The translations under genes were made by a program, and so were the position numbers. Positions 1-64,000 of a stretch of DNA of 64,000 nucleotides are shown one piece after another. This stretch comes from Nitrospirae bacterium MYbin3 (GTDB lineage Bacteria; Nitrospirota; Thermodesulfovibrionia; Thermodesulfovibrionales; Dissulfurispiraceae): NCBI GenBank assembly GCA_002753335.1, contig PEAD01000009.1, positions 1 to 64,000 of the forward strand, given 5' to 3'. Position 1 is the stretch's first letter; every line of letters starts with the position of its first letter. The notes beneath the pieces are model-generated. The model made no database searches and was not told the origin of the DNA. It saw only the letters and a program-made list of their open reading frames with translations.

Positions 1-2
1 GT

Positions 3-1475
3 ATCGTGCATCCATCCCATGTTCCATTTCATGCTGAAGCCAAGTCCTCCGATATAGGTCGGACGTGTGACATTCGGCCATGATGTTGACTCCTCTGCGA
101 TGGTAATAACTCCCGGAAACTCTCCATGCACCACTTCGTTGAACCTTTTGACAAAATCTATCGCCTCTAAATTCTCCCTGCCGCCATATTTGTTTGGAAT
201 CCACTGATTCGGCTTTTTGGCATAGTCGAGGTAAATCATAGAGGCAACAGCATCAACCCTCAGGCCGTCGATATGGTATTTATCGAGCCAGAAAAGAGCG
301 TTCGAGATCAGAAAGTTCTTTACCTCATTTCTGCCGTAGTTAAAAATCAGTGTACCCCATTCCACATGCTCGCCTTTTTTCGGATCGGCATGGTCGTACA
401 GATGAGTGCCGTCAAAAAAAGCCAGGCCATGCGCATCGCGCGGAAAGTGTGCCGGAACCCAATCCATTATTACGCCTATGTCGTTCTGGTGGCACTGGTC
501 CACAAAATACATAAAATCTTCGGGCATTCCAAAGCGTCTTGTAGGAGCAAAATAACCTATGACCTGATATCCCCACGAGGCATCCAGCGGATACTCAGAA
601 ATCGGCAGAAGTTCGATGTGGGTGTATCCCAAATCTTTAACATAAGGCACAAGCTTATCCGCAAGCTCTCTGTAATTCAGAACCGCGTTTTCTTCTTCAG
701 AATAGCGCATCCACGAACCGAGATGCAGTTCATAAATCGAAATAGGTGCTTCATGCCAAACAGTATTTTTGCGCTTTTCGAGCCATTTCTTGTCATGCCA
801 TTTATGCTTGCCTTCAACAGAATAGACAACCGCTGCTGTCTTTGGCCGGAGCTCGCACAAGAATGCATATGGGTCGGTTTTATATTCGAGATAGCCTTTT
901 CTGCCTTTTACCTCAAACTTATAAGAAGTCCCCTCTTCAAACCCCGGAATAAATATCTCCCAGAAACCATGGTCTATAAAGCGTCTCATGACATGAACCC
1001 GACCGTCCCATCCGTTGATATCCGCGGTAACGCTGACCCTCTCTGCATTCGGGGCCCATACAGCAAAATGAACCCCCTCGACACCGCCGATTTCCATAAC
1101 ATGGGCACCAAGTTTTTCAAAACTCCTGTAATGATTGCCTTCGCATAAAAGGTGCAGATCGTATTCTGTCAAAACAGGACCGAAGCTGTAAGGATCGATA
1201 AATTCCTTGGTTTCTCCCCAATTCGTAAGCATTTTTATGCGGTATGAAAACGGTTCGTTTTTATCCTTAAACAAAACCTCCCAGACACCCTCATCATGAA
1301 CCCTTTCCATTTGATGAACTATCTTTGTAGTGCCTGCAACAACCCACACCTTACTTGCCATAGGCAGAAATGCGCGCACAAGAATGCCATCGTCAACTTT
1401 ATGGATACCAAGAAGCCTGAATGGATCTCCGTGATTGCCCTTGCAAAGAGTGTTTATCTCGCGATTCAATCCCAT
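3..1475 (-). CDS. glgB: 1,4-alpha-glucan branching enzyme, 5' part; runs off the left edge and is absent from the ORF track
   Basis: Manual minus-strand translation from ATG 1475 begins [25 protein letters not shown] and contains [19 protein letters not shown] and KWNMGWMHD, typical GH13 GlgB motifs. Confidence 0.95.
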
Positions 1476-1541
1476 AAGTTATTATAGCATTAAGGATAAT
1501 AGGCTCACCCGTCTTGTGTTATAATATTCCACTTTTCAAAC

Positions 1542-2360
1542 ATGTTAGGAGGGGCGTTGACAGAAATTTTCGGGCAGATTCGCTGGCAAGATCTATTCGA
1601 CATACTGCTCGTTTCGCTTATACTATACAGAATTCTGCTTATCATAAAAGGCACCAAGGCAGCCCAAATGCTTATCGGCCTTGGGGTTTTGCTGCTCGCC
1701 TCTTTTTTTTCGCGCTATCTCCAGCTTTACACTACAGACTGGATTATACAAAGCTTCTGGTCTCAGGTTGTGCTGGCGCTTATAATCCTGTTCCAGCCCG
1801 AAATTCGAAAAGCGCTTGCGCGCATGGGCGAATCCTCATTTCTGCCCAGTTTTACCACTGCGGAAGAGCTCAAGTCACTTGAAGAGATAGTGAGAGGTTC
1901 AGTAGCGATGGCCAACAGAAAAATAGGGGCCTTGATGGTAATCGAGCGCGACGTGAGCCTTAAGGACTATGTAGAGATAGGTGTTCAGCTTGATGGAAAA
2001 GTTTCGAAAGAGCTTCTTCTCAGCATATTCCACCCTACTTCACCTATACATGATGGCGCTGTAATAATCCGAGGGAACAGGATAGTGGCTGCCGGATGTT
2101 TTCTTCCGATAACACTTGGTTCCGATCTCAGCAAGGCGCTCGGAACAAGACACAGGGCAGCTATGGGCATAGCAGAGGAAACAGACGCAGTAGCCTTGAT
2201 CATATCAGAAGAGACCGGCACCATCTCCATGGCCATTGACGGCAAACTGGAAACACATATAGACATGGGCACATTAAGAGACATGCTTACAGAATTTTTC
2301 ACCGAGGCAAAAAAAGAAAAGCGCTCTTTAATCCCTAAACAAAAAGCGCAGGAGAAATAG
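1542..2360 (+). CDS. cdaA: Diadenylate cyclase CdaA/DacA
   Basis: Three N-terminal TM helices; DisA_N motifs HDGA and GTRHRAA. Alternative start TTG 1557 after AGGAGG. Confidence 0.95.
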   Translation: MLGGALTEIFGQIRWQDLFDILLVSLILYRILLIIKGTKAAQMLIGLGVLLLASFFSRYLQLYTTDWIIQSFWSQVVLALIILFQPEIRKALARMGESSFLPSFTTAEELKSLEEIVRGSVAMANRKIGALMVIERDVSLKDYVEIGVQLDGKVSKELLLSIFHPTSPIHDGAVIIRGNRIVAAGCFLPITLGSDLSKALGTRHRAAMGIAEETDAVALIISEETGTISMAIDGKLETHIDMGTLRDMLTEFFTEAKKEKRSLIPKQKAQEK

Positions 2361-2362
2361 CG

Positions 2363-3010
2363 TTGAAGGCAGCGATACTCAATAACATTTGGCTCAAGCT
2401 TCTTTCTATAGTGATATCTTGCTCGCTTTGGTTTTTCGTCACATACCGAGGACAATCCGAGATTATGGTTGATGTGCCGATAGAAATAAAAAATATGCCT
2501 GCATCCATGGAAATACTAAGACAAAACACAAAGAGCATAAGCCTCAGCGTAAGCGGTCAGGAGCGGCTTTTAAAAGGCCTTAAACCGATGGACATAAGAA
2601 TTGTGGCTGATATGTCAAATACAAAAAAAGGCGAGAATGTATATTATTTTGACAACGGCAATGTCATAACATCAAGGTCAATAAAGGTTTTGCGCATAGA
2701 CCCACCTTATGTAAAATTTGTAGTAGATCAGTCTTTAAAAAAGAGTTTCAATGTAGAGCCTGTAATAACGGGAACCCCGGCCAAAGGTTTTAAGGTGGAG
2801 CATGTAGAGGTGGTTCCACGCATCATAGAGGCAGAGGGACCCAAGTCAGAACTAGAACGCATGGCAGTCCTCCGTACGGACCAGATAGATATAACAAGTC
2901 TTGACAGCAGTATATCGCCGACAGTTCATATAAACACAAACGGCAAAAACATAAGACTTAAGAATCAGGAAGTTACCGTAAAAATACAGATATCGGGTGC
3001 AAAACGATGA
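2363..3010 (+). CDS. cdaR: YbbR/CdaR family regulator of diadenylate cyclase
   Basis: N-terminal KLLSIVISCSLW anchor, YbbR-like repeats, position between cdaA and glmM. Confidence 0.85.
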   Translation: MKAAILNNIWLKLLSIVISCSLWFFVTYRGQSEIMVDVPIEIKNMPASMEILRQNTKSISLSVSGQERLLKGLKPMDIRIVADMSNTKKGENVYYFDNGNVITSRSIKVLRIDPPYVKFVVDQSLKKSFNVEPVITGTPAKGFKVEHVEVVPRIIEAEGPKSELERMAVLRTDQIDITSLDSSISPTVHINTNGKNIRLKNQEVTVKIQISGAKR

Positions 3011-4362
3011 AACTTTTTGGAACTGACGGTATAAGGGGAAAAGTAAACAAGCTGCCTATGACACCCGAAAATGTTCTCCGTGTCGGGATGGCTATAGCCT
3101 CTGTGCTCAGAAACGACCACGGCAGAAACATGGTACTGATAGGCAAGGATACACGCCTATCAGGGTATATGATCGAGAGCGCACTTACTTCAGGGCTCTG
3201 CTCAAAGGGTGTAAATGTAACTCTGGTGGGCCCTCTTCCAACACCCGGTATAGCATTCCTCACCCGTGCATTAAGGCTTGATGCAGGAATCGTTATTTCT
3301 GCATCCCACAACCATTTTGAGGACAATGGCATAAAAATATTTTCATCTGCCGGACACAAGCTTTCGGATGAACTCGAAAGAGAAATAGAAGAGCGTGTAA
3401 ATGACAAGAATTTCCCACGCAGAAGAAACACAGGGGACAAGATTGGACGTGCTTTCAGGCTTGATGACGCCACAGGCAGATACATAGAGTATGTAAAATC
3501 CACAGTGCCAAGAGGCATGGACCTTGACGGGTTAAAGATCGTTGTAGATGCAGCAAACGGCTCTGCCTACAAAGTTACACCTGTTCTGCTAAGAGAACTA
3601 GGAGCAGAGGTTATATCGCTTAATGATAAGCCGGACGGAATAAATATAAATGAAAATTGCGGCTCACTTCATCTCAAAAGCCTTTCTCAGGTGGTGCGCG
3701 AAACAGGAGCGGATATCGGCATAGCACATGACGGTGATGCTGACAGAACCCTTTTTATTGACGACAAAGGCGATATAATTGATGGGGACCGGATAATGGC
3801 GATATGCGCGGTCGAGTTCAAGAAAGAAAAAAAATTAAACGGAGACACCGTCGTTGCTACAGTTATGAGCAACTTCGGCTTTGAAAAATTTCTGAAAAAC
3901 AAGGGCATCAGCCTTATACGGGCTAATGTCGGAGACAGATACGTTGTTGAAGAAATGAGAAAGGGCGGCTTCAATCTCGGCGGTGAGCAATCGGGGCATA
4001 TAGTTTTTGCGGACTACAACTCTACCGGAGACGGCCCTATAACAGCGCTCCAAACACTTTCTATTATGAGAAAAAAAGGAAGAAAATTATCAGACCTATG
4101 CCGCGGTATCGAACTTTATCCGCAGGTGCTTTTGAATGTAGCCATATCCGAGAGAAAAGATATAAATAAAATACCTGCAATAAAAAATGCAATCGATAAA
4201 GTATCAGCAAAACTTTCCAATACAGGCAGGATACTCGTACGTCCATCAGGCACAGAGCCTAAAATACGCGTTATGGTCGAAGCAGAAGATTCGGTTATAG
4301 CCATGACATCGGCTCAAGAAATTGCGAGTCTTATACAGAAAAAGCTAGGCGCACAGGCATAG
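3007..4362 (+). CDS. glmM: Phosphoglucosamine mutase
   Basis: LFGTDGIRG, ISASHN, DGDADR, GGEQSGH, RPSGTEP motifs. Confidence 0.97.
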   Translation: MKLFGTDGIRGKVNKLPMTPENVLRVGMAIASVLRNDHGRNMVLIGKDTRLSGYMIESALTSGLCSKGVNVTLVGPLPTPGIAFLTRALRLDAGIVISASHNHFEDNGIKIFSSAGHKLSDELEREIEERVNDKNFPRRRNTGDKIGRAFRLDDATGRYIEYVKSTVPRGMDLDGLKIVVDAANGSAYKVTPVLLRELGAEVISLNDKPDGININENCGSLHLKSLSQVVRETGADIGIAHDGDADRTLFIDDKGDIIDGDRIMAICAVEFKKEKKLNGDTVVATVMSNFGFEKFLKNKGISLIRANVGDRYVVEEMRKGGFNLGGEQSGHIVFADYNSTGDGPITALQTLSIMRKKGRKLSDLCRGIELYPQVLLNVAISERKDINKIPAIKNAIDKVSAKLSNTGRILVRPSGTEPKIRVMVEAEDSVIAMTSAQEIASLIQKKLGAQA

Positions 4363-4373
4363 CCGGTGCTGGC

Positions 4374-6749
4374 ATGCTTTTCTTTTCCCTATTCTTAGCA
4401 GGGACCGCCTCTTTTTTTATCAGCCGCTATTTTCCTTATTCGTCGATATTCTTCAGTATTATTCTCTTTACATACCTAACCATAAGGTTTCTAAAAAAAA
4501 GAACCATCTTCTTTTTATTGCTAGCGCTCGACTTTAGCGCAGGCTTCTTTTATGCTGAAGAATTCTCTTCTCCTTCGGTGCTGGCTATTGAGCTTGAAGG
4601 CAAAGAGATAACGATAAAATGTTCGCCAGTTTCTGAAGCAATACCTGCAGACACAGGCGCTGAAATCCTCTACAAACAGACCGTAAAAGTGCATGAAGCC
4701 GTTGACCGTCAAGAAACTCAGGTTGGTATAAATCAGCTGCGACTTTTAACACATAATCCGTTAGATGCAGAAGGTGTTTATCTTGCCACAGGAACATTTC
4801 CCCGCGGACGCATACGCCAAAACCCCGGCAGCATAGAAACAATGCCCGTTTTAAAAATTACTGCTGTTTCGAAAATAGGGAATACACGCTTTTCATTTTT
4901 TCAAAAAGCCAGGCACAGACTGAATGACTTCATGGTCAATAACTTCTCGCCTGACTCTGCAGGATTTCTAATGTCAATCGTAACCGGCGAAAGAGGGTAT
5001 ATCCAAAACGAGACAAAAAAGATCTTCAACATTACAGGGCTTGCTCATGTTTTGAGCATCTCGGGTGCTCATTTCGGACTTCTGCTCTTTGCCATCTTCA
5101 GAATATTCAAACTTATTATTACGTTTTTGCCTTACGGAGTTTTGGCAAGGCTTACTCTCCATTTAACTGTGTCTCAAATTTCGGCAATGATATGCCTTCC
5201 TGTAATAGCCTTTTATTTTATGCTTGCTGCCGAAAGCTTCCCTGCAACAAGGTCCTTCATCATGATCACGCTTTTCCTTGCAGGACTTTTGATTCAGAGG
5301 CGCGGTTTCTGGCTAAATACACTTCTCCTAGCAGCTTCTATGATTATTTTGATGCAGCCTGATGCCCTGCTGGACATCTCGTTTCAGCTTTCGTTTATCG
5401 CGGTTTTATGCATAGGAGCGGTTGTTGAAAAAAGAACGGACGAAAACCCGGACAAGTCTGACAAAGAAGGATTTATTAAAAAAAGTCTTGCTATTCTGCG
5501 CTCATCATTAATGATCTCACTGGCGGCAACCATAGGAACAGCGCCGCTTGTAGCCTATTACTTCCATTATTTTTCATTAATCTCACCAATCTCAAACCTG
5601 TTTATAACGCCTGTTATAGGCTTTATAATCCTGCCTCTTGCCTTTATCTCTTCAATCATTTATCTGCAGTCAGGCTATTTTCCTTTTCTTTCGTTTATTG
5701 ATGCGTCCACAATTAAAATGATAGACGCCATAAGAATCTTTGGCTCTCCTGACTTGGCAGGAACAGCGGTGCCTGCTTTCCCCCCTGCCCTATTGCTATT
5801 TTTCTATTCATCACTATTAATTTTGTGTGCAATAACTGCATCGGAAAACCGGGTGCATATTGCTAAAAAAACTATCATATTAACCGCAGTTGCTGCTGTG
5901 GCTCCATTTCTTTTCTATTTTGCAGCCGGCATCTTCAAAGACCAAGCGATTAAAATAACATGGCTTGACGTCGGTCAAGGAGACTCGGCTGTTGTGGAGC
6001 TGCCGGACAAAAAAATTCTGGTAGTAGATTCAGGCAGAAGCGGATACGAAGCCGCAGAGTTCCTAAAATACAGAGGGAGGACAACCATAGATGCACTTAT
6101 TATCTCACACGGACAGGAAGACCATTCCGGAGGCATAAAGTATCTCAAAAACAACTTCAAGGTTTCAGAAATATGGGACAACGGACGCAATATTTATGGT
6201 AAAGAAATCTTAGATGGCGTACTCCATAGAAAACTCAAAAGAGGTGATACTGTTGAAGGAAAGAATTACTCAATACTTATTCTGCATCCCCATGACTCTT
6301 TTGTTTCATCCGGCACCGGCGTAAATGACGACTCGCTATTTTTTAAAATTCAGGGCAAATCTTCATCATTTCTATTTACAGGAGATATTGAAGGCTCAGG
6401 CATTGACGACATCCTTTATTTGGGCAAAAATCTAAAAAACGATGTATTAAAAGTCCCACATCACGGAAGCCGCACATCGGTTTCTCATGACATGATAAAT
6501 GCGATATCTCCCGAGATAGCTATAATCAGCGCGGGACGAGGAAACTCCTACGGACACCCGCACGCAGAAACCCTTTCAGTACTTTCTGGAAGCCAAGTTT
6601 TAAGAACCGACAAGGATGGTGCGATAGGGATAGCGGCTCGCACAACGAACCTCAAAAAAATCAAAACGTTCGGAGAATTCAAACTTAAGCCAACCCGAAG
6701 CCTTAGCGAAGAGAAAAGAAACCTTATAAAGCTTTTTGAAGTATGGTGA
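4374..6749 (+). CDS. comEC: DNA internalization competence protein ComEC/Rec2
   Basis: GLAHVLSISGAH, SFQLSF, and a C-terminal MBL domain (DVGQGD, SHGQEDH, KVPHHGS, GHPH). Confidence 0.93.
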   Translation: MLFFSLFLAGTASFFISRYFPYSSIFFSIILFTYLTIRFLKKRTIFFLLLALDFSAGFFYAEEFSSPSVLAIELEGKEITIKCSPVSEAIPADTGAEILYKQTVKVHEAVDRQETQVGINQLRLLTHNPLDAEGVYLATGTFPRGRIRQNPGSIETMPVLKITAVSKIGNTRFSFFQKARHRLNDFMVNNFSPDSAGFLMSIVTGERGYIQNETKKIFNITGLAHVLSISGAHFGLLLFAIFRIFKLIITFLPYGVLARLTLHLTVSQISAMICLPVIAFYFMLAAESFPATRSFIMITLFLAGLLIQRRGFWLNTLLLAASMIILMQPDALLDISFQLSFIAVLCIGAVVEKRTDENPDKSDKEGFIKKSLAILRSSLMISLAATIGTAPLVAYYFHYFSLISPISNLFITPVIGFIILPLAFISSIIYLQSGYFPFLSFIDASTIKMIDAIRIFGSPDLAGTAVPAFPPALLLFFYSSLLILCAITASENRVHIAKKTIILTAVAAVAPFLFYFAAGIFKDQAIKITWLDVGQGDSAVVELPDKKILVVDSGRSGYEAAEFLKYRGRTTIDALIISHGQEDHSGGIKYLKNNFKVSEIWDNGRNIYGKEILDGVLHRKLKRGDTVEGKNYSILILHPHDSFVSSGTGVNDDSLFFKIQGKSSSFLFTGDIEGSGIDDILYLGKNLKNDVLKVPHHGSRTSVSHDMINAISPEIAIISAGRGNSYGHPHAETLSVLSGSQVLRTDKDGAIGIAARTTNLKKIKTFGEFKLKPTRSLSEEKRNLIKLFEVW

Positions 6750-6791
6750 TATTATATGCAAAACTGGATTGACATGACGGCCTATCTCTGC

Positions 6792-6820
6792 TTGACAGCC
6801 TGTTTTGTTTCTGATACTTT
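6792..6820 (+). promoter_or_regulatory. Putative sigma70 promoter of the SPFH operon
   Basis: TTGACA-17nt-TACTTT with TG extended -10, upstream of the RBS for 6857. Confidence 0.6.
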
Positions 6821-6856
6821 TATTAAGTAGTTACGCTTTAAGGGGAGGGGACAGTT

Positions 6857-7942
6857 ATGGGACTTTTTGACAAGATTCGCGGCGAATTTATCGACATCAT
6901 CGAGTGGCTCGATGATTCTAACAACACACTCGTACATAGATTTGAACGCTATGACAACGAAATCAAGTATGAAGCAAAACTAGTTGTAAGAGAAGCGCAA
7001 CAGGCTGTATTTATCAATGAAGGCCAGATAGCGGATGTATTCAAACCCGGGACTTTCACCCTTACAACGCAGAACCTCCCGATACTCACCACGTTAAAAG
7101 GCTGGAAATACGGCTTTCACAGCCCGTTTAAGGCTGAAGTCTATTTCTGTAGCACCCGCCAGTTTACAAACTTAAAATGGGGAACTCCGGGGCCGGTCAC
7201 TATGAGGGACAAAGAGTTCGGCGCTGTTCGTGTCACCTCCTTCGGTATTTATTCAATAAAAGTTAAAGACCCAGCAAAATTCATCAAAGAAATAGTCGGA
7301 ACAGAAGGCACCTTCACCACAGAATCGATAGAAGACAACCTCAGAGGCAAGATAGGCATGAGGATTAAAGAGGTCCTTCCAGAAACCGGCATTCCGGTTA
7401 TTGACCTCGAAAGCAAAGTGATCACTCTAAGCCAGATACTAAAAGACCGTATAGCTCCTGCATTTGAAGGCTTCGGCCTTGAGCTTACAGAGGTTCAGGT
7501 GCAGGACATCGGACTGCCAGAAGAAGTGGAGCGGGCTATCGATAAATCAGGTGCGATAAAGGCGGTCGGTGACCTACGCGCATTTACACAATATGAAACT
7601 GCAGATGCAATCTCTACGGCAGCAGCCAACCCGGGCGGGATTGCGGCTGCAGGAATCGGCATCGGGATGGGCTTTAATATGGCAAATCAGATGACTCAGG
7701 CAGGGCAGCAGCCCGGCGCTGTTCAGTCCCCACCACCCTTGCCTGTTTTTTATGCTGCCATCGGAGGCAAGCAGGCAGGCCCGTTCATGATGGATGCTCT
7801 AAAGCAAAAAGTTATGTCAGGAGAGATAACAAGAGAAACTCTGGTATGGCGCACAGGCATGGAGCAGTGGCTTCCTGCCGGACAGGTGCCTGATATGTCT
7901 GTATTGTTCGCTGATGTACCTCCCCCTCTTCCGGGAGCATAG
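6857..7942 (+). CDS. SPFH/Band-7 (YdjI-like) protein with C-terminal GYF_2/DUF4339-like domain
   Basis: EFIDIIEW, SPFKAEVYF, KWGT motifs; C-terminal QAGPF...TLVWRTGMEQW...PPPLP. Confidence 0.85.
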   Translation: MGLFDKIRGEFIDIIEWLDDSNNTLVHRFERYDNEIKYEAKLVVREAQQAVFINEGQIADVFKPGTFTLTTQNLPILTTLKGWKYGFHSPFKAEVYFCSTRQFTNLKWGTPGPVTMRDKEFGAVRVTSFGIYSIKVKDPAKFIKEIVGTEGTFTTESIEDNLRGKIGMRIKEVLPETGIPVIDLESKVITLSQILKDRIAPAFEGFGLELTEVQVQDIGLPEEVERAIDKSGAIKAVGDLRAFTQYETADAISTAAANPGGIAAAGIGIGMGFNMANQMTQAGQQPGAVQSPPPLPVFYAAIGGKQAGPFMMDALKQKVMSGEITRETLVWRTGMEQWLPAGQVPDMSVLFADVPPPLPGA

Positions 7943-7949
7943 ATAATTA

Positions 7950-9869
7950 ATGAAGGCTAACTGCCCCTCCTGCGGCTTTGAAGTAGCATTCAAGTCGAGT
8001 GTCTCTGTATTTTCGGTCTGCGATCAATGCAAGTCCATGCTAGTGCGTCACGACATGGATTTAGAGTCGCTCGGCAAGATGGCTCAGCTCCCAGATGATG
8101 TTTCTCCCCTTAAAATAGGCAGCCGCGGCAAATACCAAAACACCGTGTTCGAGATTATCGGACGCCTTAAGATTTCATGGAGCGAAGGATTCTGGAACGA
8201 GTGGTATCTGCTCTTTGAAGACGGCAGATACGGCTGGCTAGCCGATGCTGTGGGCTTTTACATGGTTAGTTTAGAAATAAACGAACAAAAGGGCGTGCCC
8301 AAGTTTGAGAATTTAAAAGTAGGAGTTGGATATAAGTTAGTCCCTAATAAAACCTTTGTTGTGGATGACATGAAGGAAACTGTATGCGAAGGCAGCGAGG
8401 GAGAGCTTCCGTTTAAAGGTTTTGTCGGACGACAAACAATAAGCGTTGACCTGAGCGACCATTCAGGGGAATTTGCCTGCATAGAATATTCGGATAAGGA
8501 CGGCAAGAGGCTTTATATAGGAAAATATGTGGAGTTCAATGAGCTTGAGCTGTCCAATCTCAGAGACCTTTCAACCGACATAAAAAAAATACGCTCTGCG
8601 AATCTCTTTAAATGCACATCATGCGGAGGACCATTCTCTCTGCGCACGCCCGGACTTACTGCATCCGTTGCCTGCAGGTACTGCGGATCAACGCTAGATG
8701 CAACCGACAAAAACTTTGCCATACTGAAAAAAGCAAAGGAAAAGATGAATATAAGCCCGATTATTCCGCTGGGCGCCAAGGGCAAATTGTCCGATATGGA
8801 ATGGGAGGTTACCGGATTCATGCGGCGCTCTGATGAGAGCGGGGTATATCCCTGGGATGAATATCTGCTGTTTAATCCTTACCATGGTTTCAGGTGGCTT
8901 ACGACTTACAACGGCCACTGGAATTTAGTCGAGATGATGCGCATCCATCCTTCGGGCGATGGAGATACGGAAGACATAAAATTTGAGAGCAAAACATACA
9001 AGAGGTTCTTGTTCGGAAAAGCCAAGGTGCTCTATGTCATAGGAGAATTTTACTGGCGTGTTAAACTCGGCGATATTGTAGAGATGAAAGACTATATCTG
9101 CCCTCCCGAAATACTATCAAGTGAAAGCGATAAATCAGAAACAACATGGTCACTCGGACGATACATAGAAGCGGATGAAATAAAAAAGGCGTTCGGTGTT
9201 GAAGATGAACTGCCGAAAAAAATCGGGGTCGCACCAAACCAGCCTTCACCATACACACCCCTTTGTCGTCAGGTATGGATTTCGTTTACTGCGCTTGCCA
9301 TGTTACTTACCATCCTTCAATTCTACTTTGCGGTAAACTCTCCAAACAATAGGGTTTATAGTGAAACTTTTAAATTAGACCCAACTCAGCCTGTAAAAAC
9401 CATTGTAACTAAATCGTTCAATATACCCGACGATTCAGGGAACTTGCTTGCAAAGATTCATTCACCGGTGCAGAATGACTGGATAGAGGCCGGAATTGAA
9501 CTCGTTGACGAAATCACAAATAAAGGCATCGCCTTTGAACAGGGCGTAGAGTATTATTCAGGCAAGGACAGTGACGGCTCATGGACTGAGGGCAATCAAA
9601 GCAGCGAACTTATACTTTCATCCATACCCGGAGGCCGTTACCACCTGTTGATCCAGCCCACCTCCGACATTCTCAGAAAAGGCGAGAAATCTCTATCCAT
9701 ATCGCTTCACAGAGGCGTAGCCACATGGTCAAATTATTTTGCGGCTCTTTTTATGCTGATGGTTTACCCTATTTATGTATGGATAAGAGGCAGCAGCTTT
9801 GAATCGAGAAGATGGTCAGAAAGCGATACAAAACCATCATTCACAGAAAGCGAGGGGGATGACGAATGA
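7950..9869 (+). CDS. DUF4178-like protein with two zinc-ribbon modules and C-terminal TM segments
   Basis: CPSC..CDQC and CTSC..CRYC, each followed by WxEwyL/WL motifs; GELP and GEFYW motifs. Confidence 0.8.
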   Translation: MKANCPSCGFEVAFKSSVSVFSVCDQCKSMLVRHDMDLESLGKMAQLPDDVSPLKIGSRGKYQNTVFEIIGRLKISWSEGFWNEWYLLFEDGRYGWLADAVGFYMVSLEINEQKGVPKFENLKVGVGYKLVPNKTFVVDDMKETVCEGSEGELPFKGFVGRQTISVDLSDHSGEFACIEYSDKDGKRLYIGKYVEFNELELSNLRDLSTDIKKIRSANLFKCTSCGGPFSLRTPGLTASVACRYCGSTLDATDKNFAILKKAKEKMNISPIIPLGAKGKLSDMEWEVTGFMRRSDESGVYPWDEYLLFNPYHGFRWLTTYNGHWNLVEMMRIHPSGDGDTEDIKFESKTYKRFLFGKAKVLYVIGEFYWRVKLGDIVEMKDYICPPEILSSESDKSETTWSLGRYIEADEIKKAFGVEDELPKKIGVAPNQPSPYTPLCRQVWISFTALAMLLTILQFYFAVNSPNNRVYSETFKLDPTQPVKTIVTKSFNIPDDSGNLLAKIHSPVQNDWIEAGIELVDEITNKGIAFEQGVEYYSGKDSDGSWTEGNQSSELILSSIPGGRYHLLIQPTSDILRKGEKSLSISLHRGVATWSNYFAALFMLMVYPIYVWIRGSSFESRRWSESDTKPSFTESEGDDE

Positions 9870-10003
9870 AATTTAAAATATACTTGGTTTACGGAATAAT
9901 CATAAGCTCGCTGTTTTTTGCGGCAGGACTTAAAGGGTATGTAATTTCAAGCATGACGCAGCCAACTAAATGGGGGCCGCAGGGAAGCCATTATCACAAA
10001 TAA
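9866..10003 (+). CDS. Small membrane protein, 45 aa, below the ORF-track cutoff
   Basis: MKFKIYLVYGIIISSLFFAAGLKGYVISSMTQPTKWGPQGSHYHK; ATGA overlap with the upstream stop, GAGGGGG RBS, fills the operon gap. Confidence 0.75.
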   Translation: MKFKIYLVYGIIISSLFFAAGLKGYVISSMTQPTKWGPQGSHYHK

Positions 10004-10033
10004 ATAATTTCACCGCAAATCTAGGAGGATATT

Positions 10034-10249
10034 ATGGAAAATCTTATCAGTATTAAGGCGTTGTTTTCTTCGGTTGTATTTTCTTTTTTAGGACTCGTGA
10101 TGCTCGGCTTGGCATTTTTCATATTTGACAAGCTTACGCCGGGAGACCTGTGGTGTGAAATACTCGAAAAACAGAACATGGCCGCAGCCATTGTGGTGGC
10201 GGCATTGACCATCGGAATTTCTATTATAGTGGGGCTGGCTATTCACTAA
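10034..10249 (+). CDS. DUF350 family membrane protein
   Basis: Two TM helices flanking DKLTPGDLWCEILEKQNMAAA; AGGAGG RBS. Confidence 0.88.
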   Translation: MENLISIKALFSSVVFSFLGLVMLGLAFFIFDKLTPGDLWCEILEKQNMAAAIVVAALTIGISIIVGLAIH

Positions 10250-10265
10250 AAGACGCTCATTCTTT

Positions 10266-11765
10266 ATGGCTTATGCCCTACTCTTTTCTGTCTTCATAAT
10301 CTCCACCTGCGGTCTGGTGTATGAACTGACCGCAGGCGCGCTTGCAAGCTATCTTTTAGGCGACTCTATCACCCAATTCTCAATCATAATCGGCATATAC
10401 CTCTCTGCTATGGGATTGGGGTCATATCTGTCAAAGTATATAGTCAAGAATCTTATTCCGGTCTTTATCAAGATTGAACTACTGATCGGACTTGTAGGCG
10501 GATGTTCCGCAGCTCTGCTGTTCACGGTATTTGAGATGGCGGTTCATTTCAGGCCGGTGCTCTATTCATTAATCTCTGTAACCGGTGTGCTCGTTGGAGT
10601 TGAGATACCTCTAATAATGCGTGTTCTGAAAAACAGGTTCGAATTTAAAGACCTCGTATCGAAGGTGTTCACATTCGATTATATAGGGGCGCTGTTCGCC
10701 TCTCTTCTTTTTCCGATCTTGCTTGTGCCTCATCTCGGCCTTATACGGTCATCTTTCATGTTCGGCATAATAAATGTACTGGTAGCACTGTGGGCTACTT
10801 ATCTTTTTAAAGAAGAAACAGCACGACATAAAGAGCTTGCTTCAGCAAGTTTTATACTGCTCGCGCTGCTCGGTACGGGGTTCGTATATTCAGACAATAT
10901 CCTGCATTTTGCCGAAACATTAAATTACAAAGGAAGCATCATTTATGCCCGCTCAACACCATACCAGCGCGTAGTTCTTGCGCGGGAAGGCGACAGTCTG
11001 CAGATGTTTATAAACGGCAACCTGCAATTCAACTCCCGCGATGAATACCGGTATCATGAAGCACTAGTGCATCCGGGGCTTCAATCGCTCAAAATGCCCA
11101 AGCAAGTCCTCGTGCTTGGCGGCGGAGATGGACTTGCGGTCAGAGAAATTCTTAAATATGATCCGGTGCAATCGGTGACAGTTGTTGACCTAGACCCTGA
11201 CATTACAGGACTGTTCAAGAACAACGAGCTGCTGGTAAAGCTCAACAACAACTCATTGAACTCTCCTAAAGTTAATGTTATCAATGCCGACGCTTTTGTA
11301 TGGATGAGAGACAACAACAACAAAAGGTTCGATTTTATTGCGGTCGATTTTCCTGACCCCTCCAACTTCTCTCTAGGCAAGCTTTATACCAACACCTTCT
11401 ACAGGCTTCTTTACAATGCGCTGAACAACAATGGAGTTATAGTTATCCAGAGCACCTCACCGCTCGTGGCCAGAAAATCTTTCTGGTGCGTAGTCAACAC
11501 TCTACAATCAGTAGGATTTGAAACAACGCCTTACCATGCCTACCTACCATCATTTGGGGAATGGGGGTATATCATAGCCACCAAAAAAGCTTTTGCCGTT
11601 CCAAAGCAGTTCATTGAAGGACTAAGATTTATCACTCCGGAGTCTGCAAGATCGATGACTGAGTTCTCACCCGATATGGGTTATCTCAAAACCGAAATAA
11701 ACAAACTCAACAATCAGGCTCTGGTCAGATACTTTGAGGAAGAGTGGTCGCGATATGTACACTGA
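10266..11765 (+). CDS. Membrane-bound polyamine aminopropyltransferase (spermidine synthase-like)
   Basis: Multi-TM N-terminus (CGLVYEL), then DEYRYHEALVHP, VLGGGDG, DFPDP, PSFGEWG. Confidence 0.9.
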   Translation: MAYALLFSVFIISTCGLVYELTAGALASYLLGDSITQFSIIIGIYLSAMGLGSYLSKYIVKNLIPVFIKIELLIGLVGGCSAALLFTVFEMAVHFRPVLYSLISVTGVLVGVEIPLIMRVLKNRFEFKDLVSKVFTFDYIGALFASLLFPILLVPHLGLIRSSFMFGIINVLVALWATYLFKEETARHKELASASFILLALLGTGFVYSDNILHFAETLNYKGSIIYARSTPYQRVVLAREGDSLQMFINGNLQFNSRDEYRYHEALVHPGLQSLKMPKQVLVLGGGDGLAVREILKYDPVQSVTVVDLDPDITGLFKNNELLVKLNNNSLNSPKVNVINADAFVWMRDNNNKRFDFIAVDFPDPSNFSLGKLYTNTFYRLLYNALNNNGVIVIQSTSPLVARKSFWCVVNTLQSVGFETTPYHAYLPSFGEWGYIIATKKAFAVPKQFIEGLRFITPESARSMTEFSPDMGYLKTEINKLNNQALVRYFEEEWSRYVH

Positions 11766-11869
11766 GCTTGTGAAAAAAAACGTCGTGCAGAAAACTCATA
11801 TTGATTTGATAAGTTACACTTTCACATGCTATTTTACGCCTAAGCTCAAAAAGCAACCGAGGTGATGCC

Positions 11870-12841
11870 ATGAAAAAAAATGATGCTGCAGAATGTGATT
11901 ATATTTTAAAAAGGATTCATGAAGAAATACTTCCATTGATGGATAAAGCAATCTCTGATGATAGCGTACTTTTTAATAATGATAATTTAAAAACCTGCTG
12001 GGAAGAAAAAAATTGTGATAAAGAAGTCTGCCCTGTCCATAGCAAAAATGAACACCTCCGCTGCTGGCAGATTGCCGGCACTTACTGCGGCGGAAAAGTT
12101 CAGGGCTTCTTTGCTGAAAAGTATAAGAACTGCAAGGCGTGTGATATTTATACAGCAGCCTGCCCTACCGTAGTTGAGGAATTAGGTGAAGGCCTTAATA
12201 ATCTGCTATTTTTAATACGCAAGCAAAAAAGGTACAACGCAAAGCAGTTGGAAGAAATAAACCACCTGAACAATGAACTGTCTTCAGCCATAGAGAACCT
12301 CGATACAAAAAACAGAGCGATACAGGAGATGGTAATAACCGACAAGCTCACAGGATTGTATAATCGCAACTACCTTTTCACTGTTTTGGAAGATGAAATA
12401 TCACGCTGTCAACGATACAACACAACTTTCTCTATTTTCATGATAGATATAGATGACTTTAAAAGAGTGAACGATGAGTTCGGCCATTTGGTAGGAGATA
12501 AACTGCTGGCCTCATTGGGCGACGTGGTTAAAAAAGTGATCCGCAATACCGACCGTCCATTCAGATATGGAGGAGAAGAATTTGTAATTATCCTGCCTGA
12601 AACAGAACCCAGCATAGCAATAATAATAGCAAACAGAATAAGAACAGCATTTGAAGCTACTATCATAGAAATTGATGATGGTTCAGGCAAGAAAAATATT
12701 TCTAGGACATTAAGCCTTGGTGTTGCATTCTACAAAAAAGGAGCAACTTCTCAAGAGCTGTTAAAACAGGCTGATACAGCAATGTACACAGCAAAAGCCG
12801 AAGGTAAAAACAAAGTAATAAGATTTGATTTTCTAGACTGA
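11870..12841 (+). CDS. Diguanylate cyclase with Cys-rich two-CW N-terminal domain
   Basis: TDKLTGLYN, DIDDFK, RYGGEEF, RNTD I-site; N-terminal CWEEKNC..CP..CWQIAGTYC..CKAC. Confidence 0.9.
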   Translation: MKKNDAAECDYILKRIHEEILPLMDKAISDDSVLFNNDNLKTCWEEKNCDKEVCPVHSKNEHLRCWQIAGTYCGGKVQGFFAEKYKNCKACDIYTAACPTVVEELGEGLNNLLFLIRKQKRYNAKQLEEINHLNNELSSAIENLDTKNRAIQEMVITDKLTGLYNRNYLFTVLEDEISRCQRYNTTFSIFMIDIDDFKRVNDEFGHLVGDKLLASLGDVVKKVIRNTDRPFRYGGEEFVIILPETEPSIAIIIANRIRTAFEATIIEIDDGSGKKNISRTLSLGVAFYKKGATSQELLKQADTAMYTAKAEGKNKVIRFDFLD

Positions 12842-12859
12842 CAATCAGAATCAGCAGTT

Positions 12860-13231
12860 TCAGAAAGTCTTCAATCTGATGTGAGAACAGGCCTTTGCTT
12901 TATTAAAAAGTATTTTCTGCATCTTGCTGCGATTCTCCTTGCTGTCATGCAATAAAATCTTGCTTTCTGTAACCACCTCTTCCCAATCTCTGTATTGAAG
13001 AACATTCGTTCTGACTATCTGGGCGCAAAAGCGACCGTTCTTGCAATAATAGGTCAAGGGTTCGGAATATAATCCGGTATCAAATTTGCCATATCTGCCG
13101 ATACCAGAATCATACTTGGCCTCTTTGATGACACAATGATAGCAATCCTCGCACGTAGGGCGCATAGCCTCCTGCGACAATTCATCGTCTTTATCTTTCT
13201 TGCGTAGAAGTTTTTTTATTTTCTTAAGCAT
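12860..13231 (-). CDS. Hypothetical Cys-rich protein
   Basis: 123-aa ORF 18 nt downstream of the caspase gene on the same strand; CEDCYHC plus three more Cys. Confidence 0.55.
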   Translation of the reverse strand: MLKKIKKLLRKKDKDDELSQEAMRPTCEDCYHCVIKEAKYDSGIGRYGKFDTGLYSEPLTYYCKNGRFCAQIVRTNVLQYRDWEEVVTESKILLHDSKENRSKMQKILFNKAKACSHIRLKTF

Positions 13232-13249
13232 GCGATTATATTTTTCTGC

Positions 13250-16159
13250 CTACTTCTTAACCGCTATAGGAAAGTCAGGCACTGTATTAGGCTTTGTGGT
13301 TGTCGGTGTCTGCTTGCCTCCTGTAAGCTCCTTTACTCTTTCTGCTATATAAGCATCCAAGGTGTTGACCGTAATCTTGCCTTTGCCCATGAGGTCCGCC
13401 TTGCCGCTGACCCCCTCAACAAGGGCTTTGGTGAAAGCGCCATTGTTCCATTTGTCATTTTCGAGAGAGTATTGCTTGCCTGTTGATGATGCAAATACCA
13501 CCGCCCCGTTTTCTGCGCTTGATAGTTCATTGACCACCGCAGTTATGTCGGTTCCGCCGCGTCTTGAGCCCATAACATTTCCTGAATGGCATGTGTCAAC
13601 AAAAAGCACAGTCTTGCCTGCAAGCGAAGCCACTGTGTTTTTGATGTCTGAGAAGGCAACGCCTGTTCTTTTGAGTTTTTCAAGGTTTGCGTTGACCGGC
13701 AGATAATAATAAACTCCGCTTTGGTCATTAACCCCATGCCCTGCTATGAATACCATGGCAATGTCTTTGCTTGTGGTTTCTTTCTGCAGCCATTCAAGCC
13801 CATCCAGAATATCTTCTTTTGTTGCCATGCTGTCTGATAGAACCTTTGCTACCACTTCCCTGTAAAGCATACCTCTCTGCTTCTTCATAGCTTCAGCAAA
13901 ATCTTTGGCGTCTTTGGCAGGATATTTAAGCTTAAGATCCTTGTCCTGATAGGCGCTGACTCCTATTGAAAGAACATACAGTTTAGGCTGAATAATATAC
14001 TCATCTTTTTTCTTGCCTGCCCACCTAACCCTTATCGTAGAAGGCTCGCTTGCTGAGTATCTATTTTCGGCAATGAGAGATATTTCGGAATCTCTTTCGG
14101 GAACGGTTATACTTAATTCGCCAGTTTCTCCACCCTTAGGCTTCACAGTTACACCACGCTCCGAAGACACAGGCCTGCCGTCAACAAGGGCCTTTATAGA
14201 TGTAACCGGTTCACCTGAAGGCGTACGGACTGTGTACCGAATCTTCAATTCTGAAGATTGTATCGGAACATTATCCGTAGGGCTGACGATCGAGATCACA
14301 GGAGGCAATTGCTGCCGAACAGTGAGTTCCTGCTTTTTCCTGCCCGACTCTTCATTTGCCCATTTTACAGCTTCGTCCTCACTGCCGGCTTCGGTTATTT
14401 TTGCGATGATATCCGGACGATATAAGCTTGCCCTGAAACGAGAGGCAGGGAAGAAATCTGCCTCTCTGTCTTTACCCTGATTTACATGCCACCCTACAAG
14501 TTCATCAGCACCGGCAGAGGCATCGTAATAGCCTTTAGGGCTCCATGCAACCCATCGCTTCCTATCTTTATGCGGGAATAATGCGATTAGTTCCTTGCCG
14601 TCCGTCATACGATACCAGCGGATTGTTCCGTCTCCAAAAGCCGCAACAGCCATTTTTCCGTTTCCTGATATATTAACAGCCCATACCACTCCAGGGGTTG
14701 AGGTATTCCAGATTTCTGTGCCGTTTCTGTCAAAAAGGTGTAAGTACCATAATGTTCCCAAAAGAAAGCTTTCTCCTGACGGAGAGATGGCAAGACTGCA
14801 GGACCACTCGTACTGCTTTAGCTTTAAAGGTGTGCCATTAATTTTTGCATTGTAGGCGTATTTCCAATCTGATACATCAATGCCCAAGTATGAGGTTATG
14901 GGTGCTGAGAGTTCATAGTTGCTAATAGAGGATGCAGACTCTGGGGTTAAAAGACTTTCTTTCAAAGAAAAATAGGCTGGAGATTTTCCCCATACTTCAT
15001 ATCCAAACCGCACAATAGATCCATCGTACGAGACAAGGAACTCTTTCTGGCTATCTCGGTAATCGGCTATAGAGGCGGTCTTGTAGACGGTTCTTTCATC
15101 ATCCGCGTTTATAATGCCAAAAGCAGGATCGTAGGCTCCAAAAGCAATACCACCGTTTTTTAGCGGAAGAAGATGCATTATAGTACTTGTCGCCCCTTTT
15201 AGATCTTTTGGCCTGCCCCGACCTTCGTCTGGCCATTTAAGTATTGGGCATTCACCGCCTTTGCCATGCCGCCCCCCGGCATACAAAGATCTGCCGTCAT
15301 AAGACCAGGTGACACTATTGACGTTTATATTTACCCCTGATGTATCAGGAGAGTAAAGATACGAGAGGTCTTTACCTGATAGAACATCCACTTTTGTTGA
15401 ATCAGCATATCCCACAGCTATCTTGCCCCCATCATAAGAATATGAACCCGAAAAACTTACAGAAAATGGTTCTTTACCGCCTCTGCCTTTTTCCTTGGCG
15501 ATTAATTTCAGCGGTTTATTGCCTGATACCACATTATAAAGGCGAATATAACCGTCGTATGATACGGTCACAAGGCGTCCATTGCGGTCAAAATCGGCTC
15601 CGTAGATGTCGTTGCCATAATCCTTGTCTTCACCGATTAGACTGTAATCAGAAGTTTTGTAAAGACGTATGCCATTATTTACAACAAGGCAGGCAACTAG
15701 GTATCTGCCATCTTTTGAATATGCAAGATGGTCGATTGCACCGGATATACCTGTTATCCTCTGTTTAAGCCTGCCGCTTGAACGGTCAAAAAGATATATG
15801 TATGCCTTCCCTTCCCAATCCCAGCCTGTCCATCCACCTGCAGCCACAGTATTCCCATCAGGGGATATAGCCACCGCATATACTTTGCCTTCATTGCCTC
15901 CCCCAATCGGAGGCCTTAATGTTTTTATAAGCCTTCCTGTAGATACATCCCATACGCCGACTGTTTTGTCATCGGATGCGGTGACCAGATAACGGTTGTC
16001 CGCATCAATGCCTATTCGTCCTATCTTTGACGTATGCATTCCGCTTTCTATGCGAAGTATAGGCTCCGTTGGCGGCTCGGCTGCAACCAGGCATGACGCG
16101 TCAATAAAAATAAAACCAACAAGAATAAACCAGACAAATGAGCAGATATATTTCACCAA
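13250..16159 (-). CDS. Exported WD40-repeat caspase-family (peptidase C14) protein
   Basis: Signal peptide, many WD40 repeats, C-terminal FIAGHG and VDTCHSG dyad; GGAGG RBS. Confidence 0.9.
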   Translation of the reverse strand: MVKYICSFVWFILVGFIFIDASCLVAAEPPTEPILRIESGMHTSKIGRIGIDADNRYLVTASDDKTVGVWDVSTGRLIKTLRPPIGGGNEGKVYAVAISPDGNTVAAGGWTGWDWEGKAYIYLFDRSSGRLKQRITGISGAIDHLAYSKDGRYLVACLVVNNGIRLYKTSDYSLIGEDKDYGNDIYGADFDRNGRLVTVSYDGYIRLYNVVSGNKPLKLIAKEKGRGGKEPFSVSFSGSYSYDGGKIAVGYADSTKVDVLSGKDLSYLYSPDTSGVNINVNSVTWSYDGRSLYAGGRHGKGGECPILKWPDEGRGRPKDLKGATSTIMHLLPLKNGGIAFGAYDPAFGIINADDERTVYKTASIADYRDSQKEFLVSYDGSIVRFGYEVWGKSPAYFSLKESLLTPESASSISNYELSAPITSYLGIDVSDWKYAYNAKINGTPLKLKQYEWSCSLAISPSGESFLLGTLWYLHLFDRNGTEIWNTSTPGVVWAVNISGNGKMAVAAFGDGTIRWYRMTDGKELIALFPHKDRKRWVAWSPKGYYDASAGADELVGWHVNQGKDREADFFPASRFRASLYRPDIIAKITEAGSEDEAVKWANEESGRKKQELTVRQQLPPVISIVSPTDNVPIQSSELKIRYTVRTPSGEPVTSIKALVDGRPVSSERGVTVKPKGGETGELSITVPERDSEISLIAENRYSASEPSTIRVRWAGKKKDEYIIQPKLYVLSIGVSAYQDKDLKLKYPAKDAKDFAEAMKKQRGMLYREVVAKVLSDSMATKEDILDGLEWLQKETTSKDIAMVFIAGHGVNDQSGVYYYLPVNANLEKLKRTGVAFSDIKNTVASLAGKTVLFVDTCHSGNVMGSRRGGTDITAVVNELSSAENGAVVFASSTGKQYSLENDKWNNGAFTKALVEGVSGKADLMGKGKITVNTLDAYIAERVKELTGGKQTPTTTKPNTVPDFPIAVKK

Positions 16160-16337
16160 TGTCCCTCCATGAAAACAGTAGCCTCAAACATAAACAAACA
16201 GATAAATAAACTATACAATATTTTGCAGCATATGTGGAATTCAAAGTGCGCTTTTAAGACCTGCATTGATAAGCGTCTCTTTCTCATGTTAATTTAGTTT
16301 CATTGTGATGCGCAATAAAACTGGGGAGGAATAAGTC

Positions 16338-17573
16338 TTGTCACGCATTTATAGATACGACAACAGCGAGCGCTATATTCCTATTAATCTCGACGAACTT
16401 GTAACAGGAGCACAAGTCCCTTTCGAAATATTCACCTTTGACGGCACTATATATAAATCTCTGCTCGATAAGGGTGCCACCTACAGTTACTATGTGCAAA
16501 GAATGATAGAGAATCAAGCTTTGAGCAAATTTTATATAAGACAGGGCAGCGCCCTTAATTTTGATGAATACATGCATAACGCAGCAAAACTGAAAAAGAT
16601 GCTTCTTGAGCCTGACTTTTTTAACTCGCGGTATAAAACCTTCAGAGACAAATGGTTCATTGTGGATAAACAAGTGATTAATTCAGGAATACCTTTCAAA
16701 ATACCGCTCGCTGGTCTCAGATTTCCTTTATTCGGAGAAATACCTTTCGCTATTGACAGCAACGAAGCATACAGAAATCTGCTCGACCTTAATTCTGACA
16801 TTGCGGTACGCAAACAGGATATTGATGCATATTACACATATCTAGATGCAGTACTAGATGTAGAAGATATCGAAGACCCTTTATTAAAGCTGCGGTGCCG
16901 TCGAGAAAAGCTCAATATCTGGTGCTACAGATTGTTCGAGGAGGCGCGCAACAATTCAATTTCACAAGATACTTTGCTGAAGCTCTACAAACACATAAGT
17001 ATCGTCATGACACTTATGGCAAATGATTTCAGCTATGCCGGCAAATTCCTTTTTTTTGATGTCTCGGACGTTTTCTTATGCATCCACTCCACAAATGTCT
17101 GCGTTATGTCCCTGATGTATGGACTAGCAACAAAAATGGACAATGCTTCAATCCTTAATCTGGGAATAGCCGCGATGCTCCATGATTTGGGGCGTGTTGC
17201 CATTGATGATGACATAACCGAAAATGCAACAGTTGAAATGGACCGAGAAATCTACAGGTCCCACGTAATAAAAGGCAAAGAATTACTCGACCCTCATAAA
17301 GAGGTTCCAAAAGTTGCAAAGATTGTGGCGCTGACTCATCATGAACGGCAGGATGGCAGCGGCTATGTGTCAGGCCTTGCAGGAGATGAGATTCCGCAGT
17401 TTTCGAAAATAGTATCCTTGGCAGACACCTTTGAAAACTATAGAGTGACAGACTTTAAGCATACATCCATAAAGCGCACAAAAATCATTGGCGAAATGGC
17501 GCATCAGGAACATCTCTTCGACCCTGATATGCTCAAGGAGTTCATTGGTTTTATTGCCCGAATAACGATATAG
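16338..17573 (+). CDS. HD-GYP-like phosphohydrolase
   Basis: LHDLG, HHERQDGSGYV (GYP variant), LADTF; TTG start after GGAGG. Confidence 0.8.
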   Translation: MSRIYRYDNSERYIPINLDELVTGAQVPFEIFTFDGTIYKSLLDKGATYSYYVQRMIENQALSKFYIRQGSALNFDEYMHNAAKLKKMLLEPDFFNSRYKTFRDKWFIVDKQVINSGIPFKIPLAGLRFPLFGEIPFAIDSNEAYRNLLDLNSDIAVRKQDIDAYYTYLDAVLDVEDIEDPLLKLRCRREKLNIWCYRLFEEARNNSISQDTLLKLYKHISIVMTLMANDFSYAGKFLFFDVSDVFLCIHSTNVCVMSLMYGLATKMDNASILNLGIAAMLHDLGRVAIDDDITENATVEMDREIYRSHVIKGKELLDPHKEVPKVAKIVALTHHERQDGSGYVSGLAGDEIPQFSKIVSLADTFENYRVTDFKHTSIKRTKIIGEMAHQEHLFDPDMLKEFIGFIARITI

Positions 17574-17604
17574 GCATCTGTAATAAATGCATCTGGAGGC
17601 TTGA

Positions 17605-18267
17605 ATGGACTTTATGCTGAATGATATCGAGGCCCGCGTACTAGGTTGTCTTATCGAAAAAGAAAAGACAACACCGGACTATTATCCCCTTACCCTTAAT
17701 TCACTCTGCGTTGCCTGCAACCAAAAGTCCAACAGGCATCCGGTTGTAACCTATGAGGAAACCACAGTAGTTAGAGGTCTTGATGGACTAAGGGACAAGC
17801 ATCTCGCAGAAAAGGTGCATCTCGTAGACAGCAGGCTTCCAAAATATCGTCATCTCATGCAAAAAAAGCTCGAACTCTCGGAAGCTGAAACAGCTATCCT
17901 CTGTGAACTTCTTCTGCGCGGGCCGCAGACAACAGGAGAGCTACGTGGGCGCGCCGACAGAATGCATTCTTTTTCAAGTATTGATGAGGTCGAAACTGTA
18001 ATGAAAGGCTTGGAAGAACGTGATGCTCCCTTGATTATAAAGCTTCCGCGCCAGGTTGGACAAAAAGAGCGTCGGTATATACACTTGCTCTGCGGAGAGC
18101 CGCTTGATTCTGTATCTACTGCTGAACTTCCCGAAGAAGATGCAACAAAAAAAGTACGTGATGAGGGCTCAAGAATCTCGCGTCTTGAATCCGAAATCTC
18201 CCAAATTAGGGCCGACATTGATCAACTGAAAAAAACATTTGATGATTGGAGAAAACAGTTTGAATAA
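17605..18267 (+). CDS. YceH/DUF480 family protein
   Basis: EARVLGCLIEK..TTPDYYPLTLN..ACNQKSNR, LLLRGPQTTGELR. Confidence 0.92.
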   Translation: MDFMLNDIEARVLGCLIEKEKTTPDYYPLTLNSLCVACNQKSNRHPVVTYEETTVVRGLDGLRDKHLAEKVHLVDSRLPKYRHLMQKKLELSEAETAILCELLLRGPQTTGELRGRADRMHSFSSIDEVETVMKGLEERDAPLIIKLPRQVGQKERRYIHLLCGEPLDSVSTAELPEEDATKKVRDEGSRISRLESEISQIRADIDQLKKTFDDWRKQFE

Positions 18268-18285
18268 TTTACGAACAGGTAAAAC

Positions 18286-18627
18286 ATGCCGGAAGAAAAG
18301 TCAAAGCTAGTCTATTCCACAGACAGCGCTGTTCCCAGAAAAGAAAAATCGGTTGAGATAAAATTAAAGCCAACCCTGGATACTTCTCGGCAGAGCGTTA
18401 TTGTGCGGCTCGACCGCAAGGGAAGAGCCGGGAAGTCGGTCACGATAATTGAAGGCCTCCAGATTCCGGCAGATGCCAGAGAAAAACTCCTAAAGAAATT
18501 AAAGTCAGGACTTGGCACAGGCGGCACAGTCAAGGATATGACTATTGAAATTCAGGGAGATCACTGCGACGCAATCATTTCAGCATTGACAGAAATGTGC
18601 TATAAGCCTAAACGGTCAGGTGGCTGA
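18286..18627 (+). CDS. Translation initiation factor SUI1/YciH
   Basis: LVYSTD, RKGRAGKSVT, GTGGTVK, IEIQGDH. Confidence 0.9.
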   Translation: MPEEKSKLVYSTDSAVPRKEKSVEIKLKPTLDTSRQSVIVRLDRKGRAGKSVTIIEGLQIPADAREKLLKKLKSGLGTGGTVKDMTIEIQGDHCDAIISALTEMCYKPKRSGG

Positions 18628-18632
18628 GAGAT

Positions 18633-18662
18633 AAAAAAAAGGGAGCGCAATGCGCTCCCTTT
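18633..18662 (-). terminator. Intrinsic terminator after cooS, possibly bidirectional
   Basis: AAAAAAAAGGGAGCGCA-A-TGCGCTCCCTTT hairpin between convergent genes; 8-U tail on the minus strand. Confidence 0.85.
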
Positions 18663-18685
18663 AAAACGGTTTGGAATCCGCTGTT

Positions 18686-20662
18686 CTAAAGCCCTACATG
18701 AGGCTTTGCTGCTTTCATTTCACGCCTTGCTGTCATATCCATAAGAACCTTCTCTGTCGTAAACTTGCCCGGCTCGTACTTCTTTAACTTGAGCGCAGCC
18801 CTTGCCTTGTCGATATAATCAAGAGCTGTAGCAAGCATCTTTTCTGGATCCGGTTCAAACACAAAGGCTCCTCTGTATCTCTCAAACCAGACTTCTGTGA
18901 GAATCCTCGTGACCTCTTTAGAAGCCTTAACAGGAGATTCTCCGCCGAATATGACAGGAACACCCGAAGCCGCAAAATAGGCTCCGATCGAGACCGCTTT
19001 TTCGGTAATCCATTCAGGAGCAATACCTACAGCAGGCATTCCTCCAATTTCATCCGAAAGACCGCCTTCTGCAGCCATTGCGGTGGCTATTGTAAGTATC
19101 CTCGTATTGTCAACACAGGCTCCGAGATGCAGAATCGGCGGAATCCCTATAGCTTCGCAAACCTCACGCAGACCGGGGCCTGCATTTTCGAGCGCCATCT
19201 CAGGAGTCAGATACCCTGCGCCGCCGCATGCCGCTGAACTGCAGCCGGTAGAGACGATAAGAACGTCATTCTTTATCAACTCTGTAGCAAGGTATCTGTG
19301 GATACCCGTAGAAGGCCATCTTGGATTGTCGCATCCTGCAAGACCGACCACTCCGCGCACTCTTCCGGCTATAATAGCATCATTCAGTGGCCTGAAAGAG
19401 CCTCTGTACTTGCCGCCCTGCATATATTCTATGTACTCATGTGAGAAGCCGCCGACCATAGTAGATTTTTCGGTTATAAAGCTTCCCTTCTTGGTCCTGT
19501 TCGGGTAGTTGTCGATCGCAAGTCTAACAATCTGACGCGCCTGGTCTTTTGCTATATGCTCGTCAAACGGAATATGAACAGCTCCCGGAATCTTAACCTT
19601 ATCGGATGAAGTTATAATCTTTGTATGGAACTTCTTTGCAACATCCACAATCGCAGGAATAATACACTGAACGTCAACAGTAAACGCATCAATAAGACCG
19701 GTCATGATAGCCGGCTCCTGGTTCGTGAATCCGCCTGCAGTTGCTATGCCATGTCTCATTAGAACTTCGTTTGCGGTGCAGCACATTCCGCCCAAGTTGA
19801 TGCCTTTAGCTCCCTTTGATTTAGCATATTCTATAAGCTCTGGTTCACTTACAGCCTCAACGATCATCTCTGCAAGAGAAGGCTCATGGCCATGAACTAT
19901 TATGTTTACCTCATCCTCTCTGAATATGCCAAGACTCGCCTCGGCCCTTACCGGCATCGGCGTACCAAACAGGATATCGGTGACATCAGTAGATATCATA
20001 CTGCCGCCCCAACCGTTTGCAAGTGAGCAGCGAAGCGCAGCATCCAAAATCGATTCCGGATCAGCGTCCATTCCCATCGTGGTCCTGTCCATTACCTCAG
20101 CTATTTCCCTATCCATTCCTCTAGGAACAATGCCGTACTTCTTCCAGCGGTCCTGAGTTTTCTTCGGAGCGCGTTTAATGAAATTCATCTCTCCCCTCTG
20201 ACGGCCAAAATCCTCAAGAATCTTTGTTGCGACATCCTTAGCAACATCAAGAACAGGCCTGCCTTCAAACTCAATTCCTAAAATGTCGGCAGTTCTGTAA
20301 AGTTTCTTAACATCTTTCACCTGAAAATCTTTTGCATGTCCTTCTGCTACGGCAAGAAGTGTAAATGCCATATCTCTGCCGTGATCGCCGTGGCATGCTG
20401 TTCCTGCAGCAACCATGCGTGCAAAATACCTTGCAGTAACAACAGGCAGCTTGGCTCCGCAAACACCTTTCATGGTGTTCTCTGCATCCTTGCCAACAAG
20501 CCTGCATGGCCCCATGTGACAATTCTTGCAGCAGGCCCCTTCATGTCCGATAGGACAGGGTTTCATCTTATCTGCCCTGTCAAAACAGGTCTCCATATCA
20601 GGCATGCTGTCAATGATTTTTTCTGTACCAGACTGTGCCGTTCTTATTTTTTTCTTTTCCAT
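18686..20662 (-). CDS. cooS: Anaerobic Ni,Fe carbon monoxide dehydrogenase catalytic subunit
   Basis: CPIG..GACCKNCHMGPC, HGHEP, CCTANE, VDVQC, GCDNP, TGC, GACVDN cluster ligands. Confidence 0.96.
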   Translation of the reverse strand: MEKKKIRTAQSGTEKIIDSMPDMETCFDRADKMKPCPIGHEGACCKNCHMGPCRLVGKDAENTMKGVCGAKLPVVTARYFARMVAAGTACHGDHGRDMAFTLLAVAEGHAKDFQVKDVKKLYRTADILGIEFEGRPVLDVAKDVATKILEDFGRQRGEMNFIKRAPKKTQDRWKKYGIVPRGMDREIAEVMDRTTMGMDADPESILDAALRCSLANGWGGSMISTDVTDILFGTPMPVRAEASLGIFREDEVNIIVHGHEPSLAEMIVEAVSEPELIEYAKSKGAKGINLGGMCCTANEVLMRHGIATAGGFTNQEPAIMTGLIDAFTVDVQCIIPAIVDVAKKFHTKIITSSDKVKIPGAVHIPFDEHIAKDQARQIVRLAIDNYPNRTKKGSFITEKSTMVGGFSHEYIEYMQGGKYRGSFRPLNDAIIAGRVRGVVGLAGCDNPRWPSTGIHRYLATELIKNDVLIVSTGCSSAACGGAGYLTPEMALENAGPGLREVCEAIGIPPILHLGACVDNTRILTIATAMAAEGGLSDEIGGMPAVGIAPEWITEKAVSIGAYFAASGVPVIFGGESPVKASKEVTRILTEVWFERYRGAFVFEPDPEKMLATALDYIDKARAALKLKKYEPGKFTTEKVLMDMTARREMKAAKPHVGL

Positions 20663-20687
20663 TTATATTCTCCTCAGTTTGATTTAT

Positions 20688-22886
20688 TTAGATGATAGAC
20701 GGCATTTCCAAGGCCGGATGCCCGACACTTGTAAGATGCTCAAGGAGTTTTTCGGAATCTTCGCAAATCGATTCATCCGCTACCATATCAAGGAGATTAG
20801 GAACTCCGGCCTCTTCCGCCCTCTTCTTGAACTCATCGGCTATCCTTTCCTTCAACCCTTTAGGCATCCAAACCAGTCTTTTTAATCCGCCATCTCCAAA
20901 AAGGAATTTTTTACTGGTAACAAAATTTATGCCTATGCCCATAAACCCGGGGGTCTGTGCGCCGCCACCGACGGTTCCTGCAAGGGTTGAGAATTTCATT
21001 CCGATAGGTGTCATTCCGGTAAATCCTCTGTTGACTATCATGACTCCATTTGCCTCAGGAATGATCGCAAGAATACATTCAAAGCATCCGCATGAGGTCA
21101 TGGGGTTTTCCATGATGGTGTATAGATTCAGAGTCTCTACCGCGCCGCCTGAAGCCTTTTTTAGATACTCGTCAACGCCAGTATAGCGCCCGTATCTGGG
21201 GTCAACCAGCTCGCCTTTAGTAATAGGTTGGTTTCCGCCTGTCGGGTCTATTTCGTATGCGGCTTTTCCGTCAAGCCAGTTATAAGCACCGCACAAACCG
21301 AGCCTCTCGGGTGATATAACACAAACATGAGCAGGTGCAAAAGATTGGCAGAGCAGGCATGAGTAAAAGGTTTCGACAGATTCGTCAGTAAGACTGCCGA
21401 GCCTCTTATCTCTCTCCTTGTAGGCAGCCCTTGCTTCTTCCAGCATCTTATTGACGCTGGCCTCATCCGTGAATATCGTTGTCTGTACTTTATCAACAAT
21501 AGAGCGGAAGCGGTTGTGTGTCAATGTATTCTGTATTATGCCTATGTGCTCCAGGGTAAAGCCGCATATCTTAGCGCCAACGCTGATTCTAACCCAGTTC
21601 TGGTCGCGCTGTCCCATATGCCACACGCCTTGAGCTTCGTTTATATTTGAGTGTATCTTTCTCTCGATGACAGATTCGAAGTCCTTCTGCATCTTTCTTC
21701 CGGCAGCCTCTATAAGGATACCAATAGGCATCTTGCCTCCGGCCGCAAAACGCTCCTGCCACTTATCACCGACAATAATAACTTTATTGTCTTCTATATC
21801 CTCCATTTCACGCATACGAACCCACTCAAAAGCAGGAGTTCTCTGTCCGCCGAACTCGATGAACATATCCTCTTTTCTGATTCTCTCACCTTCAAAGGCA
21901 GGGCCGAAAGCAACAGGGATGTCAGGTCTCTCAACAATAATCTTAAGGCCTCTAACTTCTATCGCCTTCTGAACGATTTTTGTGTGGTCAAATTCTGTAT
22001 CAACCTCTTCATAAGTGCATACGCCGGTAGGGTGAATAACAGGAACATCCGTATCAGCCACGGCCGGGAATCCCATATTTATAGCACCTGCGCCGGTTGC
22101 CCATTTAACATCGTCAAGTGGACCGAGCGCTATTGCAAACGCAAACACTCTGTCTTTCTGGTATTTGAGATGATCTTTGAAATTGGCAGGCTTGATACCG
22201 CCGAAGATTAATGAGGCCCTAATCGCCCAGTCAAGAGCGTAAAGAGTGTGTTCTGTGTCAGGTCCGAGCGGAACAATCCATGAATCCCATCCAAGCTCTA
22301 CTCCCTTTCTCAGAAGCTGTTTTGTAACGCTGTCTCCATTAGACTGGCCAGAGAGGAAGGTAAGTATCTTCTTTTCTTGAAGCTCCCTGACTATGCTGAC
22401 AGCAATATCATCCGACGGGGCTGCTCCCAGTATTGCTGCAAATCCCGGCATTGTACCGTCAACAAGCTGAATACCCAAATTTCTCTGAATAGTATCTGTA
22501 ATGAATCCGTTATAAACATATCCAGTTTCTGGATCTTTGCAGGGTTCAAGACCATAAATATACCTGACCGCAAGAATTATCTCTTCTGCAAACAGTGTTG
22601 CCATGCCTGAATCAAGAGCCTCGCCTAAATAAGGCTTCCAGATTTTTTCATCAGGTTCAGCATGCTGCAGCTCTTTGGCAAAACCGAGAGCAACCTTCAT
22701 GTCACCCAAAGTCTTTACCGGAAATCCGGTCATGGCATAAATCATAGGAAGATAAAACGCCGTGTCCGGAAACTCAAAAACAAAGTCCTTACCCTTTTCG
22801 GCTATAGCCTTTTCGACCATCTCCTCTGCTTGGGCCACAAGTTTGTTTGCCGCCCTTATGGCTGCTGTTGCTATTAACTTGGACAT
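20688..22886 (-). CDS. acsB: Acetyl-CoA synthase
   Basis: CLLCQSFAPAHVC, GLCGA, PMTSCGCFEC A-cluster motifs. Confidence 0.97.
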   Translation of the reverse strand: MSKLIATAAIRAANKLVAQAEEMVEKAIAEKGKDFVFEFPDTAFYLPMIYAMTGFPVKTLGDMKVALGFAKELQHAEPDEKIWKPYLGEALDSGMATLFAEEIILAVRYIYGLEPCKDPETGYVYNGFITDTIQRNLGIQLVDGTMPGFAAILGAAPSDDIAVSIVRELQEKKILTFLSGQSNGDSVTKQLLRKGVELGWDSWIVPLGPDTEHTLYALDWAIRASLIFGGIKPANFKDHLKYQKDRVFAFAIALGPLDDVKWATGAGAINMGFPAVADTDVPVIHPTGVCTYEEVDTEFDHTKIVQKAIEVRGLKIIVERPDIPVAFGPAFEGERIRKEDMFIEFGGQRTPAFEWVRMREMEDIEDNKVIIVGDKWQERFAAGGKMPIGILIEAAGRKMQKDFESVIERKIHSNINEAQGVWHMGQRDQNWVRISVGAKICGFTLEHIGIIQNTLTHNRFRSIVDKVQTTIFTDEASVNKMLEEARAAYKERDKRLGSLTDESVETFYSCLLCQSFAPAHVCVISPERLGLCGAYNWLDGKAAYEIDPTGGNQPITKGELVDPRYGRYTGVDEYLKKASGGAVETLNLYTIMENPMTSCGCFECILAIIPEANGVMIVNRGFTGMTPIGMKFSTLAGTVGGGAQTPGFMGIGINFVTSKKFLFGDGGLKRLVWMPKGLKERIADEFKKRAEEAGVPNLLDMVADESICEDSEKLLEHLTSVGHPALEMPSII

Positions 22887-22924
22887 CTACCCCTCCTGTT
22901 TATGGGATTATAAATTTTTTTAAT

Positions 22925-22952
22925 ATACTACAACGCTTCAGTATTCTGTCAA
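22925..22952 (-). promoter_or_regulatory. Putative internal promoter for acsB-cooS
   Basis: Minus-strand TTGACA-16nt-TAGTAT upstream of the AGGAGG RBS of acsB. Confidence 0.55.
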
Positions 22953-22972
22953 GCAATTTGTTTTTTGGGCTT

Positions 22973-23007
22973 TGCGAGCGCCCTCATTTACACAGAGGGC
23001 GCTCGCA
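22973..23007. other. GC-rich 13-bp stem-loop after acsC (terminator-like or mRNA-stabilising)
   Basis: TGCGAGCGCCCTC-9nt-GAGGGCGCTCGCA; no U-tract in the direction of transcription. Confidence 0.65.
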
Positions 23008-23015
23008 GATAAACT

Positions 23016-24353
23016 CTATCTGGACTTAAGAAATGCAGGCAGAGCGTTTGCCTCTCTAGGGCCCACAGTAACTTTCCACCCTGGAAGTTTCTCCTCGATG
23101 GCTCCGCTCATTATTGCAACATATCCGGGTATTATAAGCTCCCTGTGCTTTATCTCGTTCTCGATGCCGCTGTCTTTAAGGAACTGTGCAATCTTGGAAG
23201 CAGTAAACTTTCCCGCAGCCCAAGCCGTAAGAACCGACAATCCTTCGGAATCCATTACAGCAAGCCTGCACGGAACCTTGCTGTTCTCAATTTCACCCGA
23301 CACTATAAAATATGTGAGCGAGAAGTTGGTCGTAATCATAAGAGGAGAATCCGCCGTAGGCTCTCCAATCTTGTATATCTTCTGCTCCACCTGCATAGGC
23401 ACCTGCGGGTCGGTATAGATATTCTGCCTGACGGTAAATAGCGCCAAGCTTTTCCATTTTTCAACACTGCTGAGAACAACGATAGAAGAATACTTGGCAA
23501 CACACGCCACAGCAATAAGCGTCTCGAGCATTACATCGTCTCTCTGCGCAAAGGTTATAACCGGATATCCCAAAGGTTTGAAATTCTTTTTTATCGCGGC
23601 CCTTCTGATCAGCGTATTTTCGTTAATTATTTCTTTCGCTGTTTTTGCGCCAGGATCTATCACCATATCTTCAACGCCCAAACCCTTGATCTTTTCGGTA
23701 AGAGCAGACAGCGCCTCAAGGCCTTTTGCGCTGACTCCAAGAGCTATCTTGTTTGCCTTTGCTATGCCTGCCATAGCTTCGGCATTAGAGCCGTTTGCCC
23801 CGAAGAGCAGCGGCTTCCTGTCCGCAACAGCCTTTACAGCCGCTTCAGCATTCTGTGCATTCTCTGTGCCAAGAATTATAGCCGCAGATGGAGCCTTTGC
23901 TGCCACTGTTTTTGCCGCAGCCTCAAATTTTGAGGCATCATTGGAAGCGTTGCTTATAAATATGGCATCAATCCTGAGTTTCTGACCAACCCTGTCCATT
24001 TCGGATGAGTTGACATCATCGCAAATCTTGTTAATGTCAGCTTCGGACATGGTGTCTTTGACTTCAACAGCAAAGGCGCACGGATTAACGAATTTCTTTT
24101 CATGCCTGAAAAGTACGGTCTCTTCGCCCATCTTGACAGACTTGTCGCCTGTGCCGAGAGTAATCGGTCTTACCGGAGGAGCGGAAGCCTCGCCTAAAAC
24201 CTTCTTGGCATCTTCAGAAACATCCGGGCACGCGTCAAGCGATGCCTGCCTCTGCGCCAGCTTCATAGCAAAGGCAAGACAGGTTGGATGCCCGCATTTT
24301 TTGCAGTTTGTTTTTGGAAGCAGTTTAAATATTTCAACGCCGGTTAAAGCCAT
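23016..24353 (-). CDS. acsC: Corrinoid iron-sulfur protein large subunit
   Basis: LPKTNCKKCGHPTCLAFA..CP, ETVLFRHEK, SVLTAWAA, GPRE. Confidence 0.96.
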   Translation of the reverse strand: MALTGVEIFKLLPKTNCKKCGHPTCLAFAMKLAQRQASLDACPDVSEDAKKVLGEASAPPVRPITLGTGDKSVKMGEETVLFRHEKKFVNPCAFAVEVKDTMSEADINKICDDVNSSEMDRVGQKLRIDAIFISNASNDASKFEAAAKTVAAKAPSAAIILGTENAQNAEAAVKAVADRKPLLFGANGSNAEAMAGIAKANKIALGVSAKGLEALSALTEKIKGLGVEDMVIDPGAKTAKEIINENTLIRRAAIKKNFKPLGYPVITFAQRDDVMLETLIAVACVAKYSSIVVLSSVEKWKSLALFTVRQNIYTDPQVPMQVEQKIYKIGEPTADSPLMITTNFSLTYFIVSGEIENSKVPCRLAVMDSEGLSVLTAWAAGKFTASKIAQFLKDSGIENEIKHRELIIPGYVAIMSGAIEEKLPGWKVTVGPREANALPAFLKSR

Positions 24354-24366
24354 GATCTAACCCTCC

Positions 24367-25305
24367 TTAATTTAACTCGTCTATGAATTTTTGGACTGCC
24401 TTGACAGCCTCGGGATGTCTCATTATGAGAAGCTCTGCACCAGAAACCATAAGACTTCCTGCCGTAACCACTTCCCATGTTATGCCCCTCTGCTCAACAT
24501 TGCCCCATGCAGGAACATCCGCCTCGGCCGCCTGAGTCTCTTTGACTTTCCAGACATACATGCCTACATCGGCCAGTATGGGCGGTTGCATAGTAGCATC
24601 ATTTTGTGTTAATGCCGCAAGCCTTATTCTCTCCATAACTGAGTAGGTATATTCCAACCCGTACCCCAAAGCAGAGCACATAGGGTCGGTTACCAGCCTC
24701 TCCTTGTCAAACCCCATCTGGGTTATAAGAATGTTAAGCTGCTTGGAAAGATTGATATCGAGTTCGGACATCGCTATCAATTTATGATTGTTTGCCATTG
24801 CGGCTGCCGCAATCGTTTTGTAGTTGGCCTCCTGCGCCTTTCCGATCACGCAGTTCTTGTCCTTTGCTGCCTCTGCTGCCGCCACCAACACAACAGAATC
24901 CTTTTCAGCATTATTGCTGCCAAGTATTATAAGAGGAACATTGATAGCCGCAAGAACTTCTTTCACCGTTTTGGCCGCATCTTCTGCTGAACGGTTCTCT
25001 CTGTCAGGATGTGTGCCTACAAGTCTGAGAGCAATAGCCTGAGCATTAAGCTCGTTCTGGCAATATTTTGCCCAAGTTACAGGATCTCCTGACACATTTT
25101 CATAGGCCTTCCTGACCGTATCCGGCCAGTCTGTAGGCGGAACATCCTGAATTTCGTATGCTATCACCGGCTTATTAGGATAGTTGCCGTCAACCGTTAA
25201 AAAAGGAAGGGCGTTCTCTCCGCCGAAAACAGCGGTCTTATCAGACCCTATGGTTAACTGATAGACCTTTCCTGCAAAAGATTCTTTAGGTTCAACAAAA
25301 GCCAT
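24367..25305 (-). CDS. acsD: Corrinoid iron-sulfur protein small subunit
   Basis: GGENALPF, DINLSKQLN, LGYGLEYTYSVMERIR, MRHP. Confidence 0.96.
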   Translation of the reverse strand: MAFVEPKESFAGKVYQLTIGSDKTAVFGGENALPFLTVDGNYPNKPVIAYEIQDVPPTDWPDTVRKAYENVSGDPVTWAKYCQNELNAQAIALRLVGTHPDRENRSAEDAAKTVKEVLAAINVPLIILGSNNAEKDSVVLVAAAEAAKDKNCVIGKAQEANYKTIAAAAMANNHKLIAMSELDINLSKQLNILITQMGFDKERLVTDPMCSALGYGLEYTYSVMERIRLAALTQNDATMQPPILADVGMYVWKVKETQAAEADVPAWGNVEQRGITWEVVTAGSLMVSGAELLIMRHPEAVKAVQKFIDELN

Positions 25306-25341
25306 TTTCTACCTCCGTTTTTCAGCTATATAAGCCGTTAT

Positions 25342-26199
25342 TTACATTTCAAGATATGAGTGAGCGTACAACGTTTTGTTCATAAAGATATCCATAGTCT
25401 TTTTTATCTCGGTCATCTTGGCAGCATCAGATATAGTCTTACCTGACAAGACGTCATCTATAATTTTTTTCTCCTGCATAGCTTCGGCCATCTCATGTGC
25501 GTCAGCGATTGCGGAAGAAAGCCCTGCATCCATAAGCATGACAAAATAATATTTATTCAGAATAGGCCTTAACGTCTTTGGACATCCATTCGATATATTG
25601 CTTAACCCGACAACGGTTTTCATTGCTGGGTCGTTCATCTCCTGAAACATCTTTATGGCCTTCACTACATGCAAAGCATGGTCTTGTGATGTAGCCACCT
25701 GAAGAACAAGCGGGTCGAGATACAAATCTTCAAGAGGAATGCCGAATTCCATGGCGCGTCCCATGATCTCGGCAGCTATTCCAGCTCTTTCTTCTGCGTC
25801 GGCAGGCAATCCGCCTTTGCCTACAGTAAGTCCGATTATCTGTGCATTGTATTTCGCAGCAATCTCCATCATAGGAAAACGCTCAGGATCATTAGAAGTT
25901 GAATTTATGAGCGGCCGCCCCCACTGGTTATTGTGAACCTTAAGACCTGCCTCTACCGCACTAAAATTAGTTGTGTCGAGACAAACAGGAAGCGGAACAA
26001 CTTCCTGGATGGTGGTCACCATCCACTGCATCAAATCCTCTCCGCCATCTTCGGCAGGGCCGATATTGGCATCGATCATGCCCGAGCCCTCTTTCCACTG
26101 ACGGGTTGCTATCTCCTGAATAGGGCCCTTGTCCTTCTTCAACATAGCCTCTCTGACCCTCTTGGCTATGATGCTGAGCTTCTCACCGATTATGAGCAT
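25342..26199 (-). CDS. acsE: Methyltetrahydrofolate:corrinoid Fe-S protein methyltransferase
   Basis: Pterin-binding fold (LIIGEK, CLDTTN, INS, DPL, GLSNISNG) in acs context; start set to the second ATG by RBS spacing. Confidence 0.92.
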   Translation of the reverse strand: MLIIGEKLSIIAKRVREAMLKKDKGPIQEIATRQWKEGSGMIDANIGPAEDGGEDLMQWMVTTIQEVVPLPVCLDTTNFSAVEAGLKVHNNQWGRPLINSTSNDPERFPMMEIAAKYNAQIIGLTVGKGGLPADAEERAGIAAEIMGRAMEFGIPLEDLYLDPLVLQVATSQDHALHVVKAIKMFQEMNDPAMKTVVGLSNISNGCPKTLRPILNKYYFVMLMDAGLSSAIADAHEMAEAMQEKKIIDDVLSGKTISDAAKMTEIKKTMDIFMNKTLYAHSYLEM

Positions 26200-26226
26200 A
26201 CACATTCCCCCTTATAAGTTTTACTA

Positions 26227-26243
26227 ATTTCCAAATTGGAAAT
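26227..26243. promoter_or_regulatory. Perfect 17-bp palindrome, candidate operator upstream of acsE
   Basis: ATTTCCAA-A-TTGGAAAT between the putative promoter and the RBS. Confidence 0.5.
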
Positions 26244-26263
26244 ACTAATCGATTTATACGCAA

Positions 26264-26292
26264 AAAGTAAAGAGGTTTTTTGGCGTAGTCAA
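26264..26292 (-). promoter_or_regulatory. Putative promoter for acsE-acsD-acsC
   Basis: Minus-strand TTGACT-17nt-TACTTT. Confidence 0.5.
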
Positions 26293-26367
26293 ACAAAATA
26301 TTACAAAACTAACACAAAACAGCCGACAAATAAAAGCGCGAGCTTATTTTAATATTTAATACATTTA

Positions 26368-27135
26368 TTACGGTATTTGCAGTGAATCATATATTCCGAA
26401 CAAAGCCTGAACAGCAACCGATTCCTGAGGCAAATGATAAACCGGCTTGCCTTCGAGGTCAAACTTAAATATCCTATCGTCCTGCCTGACAAGGCCGGCA
26501 ACGGTTATGCCAAAACCTTCGGCCATCTTTTTTAGGTCTTCTCCTTCCGACCCCACTACTCTATTTATAATAAGTATCCTTTTTTCTACATCCAGCTGAA
26601 TTTCGTCAACAAGTTCATTTATCCTTTTCACAGTAAGTATTCCCTTTGCGGTAGGGTCGCTTACCATTACCAGCACATTAACCTTGTGCGTTGTTCTCCT
26701 GCTTAGATGTTCCATTCCCGCTTCATTATCTATGACCACGTAAGGGTATTTGTCAGAAAGTATATCGGTATATTTTCTTATTATATTGTTGGCGGCGCAA
26801 TAACAGCCCGGCCCCTCGGGTCTTCCCATGACCATCAAATCGAAACCGTCAGCTTCTATAAGAGACTGCTGCACCTGATAATCGAACAGCTGCTCCATAG
26901 ACATTCCGCCCGGCCTGTCGCCGCCGCTGCGCACAGCCTGAAGAGATTCCTCCCTCAATTTGCCGATGGTTGCATGTATCTGAACACCGAGCGCTTCGTT
27001 CAAACATGAATTACTGTCGGCATCAACCGCAAGCACAGGCCCTCGCCTCTTCTCCGTAAGATATTTAACCGTTAACCCGGCAAGACTCGTCTTTCCTGTT
27101 CCGCCCTTGCCGGCAAAAGCAATAACAAAAGCCAT
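26368..27135 (-). CDS. cooC: CooC/AcsF nickel-insertion ATPase
   Basis: GKGGTGKT, VDAD, GCYC, DNEAGMEHLSR; start at MAFVIAF after AGGAGG. Confidence 0.93.
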   Translation of the reverse strand: MAFVIAFAGKGGTGKTSLAGLTVKYLTEKRRGPVLAVDADSNSCLNEALGVQIHATIGKLREESLQAVRSGGDRPGGMSMEQLFDYQVQQSLIEADGFDLMVMGRPEGPGCYCAANNIIRKYTDILSDKYPYVVIDNEAGMEHLSRRTTHKVNVLVMVSDPTAKGILTVKRINELVDEIQLDVEKRILIINRVVGSEGEDLKKMAEGFGITVAGLVRQDDRIFKFDLEGKPVYHLPQESVAVQALFGIYDSLQIP

Positions 27136-27230
27136 TTTATGCATCCTCCTTAGGTTTCGCCATATTGCACATACAGAATTTTTATAATAATTAAGAACCC
27201 TCAAAAAGGGCAAATCATAAATCAGGCAAT

Positions 27231-27259
27231 TTGTTAAGGTTTTGTAAATCTGCTATAAT
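27231..27259 (+). promoter_or_regulatory. Putative promoter of the heme-GGDEF gene
   Basis: TTGTTA-17nt-TATAAT with TG extended -10. Confidence 0.55.
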
Positions 27260-27279
27260 TCTAAAATGCGAGGGGGGCA

Positions 27280-28911
27280 ATGACCGAGATACAAAAAGAA
27301 CAGTGGTTTTTCGGGTACAAGAAGAAGCTCATTATAGGCATCTTAGCAGCCCTTACCCTATCTATAACTGTTGCAATGATTATACTCGCATTCCTTTTAA
27401 GAGACCGACTTGTAGAAGACACCAAGATAAAGACACGAGAACTTAGCAATATTATAAAAATGAGCTTGGGCCATCTTATGCTGGCCCGCGATCCAGAGAA
27501 AATACAAAGCAGCCTTGAGAACTTCCGCAACCACGAATCATCAATAATCAGAACAATAATACTCGACAGATATGGAAAGATAGCATACTCAACCGACAGA
27601 ACCGAGAGGGGAAAAGTGGTTGACAGGTTCAAAGACAGTTCCTGCCTGTCGTGCCATAAAAACAATATCGGCACCCACAAGATCACTACAACATTGCTTG
27701 ACATCAACGGTTCAAAGGTACTAAGGAGCGTTAATGTTATTTATAATGAGCCCTCATGCCACGGCTGCCATGACCCTGCAGAAAGAATTAACGGCAAACT
27801 TATAATAGACCGCTCTCTGGCTTCAACATATTCTCTCATCTTTACGCTTGAATTGATTATCGCTGTTTCAGGACTGGTATGCCTCGTGTTTTTGGTGCCT
27901 TTCCTGTCGCGATATCTTTCAAAAGGTCTCGACAGATATATTGATGAGATAATAGTAAAGTCAAAGGAACTGTCTTTCCTCTACAATGTTGTTGAGCGCT
28001 TAAGCCGGACCATCGAAATTTCTGACCTCAAGCACACGGTGGTGGATATAATCAGAGATGCGCTCGATGCTGATGAAATAGACATAATACTACCCAAAGA
28101 ATACAGGGATGCCGGTGCCATAGCATGGACAGGCTATGAAAACCGGATGTTCCGCAAAAAGATAGAACCATCCGACCACATATTTGAAATAACAAACAAA
28201 TGGCTTAAAGAAGATATAACAGAAGAATGGTTCTCTAAAGACCGAAAAGAGGTTTACGTCCCAATAAACAAAGGAGACACCAAACTTGCGCTTATAGTAG
28301 TCAGAAAAACCTTCAAAGACTTTGACAGAGTTAGGTTAGCGCTTATAAAGATTCTGAGCAGCCACCTGTCTGTGGCCTTCGAAAATGCTATGCTGTACCA
28401 CATAGCCATAACGGACGAACTTACCGGCCTTTATTCAAAGCGCCATTTCAGAACCACCATCGAAAAGAAGTTTCTTATGTATGAGACATACGGAGAAAAG
28501 CTTACACTTCTTATGCTCGACATCGACAACTTCAAGAAAGTAAATGATACTTACGGCCACCCAGCCGGCGACCTGGTGCTTAAAGAAGCAAGCAACTGTG
28601 TGCAGCTCGCGATCAGGGATGACGATGTAGCTTTCCGTTACGGCGGGGAGGAGCTCATAGTACTTCTTCCTGCAACGGACGAGGATAGCGGCAAGGTGGT
28701 TGCCGAAAGAATACGAGAGGCGATAGCGGCTCAGGAAGTTGATACGGGCGAGGTTAAGATAAAGGTTACGGTAAGCATCGGCGTAGCTTCATGCCCAGAG
28801 AACGCTCTGAGCATAAAAGACATAATCAATGAGGCTGACAAATCCCTCTACGAAGCAAAGAGAACCGGCAAAAATAAAGTCGTGCTCAGTTCGGCAAAAG
28901 CAACCTATTAA
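27280..28911 (+). CDS. Membrane diguanylate cyclase with di-heme (2x CXXCH) periplasmic sensor and GAF-like domain
   Basis: Two TM helices flanking CLSCH and CHGCH; RYGGEEL, RDDD I-site. Confidence 0.9.
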   Translation: MTEIQKEQWFFGYKKKLIIGILAALTLSITVAMIILAFLLRDRLVEDTKIKTRELSNIIKMSLGHLMLARDPEKIQSSLENFRNHESSIIRTIILDRYGKIAYSTDRTERGKVVDRFKDSSCLSCHKNNIGTHKITTTLLDINGSKVLRSVNVIYNEPSCHGCHDPAERINGKLIIDRSLASTYSLIFTLELIIAVSGLVCLVFLVPFLSRYLSKGLDRYIDEIIVKSKELSFLYNVVERLSRTIEISDLKHTVVDIIRDALDADEIDIILPKEYRDAGAIAWTGYENRMFRKKIEPSDHIFEITNKWLKEDITEEWFSKDRKEVYVPINKGDTKLALIVVRKTFKDFDRVRLALIKILSSHLSVAFENAMLYHIAITDELTGLYSKRHFRTTIEKKFLMYETYGEKLTLLMLDIDNFKKVNDTYGHPAGDLVLKEASNCVQLAIRDDDVAFRYGGEELIVLLPATDEDSGKVVAERIREAIAAQEVDTGEVKIKVTVSIGVASCPENALSIKDIINEADKSLYEAKRTGKNKVVLSSAKATY

Positions 28912-29537
28912 AGGAACTGCTCCGAAAACATATTGAATTTTTTCTCGTGGCCTATACTGGAAGACGGTCCATGTCCAGGAATAACTTTAGTTACTTCAGG
29001 CAGCTCCATGAGCCTGCGAAAAGACTTGCCAAGTTTTTTTATATCACCTCCCGGAAGAGGCGTCCTGCCGACAGAGCCGGCAAACAAGGTATCTCCGGTT
29101 ATCACTATATCAGTGGAATAAAGACATATACCGCCTAGGCTATGTCCTGGTGTGTGAATCACCTTAAAGCTCAAACCGCCTGCGGTTATCACATCGCCGT
29201 CCTTCACAAACATATCCGGGGCCGGCTGAGTCTCACCTTCAAATCCCCAGAGAGCAGCGCTTTCTTTTGATAAATTATAGAGTTCAAGCTCCTCCTTATG
29301 CAGCACAACTTTTGCCCATGTTTCGTTTTTTATGTCTATCACCGCTCCGACATGATCAAAATGGCCGTGAGTGCAGATTATGTATTGCACGTCCAATCCG
29401 TTTTTGGCGACTACATCCATAATCATCTCAGGTTCATCTCCCGGATCAATCACAAATGCCTTCTTTGAAGCCTCGTCAGCTATAACCACACAGTTCACTT
29501 GCAAAGGACCTACAACAACGGTTTTTACAAACATCAT
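28908..29537 (-). CDS. Metallo-beta-lactamase fold hydrolase (glyoxalase II-like)
   Basis: THGHFDH, HTPGHS, GDTLF, PGHG. Confidence 0.9.
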   Translation of the reverse strand: MMFVKTVVVGPLQVNCVVIADEASKKAFVIDPGDEPEMIMDVVAKNGLDVQYIICTHGHFDHVGAVIDIKNETWAKVVLHKEELELYNLSKESAALWGFEGETQPAPDMFVKDGDVITAGGLSFKVIHTPGHSLGGICLYSTDIVITGDTLFAGSVGRTPLPGGDIKKLGKSFRRLMELPEVTKVIPGHGPSSSIGHEKKFNMFSEQFL

Positions 29538-31114
29538 TTCCCTCCGAATTTATTTTTGATTTTTTCTGTAATGAAAAAAAGTTCTTCACTTTTCAAAATA
29601 CGCGCCGAAATCCCGAAGACCCCGAGACACAAAACAATGGTCCCACCGAGATGCAAAGCCTTATGTAGGCTGTTGCCGGATGAGGCCCATAGGGGGCTTA
29701 AGCTGACACTCAGCCCTGCTGCCGCCATTGCGACCGACGCCAGTACTGTCCTTAAAAAAGAGAGCATTATACTTTTTGTCCCAATGCCGCCAAGCCTCCT
29801 CCTGAGAAAATAAAACAACAGCATGAAGTTGCAGCAGGCCGCTATCGAATTTGCAAAAGCAAGACCGCTGTGCTTCATAGGCCCCATCAAGGCAAAACTG
29901 AGCGCTATATTTATCGCCATCCCTGCCGCCGCAATCTTAACCGGAGTTTTGGTATCCTGCATAGAATAAAAAACTGATGTAACAACCCTTACCCCCACAA
30001 TTGCCCATATGCCGACCGAGTAATACATAAGAGCATCTGCGGTGCCTACGGTCGCCTCATAACCGAATAATCCATGCTGAAATAACGTATTAACAATAGG
30101 AAGCTTTAAAGAGATAAGGCCTGCCATTGCCGGAACAGTTATAAAAAAAAGCAGCCTAAGCGCAAATGAAAAATCATCCTTCAATTTGCCGAAGTCCCCC
30201 TTGACCGCATGCTCGGAGAATGCCGGCAAAACAGCCATGCTCATAGCAACACCGAATATTCCGATCGGGAATTGAATAAGCCGCATCGAATAATAAAGAT
30301 AGGTTATGCTGCCGGTAACAAGGTACGAGGCTAAAATGGTGCTTACGAAAATATTTATTTGTGAAACCGCCATGCCGGCAGTTGATGGTATTATGAGTTT
30401 GCCGATCTTTTTCAGTCCGGGATGGTTCAAAATCTCCCTGAATGAAACTTTAAGGTGGATCCTGTATCCGCTTTTAACAAAAGACGGAACCTGAAACAAC
30501 ACCTGCACCAACCCTCCTGCAGTAACACCAACAGCAACAGACACTATAGGATTTATAAATTTTGAGGAGAGCGTAACGACACATAAGATGGTAACAATGT
30601 TAAGCAATGCCGGGGCGAGCGCCGGAATAAAAAAGATTTTTTTTGTATTGAGTGCGCCCATAAGCAGCGCAGCCATGCTTGTAAAAAGGAGAAACGGAAA
30701 CATTATTCTGGTAAGCAGCACCGCACTTTCAAACTTTACACTATCTGTCAAAAATCCAGGGGCTATTAAGGCAACAATCTGGGGCGCAAATACAACACCC
30801 AAGAGGCAGAGCATGCCAACAAAAAACAATATAAAAACAAATGTGACGTTGACGAGCCTGTTTGCCTTATCCTCTCCTTGTTTGTTTCGATATTCTGTCA
30901 GTACAGGCACAAAGGCAGAGGACATCGACCCTTCAGCAAAAAGCTCTCTCAGAAGATTTGGAATTCTGAAGGCCACAAAAAAAACATCTGCATAACTGGA
31001 AGCTCCGAAAAAGCCTGCCAGTATCATGTCTTTTACATAACCGAGTATCCGGCTTATCAATGTAGCCGCAGACATCACGCCCGCAGCCTTAGCTATCCTG
31101 TCTTGTGAACTCAT
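29534..31114 (-). CDS. murJ: Lipid II flippase MurJ
   Basis: SRILG, AFRIPNLLRELFAEG, QDTKTP; many TM helices. Confidence 0.95.
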   Translation of the reverse strand: MSSQDRIAKAAGVMSAATLISRILGYVKDMILAGFFGASSYADVFFVAFRIPNLLRELFAEGSMSSAFVPVLTEYRNKQGEDKANRLVNVTFVFILFFVGMLCLLGVVFAPQIVALIAPGFLTDSVKFESAVLLTRIMFPFLLFTSMAALLMGALNTKKIFFIPALAPALLNIVTILCVVTLSSKFINPIVSVAVGVTAGGLVQVLFQVPSFVKSGYRIHLKVSFREILNHPGLKKIGKLIIPSTAGMAVSQINIFVSTILASYLVTGSITYLYYSMRLIQFPIGIFGVAMSMAVLPAFSEHAVKGDFGKLKDDFSFALRLLFFITVPAMAGLISLKLPIVNTLFQHGLFGYEATVGTADALMYYSVGIWAIVGVRVVTSVFYSMQDTKTPVKIAAAGMAINIALSFALMGPMKHSGLAFANSIAACCNFMLLFYFLRRRLGGIGTKSIMLSFLRTVLASVAMAAAGLSVSLSPLWASSGNSLHKALHLGGTIVLCLGVFGISARILKSEELFFITEKIKNKFGGK

Positions 31115-31179
31115 TCCCCATTATCCTTAGTTTTAATTGCGTATTATATCAGCTTGAAGAAATAAAAATGCAGAAAGCA

Positions 31180-32049
31180 TTATGCAGAAAAACCCCAGAA
31201 TATCCGTTCTATGGCGGAATAATCTTTATGGAAAGCGATATCTATAAAACCATTGTCCAGAGCTATTTTACGAATATCATCGGACTGGTCATGGCCTATT
31301 TCAAGGACAAGTAACCCACTGGGCTTTAAATATTCTTTAGCACCTGAAAAGATCCTTCGGTAAAAAACAAGCCCATCTTCACCGCCGTCGAGCGCCCCTA
31401 CAGGCTCATAATCCCTTATCTCTCGCTGAAGCCCGCTAATGTCTTTCGTCCTTATGTATGGAGGATTTGAAACGATTACATCAAACTTCTCGCCTTCTAC
31501 CGGAGAGAACAGATCACCTTTAAAAAATCTGACGTTGCAAATATCATTAGAATCGGCGTTCGCTATCGCATATCTAAATGCAGCATCAGACTGTTCAACA
31601 CCACAGACATCGGCATTGGGGAAATGGCTTGCTATAGCCAATGCAATGCAGCCGCTGCCTGTGCAAAGATCAAGAACAGACACAGGCCCCGCTTTAATTT
31701 TTAAATATTCGATAACCTTTTCTGCCAAAAGCTCCGTCTCTGGCCGTGGTATCAGAACGCCATCGCCTACTTTTATTTTCAAGCCTAAAAAATCCAGATG
31801 CCCAATTATGTATTGAAGCGGTTCGCCTTTCAGGCGTCTTTCAGCCGCGCTGCTTATCGTGTCCATCTGCTGATCGGATATGATGAGGCTGCCCGAATAG
31901 AGCACAGACGTATCAATATCAAGAACCCCGGCAATCAAAGCCTCTGCCTCTTTTGAGGGATTGTCCATACTGCATGACTTTAAAAGAGCTGTGACTTGAT
32001 TTAGAATCTTATGTATCTCTTTTTCCCTGCCCATATCACCATTTTTCAA
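31180..32049 (-). CDS. prmC: Release factor glutamine methyltransferase
   Basis: GEPLQYI, LIPRPETE, DLCTGSG, SNPPY; true start may be ATG 32034. Confidence 0.95.
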   Translation of the reverse strand: MKNGDMGREKEIHKILNQVTALLKSCSMDNPSKEAEALIAGVLDIDTSVLYSGSLIISDQQMDTISSAAERRLKGEPLQYIIGHLDFLGLKIKVGDGVLIPRPETELLAEKVIEYLKIKAGPVSVLDLCTGSGCIALAIASHFPNADVCGVEQSDAAFRYAIANADSNDICNVRFFKGDLFSPVEGEKFDVIVSNPPYIRTKDISGLQREIRDYEPVGALDGGEDGLVFYRRIFSGAKEYLKPSGLLVLEIGHDQSDDIRKIALDNGFIDIAFHKDYSAIERIFWGFSA

Positions 32050-32106
32050 CCGTTGATATTATCCCATAAAATAAACTAAACTGACCAAATTCAGGACTAA
32101 AAACCA

Positions 32107-32583
32107 ATGAGCAAAAAAATAAAAAAAATACATGCCCCCTCCTGCGACTGGAAAGCCCCGGTTAAGACTGATTCTGCCACAAAAAACAAAGACAGGATTA
32201 ATCGCTACAAAGGCGATGGCAAATGGGCTGGCGTAAAAGTTGAGAAATACAAAAACCAAGCCGGCGGATGGGCATCGATAGCCAGAAATGTTCTGATAGG
32301 AAACTGTGGAGAATCGGCAAAGTTTCACCTTAGATATTTTGAGATATCCCAAGGAGGCTTCAGCAGCCTTGAAAAGCACAGGCACGAACATGTGGTCATC
32401 TGTATAAGAGGCAAGGGTAAAATTCAAATCGGAAAGAAAAAACAGACACTAAATTTTTTAGATGTGGCTTACATTGCGCCAAATACAGCGCATCAACTCT
32501 CAAATCCCTGCACTGAACAGTTCGGTTTTTTCTGTATAGTTAACGCAAAAAGGGACAGGCCTACACAAATTAAAAAAGTTTAG
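32107..32583 (+). CDS. Cupin domain protein
   Basis: LRYFEI..GG.SSLEKHRHEH..H cupin motif. Confidence 0.85.
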   Translation: MSKKIKKIHAPSCDWKAPVKTDSATKNKDRINRYKGDGKWAGVKVEKYKNQAGGWASIARNVLIGNCGESAKFHLRYFEISQGGFSSLEKHRHEHVVICIRGKGKIQIGKKKQTLNFLDVAYIAPNTAHQLSNPCTEQFGFFCIVNAKRDRPTQIKKV

Positions 32584-34838
32584 TAAAGTTCGCCGAACTT
32601 GCGTTCGTCTATCTTGCCTTCAAGAAAAGCTTCAAGCATCTTCGATTTTACCGATGCCTTAAGTTCATCAACACTCTTGCTCAATTGTTCTGCAGTTATA
32701 AGCCCTTTTTCAAAAGCGGCTTTAAGCTTAGATTTCGCGATATCAACATGCATTATTTTTGCGCGCTCCCAGTTGCGGGTCACCGGAAAGTTCCCGGTTC
32801 CTGAAATCTGAGGAATCTGCTCAACTCCCTTCAGTTTTCTGACCGCCTTCGGCACATTTTCTTTGATGTATCTGGCAATATCATCAACACTATTCCATAC
32901 ATCTTTGTTCGACCTGCCGGTAAGGCTTTCGATAAAGTAATGGCTGAAGATGCCTGATTTTAGCTCTGTCTCGTCTTCCCATGATTGCTGATTAACAGCT
33001 GAAGAAGTAATTATGACTTTCTGCTGACCTTGAACCTTTATCAACTCGGAAGAGGCCATCATTCCCACCAATGGTTTGCCGCCTTTCGGTATAATCGACT
33101 TCCCTCCTCCGGTAAAGCAGGCATCAAGGGCAACCATCACGCCTTTGGCCTGTGATGAATCAACAAGCTCTTTGAGATATGATATTTTGATGCTCGTATC
33201 CTCCATCGCTTCAGGATCGGTCACAACCGCATCATAGGGAACAAGAAAGCCGTCCGAGAATTTATCGTCCTTAGTTTTAGGCGCTCCGTGCCCCGAATAA
33301 TAGACATACACATAGCCGTCCCAGTTTTTTGCCTTTCTCAATGCAGCCACCATCTCGTTTCTGGTCGCCTTCTCGTTGAGCAGCAGCATAACATTTTCTT
33401 GAGGAACCCCTCCGTAATATGGGTCGGTGAATATGTCATAAACCTTTTTGGCATCGCTGGATGCAAACTGGAGATTAGGAATATCCTGGCGTCCCTTGTA
33501 GTCAATGCCTATGATTACAGCGTAAGTATCGGTGCGCAGAGGCGCCGACTTATCGTCAGTCTGGGTTCTGAATGAAGGTCTTTGTTGAGGAGCCGAAGAT
33601 GCATAAGCCCTGCCGCCTTTCTTTTTAGAGAGTATTGGAATGACAAGCTCTTCGACGTCCATCCGCATTTCTGCCGAGCCTACGCGCAGCCTTATATCCT
33701 TTTCAACACCTTCCCTTATAATTCTCATCGTGGCCATAAGCCCGGGAGTAAGCACTTTTACCTTATTAAAAAAATCGCCGTCGTCTTTGATAGCCTCATT
33801 ATTTAGGCTGAGTATTATATCACCCTTCATTATCCCTGCAGACTCGGCCGGCCCTCCCTTGGTTACAGCGTCAACCTCAACTCCGAATACTGTGCCTTTG
33901 CTGTAACTTTTAGAGTTTACACCCACCATCCCCTTGCCGCCCCTGAATTGCCATGCTCTTTCTTTGTCGCCAATCGCATAATACATCATCGACAGCTCAT
34001 AGCTCGAATCGTATTGCTGTGCCTCTTTTGCCTTCTTAATAAGTCCAAATGCGGTTTCGGCATCTCCCATCCCAAGATAAGACCACGCCTTGCCGCGATA
34101 ACCGGACTGAATGGTCTCTTTGTCGATATTTGCGGTCTCCAAAAGTTTATTAAAATCTTTTAACGCCTCTTCGAAATTGCCGATGAAATAATTGGACCAG
34201 CCCCTGCCTGTTATCGCATAAGTCAACTTAGAGTCGAGTTGAAGGGCCTTGTTGAAATTTTTGGCAGCCTCTTCGTATTTGTTTTTATTGTAGTATGACC
34301 AGCCTAAATTGCCGTATGCTGTACCGTCATCTTTCATCTCAACAGACCTTTTGAAATATTCTATCGCATCATCATACTGCCCGAGCTGATAGTGGCCATA
34401 ACCGATATTGGTCAAAAACACAGGCTGTTTTGGGTCAACCGCAATCGCCTCTTTCATAAGTGTAATAATCGCACTAAATTGCTTTGAGTTGCGCAGCTCC
34501 TCAAACTGTGCGACATAGGCGTCCCTTATGCCATCCCAGCACTCTCTTTCGAGCTCCACCCTCTGGGGTCTGTGCTCTATCGCTTTTTTATAAGACTCAA
34601 TAGACTTGCGGTAGTCTTTGTTGCGGTAATAGGCGTGGCCAAGCCAGCGGTAATGGTTGCTGTATCCCGCAATATTCGGAGAGTAAGACACCACTTCAGG
34701 CATGGTCCAGTAAGAAATAGCGAGGCCGTACTGTCCCCTGTCATAGGCGCTTTTGCCTTCGAGCCAATAACCTGAGGGTGATATGCAGCTTGATATTAAA
34801 AGAACAAACAGCAGGTAGAAAAACAGGTGCCGCTTCAT
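32580..34838 (-). CDS. Lipoprotein with TPR repeats, PDZ domain and caspase-family (C14) peptidase domain
   Basis: Lipobox LISSC; TPR repeats; PDZ signature GGPAESAGIMKGDII; YYSGHG and LDACF dyad. Confidence 0.88.
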   Translation of the reverse strand: MKRHLFFYLLFVLLISSCISPSGYWLEGKSAYDRGQYGLAISYWTMPEVVSYSPNIAGYSNHYRWLGHAYYRNKDYRKSIESYKKAIEHRPQRVELERECWDGIRDAYVAQFEELRNSKQFSAIITLMKEAIAVDPKQPVFLTNIGYGHYQLGQYDDAIEYFKRSVEMKDDGTAYGNLGWSYYNKNKYEEAAKNFNKALQLDSKLTYAITGRGWSNYFIGNFEEALKDFNKLLETANIDKETIQSGYRGKAWSYLGMGDAETAFGLIKKAKEAQQYDSSYELSMMYYAIGDKERAWQFRGGKGMVGVNSKSYSKGTVFGVEVDAVTKGGPAESAGIMKGDIILSLNNEAIKDDGDFFNKVKVLTPGLMATMRIIREGVEKDIRLRVGSAEMRMDVEELVIPILSKKKGGRAYASSAPQQRPSFRTQTDDKSAPLRTDTYAVIIGIDYKGRQDIPNLQFASSDAKKVYDIFTDPYYGGVPQENVMLLLNEKATRNEMVAALRKAKNWDGYVYVYYSGHGAPKTKDDKFSDGFLVPYDAVVTDPEAMEDTSIKISYLKELVDSSQAKGVMVALDACFTGGGKSIIPKGGKPLVGMMASSELIKVQGQQKVIITSSAVNQQSWEDETELKSGIFSHYFIESLTGRSNKDVWNSVDDIARYIKENVPKAVRKLKGVEQIPQISGTGNFPVTRNWERAKIMHVDIAKSKLKAAFEKGLITAEQLSKSVDELKASVKSKMLEAFLEGKIDERKFGELY

Positions 34839-34844
34839 CGGAGA

Positions 34845-35969
34845 TTAAATATCCTTGAGCTTCTTAAGAAGTTCCCTTGCTTTTTCTATGTCTTCCTTTG
34901 CCTTTTTATGGGTGGGATCAATTTCAAGCGTGTACTCCCATTCGGAAACAGCCTTCTGGTAGTTGTTGTTTATATAGAAGTTTACACCCTTTTTATAGGA
35001 ATCCTCAGCCTTGCCCTTCACTATCTTCTTTGTCGAATCGATGTAACTAGCAACATCACGGTAGCCGGCATCAATCAGGCTGAACAACTTAAGAGACTCA
35101 GAATATTTTTCACCCTTAACAAGAGCGACTCCCACCTGATAATAAAAATCGTTCTTAACATCCTTTTCTACATTGAAGTTCATTATCTGATAGGCAATGG
35201 CTAAAGCCTCGCCGTATTTGTGAGAATTAACAAAAGCGACAGCCTTTGATATCATTTCCTTTACGTTTACATTTGTATCTTTCTCGGATTTTGCAGCCCC
35301 TAATTTTGCGGCCTCTATGTTAGCCATCTGCTTAGGCTCCGAACCGGTGATAGGCACACGCAGAACCGTGCCCGGCTCCAGATTGGCTTTGACATCGACA
35401 TTGTTGAAAAAGGCTATAAGAAAATCCTTATCAGGATCACTATACGCCTGCTCAGCAATCTCCTGAAGGGTAGCGCTCCTCTTTATCTCGAAATACCTGA
35501 AATTATCCTCTTCAGCCTTGCCCTGAAGATAGTCCAATGCCTCACGGTGAGCAGGATTATAAAGCAGCGCAGCCAAAAATTCTTTTCTAGCCTCGTTAAA
35601 AGATTTGTTTCTGTGATGGTTCACACCTCGATCAAAGTGGCTCTCGGCAAGCTTCTTTATCTTGGCCTTCAAATCCCTTACCTTCTGAGATATCTCGGCA
35701 TCATTGGGAACAAACCCGCTCACTATCTGCCAGCATTGAAGAGCCTTTACAAATTCTGCGTTCTTCTCATACTCACCGGCCATTTCCTGATACTTTTCGA
35801 AAAGTTCCACAAAAGGATCATCCAGATTTAAATTGTACATTAGAGGCTTGAAAAACTTGTCCTTAATCTCGTCCAGTTTATCGCCTTTTTGTTCTGCCGC
35901 ATAGGCAGGCAGGCTTACACAAAGAGCCAGCATAAAGATAATAGCCTTCAAATGATTTCTCATTTCCAT
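34845..35969 (-). CDS. Exported TPR-repeat protein with central LysM-like domain
   Basis: Signal peptide ending AYA; TPRs; YFEIKRSATLQEIAEQAY..FNN..LEPGTVLRVP LysM pattern. Confidence 0.8.
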   Translation of the reverse strand: MEMRNHLKAIIFMLALCVSLPAYAAEQKGDKLDEIKDKFFKPLMYNLNLDDPFVELFEKYQEMAGEYEKNAEFVKALQCWQIVSGFVPNDAEISQKVRDLKAKIKKLAESHFDRGVNHHRNKSFNEARKEFLAALLYNPAHREALDYLQGKAEEDNFRYFEIKRSATLQEIAEQAYSDPDKDFLIAFFNNVDVKANLEPGTVLRVPITGSEPKQMANIEAAKLGAAKSEKDTNVNVKEMISKAVAFVNSHKYGEALAIAYQIMNFNVEKDVKNDFYYQVGVALVKGEKYSESLKLFSLIDAGYRDVASYIDSTKKIVKGKAEDSYKKGVNFYINNNYQKAVSEWEYTLEIDPTHKKAKEDIEKARELLKKLKDI

Positions 35970-36946
35970 TCGAGCACCTCACGCCTGAAAAGCGACAGGC
36001 TTCTTTCGAACATGGACAAAGTGAAGTTTCCGGCAATCACCGAACGGTTAATGCGGTCGCGCTGAACAAAAAAAGGATTGCCTTCCTGTTTTACGGCAAA
36101 TGCACCCTGAAAATCATGCCTCCTAACTATCTCGCTGACAAGAATATTCGGCTCACTAAGAGGATATGCAAGATATCTAAGCTCTTTTTTCAGCTCATTA
36201 CGCATGACTAATTTCGATGACGAAATGCTCTCGTTCACCGTATCAAAAAGACTACGTGACAACTCCTTTTTATCGAGCTTGCCCATTTTTGCAATAGACT
36301 TGCTCTGACACTCTATGCTAATTCCGCTTTTCGACATCTCGCTGAGAATATCCCATGAAGGAGGCGCATTGCTGTCCGCAATATCGTCCACATCAATAAA
36401 CAAAACCGCAGGATAACCGTATTTTTTCAGAATCGGATAAGCAATATCATAGACGTTTTTCCAGTCGTCCTCAAAGGTTATAAGCACAGATTTCTTGGGA
36501 AGCCTTATTTTAAAATCGAGGAATGCAGCGAACTGATCTATAGTGATCACATTAAAGCTGTTCTCTTTTAAAAACTTCATCTGGTCTTCTAATGACTCTT
36601 TCAGCACAGCGCCTTTATCCAGCCTGTTGGTAGTAAGCTTCTGGTAGGCAATAACAGGCACAGTCTGGTACCCTTTAGCTGTCAAGCCTCCTTTTTCGGG
36701 TTCACTGAGAGGTATTATCAGCTTCTGTCCGGGCGAGACCGCAGTTATATCGTTGAACTCAGAAATAATCCAGTCTTTAGACGGATCCTTTAGATGTGTT
36801 GCAGCAAGTGATTGAAGTGTTTCCCCGGGCTGAACCATGATTGCCGTATATCCATTTAGGTCTTTCGAGGAAGACGTTGTAACACAACCTGAAATACAAA
36901 ACAATGCAACTAGTATAAATACAACAAAGCTACGACCCAAAATCAT
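35960..36946 (-). CDS. LysM plus polysaccharide deacetylase-like lipoprotein with degenerate catalytic motifs
   Basis: Lipobox ISGC; VQPGETLQSLA..FN..PGQKLIIP LysM; NodB-like ITFEDD, AYPILKKYGYPA, LAYP. Confidence 0.85.
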   Translation of the reverse strand: MILGRSFVVFILVALFCISGCVTTSSSKDLNGYTAIMVQPGETLQSLAATHLKDPSKDWIISEFNDITAVSPGQKLIIPLSEPEKGGLTAKGYQTVPVIAYQKLTTNRLDKGAVLKESLEDQMKFLKENSFNVITIDQFAAFLDFKIRLPKKSVLITFEDDWKNVYDIAYPILKKYGYPAVLFIDVDDIADSNAPPSWDILSEMSKSGISIECQSKSIAKMGKLDKKELSRSLFDTVNESISSSKLVMRNELKKELRYLAYPLSEPNILVSEIVRRHDFQGAFAVKQEGNPFFVQRDRINRSVIAGNFTLSMFERSLSLFRREVLEWK

Positions 36947-38376
36947 TTTTTATCCTTGATAGATAGGACTTTGAAAGTCTCGACCGGCTCTGTCTTTCCT
37001 TTTATCTTCTGCGGAGGCAGGGCCTCGACCGTTATAATATCTTTAAGTTTTTCGTAAATTCCTTTGCTTACCACCGTCTCGCCGTCCTTAGCAAGTCCGT
37101 TAAGTCTTGATGCCACGTTCACAGTATCGCCGATAGCCGTATATTCCATCTTTATATCAGAACCTAAATTACCGGAAACAACAACACCTGAATTCACACC
37201 TATGCCTATCCTCGACAGAAGAACGTTCTTGCCGGATGCTCCAGCCTTATTCAGCTCTTTCTGCATAGCAAGACAGGCCCGTACCGCCCTCTCCACATGG
37301 TCTTCATGCTTTACAGGCACTCCAAACAAGCCAAGCACAGCATCGCCAACGAACTTGTCAACATGCCCGCCGTGGTCAAGAATGGCCTTAGTTGCTATCT
37401 CAAAATATTCGTTAAGCGATTCTACGATCTCTTCAGGTTCATGAGTTTCTGAATATGCAGTAAATCCTCTTATGTCTGTAAACAAAACAGTGGCTTCATT
37501 ACGCATGCCCTTAAGCCATGTCTGCTCAGGATTCTCCATGATCATCTTAACAATCTCGGGGCTCACATATTTGCCAAAGCTTGCCTTCATGGTTTCCTTA
37601 AGACCAAGCTCCTCTGCCATATAATTGAAAGATGATGAAAGGTCGCCCAGTTCATCATTCTGTTTAATATCTACCCTATGCTTAAAATTGCCCTTACCGA
37701 TTTCCCTTGTGGCTCTAACAAGCTTGGATATAGGCTTTGCAAGCCCTATTCCCATAATTATAGCTATAACTATACCGCCTAAAATTATGAAAGAAGCCAC
37801 CATCAAAATAAACAGCGCCTCTTTCTTTATCATCTTCTCGATAAAATCAACCGAGATGCCTACATGCACCTCTCCGAGCACTTTGTCCTGAATCTTTACT
37901 TGCCTCGAAAGATTAAGGATATTGGATCCGGCAGATGTTACATATTGATAGAAAGTTACGGTGCCATCCGAAACAGCATCTTTGGTCTGTCCGAAAGGCT
38001 GAAACGGCTTGCCTATCTGGTTGCTGTCTGTATGGGCCTTAACAATTCTTTCTCTGTCAATAATTATTCCGTAAAGCAACCCCTCGGTAGAAGATGTTTC
38101 CTTTATAAGCTTATTCAGCTCAAGTATGTTGTCGTTCAAAAGCGGAATGCTTGCGTTGCTCACAAAATAGTTAAGGCTTATCTTGCCGGTTTCTATGGTT
38201 TGAACATAGAGCTGTTCTTTTTGTTTGTTAAGGAAGATAACACTTAAAGCTAATATGGTTAAACCAATTACTATGGTAAAAGCGATAGCAAGCTTTACCT
38301 TTATAGAAACCCTTAACCCTGAATTCTCATTCTCTGAAACAACTGCTTGGCTGATATCTGTTTTATCTGTATTCAT
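36943..38376 (-). CDS. Membrane class III adenylate cyclase (periplasmic sensor, HAMP, catalytic domain)
   Basis: Two TMs, HAMP (DELGDLSSSFNYM), VLFTDIRGFT, DKFVGDA, YTAIGDTVNVASRL. Confidence 0.92.
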   Translation of the reverse strand: MNTDKTDISQAVVSENENSGLRVSIKVKLAIAFTIVIGLTILALSVIFLNKQKEQLYVQTIETGKISLNYFVSNASIPLLNDNILELNKLIKETSSTEGLLYGIIIDRERIVKAHTDSNQIGKPFQPFGQTKDAVSDGTVTFYQYVTSAGSNILNLSRQVKIQDKVLGEVHVGISVDFIEKMIKKEALFILMVASFIILGGIVIAIIMGIGLAKPISKLVRATREIGKGNFKHRVDIKQNDELGDLSSSFNYMAEELGLKETMKASFGKYVSPEIVKMIMENPEQTWLKGMRNEATVLFTDIRGFTAYSETHEPEEIVESLNEYFEIATKAILDHGGHVDKFVGDAVLGLFGVPVKHEDHVERAVRACLAMQKELNKAGASGKNVLLSRIGIGVNSGVVVSGNLGSDIKMEYTAIGDTVNVASRLNGLAKDGETVVSKGIYEKLKDIITVEALPPQKIKGKTEPVETFKVLSIKDKK

Positions 38377-38479
38377 AAAGTTTAGTTTCTCCGAAAAAGC
38401 ATCTTAATGTCAAGACTGTGATGATTTTTTTGTGATTTAAACGGTAATATAGTTTACTAAATCTTCTGACACTTTTAAA

Positions 38480-39124
38480 ATGGAAAACATTAAAACTGAT
38501 CCACTTATAGAGCAGAAACTGCTTCTCAGCGAGCAGGAATCGGTAATCGTGCTTGAGCGCATCTCAAAGATTAAAGACGCCTCTATGGGCAACCACAGCC
38601 TGCGCACCGGACACTATGCAAGGCTCATTGCCGAAAACATAGGCATGAGCAAAGAAGATCAGGACATTATTTTTCATGCGGCTCAGATACACGATATCGG
38701 CAATGTCTGCATATCCGACAAAATACTTTTCAAGCCCGGCAAACTGACTGATGAAGAATTCAAAATTGTTAAGAGCCACACAATCGAAGGATACCAGTTT
38801 CTGAAAGACCGTGAAAATCGTTACTTAAAAGCTGCCGCAATAATCGCACTCACTCATCATGAGAGGCTTGACGGGAGCGGATATCCGCATGGCTTATTGA
38901 GCCCAGACATACCAGTATGGGGCAAGATTATGGCTGTGGTTGACGTGTTTGATGCACTGACCTCAAAAGGCCCATATAGAGAGCCGTGGACTATAAATGA
39001 CGCAGCAGCGGTACTAGCAAAAAATAAAGGAATCCTCTTCGCCACCGAATTCGTTGATATATTCATACTGCATCTTGATAAAATAAACGAAATACGCCTT
39101 AACCTCAGCGACTCACAACTATAA
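38480..39124 (+). CDS. HD-GYP domain phosphodiesterase
   Basis: HDIG, HHERLDGSGYP, DVFDALT..PY. Confidence 0.9.
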   Translation: MENIKTDPLIEQKLLLSEQESVIVLERISKIKDASMGNHSLRTGHYARLIAENIGMSKEDQDIIFHAAQIHDIGNVCISDKILFKPGKLTDEEFKIVKSHTIEGYQFLKDRENRYLKAAAIIALTHHERLDGSGYPHGLLSPDIPVWGKIMAVVDVFDALTSKGPYREPWTINDAAAVLAKNKGILFATEFVDIFILHLDKINEIRLNLSDSQL

Positions 39125-40060
39125 TCTTCTTGCAGCCTCAAGCTTATCAATGCAGCTAAGAATGTCCTCAGGCATATCTGCGTTGAATTCAAGATATTCT
39201 CCGGTTATGGGGTGAATAAATCCAAGCGTTTCAGCATGAAGCATCTGGCGTGGAAAATCTATCTGCCCTTTCCCGATTTTAAGCGCATTTTTTCTTCCGT
39301 AGGCGTCATCTCCCAACACCGGATGGCCTATTGCCGCAAAATGGACACGAATCTGATGGGTCCTGCCTGTGCCAAGCTTGGCAGATATCAGAGCCGCATG
39401 CCCAAACCTTTTTACGACCCTCCATGCGGTGAATGCCGGCTTCCCGCGACGAACACGTGTTGACATGCGCTTCCGGTCAGAATCGGACCTGCCGATATTT
39501 TTTTCTATCACGCCCGAATCGTCCTTGAAATCTCCAAGCACGAGCGCCTTATAGACCCTGTTAATAGTCCTTTCCCTGAACTGCTCCACAAGGTTATAGT
39601 AGGCCTCATCAGAAAGAGCCACGACCATAACGCCTGACGTGTCCTTGTCAAGCCTGTGAACAACTCCCGGCCTGAGCGGAGAGCCTATTGACGCCAGCTT
39701 TTTGCAATGGTAGGCAACTGCATTCATAATAGTATTGCCTGTGTGGCCCGCCGCTGGATAAATCACAAGGCCTGCAGGTTTATCAATAACAACAATATGC
39801 TCGTCCATAAGCAGTATTTTAATCGGAATATTTTGTGGAACGAGGCATAAATTATCCTCCTCCTGCCTGTTCACCTCAATCTCGTCCGATGCTTTTATCT
39901 TGTAATTCGGAGATTCAGGATTGCCGTTGACCAGCACAAAGCCATATTTAATAAGCCTCTGCGCCTGAGAACGCGTTATACCGGCCTTCTCCGAAACAAG
40001 AAAGTCAAGACGCTTAGATGCGTCATCCGGGCAAATTTCAAGATAGTTATCTGACGTCAT
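39119..40060 (-). CDS. rluD: RluD-like 23S rRNA pseudouridine synthase
   Basis: S4 domain, RPGVVHRLDKDTSG, TGRTHQIRVH, LHA. Confidence 0.88.
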   Translation of the reverse strand: MTSDNYLEICPDDASKRLDFLVSEKAGITRSQAQRLIKYGFVLVNGNPESPNYKIKASDEIEVNRQEEDNLCLVPQNIPIKILLMDEHIVVIDKPAGLVIYPAAGHTGNTIMNAVAYHCKKLASIGSPLRPGVVHRLDKDTSGVMVVALSDEAYYNLVEQFRERTINRVYKALVLGDFKDDSGVIEKNIGRSDSDRKRMSTRVRRGKPAFTAWRVVKRFGHAALISAKLGTGRTHQIRVHFAAIGHPVLGDDAYGRKNALKIGKGQIDFPRQMLHAETLGFIHPITGEYLEFNADMPEDILSCIDKLEAARRL

Positions 40061-40123
40061 AGTTGATGATAAGACTCTGGAAATTCAATCTACAGTTGAG
40101 CTCATGAGAACAACTCGTGTTTT

Positions 40124-42388
40124 TTATTTGTCAAGCATCCGGCGTATCTTTGTCATAAGCATTTTCATTTCGAGCGGCTTGGGTATGAATTCAAGATCTT
40201 CGGCATATACGCCCTTTGAAGTAAGAATATTCTGTGTGTAGCCGCTCATGAATATTACTTTTACATCCGGGCATTCTTTCTTGATAGCATTATAGACTTC
40301 TTTGCCGTTTTTGCGAGGCATGACAACATCCAAAAGTATAAGGTCAATAGAGTCTTTATTCTGGTTATATTTTACGATCGCATCTTCACCATCTTTTGCG
40401 AGAATAATGTTATAGCCGAACTTCTCTATGGAATCCTTTAAAAAACTTCTTACAGCCCCTTCATCTTCAGCTATCAGTAAAGTTTCTGTGCCTGATAAAT
40501 CCATATCTTCAGAGTGTGTCTGTTCTTCATTAAATTGTCTAACCTCGGCACCTTCCATGGCAGGAAAATAGATTTTAAAGGTAGTGCCCACGCCCATATC
40601 GCTCTCTATGTCCAAGACTCCATTATGCTGTTTGACTATCCCATAAACCATCGCCAGACCAAGTCCGGTGCCCTTCCCCTTTCCCTTGGTTGTAAAGAAC
40701 GGTTCAAAAACCCGGCTCATCTGTTTTTTATCTATGCCCGTCCCCGTGTCGCTTACGGTGAGAAGCATATACTTTCCGGGAGTGGTGGAATACCTTTCTG
40801 CAAAATCCTGATCCACCAGAACAGAAGATGTTGATACAGTGAGAACTCCGCCTTCATTCATGGCATCTCTGGCGTTGGTAACAAGATTGATCAAAATCTG
40901 CTCTACCTGATGGAGGTCTCCGAATATCGGCAGTTCATTTTGTCCCAAACTGATATTAAGCTCGATATCTTCACTTACCAGACTCCTGATAATCTCCGAA
41001 ATGTCGGTAATTATAGCATTAAGCGCTATCTGACGCGGTTTAATAATCTGTTTGCGGCTGAATGCCAGCAACCCGGCAGTAAAGCTCTGCGCCCTGTCTG
41101 CAGCATCTATGACCTGTTGAAGGTATTTTTTTATGTTTGGCGGGCTGTCCTCAAGCGACTGCTGAAGCATCGAAGAATAGCCGGTTATAGCGGTCAGCAA
41201 ATTATTAAAATCATGCGCCACTCCGCCGGCAAGCATCCCGAGGGACTCCATCTTTTGTGACTGAACAAGCTTCTCTTCAAGCTCCTTCCTCTCGGTGATA
41301 TCTTTTACTATGTGTATAGTGCCGATAATGCGGCCGTCGCCGGCGAGAATAGGCGTTGTGGTTTCTTCAAGAAACTTCTGGCTATCTGAGCTCTCAAAAG
41401 GCCCTAAATGCTCGGACTGCTTTGTAAACAGTGATTTCATATGAGGACAGCCGTCGATTTGACTATCGGTTTTATGAAATATCTCATAGCATTTTTTGCC
41501 CATAATTTCTTCAAGCGGCATTTCAAAAAGTTTTGCGGTCGAAAGGTTAGCTTTAATTATGGTTTGGTCAGGGTCAAGAATCACAATCGAATCTTCGATA
41601 GAATCAAAAGTGTTCTGCCATTCCTTGAGGGTATTTTCGAGCTGCAGATAACTCGTTTTCAGGCTGCTGCTCATAATATTGAAGTGTTTCGCAAGCTCGC
41701 CGAACTCAGTGCTGTCCTGATATGAAATAGTGTGGCCAAAATCCCCAGAAGCGATAACTCGCGTAGCTGTTAAAAGTTCGTTCATAGGTTGGGTTACAGA
41801 CTTTACAAGCCGTATCGCTACGCTGACAGCAAGAATAAGCGCCGCAAGCAAAGTGGCCGCAAGTATTATCCTGGCATTTTTTATCTTATTTAGCGCTTCA
41901 CCGGTTGTTGCATTCAGTCTTTTGCCTGCCGTAAGCGACATCTCTTCGCTTTTCACCAAGAGCTTGTTGCCTATTGCGGCTGCATCAAATTTCAGTTTTT
42001 CTATGCGCTGGGCATCTGCAGTGGCGGTTACGTAATAGCTCAGCGCATTTTCGTATTTTTCGGTATATTTCTGCAGCTCAACAAGGCGCTCCGTTACTTC
42101 CGGGCTATGGTGACAGCCTGTGCATCCGGTCACTGCATCGGTAAGCTTTATTACGCTGCTTACGATCGAATCCAGTTCCTTAGCCTGAGGCGTGGCAACT
42201 GTGTAGAGGTCTGTCTGTACACTCTGGATGCTTATAACCAGATCCTGCCGAAGATGCTCTATTTGATACAGTTCAATCAGCCTGCTCAACGATGCTGTGG
42301 TGTTGGAGATATACACCATAGCAAGCAGGCTGCCGGCGGTAAAAAGCGCAAATAAAGCAAATAGCGCTATATAGATTTTTCTTTTCAT
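40124..42388 (-). CDS. Hybrid sensor histidine kinase (periplasmic CXXCH, HAMP, PAS, HisKA, HATPase, REC)
   Basis: CTGCH between TMs; AHDFNN, NARDA, FFTTK..GTGLG; receiver LLDVVMP. Confidence 0.93.
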   Translation of the reverse strand: MKRKIYIALFALFALFTAGSLLAMVYISNTTASLSRLIELYQIEHLRQDLVISIQSVQTDLYTVATPQAKELDSIVSSVIKLTDAVTGCTGCHHSPEVTERLVELQKYTEKYENALSYYVTATADAQRIEKLKFDAAAIGNKLLVKSEEMSLTAGKRLNATTGEALNKIKNARIILAATLLAALILAVSVAIRLVKSVTQPMNELLTATRVIASGDFGHTISYQDSTEFGELAKHFNIMSSSLKTSYLQLENTLKEWQNTFDSIEDSIVILDPDQTIIKANLSTAKLFEMPLEEIMGKKCYEIFHKTDSQIDGCPHMKSLFTKQSEHLGPFESSDSQKFLEETTTPILAGDGRIIGTIHIVKDITERKELEEKLVQSQKMESLGMLAGGVAHDFNNLLTAITGYSSMLQQSLEDSPPNIKKYLQQVIDAADRAQSFTAGLLAFSRKQIIKPRQIALNAIITDISEIIRSLVSEDIELNISLGQNELPIFGDLHQVEQILINLVTNARDAMNEGGVLTVSTSSVLVDQDFAERYSTTPGKYMLLTVSDTGTGIDKKQMSRVFEPFFTTKGKGKGTGLGLAMVYGIVKQHNGVLDIESDMGVGTTFKIYFPAMEGAEVRQFNEEQTHSEDMDLSGTETLLIAEDEGAVRSFLKDSIEKFGYNIILAKDGEDAIVKYNQNKDSIDLILLDVVMPRKNGKEVYNAIKKECPDVKVIFMSGYTQNILTSKGVYAEDLEFIPKPLEMKMLMTKIRRMLDK

Positions 42389-43254
42389 TTATTTACGAAT
42401 TTATAGTTTGCGATGTCTATACCCGCTTTCTTTGCAAAATCGAATACAGCAGCGTAATCTTCCTTGCTTGTGGTAATAAATTTAATAGCCTCAAACTTCT
42501 TTAACACCTGTATACCTTCCGCATCGCTAGACATATTTATCAACGCGTCCTTTATCTTCTTCTTTGTATCAGCATCGATATTCTTTCTTAAACCAAGTCC
42601 GTTTGACGGCACATGCGGCGATGTAGCCAGAATCTTCAGCTCTTTTTGTATTGCCGGATTCTTCTTTGCAACCCTGTCAAACATAGAATGTTTGGCACAT
42701 CCTATATCAGCCTTTTTTTCTAGCACCGCATTTATCGCAGCATCATGGCTGCCGGCAAAATAGAGTTCTTTAAAATATCCTTCGATGTTATCTACTCCCT
42801 GATCCTTAAAGTAAGCTATTGGGTATATATAGCCGGCAGTTGTGGCTTTGTCAACAAAGACAATTTTCTTGCTTTTCATATCCTTAACATTGGCAATACC
42901 GCTGTCGTTCCTTACAAAAATATAACCATAGTAAGTCGAACTACCATCAAGATTTACCGGTCTTGCGATAAAATCCACACCCAGTTTTTTAATCGCAAGA
43001 GCTCCAGTAAAACTTCCAAAAAAAGCGCCGTCCATTTTTTCGGAAACAAAACGGTCGATAATATTACCGTACCTGGACAAAACCGTAAATTTTATTTTTA
43101 TACCGGTTTTTTTAGTAATATATTCCCCAAGAGGCTTATAGCGCTCCCTCTGCTTAAAGACATTCTGTTCAGGAATAAGTCCTATCGTAAGTTCTGATGC
43201 GTAGGTTTGGACCTCAAATACCAAAATAAAAAACAGCGCGAACAAAATTTTCAT
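42385..43254 (-). CDS. PhnD/PtxB-like periplasmic phosphonate/phosphite-binding protein
   Basis: Signal peptide; GLIPEQ, TTAGYIYP, GSHDAA motifs. Confidence 0.85.
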   Translation of the reverse strand: MKILFALFFILVFEVQTYASELTIGLIPEQNVFKQRERYKPLGEYITKKTGIKIKFTVLSRYGNIIDRFVSEKMDGAFFGSFTGALAIKKLGVDFIARPVNLDGSSTYYGYIFVRNDSGIANVKDMKSKKIVFVDKATTAGYIYPIAYFKDQGVDNIEGYFKELYFAGSHDAAINAVLEKKADIGCAKHSMFDRVAKKNPAIQKELKILATSPHVPSNGLGLRKNIDADTKKKIKDALINMSSDAEGIQVLKKFEAIKFITTSKEDYAAVFDFAKKAGIDIANYKFVNK

Positions 43255-43354
43255 AACATGCTCCTCCCCAAAGCATTATTTAAAGACTAATTATATATCA
43301 TATTCTTTCCAAAGGAAAACATCTCATTCAAAAAACTATGTTATAATTAGCCTA

Positions 43355-45073
43355 ATGGACTACTCGATAAAAATAGGCGGAGAAGCAGGACAGGGGATAC
43401 AGACGATCGGCGACACGCTGTCGCTAGTATTTTCAAGGTCCGGATACAATGTATTCACACATCAGGATTACGAATCGCGCATAAGAGGCGGACACAATTT
43501 TTATCAGGTCAGGGTGTCGGGGAATCCTGTTATGGCTCCGAAAGAAGCGATTGACATACTCGTAGCCCTTGATGCAAAAAGCATCGAACTCGATACAGCC
43601 GGCCTTACCGATATAGGACAGGTTATTTATGACTCCTCCGCTTTGAAGCAGAAACATGAGGGGGCAAAGTTTCTTGACATACCGTTCACAGCCCTTGCAC
43701 TTGAACACGGCGGCAGCAAAATAATGGCAAACACGGTTGCCACAGGCGCTGTTCTGGGAATGCTAGGAATTGGACTGGATATTCTCCTCGGCATAATCAA
43801 AGACACCTTTAAAAAGAAGGGCGAAGAGATTATAAAGGCAAACTCCAGCGCTGCCATGGCCGGACACGATTACGCTGTCAAGCAGTGCATTAAATGCTCT
43901 TTTTCTGCGGCTGTCGAGGGAAAACCGAAAATGCTTATCGCCGGCAACGATGCGATAGGCTTGGGAGCGGTGGCTTCGGGCTGCAAGTTTTACTCTGCAT
44001 ATCCTATGACACCGGCAACAAGCATAATGCTTTATGTTGCTAGCAAGGCTAAAGAATACGGAATCATAGTTGAGCAGGCAGAGGATGAGATCGCCGCCAT
44101 CAACATGGCTTTAGGCGCATCATTTGCGGGTGTCCGCGCAATGACCGGAAGTTCGGGTGGAGGATTCGCGCTTATGGTTGAAGGTTTGTCCCTTGCGGCT
44201 ATTACAGAAACCCCTGTTGTCATAGCGCTTGCCCAAAGGCCGGGGCCTGCAACAGGGCTTCCAACAAAAACAGGACAGGCTGACCTTAACTTTGCCCTTT
44301 ATACTTCGCACGGTGAATTCCCGAGAGTCATTTTTGCTCCGGGTACGCCTGAGCAGGCTTTCTTTCTTACAAACAAGGCATTTGAACTTGCCGAGAAATA
44401 TCAGATCCCGGTGCTTATACTCACAGACCAGTATCTTGCGGATTCGCAATGGACCTTTGATGGCTTTGATTTAACAAAACTCAAATACAATGATTACAGG
44501 CTGCGCGGAGAAGCATTCAGCAGTCTTGCGGAATATAAAAGACATGCCTTTACCGAATCGGGCGTGACTCCTATGGCTGTTCCGGGAGATGCAAAACATG
44601 TTGTTGTCACAGACAGCGACGAGCATGACGAAGCGGGGCATCTTACCGAAGACATAGACCTGACGCTGAAAATGATGGATAAGAGGCTCTTCAAAAAAAT
44701 GCCTCAGATAACCGCAGAGATTGAACCTCCAAATCTTTATGGAAATGCAGACCCCGAGATTATTCTTGTTGGATGGGGTTCAACATACGGCGTGATAAAG
44801 GAAACGGTTGATGCTTTTGCAAAAAACAAGAAAATCGCAATGCTTCATTTCAGCGAAATATATCCTCTGCCTTCAACTAAAAAGCTCAACTATCTTGGTA
44901 TGCTTAAGAAGGCACAAAAGACAATATGCATAGAACTCAATGCCACAAGCCAGTTTGCAAAGCTGCTCAGAACAGAATCGGGCTATACATTTAACAGGCT
45001 CGTAAACAAGTACGACGGAAGGCCGTTTACGGTTGAAGAACTTACAGGAGAGATAAATGCCCTCATTGGATGA
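43355..45073 (+). CDS. 2-oxoacid:ferredoxin oxidoreductase alpha subunit (gamma-alpha fusion)
   Basis: GGEAGQG, SRIRGGHN, AYPMTPA, QAEDEIAA, RPGPATGLPT. Confidence 0.93.
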   Translation: MDYSIKIGGEAGQGIQTIGDTLSLVFSRSGYNVFTHQDYESRIRGGHNFYQVRVSGNPVMAPKEAIDILVALDAKSIELDTAGLTDIGQVIYDSSALKQKHEGAKFLDIPFTALALEHGGSKIMANTVATGAVLGMLGIGLDILLGIIKDTFKKKGEEIIKANSSAAMAGHDYAVKQCIKCSFSAAVEGKPKMLIAGNDAIGLGAVASGCKFYSAYPMTPATSIMLYVASKAKEYGIIVEQAEDEIAAINMALGASFAGVRAMTGSSGGGFALMVEGLSLAAITETPVVIALAQRPGPATGLPTKTGQADLNFALYTSHGEFPRVIFAPGTPEQAFFLTNKAFELAEKYQIPVLILTDQYLADSQWTFDGFDLTKLKYNDYRLRGEAFSSLAEYKRHAFTESGVTPMAVPGDAKHVVVTDSDEHDEAGHLTEDIDLTLKMMDKRLFKKMPQITAEIEPPNLYGNADPEIILVGWGSTYGVIKETVDAFAKNKKIAMLHFSEIYPLPSTKKLNYLGMLKKAQKTICIELNATSQFAKLLRTESGYTFNRLVNKYDGRPFTVEELTGEINALIG

Positions 45074-45908
45074 TTTCGGCGGACTTACCCCAACATGGTG
45101 TCCGGGCTGCGGCAACTTCAGCATCCTGAAAACATTTAAAGAGACCGCTGTTGAACTCGGGCTTGAGCCGCACCAGTTTACTATTGTGTCAGGAATAGGA
45201 CAAGCTGCAAAATTCCCTCACTACCTCAAATGCAACACCTTCAATGGTCTGCATGGCCGTTCCCTGCCTGCCGCAACAGGAATAAGGCTTGCCAACCACT
45301 CAATGATTGTTATTGATGTGGCCGGAGACGGAGACTGCTACGGCGAGGGTGGCAATCACCTGATGCACACTATAAGGCGCAACGTAAACATAAAACTTTT
45401 TGTGCATGACAACCAAATCTACGGGCTCACAAAAGGTCAGGCTTCACCTACCAGCATGGAAGGCACAGTTACTAAGAACCAGCCTTTCGGAGTTATATCC
45501 GAACAGTTCAATCCTATGGCCTTTGCTGTGGGGCTTGATTGCAGTTTTGTGGCGCGCGGCTTTGCAGGTGATCAGGAGCATTTAAAGATGCTGATCAAAG
45601 AGGCTGTGAACCATAAGGGATTCACCCTTGTTGATATTCTCCAGCCCTGTGTTTCGTTCAACAAGGTGAACACGTATGAATGGTACAGGCAGAGGGTTTA
45701 CAAGCTCGGCCCGGACTACAACCCAGAAAACCGTGTAGCCGCATTCGAAAAAGCGCTCGAATGGGGAGACAAAATTCCTATCGGGATTATCTATCGCAGC
45801 AACCGTCATGACTTTGAAGAAAGAATGCCGGTAATAAAAGACGAGCCGCTCGTTCGCCAGCCCTTCGATATTTCAAAAGTAGAAAAGACCTTAAAAGAGT
45901 TTTATTAA
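45057..45908 (+). CDS. 2-oxoacid:ferredoxin oxidoreductase beta subunit
   Basis: WCPGCG, GDGD..N TPP motif, YGLTKGQASPT. Confidence 0.93.
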   Translation: MPSLDDFGGLTPTWCPGCGNFSILKTFKETAVELGLEPHQFTIVSGIGQAAKFPHYLKCNTFNGLHGRSLPAATGIRLANHSMIVIDVAGDGDCYGEGGNHLMHTIRRNVNIKLFVHDNQIYGLTKGQASPTSMEGTVTKNQPFGVISEQFNPMAFAVGLDCSFVARGFAGDQEHLKMLIKEAVNHKGFTLVDILQPCVSFNKVNTYEWYRQRVYKLGPDYNPENRVAAFEKALEWGDKIPIGIIYRSNRHDFEERMPVIKDEPLVRQPFDISKVEKTLKEFY

Positions 45909-45926
45909 AAACTTTACAATTTTAAA

Positions 45927-47368
45927 CCCAGATTTGTCATTAGAGATGTGAAGGGAAATGTGCAGGCAGGTCAAAAGACATAGACTTGCCCCATGATCCC
46001 TCAAACCATTGCCGTCTTTTCATAGCCATACAGAGCTTCAAAATGCGTTTGTTTCCCTCTTTGATTACGTATCCGCCATTTGCAAAAATCTTGTACCGCA
46101 TTGTTTTCAGCGTTGGCTGTACTTTTCCGCATACAACCACCTGCCTGAATAAGCTCATGAGATTATAGGCAAGCATGACACAATTCATGGCAGCCTCAGT
46201 AGCGCTGAAACCGTTCACATTGAAGCTGTCTGCGCCGAAATCATATTTCAGTTCCTTGATACGATTCTCAGCATCGGCCCTCATCCGGTAAAGCTTCCAC
46301 ACTAAATGTGCAGGAAGTTCAAGGCTTGTCACAAAACAGCCATATCTGTAATTGCTGATTTCAACATCTTCGGCAAATAGCTTCAGCATTTTCCCTGTTG
46401 CCTTAGGCCTTCTTTCAATCCTTTGCCTTACCATCACCATTCTACGTTTCTTATCCCAGCCATAGGACTCAAAGTTAACTGATGCCACCTCTATGCGTCT
46501 TCAACTTCAAACCACTCCCCATGCCGTGCAAGCATTCGCTGTATTGGCGCATGAAGCCTTGCAGCTATTATATAGGGTATTGGCCGCTCTTGCTTTTCAA
46601 GATACTCAAGTATTGATGTCTGGCAAAAACCACTGTCCGCCCTTAGTAGTCCTATCGTCTTTCCTGCAAGGTTGTTTAGCGTGTCTTGTAGAAACCCCTC
46701 AAAGTTATTTGCTGTGTGTGCATCTCCGGAGCGTAGCCAGAAGTTTGCCACCATTTTACAATCAGCCACAAATGCAAGCAAAGGATGATGTGAGTTTCTT
46801 CCTGGCTTGTGAGGATTGTACCCGCGCCGTGCTCCTTCCTGCTGGCCGTATCTGCTGATTACCGTTGAATCCAAATCCAGTGTGAAGTTGTCAAAATGCA
46901 ACTGCTCAAAAAACCAGTTGTATATTCCATGAAATACCGTTGAAAGGCTTTGTGCCCTGCCATTGTCTTGCAATCAAATATCTTACGTATCACCTCATCA
47001 TGTCGGGTGACTTCCATATGCTCAAATCTGTTAGCACCACACCACACGCTTACTAAAAATTGCTCTATAAGTTGCTCCGGGGGATACCCTCGATTGGAGC
47101 CCTGCTTAGGCAAATCCACTTCCCCTAATGCCTCACGAAATCCTATCTTTTGCAGCATGCGGCTCATAAGGGCCATGCCTCCCCATGGGGTTATCTCTTT
47201 GTCGCTGAAGCTCAGTTGAAGGTCTTTTGCCATGTATGATTTCCTTACACGTATTTTGACTTCATTTGCGTTAGACGCTTCACAATATCTTATAGCCTTT
47301 TCAATATGTTATCAATCACAACCCCTAATGGCGGTCATTAGAAATTATCCACTAACGACTTTTCTGGG
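45927..47368 (-). mobile_element. IS1380-family insertion sequence, 1442 bp, with imperfect TIRs and 5-bp TSD
   Basis: Ends CCCAGATTTGTCATTAG and (revcomp) CCCAGAAAAGTCGTTAG; TTAAA duplicated at 45922-45926 and 47369-47373; DDE transposase inside. Confidence 0.88.
45940..47233 (-). pseudogene. IS1380-family transposase broken by two frameshifts
   Basis: Three consecutive fragments: ITPWGG..., TLDLDST..GYNP..HHPL..RADSGF, and YRMRADAENRIKELK; breaks near 46930 and 46495. Confidence 0.88.
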
Positions 47369-47786
47369 TTAAAATTACCCTAGCAACAATAAGTTCCTTA
47401 TATCGTTAAAACAGGTTGGAGCTCCCCCCCCGAATCAGTAGACATTTTGAGATGTTCTAACTTGTGTTCCATTGCCCATAAAGCTCACAGAAATCGCTAT
47501 CGGTGAGGTTGCCAGTGGCTATCAATATTTCTTTTAGAAATTTCTATTATCTGGAAAATATCAGCGCTGGTCTTTTACTCGTTAAGATTTGCAGCCAAAA
47601 TTATCCTTTAGAAATTATTGGTAGAAAAATTGATTGATGAGCAGCGGAAAGGATAGGGTTCAGGTTCTTGCTCCTTGGATGCGAATGCCTTCTACAAACC
47701 TTCATTGAGGGCCCATCTTCAATTCTGAGAATTATCGAAGGAAAGTGAGATAACTCTGAAGTTGAGCGAGTTAGCACTGTAGAATT

Positions 47787-50078
47787 TTAATTTATCTTAG
47801 CTACCGGCATTTTCAACCGACTATTAGCCGCATCGGAGAAAGGAAACAGAACTGGAGTCTGGTCTCTATTAAGATCGAGCGAGGCCTTATCAGAAACATT
47901 TGTTTTTACATAGTCATAAAGTTCGCCAAGTTCAATAATGCCGTTTCCATCTTTATCGGCCTCCCCTCTCATGCCCCTTAAAAGATAGTATGTGAACAGG
48001 CCGTGCTTGACACTTTCATAATCAGAGCTAATCTGGCTTCCGGTTGAGGCTGCGATTACGTTTAGCTTTCCATTTTCAAGCGCATGATTTTCTATGGACA
48101 GTATCAATGGTCTCGAGCCCACCTTGGTTACACTTCTGCTTCCAGCGCCTGAAAAACAACTATCGAGCATTACAACCACATTTTTAGCAGGAAGTTTGTT
48201 AAGCGACTCGTACATTCTTTTTAATGGATACAGTTTAGACGGGAAATCAGGATGTCCTTCGTAGGGGACTATGTATGCTTCTTTACTCTCTGCATCAGGT
48301 GTGCCATGACCTGCATAATATATGAAAACAGTAGAATCTTTGCTGATTCGCCTTGGGAGCCAGTCTTCTATATAGGCTTCAAGATCGCTTTTTGTAACAG
48401 ATGTATCTGTTAATAATTTAATGTTATCTCTAGGAATACCGCCCACATTTTCGAGATATTTTGCTACAACTTCGGCGTCCCTGCTTGCATACTTGACAGC
48501 AGGAATGACTTCCTCACGATATTTACTGATTCCGATTACTAGGGCGAATGACTCTTTCCTGATAAAGTTCTTTGTCTTCAATGGAATGTCATCTACATTA
48601 ACCTCTGAAATTATCTCAACAGATTCCTTTATCTCTTTAGGTCGCATTGCGACTTTTAATATTTTTACATCTGAAGACAGATTCTCCGCAGTATCTTTTA
48701 GTTCTATTCTCAGCATTGCTGACTCTGATGGAATTCGGGCGGGCAAGACCGTTTTAAATTCAGCTGTCTTCTTTTCACCAGGTTTGATGTCTCCTACAAA
48801 TTTTTTTTCGCCGAGGTACTCGATAAGTTTTTTATTGCCTGACAAGACAACCTGAAGATCTTTTGCTGAACCTTCTCCTTTATTCTCAATAACCACTCTT
48901 AGAGAAACCTCTTCACCACCATCAAGAACACGGTTATTATTCTGGTCTTTTAATTGTGTTGAAAATACAAGACGTGGGATCTCTGATATAACTTCAACTG
49001 TCTCCTTAGTTTCGGCTCGTCTTGTAGCAATCTTTAGTGTTTTGATATCAGGAAGAGAGAATCCTTGGGCCTCTTTTATTTCAACTTTTATGTCTATCTC
49101 ACCTGAAGGTGTCTGTGGAGGCAAAACAGCTTTATATTCAGCCGTCTTTTTCTCTCCGGGTTTTATATCTCCAATAGACTTTCTTTCACCAAAATAACCA
49201 ACAAGCATTGGGTTTCCAGACAGTATAATCTGAACGTCCTTAGCCGCTCCTTCGCCTTTATTTTCAACCTCTACTCTCAGAGCAGCCACTTCTCCGCCTT
49301 CAAGTATCCGGTTGCCGGATGCTTCGGTGAAAACAATATTTGCAGAGAGAGACGGCTGCAGAAGCTTAGGAGATTCAACTGCAGTTTGAGCAGTTTCAAT
49401 TTTCTGCGGCTCATTGATAATTTTAGAATCCACAGCTGCCAATTGTTTATCCTTAATACTCCCTTCACTTAATTTGACAAGTTGGTATCCGCTGCCGCCT
49501 CCAAAACCGGTGCCAACTACTTTGATAGAATAATGGGCACCCAGCACCTTATTGTCTAAATCTATGTAATCTATAAGCCATTCTGTAGGACTCCCCCATG
49601 GTGCAATTAACATTGTCCCAAATGCCGAATAATTCACCCTAATCTCTGTCAATGACTTTATAGACAAAATCCCGTCGGTCGTAGAAGTATAAAGAGGAAC
49701 TGCAAGCCAAGTCTGTTTATCCCATACCTTGAATTTAATCTCCATATTTTCACGGTCGATATAGAGTATATCTGTAAACCTTACAGAAGTCCTGGTCGCC
49801 ATGCCTGGTAACGGTCCACCCTGAACAAAATACCCGATGCCCTTATTCTCAAAGGTTCTTTTTTCAGGACTGGACTTAAATAATTCATTATCCTTATCTT
49901 CAGAACCTTTTAGGAGATTAAATATTTTGACCAGCAGTTCTTCCTTTGAATCAGCATCCGTCAGATATCTGCATCGTTGATTTTCGCAAAGCGTAAGATG
50001 CTCTACCTTCACATTTTCAAGAGAAGCGCAGCCGGAAAGAAATGCAAACATCAATAATAAGATGAGGACTTTCGTCAT
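47787..50078 (-). CDS. Caspase-family (C14) lipoprotein with duplicated CARDB/Ig-like domains
   Basis: Lipobox LSGC; two ~127-aa repeats (NR.L.GGE...ENKGEG.AKD...GDIKPGEKKTAE); YYAGHG and LDSCFSG dyad. Confidence 0.88.
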   Translation of the reverse strand: MTKVLILLLMFAFLSGCASLENVKVEHLTLCENQRCRYLTDADSKEELLVKIFNLLKGSEDKDNELFKSSPEKRTFENKGIGYFVQGGPLPGMATRTSVRFTDILYIDRENMEIKFKVWDKQTWLAVPLYTSTTDGILSIKSLTEIRVNYSAFGTMLIAPWGSPTEWLIDYIDLDNKVLGAHYSIKVVGTGFGGGSGYQLVKLSEGSIKDKQLAAVDSKIINEPQKIETAQTAVESPKLLQPSLSANIVFTEASGNRILEGGEVAALRVEVENKGEGAAKDVQIILSGNPMLVGYFGERKSIGDIKPGEKKTAEYKAVLPPQTPSGEIDIKVEIKEAQGFSLPDIKTLKIATRRAETKETVEVISEIPRLVFSTQLKDQNNNRVLDGGEEVSLRVVIENKGEGSAKDLQVVLSGNKKLIEYLGEKKFVGDIKPGEKKTAEFKTVLPARIPSESAMLRIELKDTAENLSSDVKILKVAMRPKEIKESVEIISEVNVDDIPLKTKNFIRKESFALVIGISKYREEVIPAVKYASRDAEVVAKYLENVGGIPRDNIKLLTDTSVTKSDLEAYIEDWLPRRISKDSTVFIYYAGHGTPDAESKEAYIVPYEGHPDFPSKLYPLKRMYESLNKLPAKNVVVMLDSCFSGAGSRSVTKVGSRPLILSIENHALENGKLNVIAASTGSQISSDYESVKHGLFTYYLLRGMRGEADKDGNGIIELGELYDYVKTNVSDKASLDLNRDQTPVLFPFSDAANSRLKMPVAKIN

Positions 50079-50216
50079 TTTATTAAGTATACCTATCTAA
50101 ATATTTTTCATCCACCTTGATTTTTTCTGCAGATGAAAAATATTTTATTGTTAATTCCCAGTAAAAATCCTGACTCTTAGGCAGAATAACAAAAATGAAT
50201 AGTTCAGGAAGCAACC

Positions 50217-51323
50217 TCATTCCTGTTTAAGAAGCGACTCAAGGGGTTTGTGTCCGAATGTGTTTCTTTTTGACTGAACTGACACCCATTGACGTAATTT
50301 GTTCATAGCCATACCGCTTTTTATTGCATCTCGTGATAGCTGAACTCCATCTTTAATGCTGTCGCATTTTCCGGCCACATATAAAATAGCGCCTGCGTTC
50401 AGGCTAACAAAATCTACACATGCTTCATGCCCATTACCGGATAGCACCGAAAGAAACTTTTTAGATTCCTTCTTGATGCTTCCAGAAAAAGCGATCTCAG
50501 AAAACTTGAAGGTCTTGATTCCTGCATTTTCAGGCACAAAAGAGTAATTTTTTACCTTGTCTTCAGAAAATTCATAAATAATGGTTTCACCGCACGGTGA
50601 GATCTCGTCCATGCCCAACCCTGAATCACTATCAATGCCATAAACAACCATTCCTTTTTTGTATCCGATTTTCTGCATAACCTCAACTACGCTTTGCATA
50701 ATAGAATCAGCGTAAACTCCACGCAGCCCAAGCGTTGGGCGTGCGGGATTTGCAAGGGAGGCGGCAATGTTCAAGGTAGAGCCGAAGCGTATCTGGCTCA
50801 GTATCCTGCCGAGCGCTCCAGGATGGACATTCGAGCTCATGCCATTAAACAGGCCAATGCCAACTTCTTTAATGCTGTTCTCAACAACACTGACTTCACA
50901 TTCAACATCGACCCCCACTGATTCAAGCATATCCACTGTGCCGCATTTCGAAGTAAGCGCTCTTGCGCCATGCCTTGCCATAGGAACACCGCATGCAGCG
51001 GCTACTATTGCTGATGCGCTGCTGACATTAAAGGTCTTTAATTTGTCCATGCCTGTGCCGGAGTTATCAAATAGTCCAGATGGAAGATCGCCGTTTGTGT
51101 GAATCGTATCAATCTCATCAATGGCCTTCCATGCCCCAACTATCTCATCTACGGTCTCCCCTTTGGCTGCAAGCGCAGCAAGAAAAGCACCCTGCTGAAG
51201 ATCAGGCTGGACATTCTCAAGCACCTGCTTGAACATATGGTATGTTTCTTCGCCGCTTAAATCTTCCCCTTGTATGAGTCTTTGAACCCCCCGACCAAAA
51301 TCAGCAATTGCAGTTGTGTTCAT
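50217..51323 (-). CDS. Divergent anthranilate phosphoribosyltransferase (TrpD)-like protein
   Basis: GAFLAALAAKGET..EI.G, DNSGTGMD..TFNVSS, RHGA, GMDEIS, NAGA; no trp genes nearby. Confidence 0.85.
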   Translation of the reverse strand: MNTTAIADFGRGVQRLIQGEDLSGEETYHMFKQVLENVQPDLQQGAFLAALAAKGETVDEIVGAWKAIDEIDTIHTNGDLPSGLFDNSGTGMDKLKTFNVSSASAIVAAACGVPMARHGARALTSKCGTVDMLESVGVDVECEVSVVENSIKEVGIGLFNGMSSNVHPGALGRILSQIRFGSTLNIAASLANPARPTLGLRGVYADSIMQSVVEVMQKIGYKKGMVVYGIDSDSGLGMDEISPCGETIIYEFSEDKVKNYSFVPENAGIKTFKFSEIAFSGSIKKESKKFLSVLSGNGHEACVDFVSLNAGAILYVAGKCDSIKDGVQLSRDAIKSGMAMNKLRQWVSVQSKRNTFGHKPLESLLKQE

Positions 51324-51342
51324 CTTTTTCTCCTGTATGAAA

Positions 51343-52308
51343 TTATGGGTAAAGCAGTATTTTCATGCCTTCGCGGCGTTCTACCAAACAAAGGGCTGCT
51401 TCAAGCTCGGCAAGCGGCATTTTATGAGAGATCATATCTTTTACCTCCACTTGCCCTGCAGCTATCATTTTTAGGGCCGTAACCCCGTGGCGGTAACTGC
51501 ATCCATACGCCCCAACTATGGTCTGTTCAACATAATGCAGGTGATTGAAGTCCACTAAGATCGATGAATCGTTTTTCGCAAGGCCAGAAAAGACAACAAG
51601 CTTGCCACGAGGACCAAGCCCTCCGATAGCCTCAAGGTAAGCATCTTTGTCTCCAACCGCAACAAACGCTGCATCAAGATCATTGCAATTAAGTTTTTCA
51701 TGTCCCTCGGCAACAAGTCTTCTGCGCAGGTCTTTCTCTATAATTACAGTTTTTGCTCCAAGAGCTTTTGACGCACGACTTAATAGGGTACCTGCTGGTC
51801 CTGCTCCCCATATGCCGACCTTATCACCTTCTTTTATAGCTGCAAGCTCTATGGCATTCAGACAACATGAAAGAGGCTCTGTAAGGATGGCTTCATCATC
51901 CGAAATCTCAGGTGGGACAATATTCAGACTTTGAAGAGGTGCAACTACGTATTCTGCGAATCCCCCATCGCGATGGAAACCCATGATCTTCATGCTAATA
52001 CAAAGGTTGCCTGCTCCATTTTTGCATTGCTTGCATGCTCCGCAGCTTATTCCCGGATAGATGTAAACCCTTTGTCCTATCTTAATATCCGAAGTTTCAC
52101 TGCCAAGTGCCACCACCGTTCCTATGACCTCTTCCCCCGGCACTCTTGGAAGAGTCAAGTCTCTATGCCCAACCCTGATAATTTTAAGGTCAGTTCTGCA
52201 AAGCCCTGTCACCGTGACTTTAACAAGAGCCTCACCTATTGCCGGAGTGGGCATGGCAATATTCCCATAGATAAATGAACCAATGTTCTCAATCCAGACA
52301 GCTTTCAA
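51343..52308 (-). CDS. Zinc-dependent medium-chain dehydrogenase (threonine/iditol dehydrogenase-like)
   Basis: GLCRTD, CGACKQC..C structural Zn, EPLSC, GAGPAG; TTG start 52308 after GGAGG (the ORF-track extension runs into the attenuator). Confidence 0.88.
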   Translation of the reverse strand: MKAVWIENIGSFIYGNIAMPTPAIGEALVKVTVTGLCRTDLKIIRVGHRDLTLPRVPGEEVIGTVVALGSETSDIKIGQRVYIYPGISCGACKQCKNGAGNLCISMKIMGFHRDGGFAEYVVAPLQSLNIVPPEISDDEAILTEPLSCCLNAIELAAIKEGDKVGIWGAGPAGTLLSRASKALGAKTVIIEKDLRRRLVAEGHEKLNCNDLDAAFVAVGDKDAYLEAIGGLGPRGKLVVFSGLAKNDSSILVDFNHLHYVEQTIVGAYGCSYRHGVTALKMIAAGQVEVKDMISHKMPLAELEAALCLVERREGMKILLYP

Positions 52309-52320
52309 CTGTTCACCTCC

Positions 52321-52369
52321 AAATAAAAAAAGAGGTCCAATGGAAGGTATGCTTCCACAGGACCTCTTT
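52321..52369 (-). terminator. Riboswitch-associated intrinsic terminator (attenuator)
   Basis: AAAGAGGTCC..TGGAAG-CATAC-CTTCCA..GGACCTCTTT followed by a U-tract, directly before the RBS. Confidence 0.85.
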
Positions 52370-52394
52370 ACCATCGAGTGTCGTATTTATGCTT

Positions 52395-52551
52395 GTCTCA
52401 GCACGTCTTCTGGCTCTCGGGTCAACCACTTTCGACTGCGCCTTCCCAGCAGATTGATTTCTGCCAGTGGCCTCTATAGTAGAGCAGTCAGTGTACCGAT
52501 TACAGCGGCGGGACCGCCACGGATTTAAACCGTGTTCCGTATTGCTAAGAC
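52395..52551 (-). ncRNA. Cobalamin riboswitch aptamer
   Basis: Minus strand: ATACGGAA-CACGG-TTTAAAT-CCGTG-GCGGTCCCGCCGCTGTAA ... GCCACTG ... GGGAAGG ... AGCCAGAAGACGTGC; closing stem GTCTTAGCA/TGCTGAGAC. Confidence 0.93.
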
Positions 52552-52557
52552 GGTTTA

Positions 52558-52586
52558 ATTATATGAATAGAAAAAAGTTATGTCAA
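52558..52586 (-). promoter_or_regulatory. Consensus sigma70 promoter driving the riboswitch leader
   Basis: TTGACA-17nt-TATAAT with predicted +1 at the 5' end of the aptamer. Confidence 0.85.
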
Positions 52587-52619
52587 CAATTCGAACACAA
52601 TTCGAACACAATTTCGAAT
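52586..52619. repeat. Three tandem ~11-bp direct repeats abutting the -35 box
   Basis: ACAATTCGAAC ACAATTCGAAC ACAATTTCGAAT. Confidence 0.8.
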
Positions 52620-52713
52620 GCATGGATGGGGCTGAAAAACAAGTCCATGTCATTTATTCCGAATAGAAACTTTGACTTTTGCTAATATCAATAAATATGA
52701 ATACTTCAGTCAA

Positions 52714-53490
52714 CTATCTATTAACGCTCAACCATATTCGTCCTTTTGTTTTGTGAACATTGACCGGCATCTCGAAAAAATCGGATAAGGTTTCGGTCGT
52801 AATAAGGCTTTCCCTTTTGCCGGCAGCATATATCTCTCCTTTTCTAAGTAAGAGCAGATGGCTGAATGAAGGGATTATCTCTTCTATATGATGCGATACA
52901 TAAAGAATAGAAGGGACAAACGATTTTGTTGCTAAATGTTCAATTGTCGATAGCAGATGTTCCCTTGATACGAAATCAAGTCCGGCGCAAGGTTCATCAA
53001 GAATCAGGATATTCGGATCGCATATTAATGCCCTTGCGATAAGGATCTTTTGCTTTTCTCCCTGTGATAGAGTCCCGTATGTTTGTTCGGTAAGCTGGCT
53101 GCAGTTCATTTTTTCAAGGAGGGTCAGAGCGGATGCGATCTTTTTCTTGCCTGGGGTGTCATAGAGCCCAATTGTTGCATCATAGCCGCTCAATACTATC
53201 TCCAGAGAGGTCTCTCCAGAATAAAACCTCTGTTGCAGAGAAGCGCTTACTATTCCTATAGACTTTCTGAGATCACGGACATCACATTCACCGAAACGGC
53301 TGCCAAGGACAGATACCTCTCCGGTGGAAGGCCAGATATAGCCGCTTATCATATTGAGAAGCGATGTCTTCCCTGAACCGTTAAGACCTATTACAGCCCA
53401 GTGTTCCGCAGGCCTAACATCCCACGAGATGTTTCTTAATATGTGTTTGCCATCAATACGCCATGAGACGTTACGCATACGCATGACCAT
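52714..53490 (-). CDS. Stand-alone ABC ATP-binding protein (ModF/YlmA-like)
   Basis: GLNGSGKT, LSQGE, ILDEP, VSHH; start uncertain. Confidence 0.88.
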   Translation of the reverse strand: MVMRMRNVSWRIDGKHILRNISWDVRPAEHWAVIGLNGSGKTSLLNMISGYIWPSTGEVSVLGSRFGECDVRDLRKSIGIVSASLQQRFYSGETSLEIVLSGYDATIGLYDTPGKKKIASALTLLEKMNCSQLTEQTYGTLSQGEKQKILIARALICDPNILILDEPCAGLDFVSREHLLSTIEHLATKSFVPSILYVSHHIEEIIPSFSHLLLLRKGEIYAAGKRESLITTETLSDFFEMPVNVHKTKGRIWLSVNR

Positions 53491-53622
53491 AACAGTAATA
53501 GAATCCTCCCGAATATGATTGAAGCCTAAAATAAAATATTCAGTCAGCACAGTGCAAATATTCCTGACAAAAACATGATAGAATTTAAATAAAGCCAACA
53601 TAATGGCAGGAGGTCTATTGTT

Positions 53623-54243
53623 ATGAACGAAACATGTTGCAGAGAGTTAAAGGTAGGTCAGGTCGTCCCGGAGTTCAAGATTGAAGCATATGACCCGTTA
53701 AAAGGAGATTTCAGGGAAATAAGCAGCGAATCTCTTAAAGCAAGCGGAAAATGGATCATACTTTTCTTTTTCCCTGCAGCATTCACCTTTGTCTGAGCTA
53801 CGGAATTTGCTGCTCTGGGAGAGCAGTATGACAGATTCAAAAAGATGGGGGCCGAAGTAATTACTGTAAGCACCGATACAAAGTATGTTCAGCTTGCGTG
53901 GCAACGGGAAGAGAAAATGCTAAAGGATGTCAAATATCCTATGGGCTCTGATCCATCAGGTAAGCTTTCAAAGCTGTTCGGCGTGTATGATGAGGAAAAA
54001 GGGCTTGATTTGAGAGGGACTTTTATAATCAGTCCGGCAGGCATAATATTAAATGCCGAGGTCAACTTTTACAACATGGGCAGAAATATCGAGGAGCTCA
54101 TGAGAAAATTCAAAGCAAATCTGCATATGTCAAAAAAGACTCACGAAGTCTGCCCATCCAAATGGAAGGAAGAGGGGGACCAAACCCTTTCTCCAACTCC
54201 CCAGATGGCAGGGAAAGTGCACGAGGCCCTCGAAAAGAAATAA
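53623..54243 (+). CDS. Selenocysteine-containing peroxiredoxin (AhpC/Prx1-like; PrxU type)
   Basis: AGGAGG RBS, ATG 53623; in-frame TGA 53794-53796 at the peroxidatic position (FTFV-U-ATE); continues in frame to resolving EVCP; 206 aa. Confidence 0.92.
53808..53828 (+). promoter_or_regulatory. Bacterial SECIS-like hairpin
   Basis: TGCTGCTCT-GGG-AGAGCAGTA stem-loop starting 11 nt after the UGA, G-rich apical loop. Confidence 0.75.
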
Positions 54244-54367
54244 TGTATTGAGATGTATGAGGCTATAGCAAGGGTAATAAGTGCTCAGGGCATATACCGG
54301 ATTTTAACTTCGTACACATAGAGCATGTATCTTAATAGAGCCTAAGAATTTCATGTGGAATTGAGTT

Positions 54368-56470
54368 ATGGCTATCGAAACTCCAGATAAAGACAAACAG
54401 CATAACCGCCTAATAAACGAAAAGAGCCCTTATCTGCTGCAGCACGCAGCAAACCCTGTGGACTGGTATCCATGGGGAGATGAGGCCTTTGACAAAGCGG
54501 GACAGGAAAACAAGCCTGTCTTCCTGTCCATCGGATATTCAACCTGCCACTGGTGTCATGTGATGGAAAGGGAGTCGTTTGAGGACCGGGAAGTTGCCGG
54601 GCTAATGAACGAGACTTTTGTCTCGATCAAGGTGGACAGGGAAGAGAGGCCTGACATAGATCATGTATACATGGAAGTCTGCCAGATGATGTCCGAAAGC
54701 TGCGGGTGGCCCTTGACTATAATGATGATGCCGGACAAAAGACCGTTCTTTGCAGGAACCTATATACCCAAAGAAAACAGGTTCGGTCGTATTGGCATGC
54801 TCGAACTGGTGCCGCGCATCAAAGAGGCCTGGCAAAAGAATCACGACAATGTGCTGACGATCGCAGCGCAGATAACCGGAAAATTAAACAAAGAGGCGGC
54901 GTTTCCATCCGACACAGGGCCTGCTGAAACACTGCTGAATACAACATTCGATGAGCTTGCCGGCCAGTTTGACGAACAGAACGGCGGATTCGGCGGCGCA
55001 CCTAAATTCCCCACCCCGCACAGACTGCTTTACCTGCTGCGCTTCTGGAAAAGAACCGGCAGCGCCGAGTCCCTCGAAATGGTAGAGAAGACCTTGCGGG
55101 GAATGAGGAACGGCGGCATGTATGACCATGTCGGATACGGGTTTCACCGGTATTCCACTGACGATATATGGCTTCTCCCGCACTTTGAAAAGATGCTATA
55201 TGACCAGGCCCTTCTTGCTATGGCATATACAGAGGCTTACCAGGCTACAGGCAGGAAAGAATACAAAAAGACAGCAGAAGAGATCCTTGCATATGTCCAA
55301 CGGGACATGACCTCTTCATCAGGTGGTTTTTATTCGGCAGAGGATGCCGACAGCGAGGGGGAGGAAGGAAAGTTTTATACATGGACAATTGAAGAAATAA
55401 GGGAGATACTCGGCACAGAGGCAGATCTTTTTATAAAGGCCTCACGTATCGAAAAACAAGGGAACTTTGCTGAACAGGCAACAGGAGAAAAGACCGGAGA
55501 AAATATCTTTCATATAAGCAAGCCAATAGAAGAACTTGCAGCTGAATTAAAGATCTCTGAAGCAGAACTCAAAAACAGGCTTGAAGATGTGAGGCAGAAA
55601 CTTTTTAGCGTAAGGCAAAAGAGGATTCACCCGCATAAAGACGACAAGATACTGACCGACTGGAACGGTCTTATGATAGCCGCTTTTGCCAAGGCTGGAG
55701 CTGCCTTTGATCAGCCTGAGCTTATCTGGGTTGCCAAAGCAGCAGCCGATTTTATCCTTGCAAACCTAAGAAGAGATGATGGACGGCTTCTGCACAGATA
55801 CAGAGACGGGGAGGCGGCTGTTCTTGCAAATGCAAATGATTACGCCTTTATGATATGGGGACTGATCGAAATTTACGAGGCGTCGTTTGATATAAAATAT
55901 CTGAAAGATGCCCTTGATCTGAACAGCGATATGCTTAAATATTTCTGGGACGACAAAACAGGAGGTTTCTTTTTTACCGCCTCCGACGCTGAAAGCCTGC
56001 TTGTCCGCAAAAAAGAGCTTTACGATGGAGCAACTCCTTCAGGAAATTCGATGGCAATGCTCAATTTCCTGAGGTTGGGAAGATTGACCGGAAACGCTTC
56101 CCTTGAAAACAGGGCCGATCAGATAGGCAAGGCTTTTATCAATCAAGTAAAGGGAATTCCTTCCGCTTATACTCAATTCATGTGCGCCGTTGATTTCGCA
56201 CTTGGCAGTCCCTTGGAAGTTGTAATTTCAGGGGACACCGGCGCTGATGATACAAGATTCATGCTCAATGCATTATTGTCAAAATTCCTGCCTAATGCCG
56301 TGTTTATCCTCAGGCCGACCGAACAGACATCTCCTGAAATCCTTGGCCTTGCCGGATTCACAGAGCATCAAACAGCAATACAAGGCAAAGCAACCGCATA
56401 TGTCTGCCGCAATTACGCCTGCGCTTCTCCGACAACTAATCCGGAAGAGATGCTGAAATTATTGCAATAG
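54368..56470 (+). CDS. YyaL/SSP411-like thioredoxin-domain protein (DUF255 plus six-hairpin fold)
   Basis: [49 protein letters not shown]. Confidence 0.93.
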
Positions 56471-56793
56471 CACTTCAGGCGGAACTTTCTATTAAAGGAA
56501 GTTTAAGTAGAAATGTTGATAGCCAGCTATAGCTTTACCTATAACAGTATAGCAGGAAGTAGTTTTTCATGGAATCGTCTTTTGGTCATATTTTGCCTTT
56601 GAAATTTCCCAAACATTAAGTATGCGATTTTCCAAACGTTGATGTTTTTATATTAGGAATTTCCAATCTTTAACATTTTGGACTTTTTTTATCCGGCAAT
56701 ATAAATAAATATGTTAGACAAACTTTTTTTCAAACTTTAATGGTTAATGACAAAAACATATTCGGCCTGATTAATAGATCAGTCTTTTTTATT

Positions 56794-57537
56794 TTACCCG
56801 TAAAGCTTTTCGAGGAAATAAGGAAACTGAATCCGCCACCACGGCCAGTCATGGTTGACGTCATGCCCCCAGAAATCTATTATGCATGGAATATTTTTTG
56901 ACTCCAGGATTTCTTTAATCCTTGCGGTATCAGAAATCATCGGTTCTTCCCACGCTCCCTGTCCCACACAAATTACGATGGCGCTTTTCCGATATTTATC
57001 CAAATACCATTCGTCATTCAGGTTTGGGAGAAAATCGAGGGGAGAGTTGTAGTAAATATCCAAGCTGTTACCCTGATACCCATTCAGGAAAAACCTGAAG
57101 TTGTATATTCCGCTCAATGCTATGGTGCCGTTAAAAACATCAGGATGCTTGAAAAAGAACAGTACGGAATGTGAGGCGCCCATGCTGACGCCTGTGCACA
57201 TAATTTGGGCATTTGCGGCACAATGTGTCTTGATAAATGGAACAACCTCCGAGATTATATATTGGTCATAATCGTTATGACGCCGGGCTTTTTCTTCGGG
57301 CGACTTCTGTGTATTGTCCCATGATTGAGCATCAATGCTGTCAACGCAGAACAACTTTATTTTCCCTTCTCTGATAAAACGCTCGGCCGCATCCACCATC
57401 CCATTGTCTTCAAAATCATAAAATCTTCCGCTTGAGGTCGGAAAAACTATGAAGGGCTGGCCTGAATAGCCATACACCTTTATTTCCATGTCCTGCCCTA
57501 GGCTTCGGCTCCACCACTTATGATATTCAACATTCAT
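56794..57537 (-). CDS. Alpha/beta-hydrolase esterase family protein
   Basis: GVSMG nucleophile elbow, HDWPWW. Confidence 0.88.
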   Translation of the reverse strand: MNVEYHKWWSRSLGQDMEIKVYGYSGQPFIVFPTSSGRFYDFEDNGMVDAAERFIREGKIKLFCVDSIDAQSWDNTQKSPEEKARRHNDYDQYIISEVVPFIKTHCAANAQIMCTGVSMGASHSVLFFFKHPDVFNGTIALSGIYNFRFFLNGYQGNSLDIYYNSPLDFLPNLNDEWYLDKYRKSAIVICVGQGAWEEPMISDTARIKEILESKNIPCIIDFWGHDVNHDWPWWRIQFPYFLEKLYG

Positions 57538-58709
57538 CAGCTTCTATCCTCCATTGCGTGAACAACACCTATGGCCTTATGTATTTCATCAAGGTTTTGT
57601 GATCGCACAAGATATACGTAGTCACCGATTGCGGACCTGAAAACACCACTCACAGGCATATGGTTCACAATTAATCCCGATAGTTTTTCGAGCACCTGTT
57701 CATGAGAATACAGATAGTGCTTGCTATGTTTTCTTCCAATGTAGCAGCAGTGGTATTTTCTTGAATTGTCCGAATCAAATTTATTATGCACGACAACATT
57801 TGCCCATTGCTGGTAGATATTCAGATCATTGGCATAGTTGAACATATCTGTTGTATAGCCTCCGGGAGGTCTCATATTGGCTTCAAGCGCGACTATACTC
57901 CCCTCCTTATGCGTTCTGAAAAATTCTATATGGAAAAATCTTTCTTTTATTCCGAAAGATTTAACCGAGTTTCTACCTGCCTCTTCGAGATCTTTCGGCA
58001 GTTCGCGGTAGGAGTAATAGTAGATATGCGTGTCATCGTTCACGGTTTCCATAATACCCTGCATATATGAGTGGCCTGTATAGAAAACTATATTTCCATC
58101 CCTGTCGGTCAACCCGTCAAAGCTTGATATGTCACCAGAAATGAATTCTTCAAAAATATATTCTGCGGACGGTTTATGCGCAAAAAAATCTTTCAGCTCT
58201 TTGTCGTCTTTTATCTTATAGGTGTTCAGCGCCCCCACACCTCTGTCCGGTTTTGCCACAACAGGATAGCCGACTTCAGCCACAAACGATTTAGCGGTTT
58301 TAATATCGTTAATTACCGTGCCCTTTGCAACCGGCACGCCTGCATCGATAAATTTCTGCTTCATTAATGATTTGCGTTTTATGACATCAATGCCGTCGGT
58401 TTTTATTCCGAACATATTAAAGTCGGTGCGTATTTTGGCTTCGAGGTCAAGCCAGTATTCGTTAAATGAATCTATCCTGTCTATTTTGCCGTGCTTGTGT
58501 GTAAGGTAGGCAACTGCCCTAAGAATCTGCTCATAATCCTCCATATTATCGACTTTGTAATACTCGGATATTGCCCATTTAAGTTCATCGCGCAAATTTT
58601 CATACGGCTCATCGCCTATGCCTAAAACATTAGCTCCGGCATTTTTAAGCCCAACGCTGAAAAGATAATAATTGTCCGGAAAGTGTGGAGAAAAATGTAT
58701 TATATTCAT
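57537..58709 (-). CDS. ATP-grasp domain protein
   Basis: SPHFP, KPDRGVGA, EEFISG, HIEFF, EANMRPPG. Confidence 0.88.
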   Translation of the reverse strand: MNIIHFSPHFPDNYYLFSVGLKNAGANVLGIGDEPYENLRDELKWAISEYYKVDNMEDYEQILRAVAYLTHKHGKIDRIDSFNEYWLDLEAKIRTDFNMFGIKTDGIDVIKRKSLMKQKFIDAGVPVAKGTVINDIKTAKSFVAEVGYPVVAKPDRGVGALNTYKIKDDKELKDFFAHKPSAEYIFEEFISGDISSFDGLTDRDGNIVFYTGHSYMQGIMETVNDDTHIYYYSYRELPKDLEEAGRNSVKSFGIKERFFHIEFFRTHKEGSIVALEANMRPPGGYTTDMFNYANDLNIYQQWANVVVHNKFDSDNSRKYHCCYIGRKHSKHYLYSHEQVLEKLSGLIVNHMPVSGVFRSAIGDYVYLVRSQNLDEIHKAIGVVHAMEDRS

Positions 58710-58800
58710 GAAAGATATATTAGCATTTTGAGGGCTGTTCTAAGCAAAAGCATGTCTTACTAGCTTTGCAGATACCACGCTTTATCGTTTATAGTTATCT

Positions 58801-59862
58801 ATGCGCCTGTTACACCGCTCCATATTAAAAGAGCTTCTTCTGAACTTTTCGCTGTCGCTGTTGTTCCTGACTTTTACGCTTATGATGGAACACCTTCTGC
58901 GTTTAAGCCGACTTTTATCCGGCGTCGGTGCATCTGTGGCCGACATAATAAGAATGATTTTTTATCTCCAGCCCCAGATATTAATATTAACGATACCTAT
59001 GGCGCTTTTGCTTTCCACACTACTGACCTACGGCCGGATGAACTCAGACAACGAACTGATAATTATGCGCGGCGCCGGAATATCATTTAGAATGATTTCA
59101 TTACCGGTAGGCTATTTGGGCGCAGCCTGCTTTTTTGCCGGAATTGTTATGAGCTTTTACCTGAGCCCCCTCGGCAGTGGCCTGCTGAATGCGAAGGTTT
59201 CGGAGATATTGACAACAAAGGCTTCTATGGCGATAGAGGAGGGCGTTTTCAATACAGCATTCAAAGATACGGTAATCTTGGTGAAAGAGAAGCCGTCTCC
59301 TAACAGACTGTCCGGAATCTTCATCGTTGATGAGAGAAAAAAGGACGAACCCAAACTGATTACGGCCACTGAAGGAATCATTGTGCCCGAAAATAATGCG
59401 CTTAGTTTTTCGTTGAAAGACGGTCAGATTTATATCACAAAAAAAAATACGGTGACCGAAATAAGATTCAAAACCTACAATTTCAAACTCAATCTTTTAT
59501 TCGACCCTCCGGTCAAGAGCAACAGTGAACTTACTCCTAAAGAGCTTTTGAAAAGAGCGAAGGGAGATGAGCAGCGCCGCATACCGATAATGCTTGAGTT
59601 TCACCGAAGAATATCTATGCCGGCCATATGCATCATAATAATTTTTCTTGGACCGGCGCTCTCATTGCTTTCGGGCAAGTCGGGCAAGCTCGGCGGCCTT
59701 ACCATCGGGCTTTTTGTCTTTGCGGTGTATTACACCCTTCTGCTTTACGGAGAGAACCTCTCACGTTCAGGAAAAGTGCCTGTTTTTGCAGGCTCTTGGC
59801 TTTCTTTTTTGTTGTTGAGCTTTTTTGCGGTACTAGTTTTTGAAAGGGTAAATAAACGCTGA
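58801..59862 (+). CDS. lptF: LPS export permease LptF
   Basis: YjgP/Q family: TYGRMNSDNELIIMRGAGIS, EFHRR; paired with lptG. Confidence 0.85.
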   Translation: MRLLHRSILKELLLNFSLSLLFLTFTLMMEHLLRLSRLLSGVGASVADIIRMIFYLQPQILILTIPMALLLSTLLTYGRMNSDNELIIMRGAGISFRMISLPVGYLGAACFFAGIVMSFYLSPLGSGLLNAKVSEILTTKASMAIEEGVFNTAFKDTVILVKEKPSPNRLSGIFIVDERKKDEPKLITATEGIIVPENNALSFSLKDGQIYITKKNTVTEIRFKTYNFKLNLLFDPPVKSNSELTPKELLKRAKGDEQRRIPIMLEFHRRISMPAICIIIIFLGPALSLLSGKSGKLGGLTIGLFVFAVYYTLLLYGENLSRSGKVPVFAGSWLSFLLLSFFAVLVFERVNKR

Positions 59863-60978
59863 ATGCTGATAGTCCAGAGATTATACCTCAAAGAATTTCT
59901 TAAAACATTAGCGGTGCTGACTTTCGGGATCGCTGCGGTGTTTAGCATTATCGGCCTTGTGAACAGGGTTGGAGATTTCCTACAGTACAACCCGCCTACG
60001 GCAATGCTTGTTCAATACACGCTGTTGGGGTTCCCTAAATATGTCCATTATCTTCTGCCGATGGCAATACTTTTGAGCAGTCTTTTTATCTTTTCTCAGG
60101 CGCTTAAAAGAAAAGAGATTGTTACGGTGAAATCAGCTTCCGGCAGAATGAAAAAACTTCTTCTGCCCTTTGTTTATACCGGACTTGTTCTTACGCTCTT
60201 CGGCTTTGTGATAGGAGAGGTGGTAGTGCCAGCTTCCACAAAAAAGATGCACCAGATAAAAAACAAGATAATAAAAAAAGACAAAAAGCATCTATTTCGC
60301 GAAGGCACGCTTTACATGCGGGGGAAAAATAACTCGATAGTCAGGGTGGGGCTTTACCTGCCTGATAAGAATATATCAAAGGATGTTTCGATTTTTGTTT
60401 TTGATGAGGCAGGTCTTACGGAAAGAATTAATGCAGAGTCTGCCGAGTGGGATGAAGACGCGTGGGTGTTGAAAAAAGTGTCGATACAAAATATAGCAAA
60501 AGGCAAAACAACAGAAAAAGCAGCGCTTCGCTACGAAGGCATGGAGTCGCCGAAGATTTTTCAGGAAGACATATGGAATACCGAGGAAATGACTATTCAA
60601 GAACTTTTTTCGTACAGAAAACGGCTGAACGACGCTGGCTTTAAGAACGTGCGGCTCGTTGTTTATATCAACTCGCGTCTTTCGTATCCTTTTATAAACT
60701 TTTTTATGCTATTGCTTGGAATTTCTCTATCAATAGGCGGGGAGCAGAAGCTGTTCCAGAAAATATACCATTCGGGGATACTCTCACATTCGCGTGCCAA
60801 TGCAGGCATAATATCGGCCGCAATAGGACTTTTGGTAAGCCTTGCATACTGGTTTGGCTATTCTCTGTTCCTTTCGCTGGGCTATGCCGGCACCGTGCCT
60901 CCGGCAGCAGCTCCATGGATAGTGCCTGCTTTGTTTGCCGGAATATCCGCTTATCTGTATAAGGAGATTCCTGAATGA
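59863..60978 (+). CDS. lptG: LPS export permease LptG
   Basis: YjgP/Q family: LLPMAILL, E.VVP, AESAEW, AAPWIVP. Confidence 0.82.
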   Translation: MLIVQRLYLKEFLKTLAVLTFGIAAVFSIIGLVNRVGDFLQYNPPTAMLVQYTLLGFPKYVHYLLPMAILLSSLFIFSQALKRKEIVTVKSASGRMKKLLLPFVYTGLVLTLFGFVIGEVVVPASTKKMHQIKNKIIKKDKKHLFREGTLYMRGKNNSIVRVGLYLPDKNISKDVSIFVFDEAGLTERINAESAEWDEDAWVLKKVSIQNIAKGKTTEKAALRYEGMESPKIFQEDIWNTEEMTIQELFSYRKRLNDAGFKNVRLVVYINSRLSYPFINFFMLLLGISLSIGGEQKLFQKIYHSGILSHSRANAGIISAAIGLLVSLAYWFGYSLFLSLGYAGTVPPAAAPWIVPALFAGISAYLYKEIPE

Positions 60979-62075
60979 GCATGCTTTTTGAACCTTTTAC
61001 GCTTGCAGGAATCGAGCTCGACAACCGTATGGTACGGTCCGCCACCTACGAGAAGCTGGCGGATGTGGACGGTTTTGTAACGGAAGAGCTGATTGTTCTT
61101 TACAGAAGCCTCGCAAAAGGGGGCGTCGGGCTCATTATAACCGGCAATGCACTTGTGCATGTGTCTGGCCGCTCCGTACCTCAGGCCATCTGCATTCACA
61201 ATGATTTTTATATCGATAAACTGAAAAAACTTACATATGCTGTACACAAAAAATCGGGCAAAATAGTTCTTCAGCTCGTTCATGGGGGCAGGCAATGCTT
61301 CCCGTCAATGCTCGGAGCAGAGCAACCGCTCGCACCATCAGAGGTGTACGAACCAACATTAAAAATGACTCCTAGGCCGATGACTGATGAAGAAATATGG
61401 GGGGTTATAGAGGCGTTCGGCGATGCTGCGAGAAGGGCGATGTATGCCGATTTTGACGGCATACAAATCCATGGCGCACATGGCTATCTTGTAAATAACT
61501 TTCTTTCACCTCATACAAACAAGCGGACCGACTATTGGGGCGGAGATGAAGAGCGCAGATTTCATTTTCTGGAGGAGGTATTCAAAGCGATCCGCAAAGA
61601 AGTGGGAGATCATTATCCGGTGCTGATAAAGCTTAACTCTGCAGATTTTGTGGCGGGGGGGCTTGCGATTGATGAATCTCTAAGAATAGCCAAACGGCTT
61701 GAGGACTTGGGGCTTGATGCGATAGAGGTTAGCGGCGGGATTTATGAATCTGAGCTAAAGTCGGCCAGAACAAATATTAAAACCGTAGAGCAGGAAGCTT
61801 ATTTTAGAGAAGCAGCAAGCAGATTCAAAAAAGAGCTGAATATTACTGTTATCATTGTAGGCGGCATTCGCTCTAAGGCTGTCGCAGAAAAGATTCTGAA
61901 AGAAGGTGATGCAGACCTTATATCTTTTTCAAGACCCTTGATAAGAGAACCTGATTTGCCTAACAAGTTTAAAGAGGGCAAAGAAAAGGCCGACTGCATT
62001 TCGTGCAATGGCTGCATGCGGTTTATGAAGCTCGATATGGTTAAATGCACCCAGCTTGGAAAGGAAGGAAACTGA
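60975..62075 (+). CDS. NADH:flavin oxidoreductase (old yellow enzyme family)
   Basis: NRMVRSAT, IHGAHGYL..FLSP.TN.RTD.WGG, CISCNGC. Confidence 0.92.
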   Translation: MSMLFEPFTLAGIELDNRMVRSATYEKLADVDGFVTEELIVLYRSLAKGGVGLIITGNALVHVSGRSVPQAICIHNDFYIDKLKKLTYAVHKKSGKIVLQLVHGGRQCFPSMLGAEQPLAPSEVYEPTLKMTPRPMTDEEIWGVIEAFGDAARRAMYADFDGIQIHGAHGYLVNNFLSPHTNKRTDYWGGDEERRFHFLEEVFKAIRKEVGDHYPVLIKLNSADFVAGGLAIDESLRIAKRLEDLGLDAIEVSGGIYESELKSARTNIKTVEQEAYFREAASRFKKELNITVIIVGGIRSKAVAEKILKEGDADLISFSRPLIREPDLPNKFKEGKEKADCISCNGCMRFMKLDMVKCTQLGKEGN

Positions 62076-62076
62076 T

Positions 62077-62862
62077 ATGCTGCTCGGAATTATTGGCGGC
62101 AGCGGGATTTATGACCTTGAGGGCCTTAAATCAGCAGGAGAAACTTTTGCTGAAACCCCTTTTGGCAAGCCTTCTGCCGGCTACAAAACCGGAGATATTG
62201 ATGGCCGGGAAATCCTATTTTTGCCGCGCCACGGCGCAGATCATTCGATAGCACCGCACAAAATAAATTACAGAGCAAACATCTGGGGATTCAAATCTCT
62301 TGGTGTGCAGAAGATAATCGCTGTGGGAGCGGTAGGCGGTATAAGCGGTAATCTAAAGCCTGGAGATATAGTGATTCTTGATCAGTTGATCGACTTTACT
62401 TTTGGAGCGCGTCAGTCAACCTTTTTCGAGGACAATAAAGTTGCGCATATAGATTTCACAGAACCGTACTGCTCCGAAATGAGAAGCCTGATGATATCAA
62501 CCGCTGCAAAAACAGGGGTTGAGGTAAAAAACAGCGGCACCTATATTTGTGTAAATGGCCCTAGGCTTGAGACTGCTAAGGAGATTCAGTATTTTTCGTC
62601 AATCGGGGCTGATGTTGTGGGCATGACAGGTATGCCTGAAGCGGCTTTGGCAAGAGAGGCAGAGATTTGCCTCTGTGGCATTGCTGTTGTTACAAACTAC
62701 GCAGCAGGAATTTCGAACCAAAAGCTTACGGTTACCGAGGTGATCGATACCATGAAGCGATCTAATGATAAAATCAAAAGGCTGATAAAAGAGTTTGCTC
62801 TTCAGTTTTCTGACGAACGTTTATGCACCTGCAAAGACGCGTTGAAAAATGCGGTGATGTAA
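62077..62862 (+). CDS. mtnP: S-methyl-5'-thioadenosine/thioinosine phosphorylase
   Basis: GIIGGSG, TPFG.PS, RHG, NYRANI, GPRLET, GMT..PE; start at MLLGII. Confidence 0.9.
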   Translation: MLLGIIGGSGIYDLEGLKSAGETFAETPFGKPSAGYKTGDIDGREILFLPRHGADHSIAPHKINYRANIWGFKSLGVQKIIAVGAVGGISGNLKPGDIVILDQLIDFTFGARQSTFFEDNKVAHIDFTEPYCSEMRSLMISTAAKTGVEVKNSGTYICVNGPRLETAKEIQYFSSIGADVVGMTGMPEAALAREAEICLCGIAVVTNYAAGISNQKLTVTEVIDTMKRSNDKIKRLIKEFALQFSDERLCTCKDALKNAVM

Positions 62863-62893
62863 GGATTGGGAAAAGTTTTAGAAGTTGAAAGAG

Positions 62894-63247
62894 TTAAGCT
62901 GTGGGGTTATTTTTTGAGTCTAGTTTCATTATGGCCGGAACGAATTCGGGCTTAATCTCGCTTTCGTTCATGTAGCAGTATGAAAAAATAATTATTTTAT
63001 CTCCAACCACGCCTTTGCGGGCGGTGGGGCCGTTCAGACAGAACTCTCTTGCACCGCGTTTGCCAGGAATCACATATGTTTCAAAACGCTCTCCGTTGTT
63101 TAGATTGCTGATCATTACCTGCTCGTAAGGAAGAATTCCGGCCTTATCCATAAGTTCGCTGTCTATTGTGATGCTTCCTTCATAGGCAAGGTTCGACTCT
63201 GTGACGGTCGCCATATGTATTTTTGATCTTAGGAAGCAGCGGAGCAT
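62894..63247 (-). CDS. panD: Aspartate 1-decarboxylase
   Basis: SKIH.ATVT..YEGSITID self-cleavage site, NGERFETY. Confidence 0.95.
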   Translation of the reverse strand: MLRCFLRSKIHMATVTESNLAYEGSITIDSELMDKAGILPYEQVMISNLNNGERFETYVIPGKRGAREFCLNGPTARKGVVGDKIIIFSYCYMNESEIKPEFVPAIMKLDSKNNPTA

Positions 63248-63256
63248 AAGGCAGAT

Positions 63257-63544
63257 CTATTCTATTATTTTAGGAACCCTGTAAAATTTTTCGGTTCCGT
63301 CGGGAGCGTTTCTGAGAGCTTCTTCAATCGGTAGAGAATCTTTCACGAGGTCTTCGCGCATGACATTATTTAAGGGCAAAACATGAGAAGTTGGCTCAAT
63401 ATTGGCAGTATCAAGCTTGCCTAGCTGTTCAACATAATCAAGAATAGAGTTAAGCTGTCCGCGAAGTGTTTCGGCTTCTTTGTCCAAGATGCTGAGCCGA
63501 GAAAGACCGGCTATGTGCATCACTTCATTTGTTGAAATTTCCAC
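63257..63544 (-). CDS. gatC: Asp/Glu-tRNA amidotransferase subunit C
   Basis: HIA.LSRL, IEPTSH, MRED, NAP, VPKIIE. Confidence 0.93.
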   Translation of the reverse strand: MEISTNEVMHIAGLSRLSILDKEAETLRGQLNSILDYVEQLGKLDTANIEPTSHVLPLNNVMREDLVKDSLPIEEALRNAPDGTEKFYRVPKIIE

Positions 63545-63546
63545 CG

Positions 63547-63999
63547 CTACACCTTTTCGAGATTCACAAACTTGATCGCAAGACGCTTAAGGCCTATGCC
63601 CGGAAAGTTTACCGTAACTTTTGTATCATCGCCTTCACCTGAGCAGTCCCTGACAACGCCAACGCCCCATGCCGGATGTTTAACCCTGCATCCAATCACA
63701 TAGGCGCAAGATAACTTTTGGGGTGAGGGCTTTAAAGGCTTGCAAGCTACGTCCGGTTTTTTCAATGCCTTCTCGGTCCAGTGGCAACAGTCTTTGGGAA
63801 TGTCCTGTAAAAAGCGGGTTGGCTCCTGATCCTGAATCTTTGAATAAAGGCGCCTTTTTTTTACGCCGGTAAGGCAAAGCATATCTTTTGCCCTCGTCAT
63901 TCCTACGTAGAAAAGTCTTCGCTCTTCATACATCTCATGCGGATCGTCCATAGCTTTGAAATAAGGAATTATGCCTTCCTCAAGGCCTACTAGAAATAC
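63547..63999 (-). CDS. pcrA: UvrD/PcrA helicase, 3' part; runs off the right edge
   Basis: VFLVGLEEGIIP, EERRLFYVGMTRAK, C-terminal RVKHPAWGVG tudor-like domain. Confidence 0.85.
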   Translation of the reverse strand, partial: VFLVGLEEGIIPYFKAMDDPHEMYEERRLFYVGMTRAKDMLCLTGVKKRRLYSKIQDQEPTRFLQDIPKDCCHWTEKALKKPDVACKPLKPSPQKLSCAYVIGCRVKHPAWGVGVVRDCSGEGDDTKVTVNFPGIGLKRLAIKFVNLEKV

Positions 64000-64000
64000 A

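Follow-up and report, generated by a model that had tools for sequence, protein, structure and literature searches.

Why should a cobalamin riboswitch stand ahead of a dehydrogenase gene and a gene resembling trpD? This arrangement occurs in a 64,000-nt stretch of the genome of Nitrospirae bacterium MYbin3 (contig PEAD01000009.1; hereafter, the window), where a previous sequence-only reading had proposed a role in the nucleotide loop of cobamides. Which cobamide an anaerobe has depends on its supply of lower base, and so, in turn, does cross-feeding in communities that dechlorinate, form methane or reduce sulfate; 42% of the predicted producers carry no known lower-ligand gene (Shelton et al.). 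The cassette encodes two small, soluble and assayable enzymes whose current annotations, trpD and alcohol dehydrogenase, lead metabolic models to place them in tryptophan and energy metabolism (e.g., PMC3986231 Table S7). No published description of its function was found in the literature searched.

The promoter, cobalamin riboswitch and attenuator claimed ahead of the two genes are all found on the minus strand. The sigma-70-type promoter (TTGACA-17-TATAAT, 52558..52586), found by promoter scan and in the sequence itself, is the sole 12/12 site among eight promoter-like sites between 49 and 54 kb, a class that as a whole shows no enrichment over shuffled sequences (8 vs 9.8). The proposed comparison with Rfam covariance models yielded a cobalamin riboswitch aptamer (RF00174, 52383..52587) with 85.6 bits (E 1.1e-19; gathering threshold 31.5 bits), the single Rfam match in the whole window. 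The Rfam alignment extends over the promoter, and the leader fold places the functional P1 at about 52551-52544 / 52402-52395. Between aptamer and gene, ahead of the Shine-Dalgarno sequence, leader folding predicts an intrinsic terminator as putative expression platform (52325..52369), with a long hairpin (52369-52329; fold z -3.34) followed by U7 (52331-52325); a simple terminator scan of the region did not flag this hairpin, and folding the leader revealed no clear antiterminator. The Shine-Dalgarno GGAGG (52316..52320) lies 7 nt 5′ of a TTG at 52308, most likely the start of the dehydrogenase gene since homologues align from it; an upstream ATG at 52374 falls in the hairpin and is a less likely start. 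The operon had also been called divergent, which holds for the divergence of its sequences but not for its orientation, both genes being co-directional.

The first gene (51343..52308, minus strand) encodes, according to profile matches and homologue alignment, a 321-aa Zn-dependent dehydrogenase of the MDR family. An ADH_N domain, the structural-Zn Cys4 and a Rossmann motif are present (C89, C92, C95, C103, G168 and G170 in 76/76 sequences), and the catalytic-Zn site keeps C37, E60 and E144, with His replaced by Glu in 63 of the 76 sequences, the window's protein included. The replaced His is that of the GHE motif; the signature of the subfamily is C-x-T-D-x-K...GHRDL. Polyol and threonine dehydrogenases of the MDR type (TDH, RspB, GatD, sorbitol DH) have in common with it the Cys4 structural Zn, the catalytic Cys/Glu/Glu, the Rossmann GxGxxG and an acidic residue suggesting NAD, and its closest PDB structure is 4EJ6; unlike them, it has private GHRDL and FSG/HYxE motifs, mostly this Glu for His at the catalytic Zn and, in one clade, a fusion to CobT. 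No equivalog cut-off is reached among the models scored, with the L-threonine 3-dehydrogenase models giving 129.5 vs 458 and 132.7 vs 380 bits. Neither protein of the cassette matches the BzaA-F, BluB, CobT/Ars or CblS families in NCBIfam and Pfam.

Only 19 nt after the dehydrogenase gene, on the same strand, the second gene (50217..51323) encodes a 368-aa paralogue with the TrpD fold, as supported by profile, alignment, structure model and tree. It scores 263 bits against TIGR01245 (cut-off 199) and adopts an AnPRT (GT3) fold in its AlphaFold model (pLDDT 90; Foldseek TM 0.80-0.86). With TrpD (EC 2.4.2.18; PDB 9UCW, 1ZYK, 1ZVW) it shares this fold, the PRPP/Mg residues and, probably, an N-phosphoribosyl transfer with inversion, whereas it differs in its replaced acceptor residues, its own clade, and a cobalamin riboswitch/cob context instead of a trp operon. 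In the Mycobacterium tuberculosis (Mtb) enzyme, N117, S119, K135, D251, E252 and the GTGGD loop serve PRPP/Mg, and N138 and R193 serve anthranilate (PMC9835598); we carried this numbering over by motif, through canonical paralogues. The PRPP/Mg residues N99, S101 (N-x-S), D239 and E240 are kept in all 92 TrpD-like sequences, with Arg at the K135 position in 86 and GTGMD for the GTGGD loop in 89. In turn, the N138 position holds Ala or Ser in 92/92 and that of R193 is Leu (Leu175) in the window's protein, while Arg173, two residues before this Leu, is invariant (92/92) and N160, S163 and Q177 nearly so. Judged by these residues, the PRPP/Mg site is kept, the acceptor pocket is remodelled and the anthranilate-binding residues are lost. 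In the tree, 30 cassette-type rows separate from 6 canonical TrpD rows with an SH-aLRT of 100. Nor is this the genome's only trpD, as a canonical copy, about 31% identical, lies near trpE/trpG (C1:204876-205886); a second, higher-scoring TIGR01245 copy occurs in four of the five carriers tested, the cassette gene being the sole TrpD-family match in the fifth (G305).

Many anaerobes, bacterial as well as archaeal, carry the cassette, with CobT next to it or fused to it. The dehydrogenase adjoins the TrpD-like gene in 83 of 89 related loci, and five of the six exceptions end at most 270 nt from the gene; moreover, the pairwise identities of both proteins correlate (Spearman 0.78 over 69 loci, whose pairs are not independent). 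A riboswitch lies at most 400 nt upstream of the pair in 34 of the 60 loci scanned, and none does in the other 26. Neighbourhood analysis tied these homologues to riboswitches and cob loci, with orders such as riboswitch-MDR-TrpD-like-cobT-cobS (L119, L121), MDR-TrpD-like-cobT-cbiB-cobD (L081) or cbi operon-riboswitch-pair-cbiZ-btuBFCD (L115). The pair is also immediately followed by cobU (L153), preceded by bluB on the opposite strand (L050), or flanked by cobD and cobQ (L035). In the archaeal order of G302, none of the 11 genomes lacking CobS has the pair.

In sulfate reducers the dehydrogenase is fused to a CobT part that scores above the CobT cut-off, and PF08240 and PF02277 are both listed in 119 of the 120 best-scoring clusters. 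In the tree this fusion has a single origin and therefore counts as one piece of evidence, whereas a common ancestry of all the cassette dehydrogenases is no more than possible (92/94, long branches). The fused CobT retains the motifs GEMGI(G/A)N, H-x-S and R-L-G-E-G, which we take to be the NaMN/nicotinate and catalytic sites of CobT, so that its donor is probably still NaMN. In G303, G453 and G499 the fused CobT is an extra copy, since each of these three genomes also has a cobT next to a bzaF-like gene; a CobT devoted to capturing the acceptor would fit this arrangement.

Expression data come from Dehalococcoides, where DET0125/0126 were taken as the counterpart of the cassette by annotation, order and regulation. 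D. mccartyi 195 depends on a base from outside for remodelling (PMC11321594). Under low B12 it raises DET0125 (Zn-ADH) 5.5-fold and DET0126 (a second ‘trpD’) 7.3-fold, while its housekeeping trpD DET1483 goes down to 0.73 (PMC3986231 Table S1). In spent ANAS medium, according to our recalculation, DET0126 decreases 11.6-fold and cobT 5.8-fold. Far from ignoring cobalamin, the like-annotated pair thus responds to B12 in the sole organism with data, and by analogy B12 likely represses the cassette. Together with the B12 repression of the like-annotated pair, the conserved riboswitch, the cob neighbours, the MDR::CobT fusion and the co-occurrence with cobT/cobS strongly support the proposed link to nucleotide-loop metabolism. 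If both operons were orthologous, a role could be offered for this strongly B12-responsive operon of Dehalococcoides.

Because the pair travels beside CobT or fused to it, it likely takes part in a step of base supply not described before. A connection with the CobT step is very probable, whereas a sequential action of both enzymes in supplying a base stands at about even chances. The best reading as a whole, given somewhat less than even chances, is that the two enzymes act as an accessory module just before CobT and would convert a scavenged precursor to free lower base of the benzimidazole type. Its most specific form is doubtful: the pair could be an oxygen-independent benzimidazole synthase, a third lower-base route beside BluB and Bza, with CobT capturing the product. 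The TrpD-like enzyme would transfer the ribose-5-phosphate of PRPP onto an aniline-type nitrogen, as in the native reaction of TrpD, and the acceptor might be an ortho-diaminobenzene, for instance 4,5-dimethyl-1,2-phenylenediamine, in effect anthranilate with an amine in place of its carboxylate. The second amine would then close onto C1′, and the NAD-dependent dehydrogenase may oxidise the intermediate, so that ribose C1′ becomes benzimidazole C2 and a four-carbon phosphate departs, as an O2-free counterpart to what BluB does in the second half of its reaction. Finally, CobT, either free or fused, would form the alpha-ribotide from NaMN for CobS. We know of no established o-diaminobenzene pool in anoxic habitats, and the invariant R173 with the near-invariant N160, S163 and Q177 would fit a neutral diamine less well than an acceptor that is polar or anionic; the diamine is a rather questionable substrate. 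If true, such a synthase would explain how anaerobes without a known synthase obtain their lower base, and its range would take in sulfate reducers, Nitrospirota, methanogens and Dehalococcoides.

Among known systems, BluB and the nonenzymatic cascade of diamine plus ribose-phosphate, reportedly described by Maggio-Hall in 2003, share with this proposal a ribose or ribityl origin of benzimidazole C2; BluB is a flavin- and O2-dependent enzyme of nitroreductase fold, whereas the cassette would combine a phosphoribosyltransferase and an NAD-dependent MDR without oxygen. The anaerobic bza modules (bzaAB or bzaF, cobT, bzaC-E; PMC6461909), which supply the lower base, are likewise led by cobalamin riboswitches and tied to cobT in anaerobes. 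Unlike them, the cassette lacks any gene for a ThiC-like radical-SAM enzyme or a methyltransferase, is found both with and without bza genes and, if the Dehalococcoides pair is orthologous, is present in a base auxotroph. CblT/CblS salvage of alpha-ribazole and ArsAB likewise provide or activate the lower ligand by accessory routes; their folds differ, and CblS bypasses CobT, which cassette carriers keep. Some carriers already have a base synthase, an observation that sits uneasily with the preferred reading: this host has a bzaF-like gene within its cob operon, G274 and G446 have bzaF-C-D-E-like genes, and L050 has BluB. In favour of that reading, a bzaF-like gene is present in 2 of 11 carriers vs 41 of 50 non-carriers in the family of G587, relatives that are not independent of each other.

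An unlikely rival is that the pair activates bases independently of CobT: the TrpD-like enzyme would trap free benzimidazole with PRPP as a beta-ribotide, and the dehydrogenase would epimerise C1′ through a 2′-keto intermediate to the alpha-ribotide used by CobS. No MDR epimerase is known to us. This scheme would suit any base, matching the co-occurrence of the pair with BzaF-like, BzaF-C-D-E-like, BluB or no known base synthase, and an irreversible trap would help where free benzimidazoles are scarce, as in environmental samples, at subpicomolar to subnanomolar levels (PMC4230183). CobS, which this scheme needs as well, is found in 43/43 carriers of the archaeal order of G302. CobT, however, is present in 42 of these 43 carriers, and its loss is not in excess (1/43 vs 1/27 among CobS-positive carriers and non-carriers); it is missing from none of the 11 bacterial carriers in the family of G587, and three genomes have an additional CobT joined to the dehydrogenase. 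The replacement of CobT by inversion of a beta-ribotide, as suggested by the sequence-only reading, is consequently weakened and fits less well than an upstream supply of base.

Less likely again is a recycling of ribosylated bases, where the dehydrogenase would oxidise alpha-ribazole or a loop fragment released by CbiZ, with elimination of the base for CobT, and the TrpD-like enzyme, running in reverse on beta-ribotides, would free mis-ribosylated bases. Such a role would explain why the dehydrogenase is fused to CobT, alpha-ribazole is a shared intermediate (PMC4230183), and cbiZ and btuB come right after the pair in L115, L147 and L149-L151; these loci, however, form one clade, alpha-ribazole is normally salvaged by the kinase CblS (PMC6461909), and two enzymes with unrelated substrates leave their near-obligate pairing unexplained. 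Improbable, too, is a supply of donor, in which the TrpD-like enzyme would make a beta-ribotide donor used by CobT (NaMN, formed from nicotinate released in the CobT reaction, or an analogue activated through oxidation by the MDR), the alpha configuration resulting from double inversion. Its stereochemistry is simple and independent of the base, R173 could bind a carboxylate, and no NAPRTase (PF04095) was found in G000 or G587, but this enzyme is present in three of five carriers (G499, G303 and, as a weak match, G274), nadC in all five tested, and the dehydrogenase has no clear role.

Two further possibilities, both very improbable and touched on by the sequence-only reading, are the synthesis of aminopropanol or another linker precursor by a threonine-dehydrogenase-like MDR and, apart from cofactor assembly, a B12-independent route around a B12-dependent reaction. 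Both are unlikely because the host has cobD and cbiB, above cut-off, and because the MDR is fused to CobT. The linker idea, suggested by L-threonine 3-dehydrogenase among the nearest curated models and by the position between cobD and cobQ in L035, faces scores far below those cut-offs and leaves the PRPP enzyme without use; the bypass has a precedent in deltaproteobacteria (nrdDG; PMC545781) and would suit a cassette that stands alone at the window's locus, but clashes with its placement in cob operons and its absence from the CobS-less archaea. Least probable of all is that the TrpD-like enzyme is a true second anthranilate phosphoribosyltransferase serving tryptophan synthesis, where the profile score, the fold and the sole match in G305 are opposed by the separate clade, the lost anthranilate residues and the canonical or higher-scoring copies.

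As for the AcsC/D/E genes reported elsewhere in the window, the AcsE-like gene falls under both AcsE-type cut-offs (236 vs 370, 228 vs 259), while AcsC and AcsD stand above their NCBIfam cut-offs.

A leader with a cobalamin riboswitch and two genes share the minus strand of 50217-52587: a sigma-70 promoter (12/12 consensus match), a cobalamin riboswitch (85.6 bits), a predicted long hairpin with a U7 tail immediately 5′ of the ribosome-binding site (fold z -3.34), an MDR Zn-dehydrogenase gene with a TTG start (51343-52308) and, 19 nt beyond it, a TrpD-family gene (50217-51323). The arrangement of promoter, riboswitch, attenuator and gene pair proposed in the sequence-only reading is thus borne out. 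In the folded leader begun near 52552, the aptamer closing stem and the terminator form jointly, and no clear antiterminator was found. The next gene downstream (47787-50078, minus strand) encodes a lipoprotein-like protein of 763 aa that combines CARDB repeats with a caspase domain; it does not recur among the neighbour clusters of related loci and lies outside the cassette.

The TrpD-like protein adopts the AnPRT fold (predicted structure with pLDDT 90; Foldseek TM 0.80-0.86), and 30 cassette-type sequences separate at SH-aLRT 100 from 6 canonical TrpD sequences, one of them a long branch. Across 92 aligned TrpD-like sequences the PRPP/Mg residues are retained and the acceptor site is altered: GTGGD becomes GTGMD, KHGN becomes RHGA, GP becomes AS, the equivalent of R193 (Mycobacterium tuberculosis numbering) becomes Leu, and N160, S163, R173 and Q177 (numbering of the TrpD-like protein) appear as new near-invariant residues. 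With residue roles transferred by motif mapping from PMC9835598, the enzyme appears to be a phosphoribosyltransferase that has lost its carboxylate clamp. Its relatives fall into no fewer than 120 clusters at ≥58% identity, those named including Nitrospirota, Desulfobacterota, Syntrophales, Desulfitobacteriaceae, Formimonas, Syntrophoarchaeum and Methanomassiliicoccaceae, with a patchy distribution: 2/301 genomes of the host phylum, 14/301 of the phylum of genome G301, 11/61 of the family of genome G587 and 43/81 of the order of the archaeal genome G302. Three loci (L122, L123 and L124) hold more divergent sister lineages with GTGAD or GTGSD, and KKGA in the last two, where an MDR gene is again the partner (L123 also has a cobalamin riboswitch); these lineages may accept another substrate.

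As for the dehydrogenase, 76 sequences hardly vary at the structural-Zn cysteines, at C37/E60/E144 or in a GHRDL motif, and 63 of them carry Glu in place of the catalytic His. Among solved structures it comes closest to an uncharacterised Zn-dehydrogenase, to threonine dehydrogenases and to RspB and polyol dehydrogenases, and no equivalog model reached its cut-off.

The two genes are neighbours in 83/89 loci. An Rfam scan of 60 of about 100 loci with flanks, some near-duplicates, found 34 preceded, at a distance of no more than 400 nt, by a cobalamin riboswitch; among the remaining 26 are loci from archaea, loci lying inside cob operons, short contigs and cases with no evident reason. Together with layouts such as riboswitch-MDR-TrpD-like-cobT-cobS, riboswitch-TrpD-like-small ORF-MDR::CobT (an MDR fused to CobT) and cbi operon-riboswitch-pair-cbiZ-btuBFCD, this upholds the B12 link that the sequence-only reading had expected of the homologues. 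The fusion is widespread and scores above the CobT cut-off, and the fused MDRs form one clade of an MDR tree whose deep branches are not firmly placed. Genome G499 retains both the fusion and a distant TrpD-like gene, and no MDR was found in G329, where the contig stops just upstream of the TrpD-like gene. Directly 3′ of the TrpD-like gene, seven loci of the fusion-type clade encode a conserved protein of about 70 aa (L118:6128-6400, L120:8086-8379, L006:9655-9963), which matches no known family and is absent from the host genome. Three genomes have both a fused CobT and a bzaF-linked cobT; CobT copies beside bzaF-like genes (L128, L143) form with L141 a clade of their own, with QARP/QIRP where KTKP/LTKP is usual, possibly a 5-hydroxybenzimidazole-specific type.

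The two-enzyme cassette is therefore real, conserved and B12-linked, and lies outside every described lower-ligand module. No functional description was found in the literature searched; subscription papers and bioRxiv supplements outside it may bear on novelty. The host is probably one of the Nitrospirota, its top match with a name standing at 84%, and its genome (completeness 93.7%) has just one other cobalamin riboswitch. This heads an operon (G000:C46:20001-31750; loci L001, L138) with a ThiC paralogue, which we read as bzaF-like, with cobU, cobT, cobS, cobC, cobQ, cbiB and cobD, and with additional cbi-like genes; contig C63 carries a thiC of its own. CobU, CobT, CobQ, CbiB and CobD score above cut-off, CobS and CobC slightly below. 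Since this operon carries the nucleotide-loop genes, the cassette adds to a complete pathway.

Among carriers, CobT occurs in 11/11 of the family of G587 and 42/43 of the order of G302, genomes that are kin and not independent. CobS is present in 43/43 of these archaeal carriers and the pair in 0/11 CobS-less archaeal genomes, a pattern that probably tracks a family split; given this and the kinship, Fisher tests on such counts overstate the association. In the family of G587, bzaF-like genes occur in 2/11 carriers, one being the query's own genome, versus 41/50 non-carriers, and two carriers gave zero ThiC-family matches. The pair accompanies bzaF-like alone (host), bzaF-C-D-E-like clusters (G274 and G446, with BzaD above and just below cut-off, respectively), a bluB, or, in several carriers of the family of G587, no base-synthase gene that was found, so the cassette is not bound to a single base structure. 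The BluB, above cut-off, lies in an anaerobic cbi cluster (L050:5841-6593), just before the cassette on the opposite strand.

That the cassette acts at the CobT step is very probable, as new chemistry, we infer, within a known kind of pathway. The fused CobT retains motifs that we take to serve NaMN binding and catalysis, and the carriers tested have nadC. CobT kept and duplicated onto MDR, the NaMN motifs and nadC kept, and the carboxylate clamp lost together constrain the mechanism, although all chemistry we assign to the pair is proposed. In the simplest sequential reading, the TrpD-like enzyme would act first, MDR second and CobT last, the MDR product being the acceptor base of CobT; such base supply has about an even chance of being right. 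An ortho-diamine acceptor, with which each enzyme would run its native chemistry, is a tentative choice; against it speak Arg173, which never varies, and the fact that o-diaminobenzenes are not known to form an established pool in anoxic habitats.

Dehalococcoides bears on salvage. In PMC3986231, DET0125, annotated as a zinc-containing alcohol dehydrogenase, and DET0126, annotated as an anthranilate phosphoribosyltransferase, rise 5.5-fold and 7.3-fold when B12 is low rather than high, with three arrays per condition, against 0.73-fold for housekeeping DET1483; the nearby DET0128 is a cobyrinate diamide synthase (also in PMC5102406). According to PMC11321594, Dehalococcoides remodels cobamides solely when supplied with base; if DET0125/DET0126 are, as we infer, orthologous to the pair, this favours salvage over a synthesis fed by central metabolites only.

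A beta-to-alpha route bypassing CobT is doubtful beside carriers that keep CobT. Recycling of ribazole by the pair is a lesser possibility. Donor supply for CobT is a fainter one, with nadC at hand. Linker synthesis, a B12-independent bypass and a true TrpD are unlikely; a canonical trpD (31.6% identity to the TrpD-like protein) stands on host contig C1, shortly downstream of trpE- and trpG-like genes named from N-terminal sequences, so the cassette gene is not the sole trpD; being the sole one was part of a refuting outcome named with the sequence-only proposal. The cassette chemistry is directly testable in vitro.

Elsewhere in the window, CODH, AcsB, AcsC, AcsD and an AcsE-like gene cluster at 18686-26205 (minus strand), a Wood-Ljungdahl pathway with its corrinoid demand. 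Three overlapping ORFs at 45940-47233 (minus strand) resemble, by sequence appearance, pieces of one frameshifted transposase. A peroxiredoxin-like ORF (53623-54243, plus strand) has an in-frame TGA at codon 58 within FTFV-U-ATE, at the position of the peroxidatic Cys of FTFVCPTE, and is a probable selenoprotein broken up by plain ORF calling.
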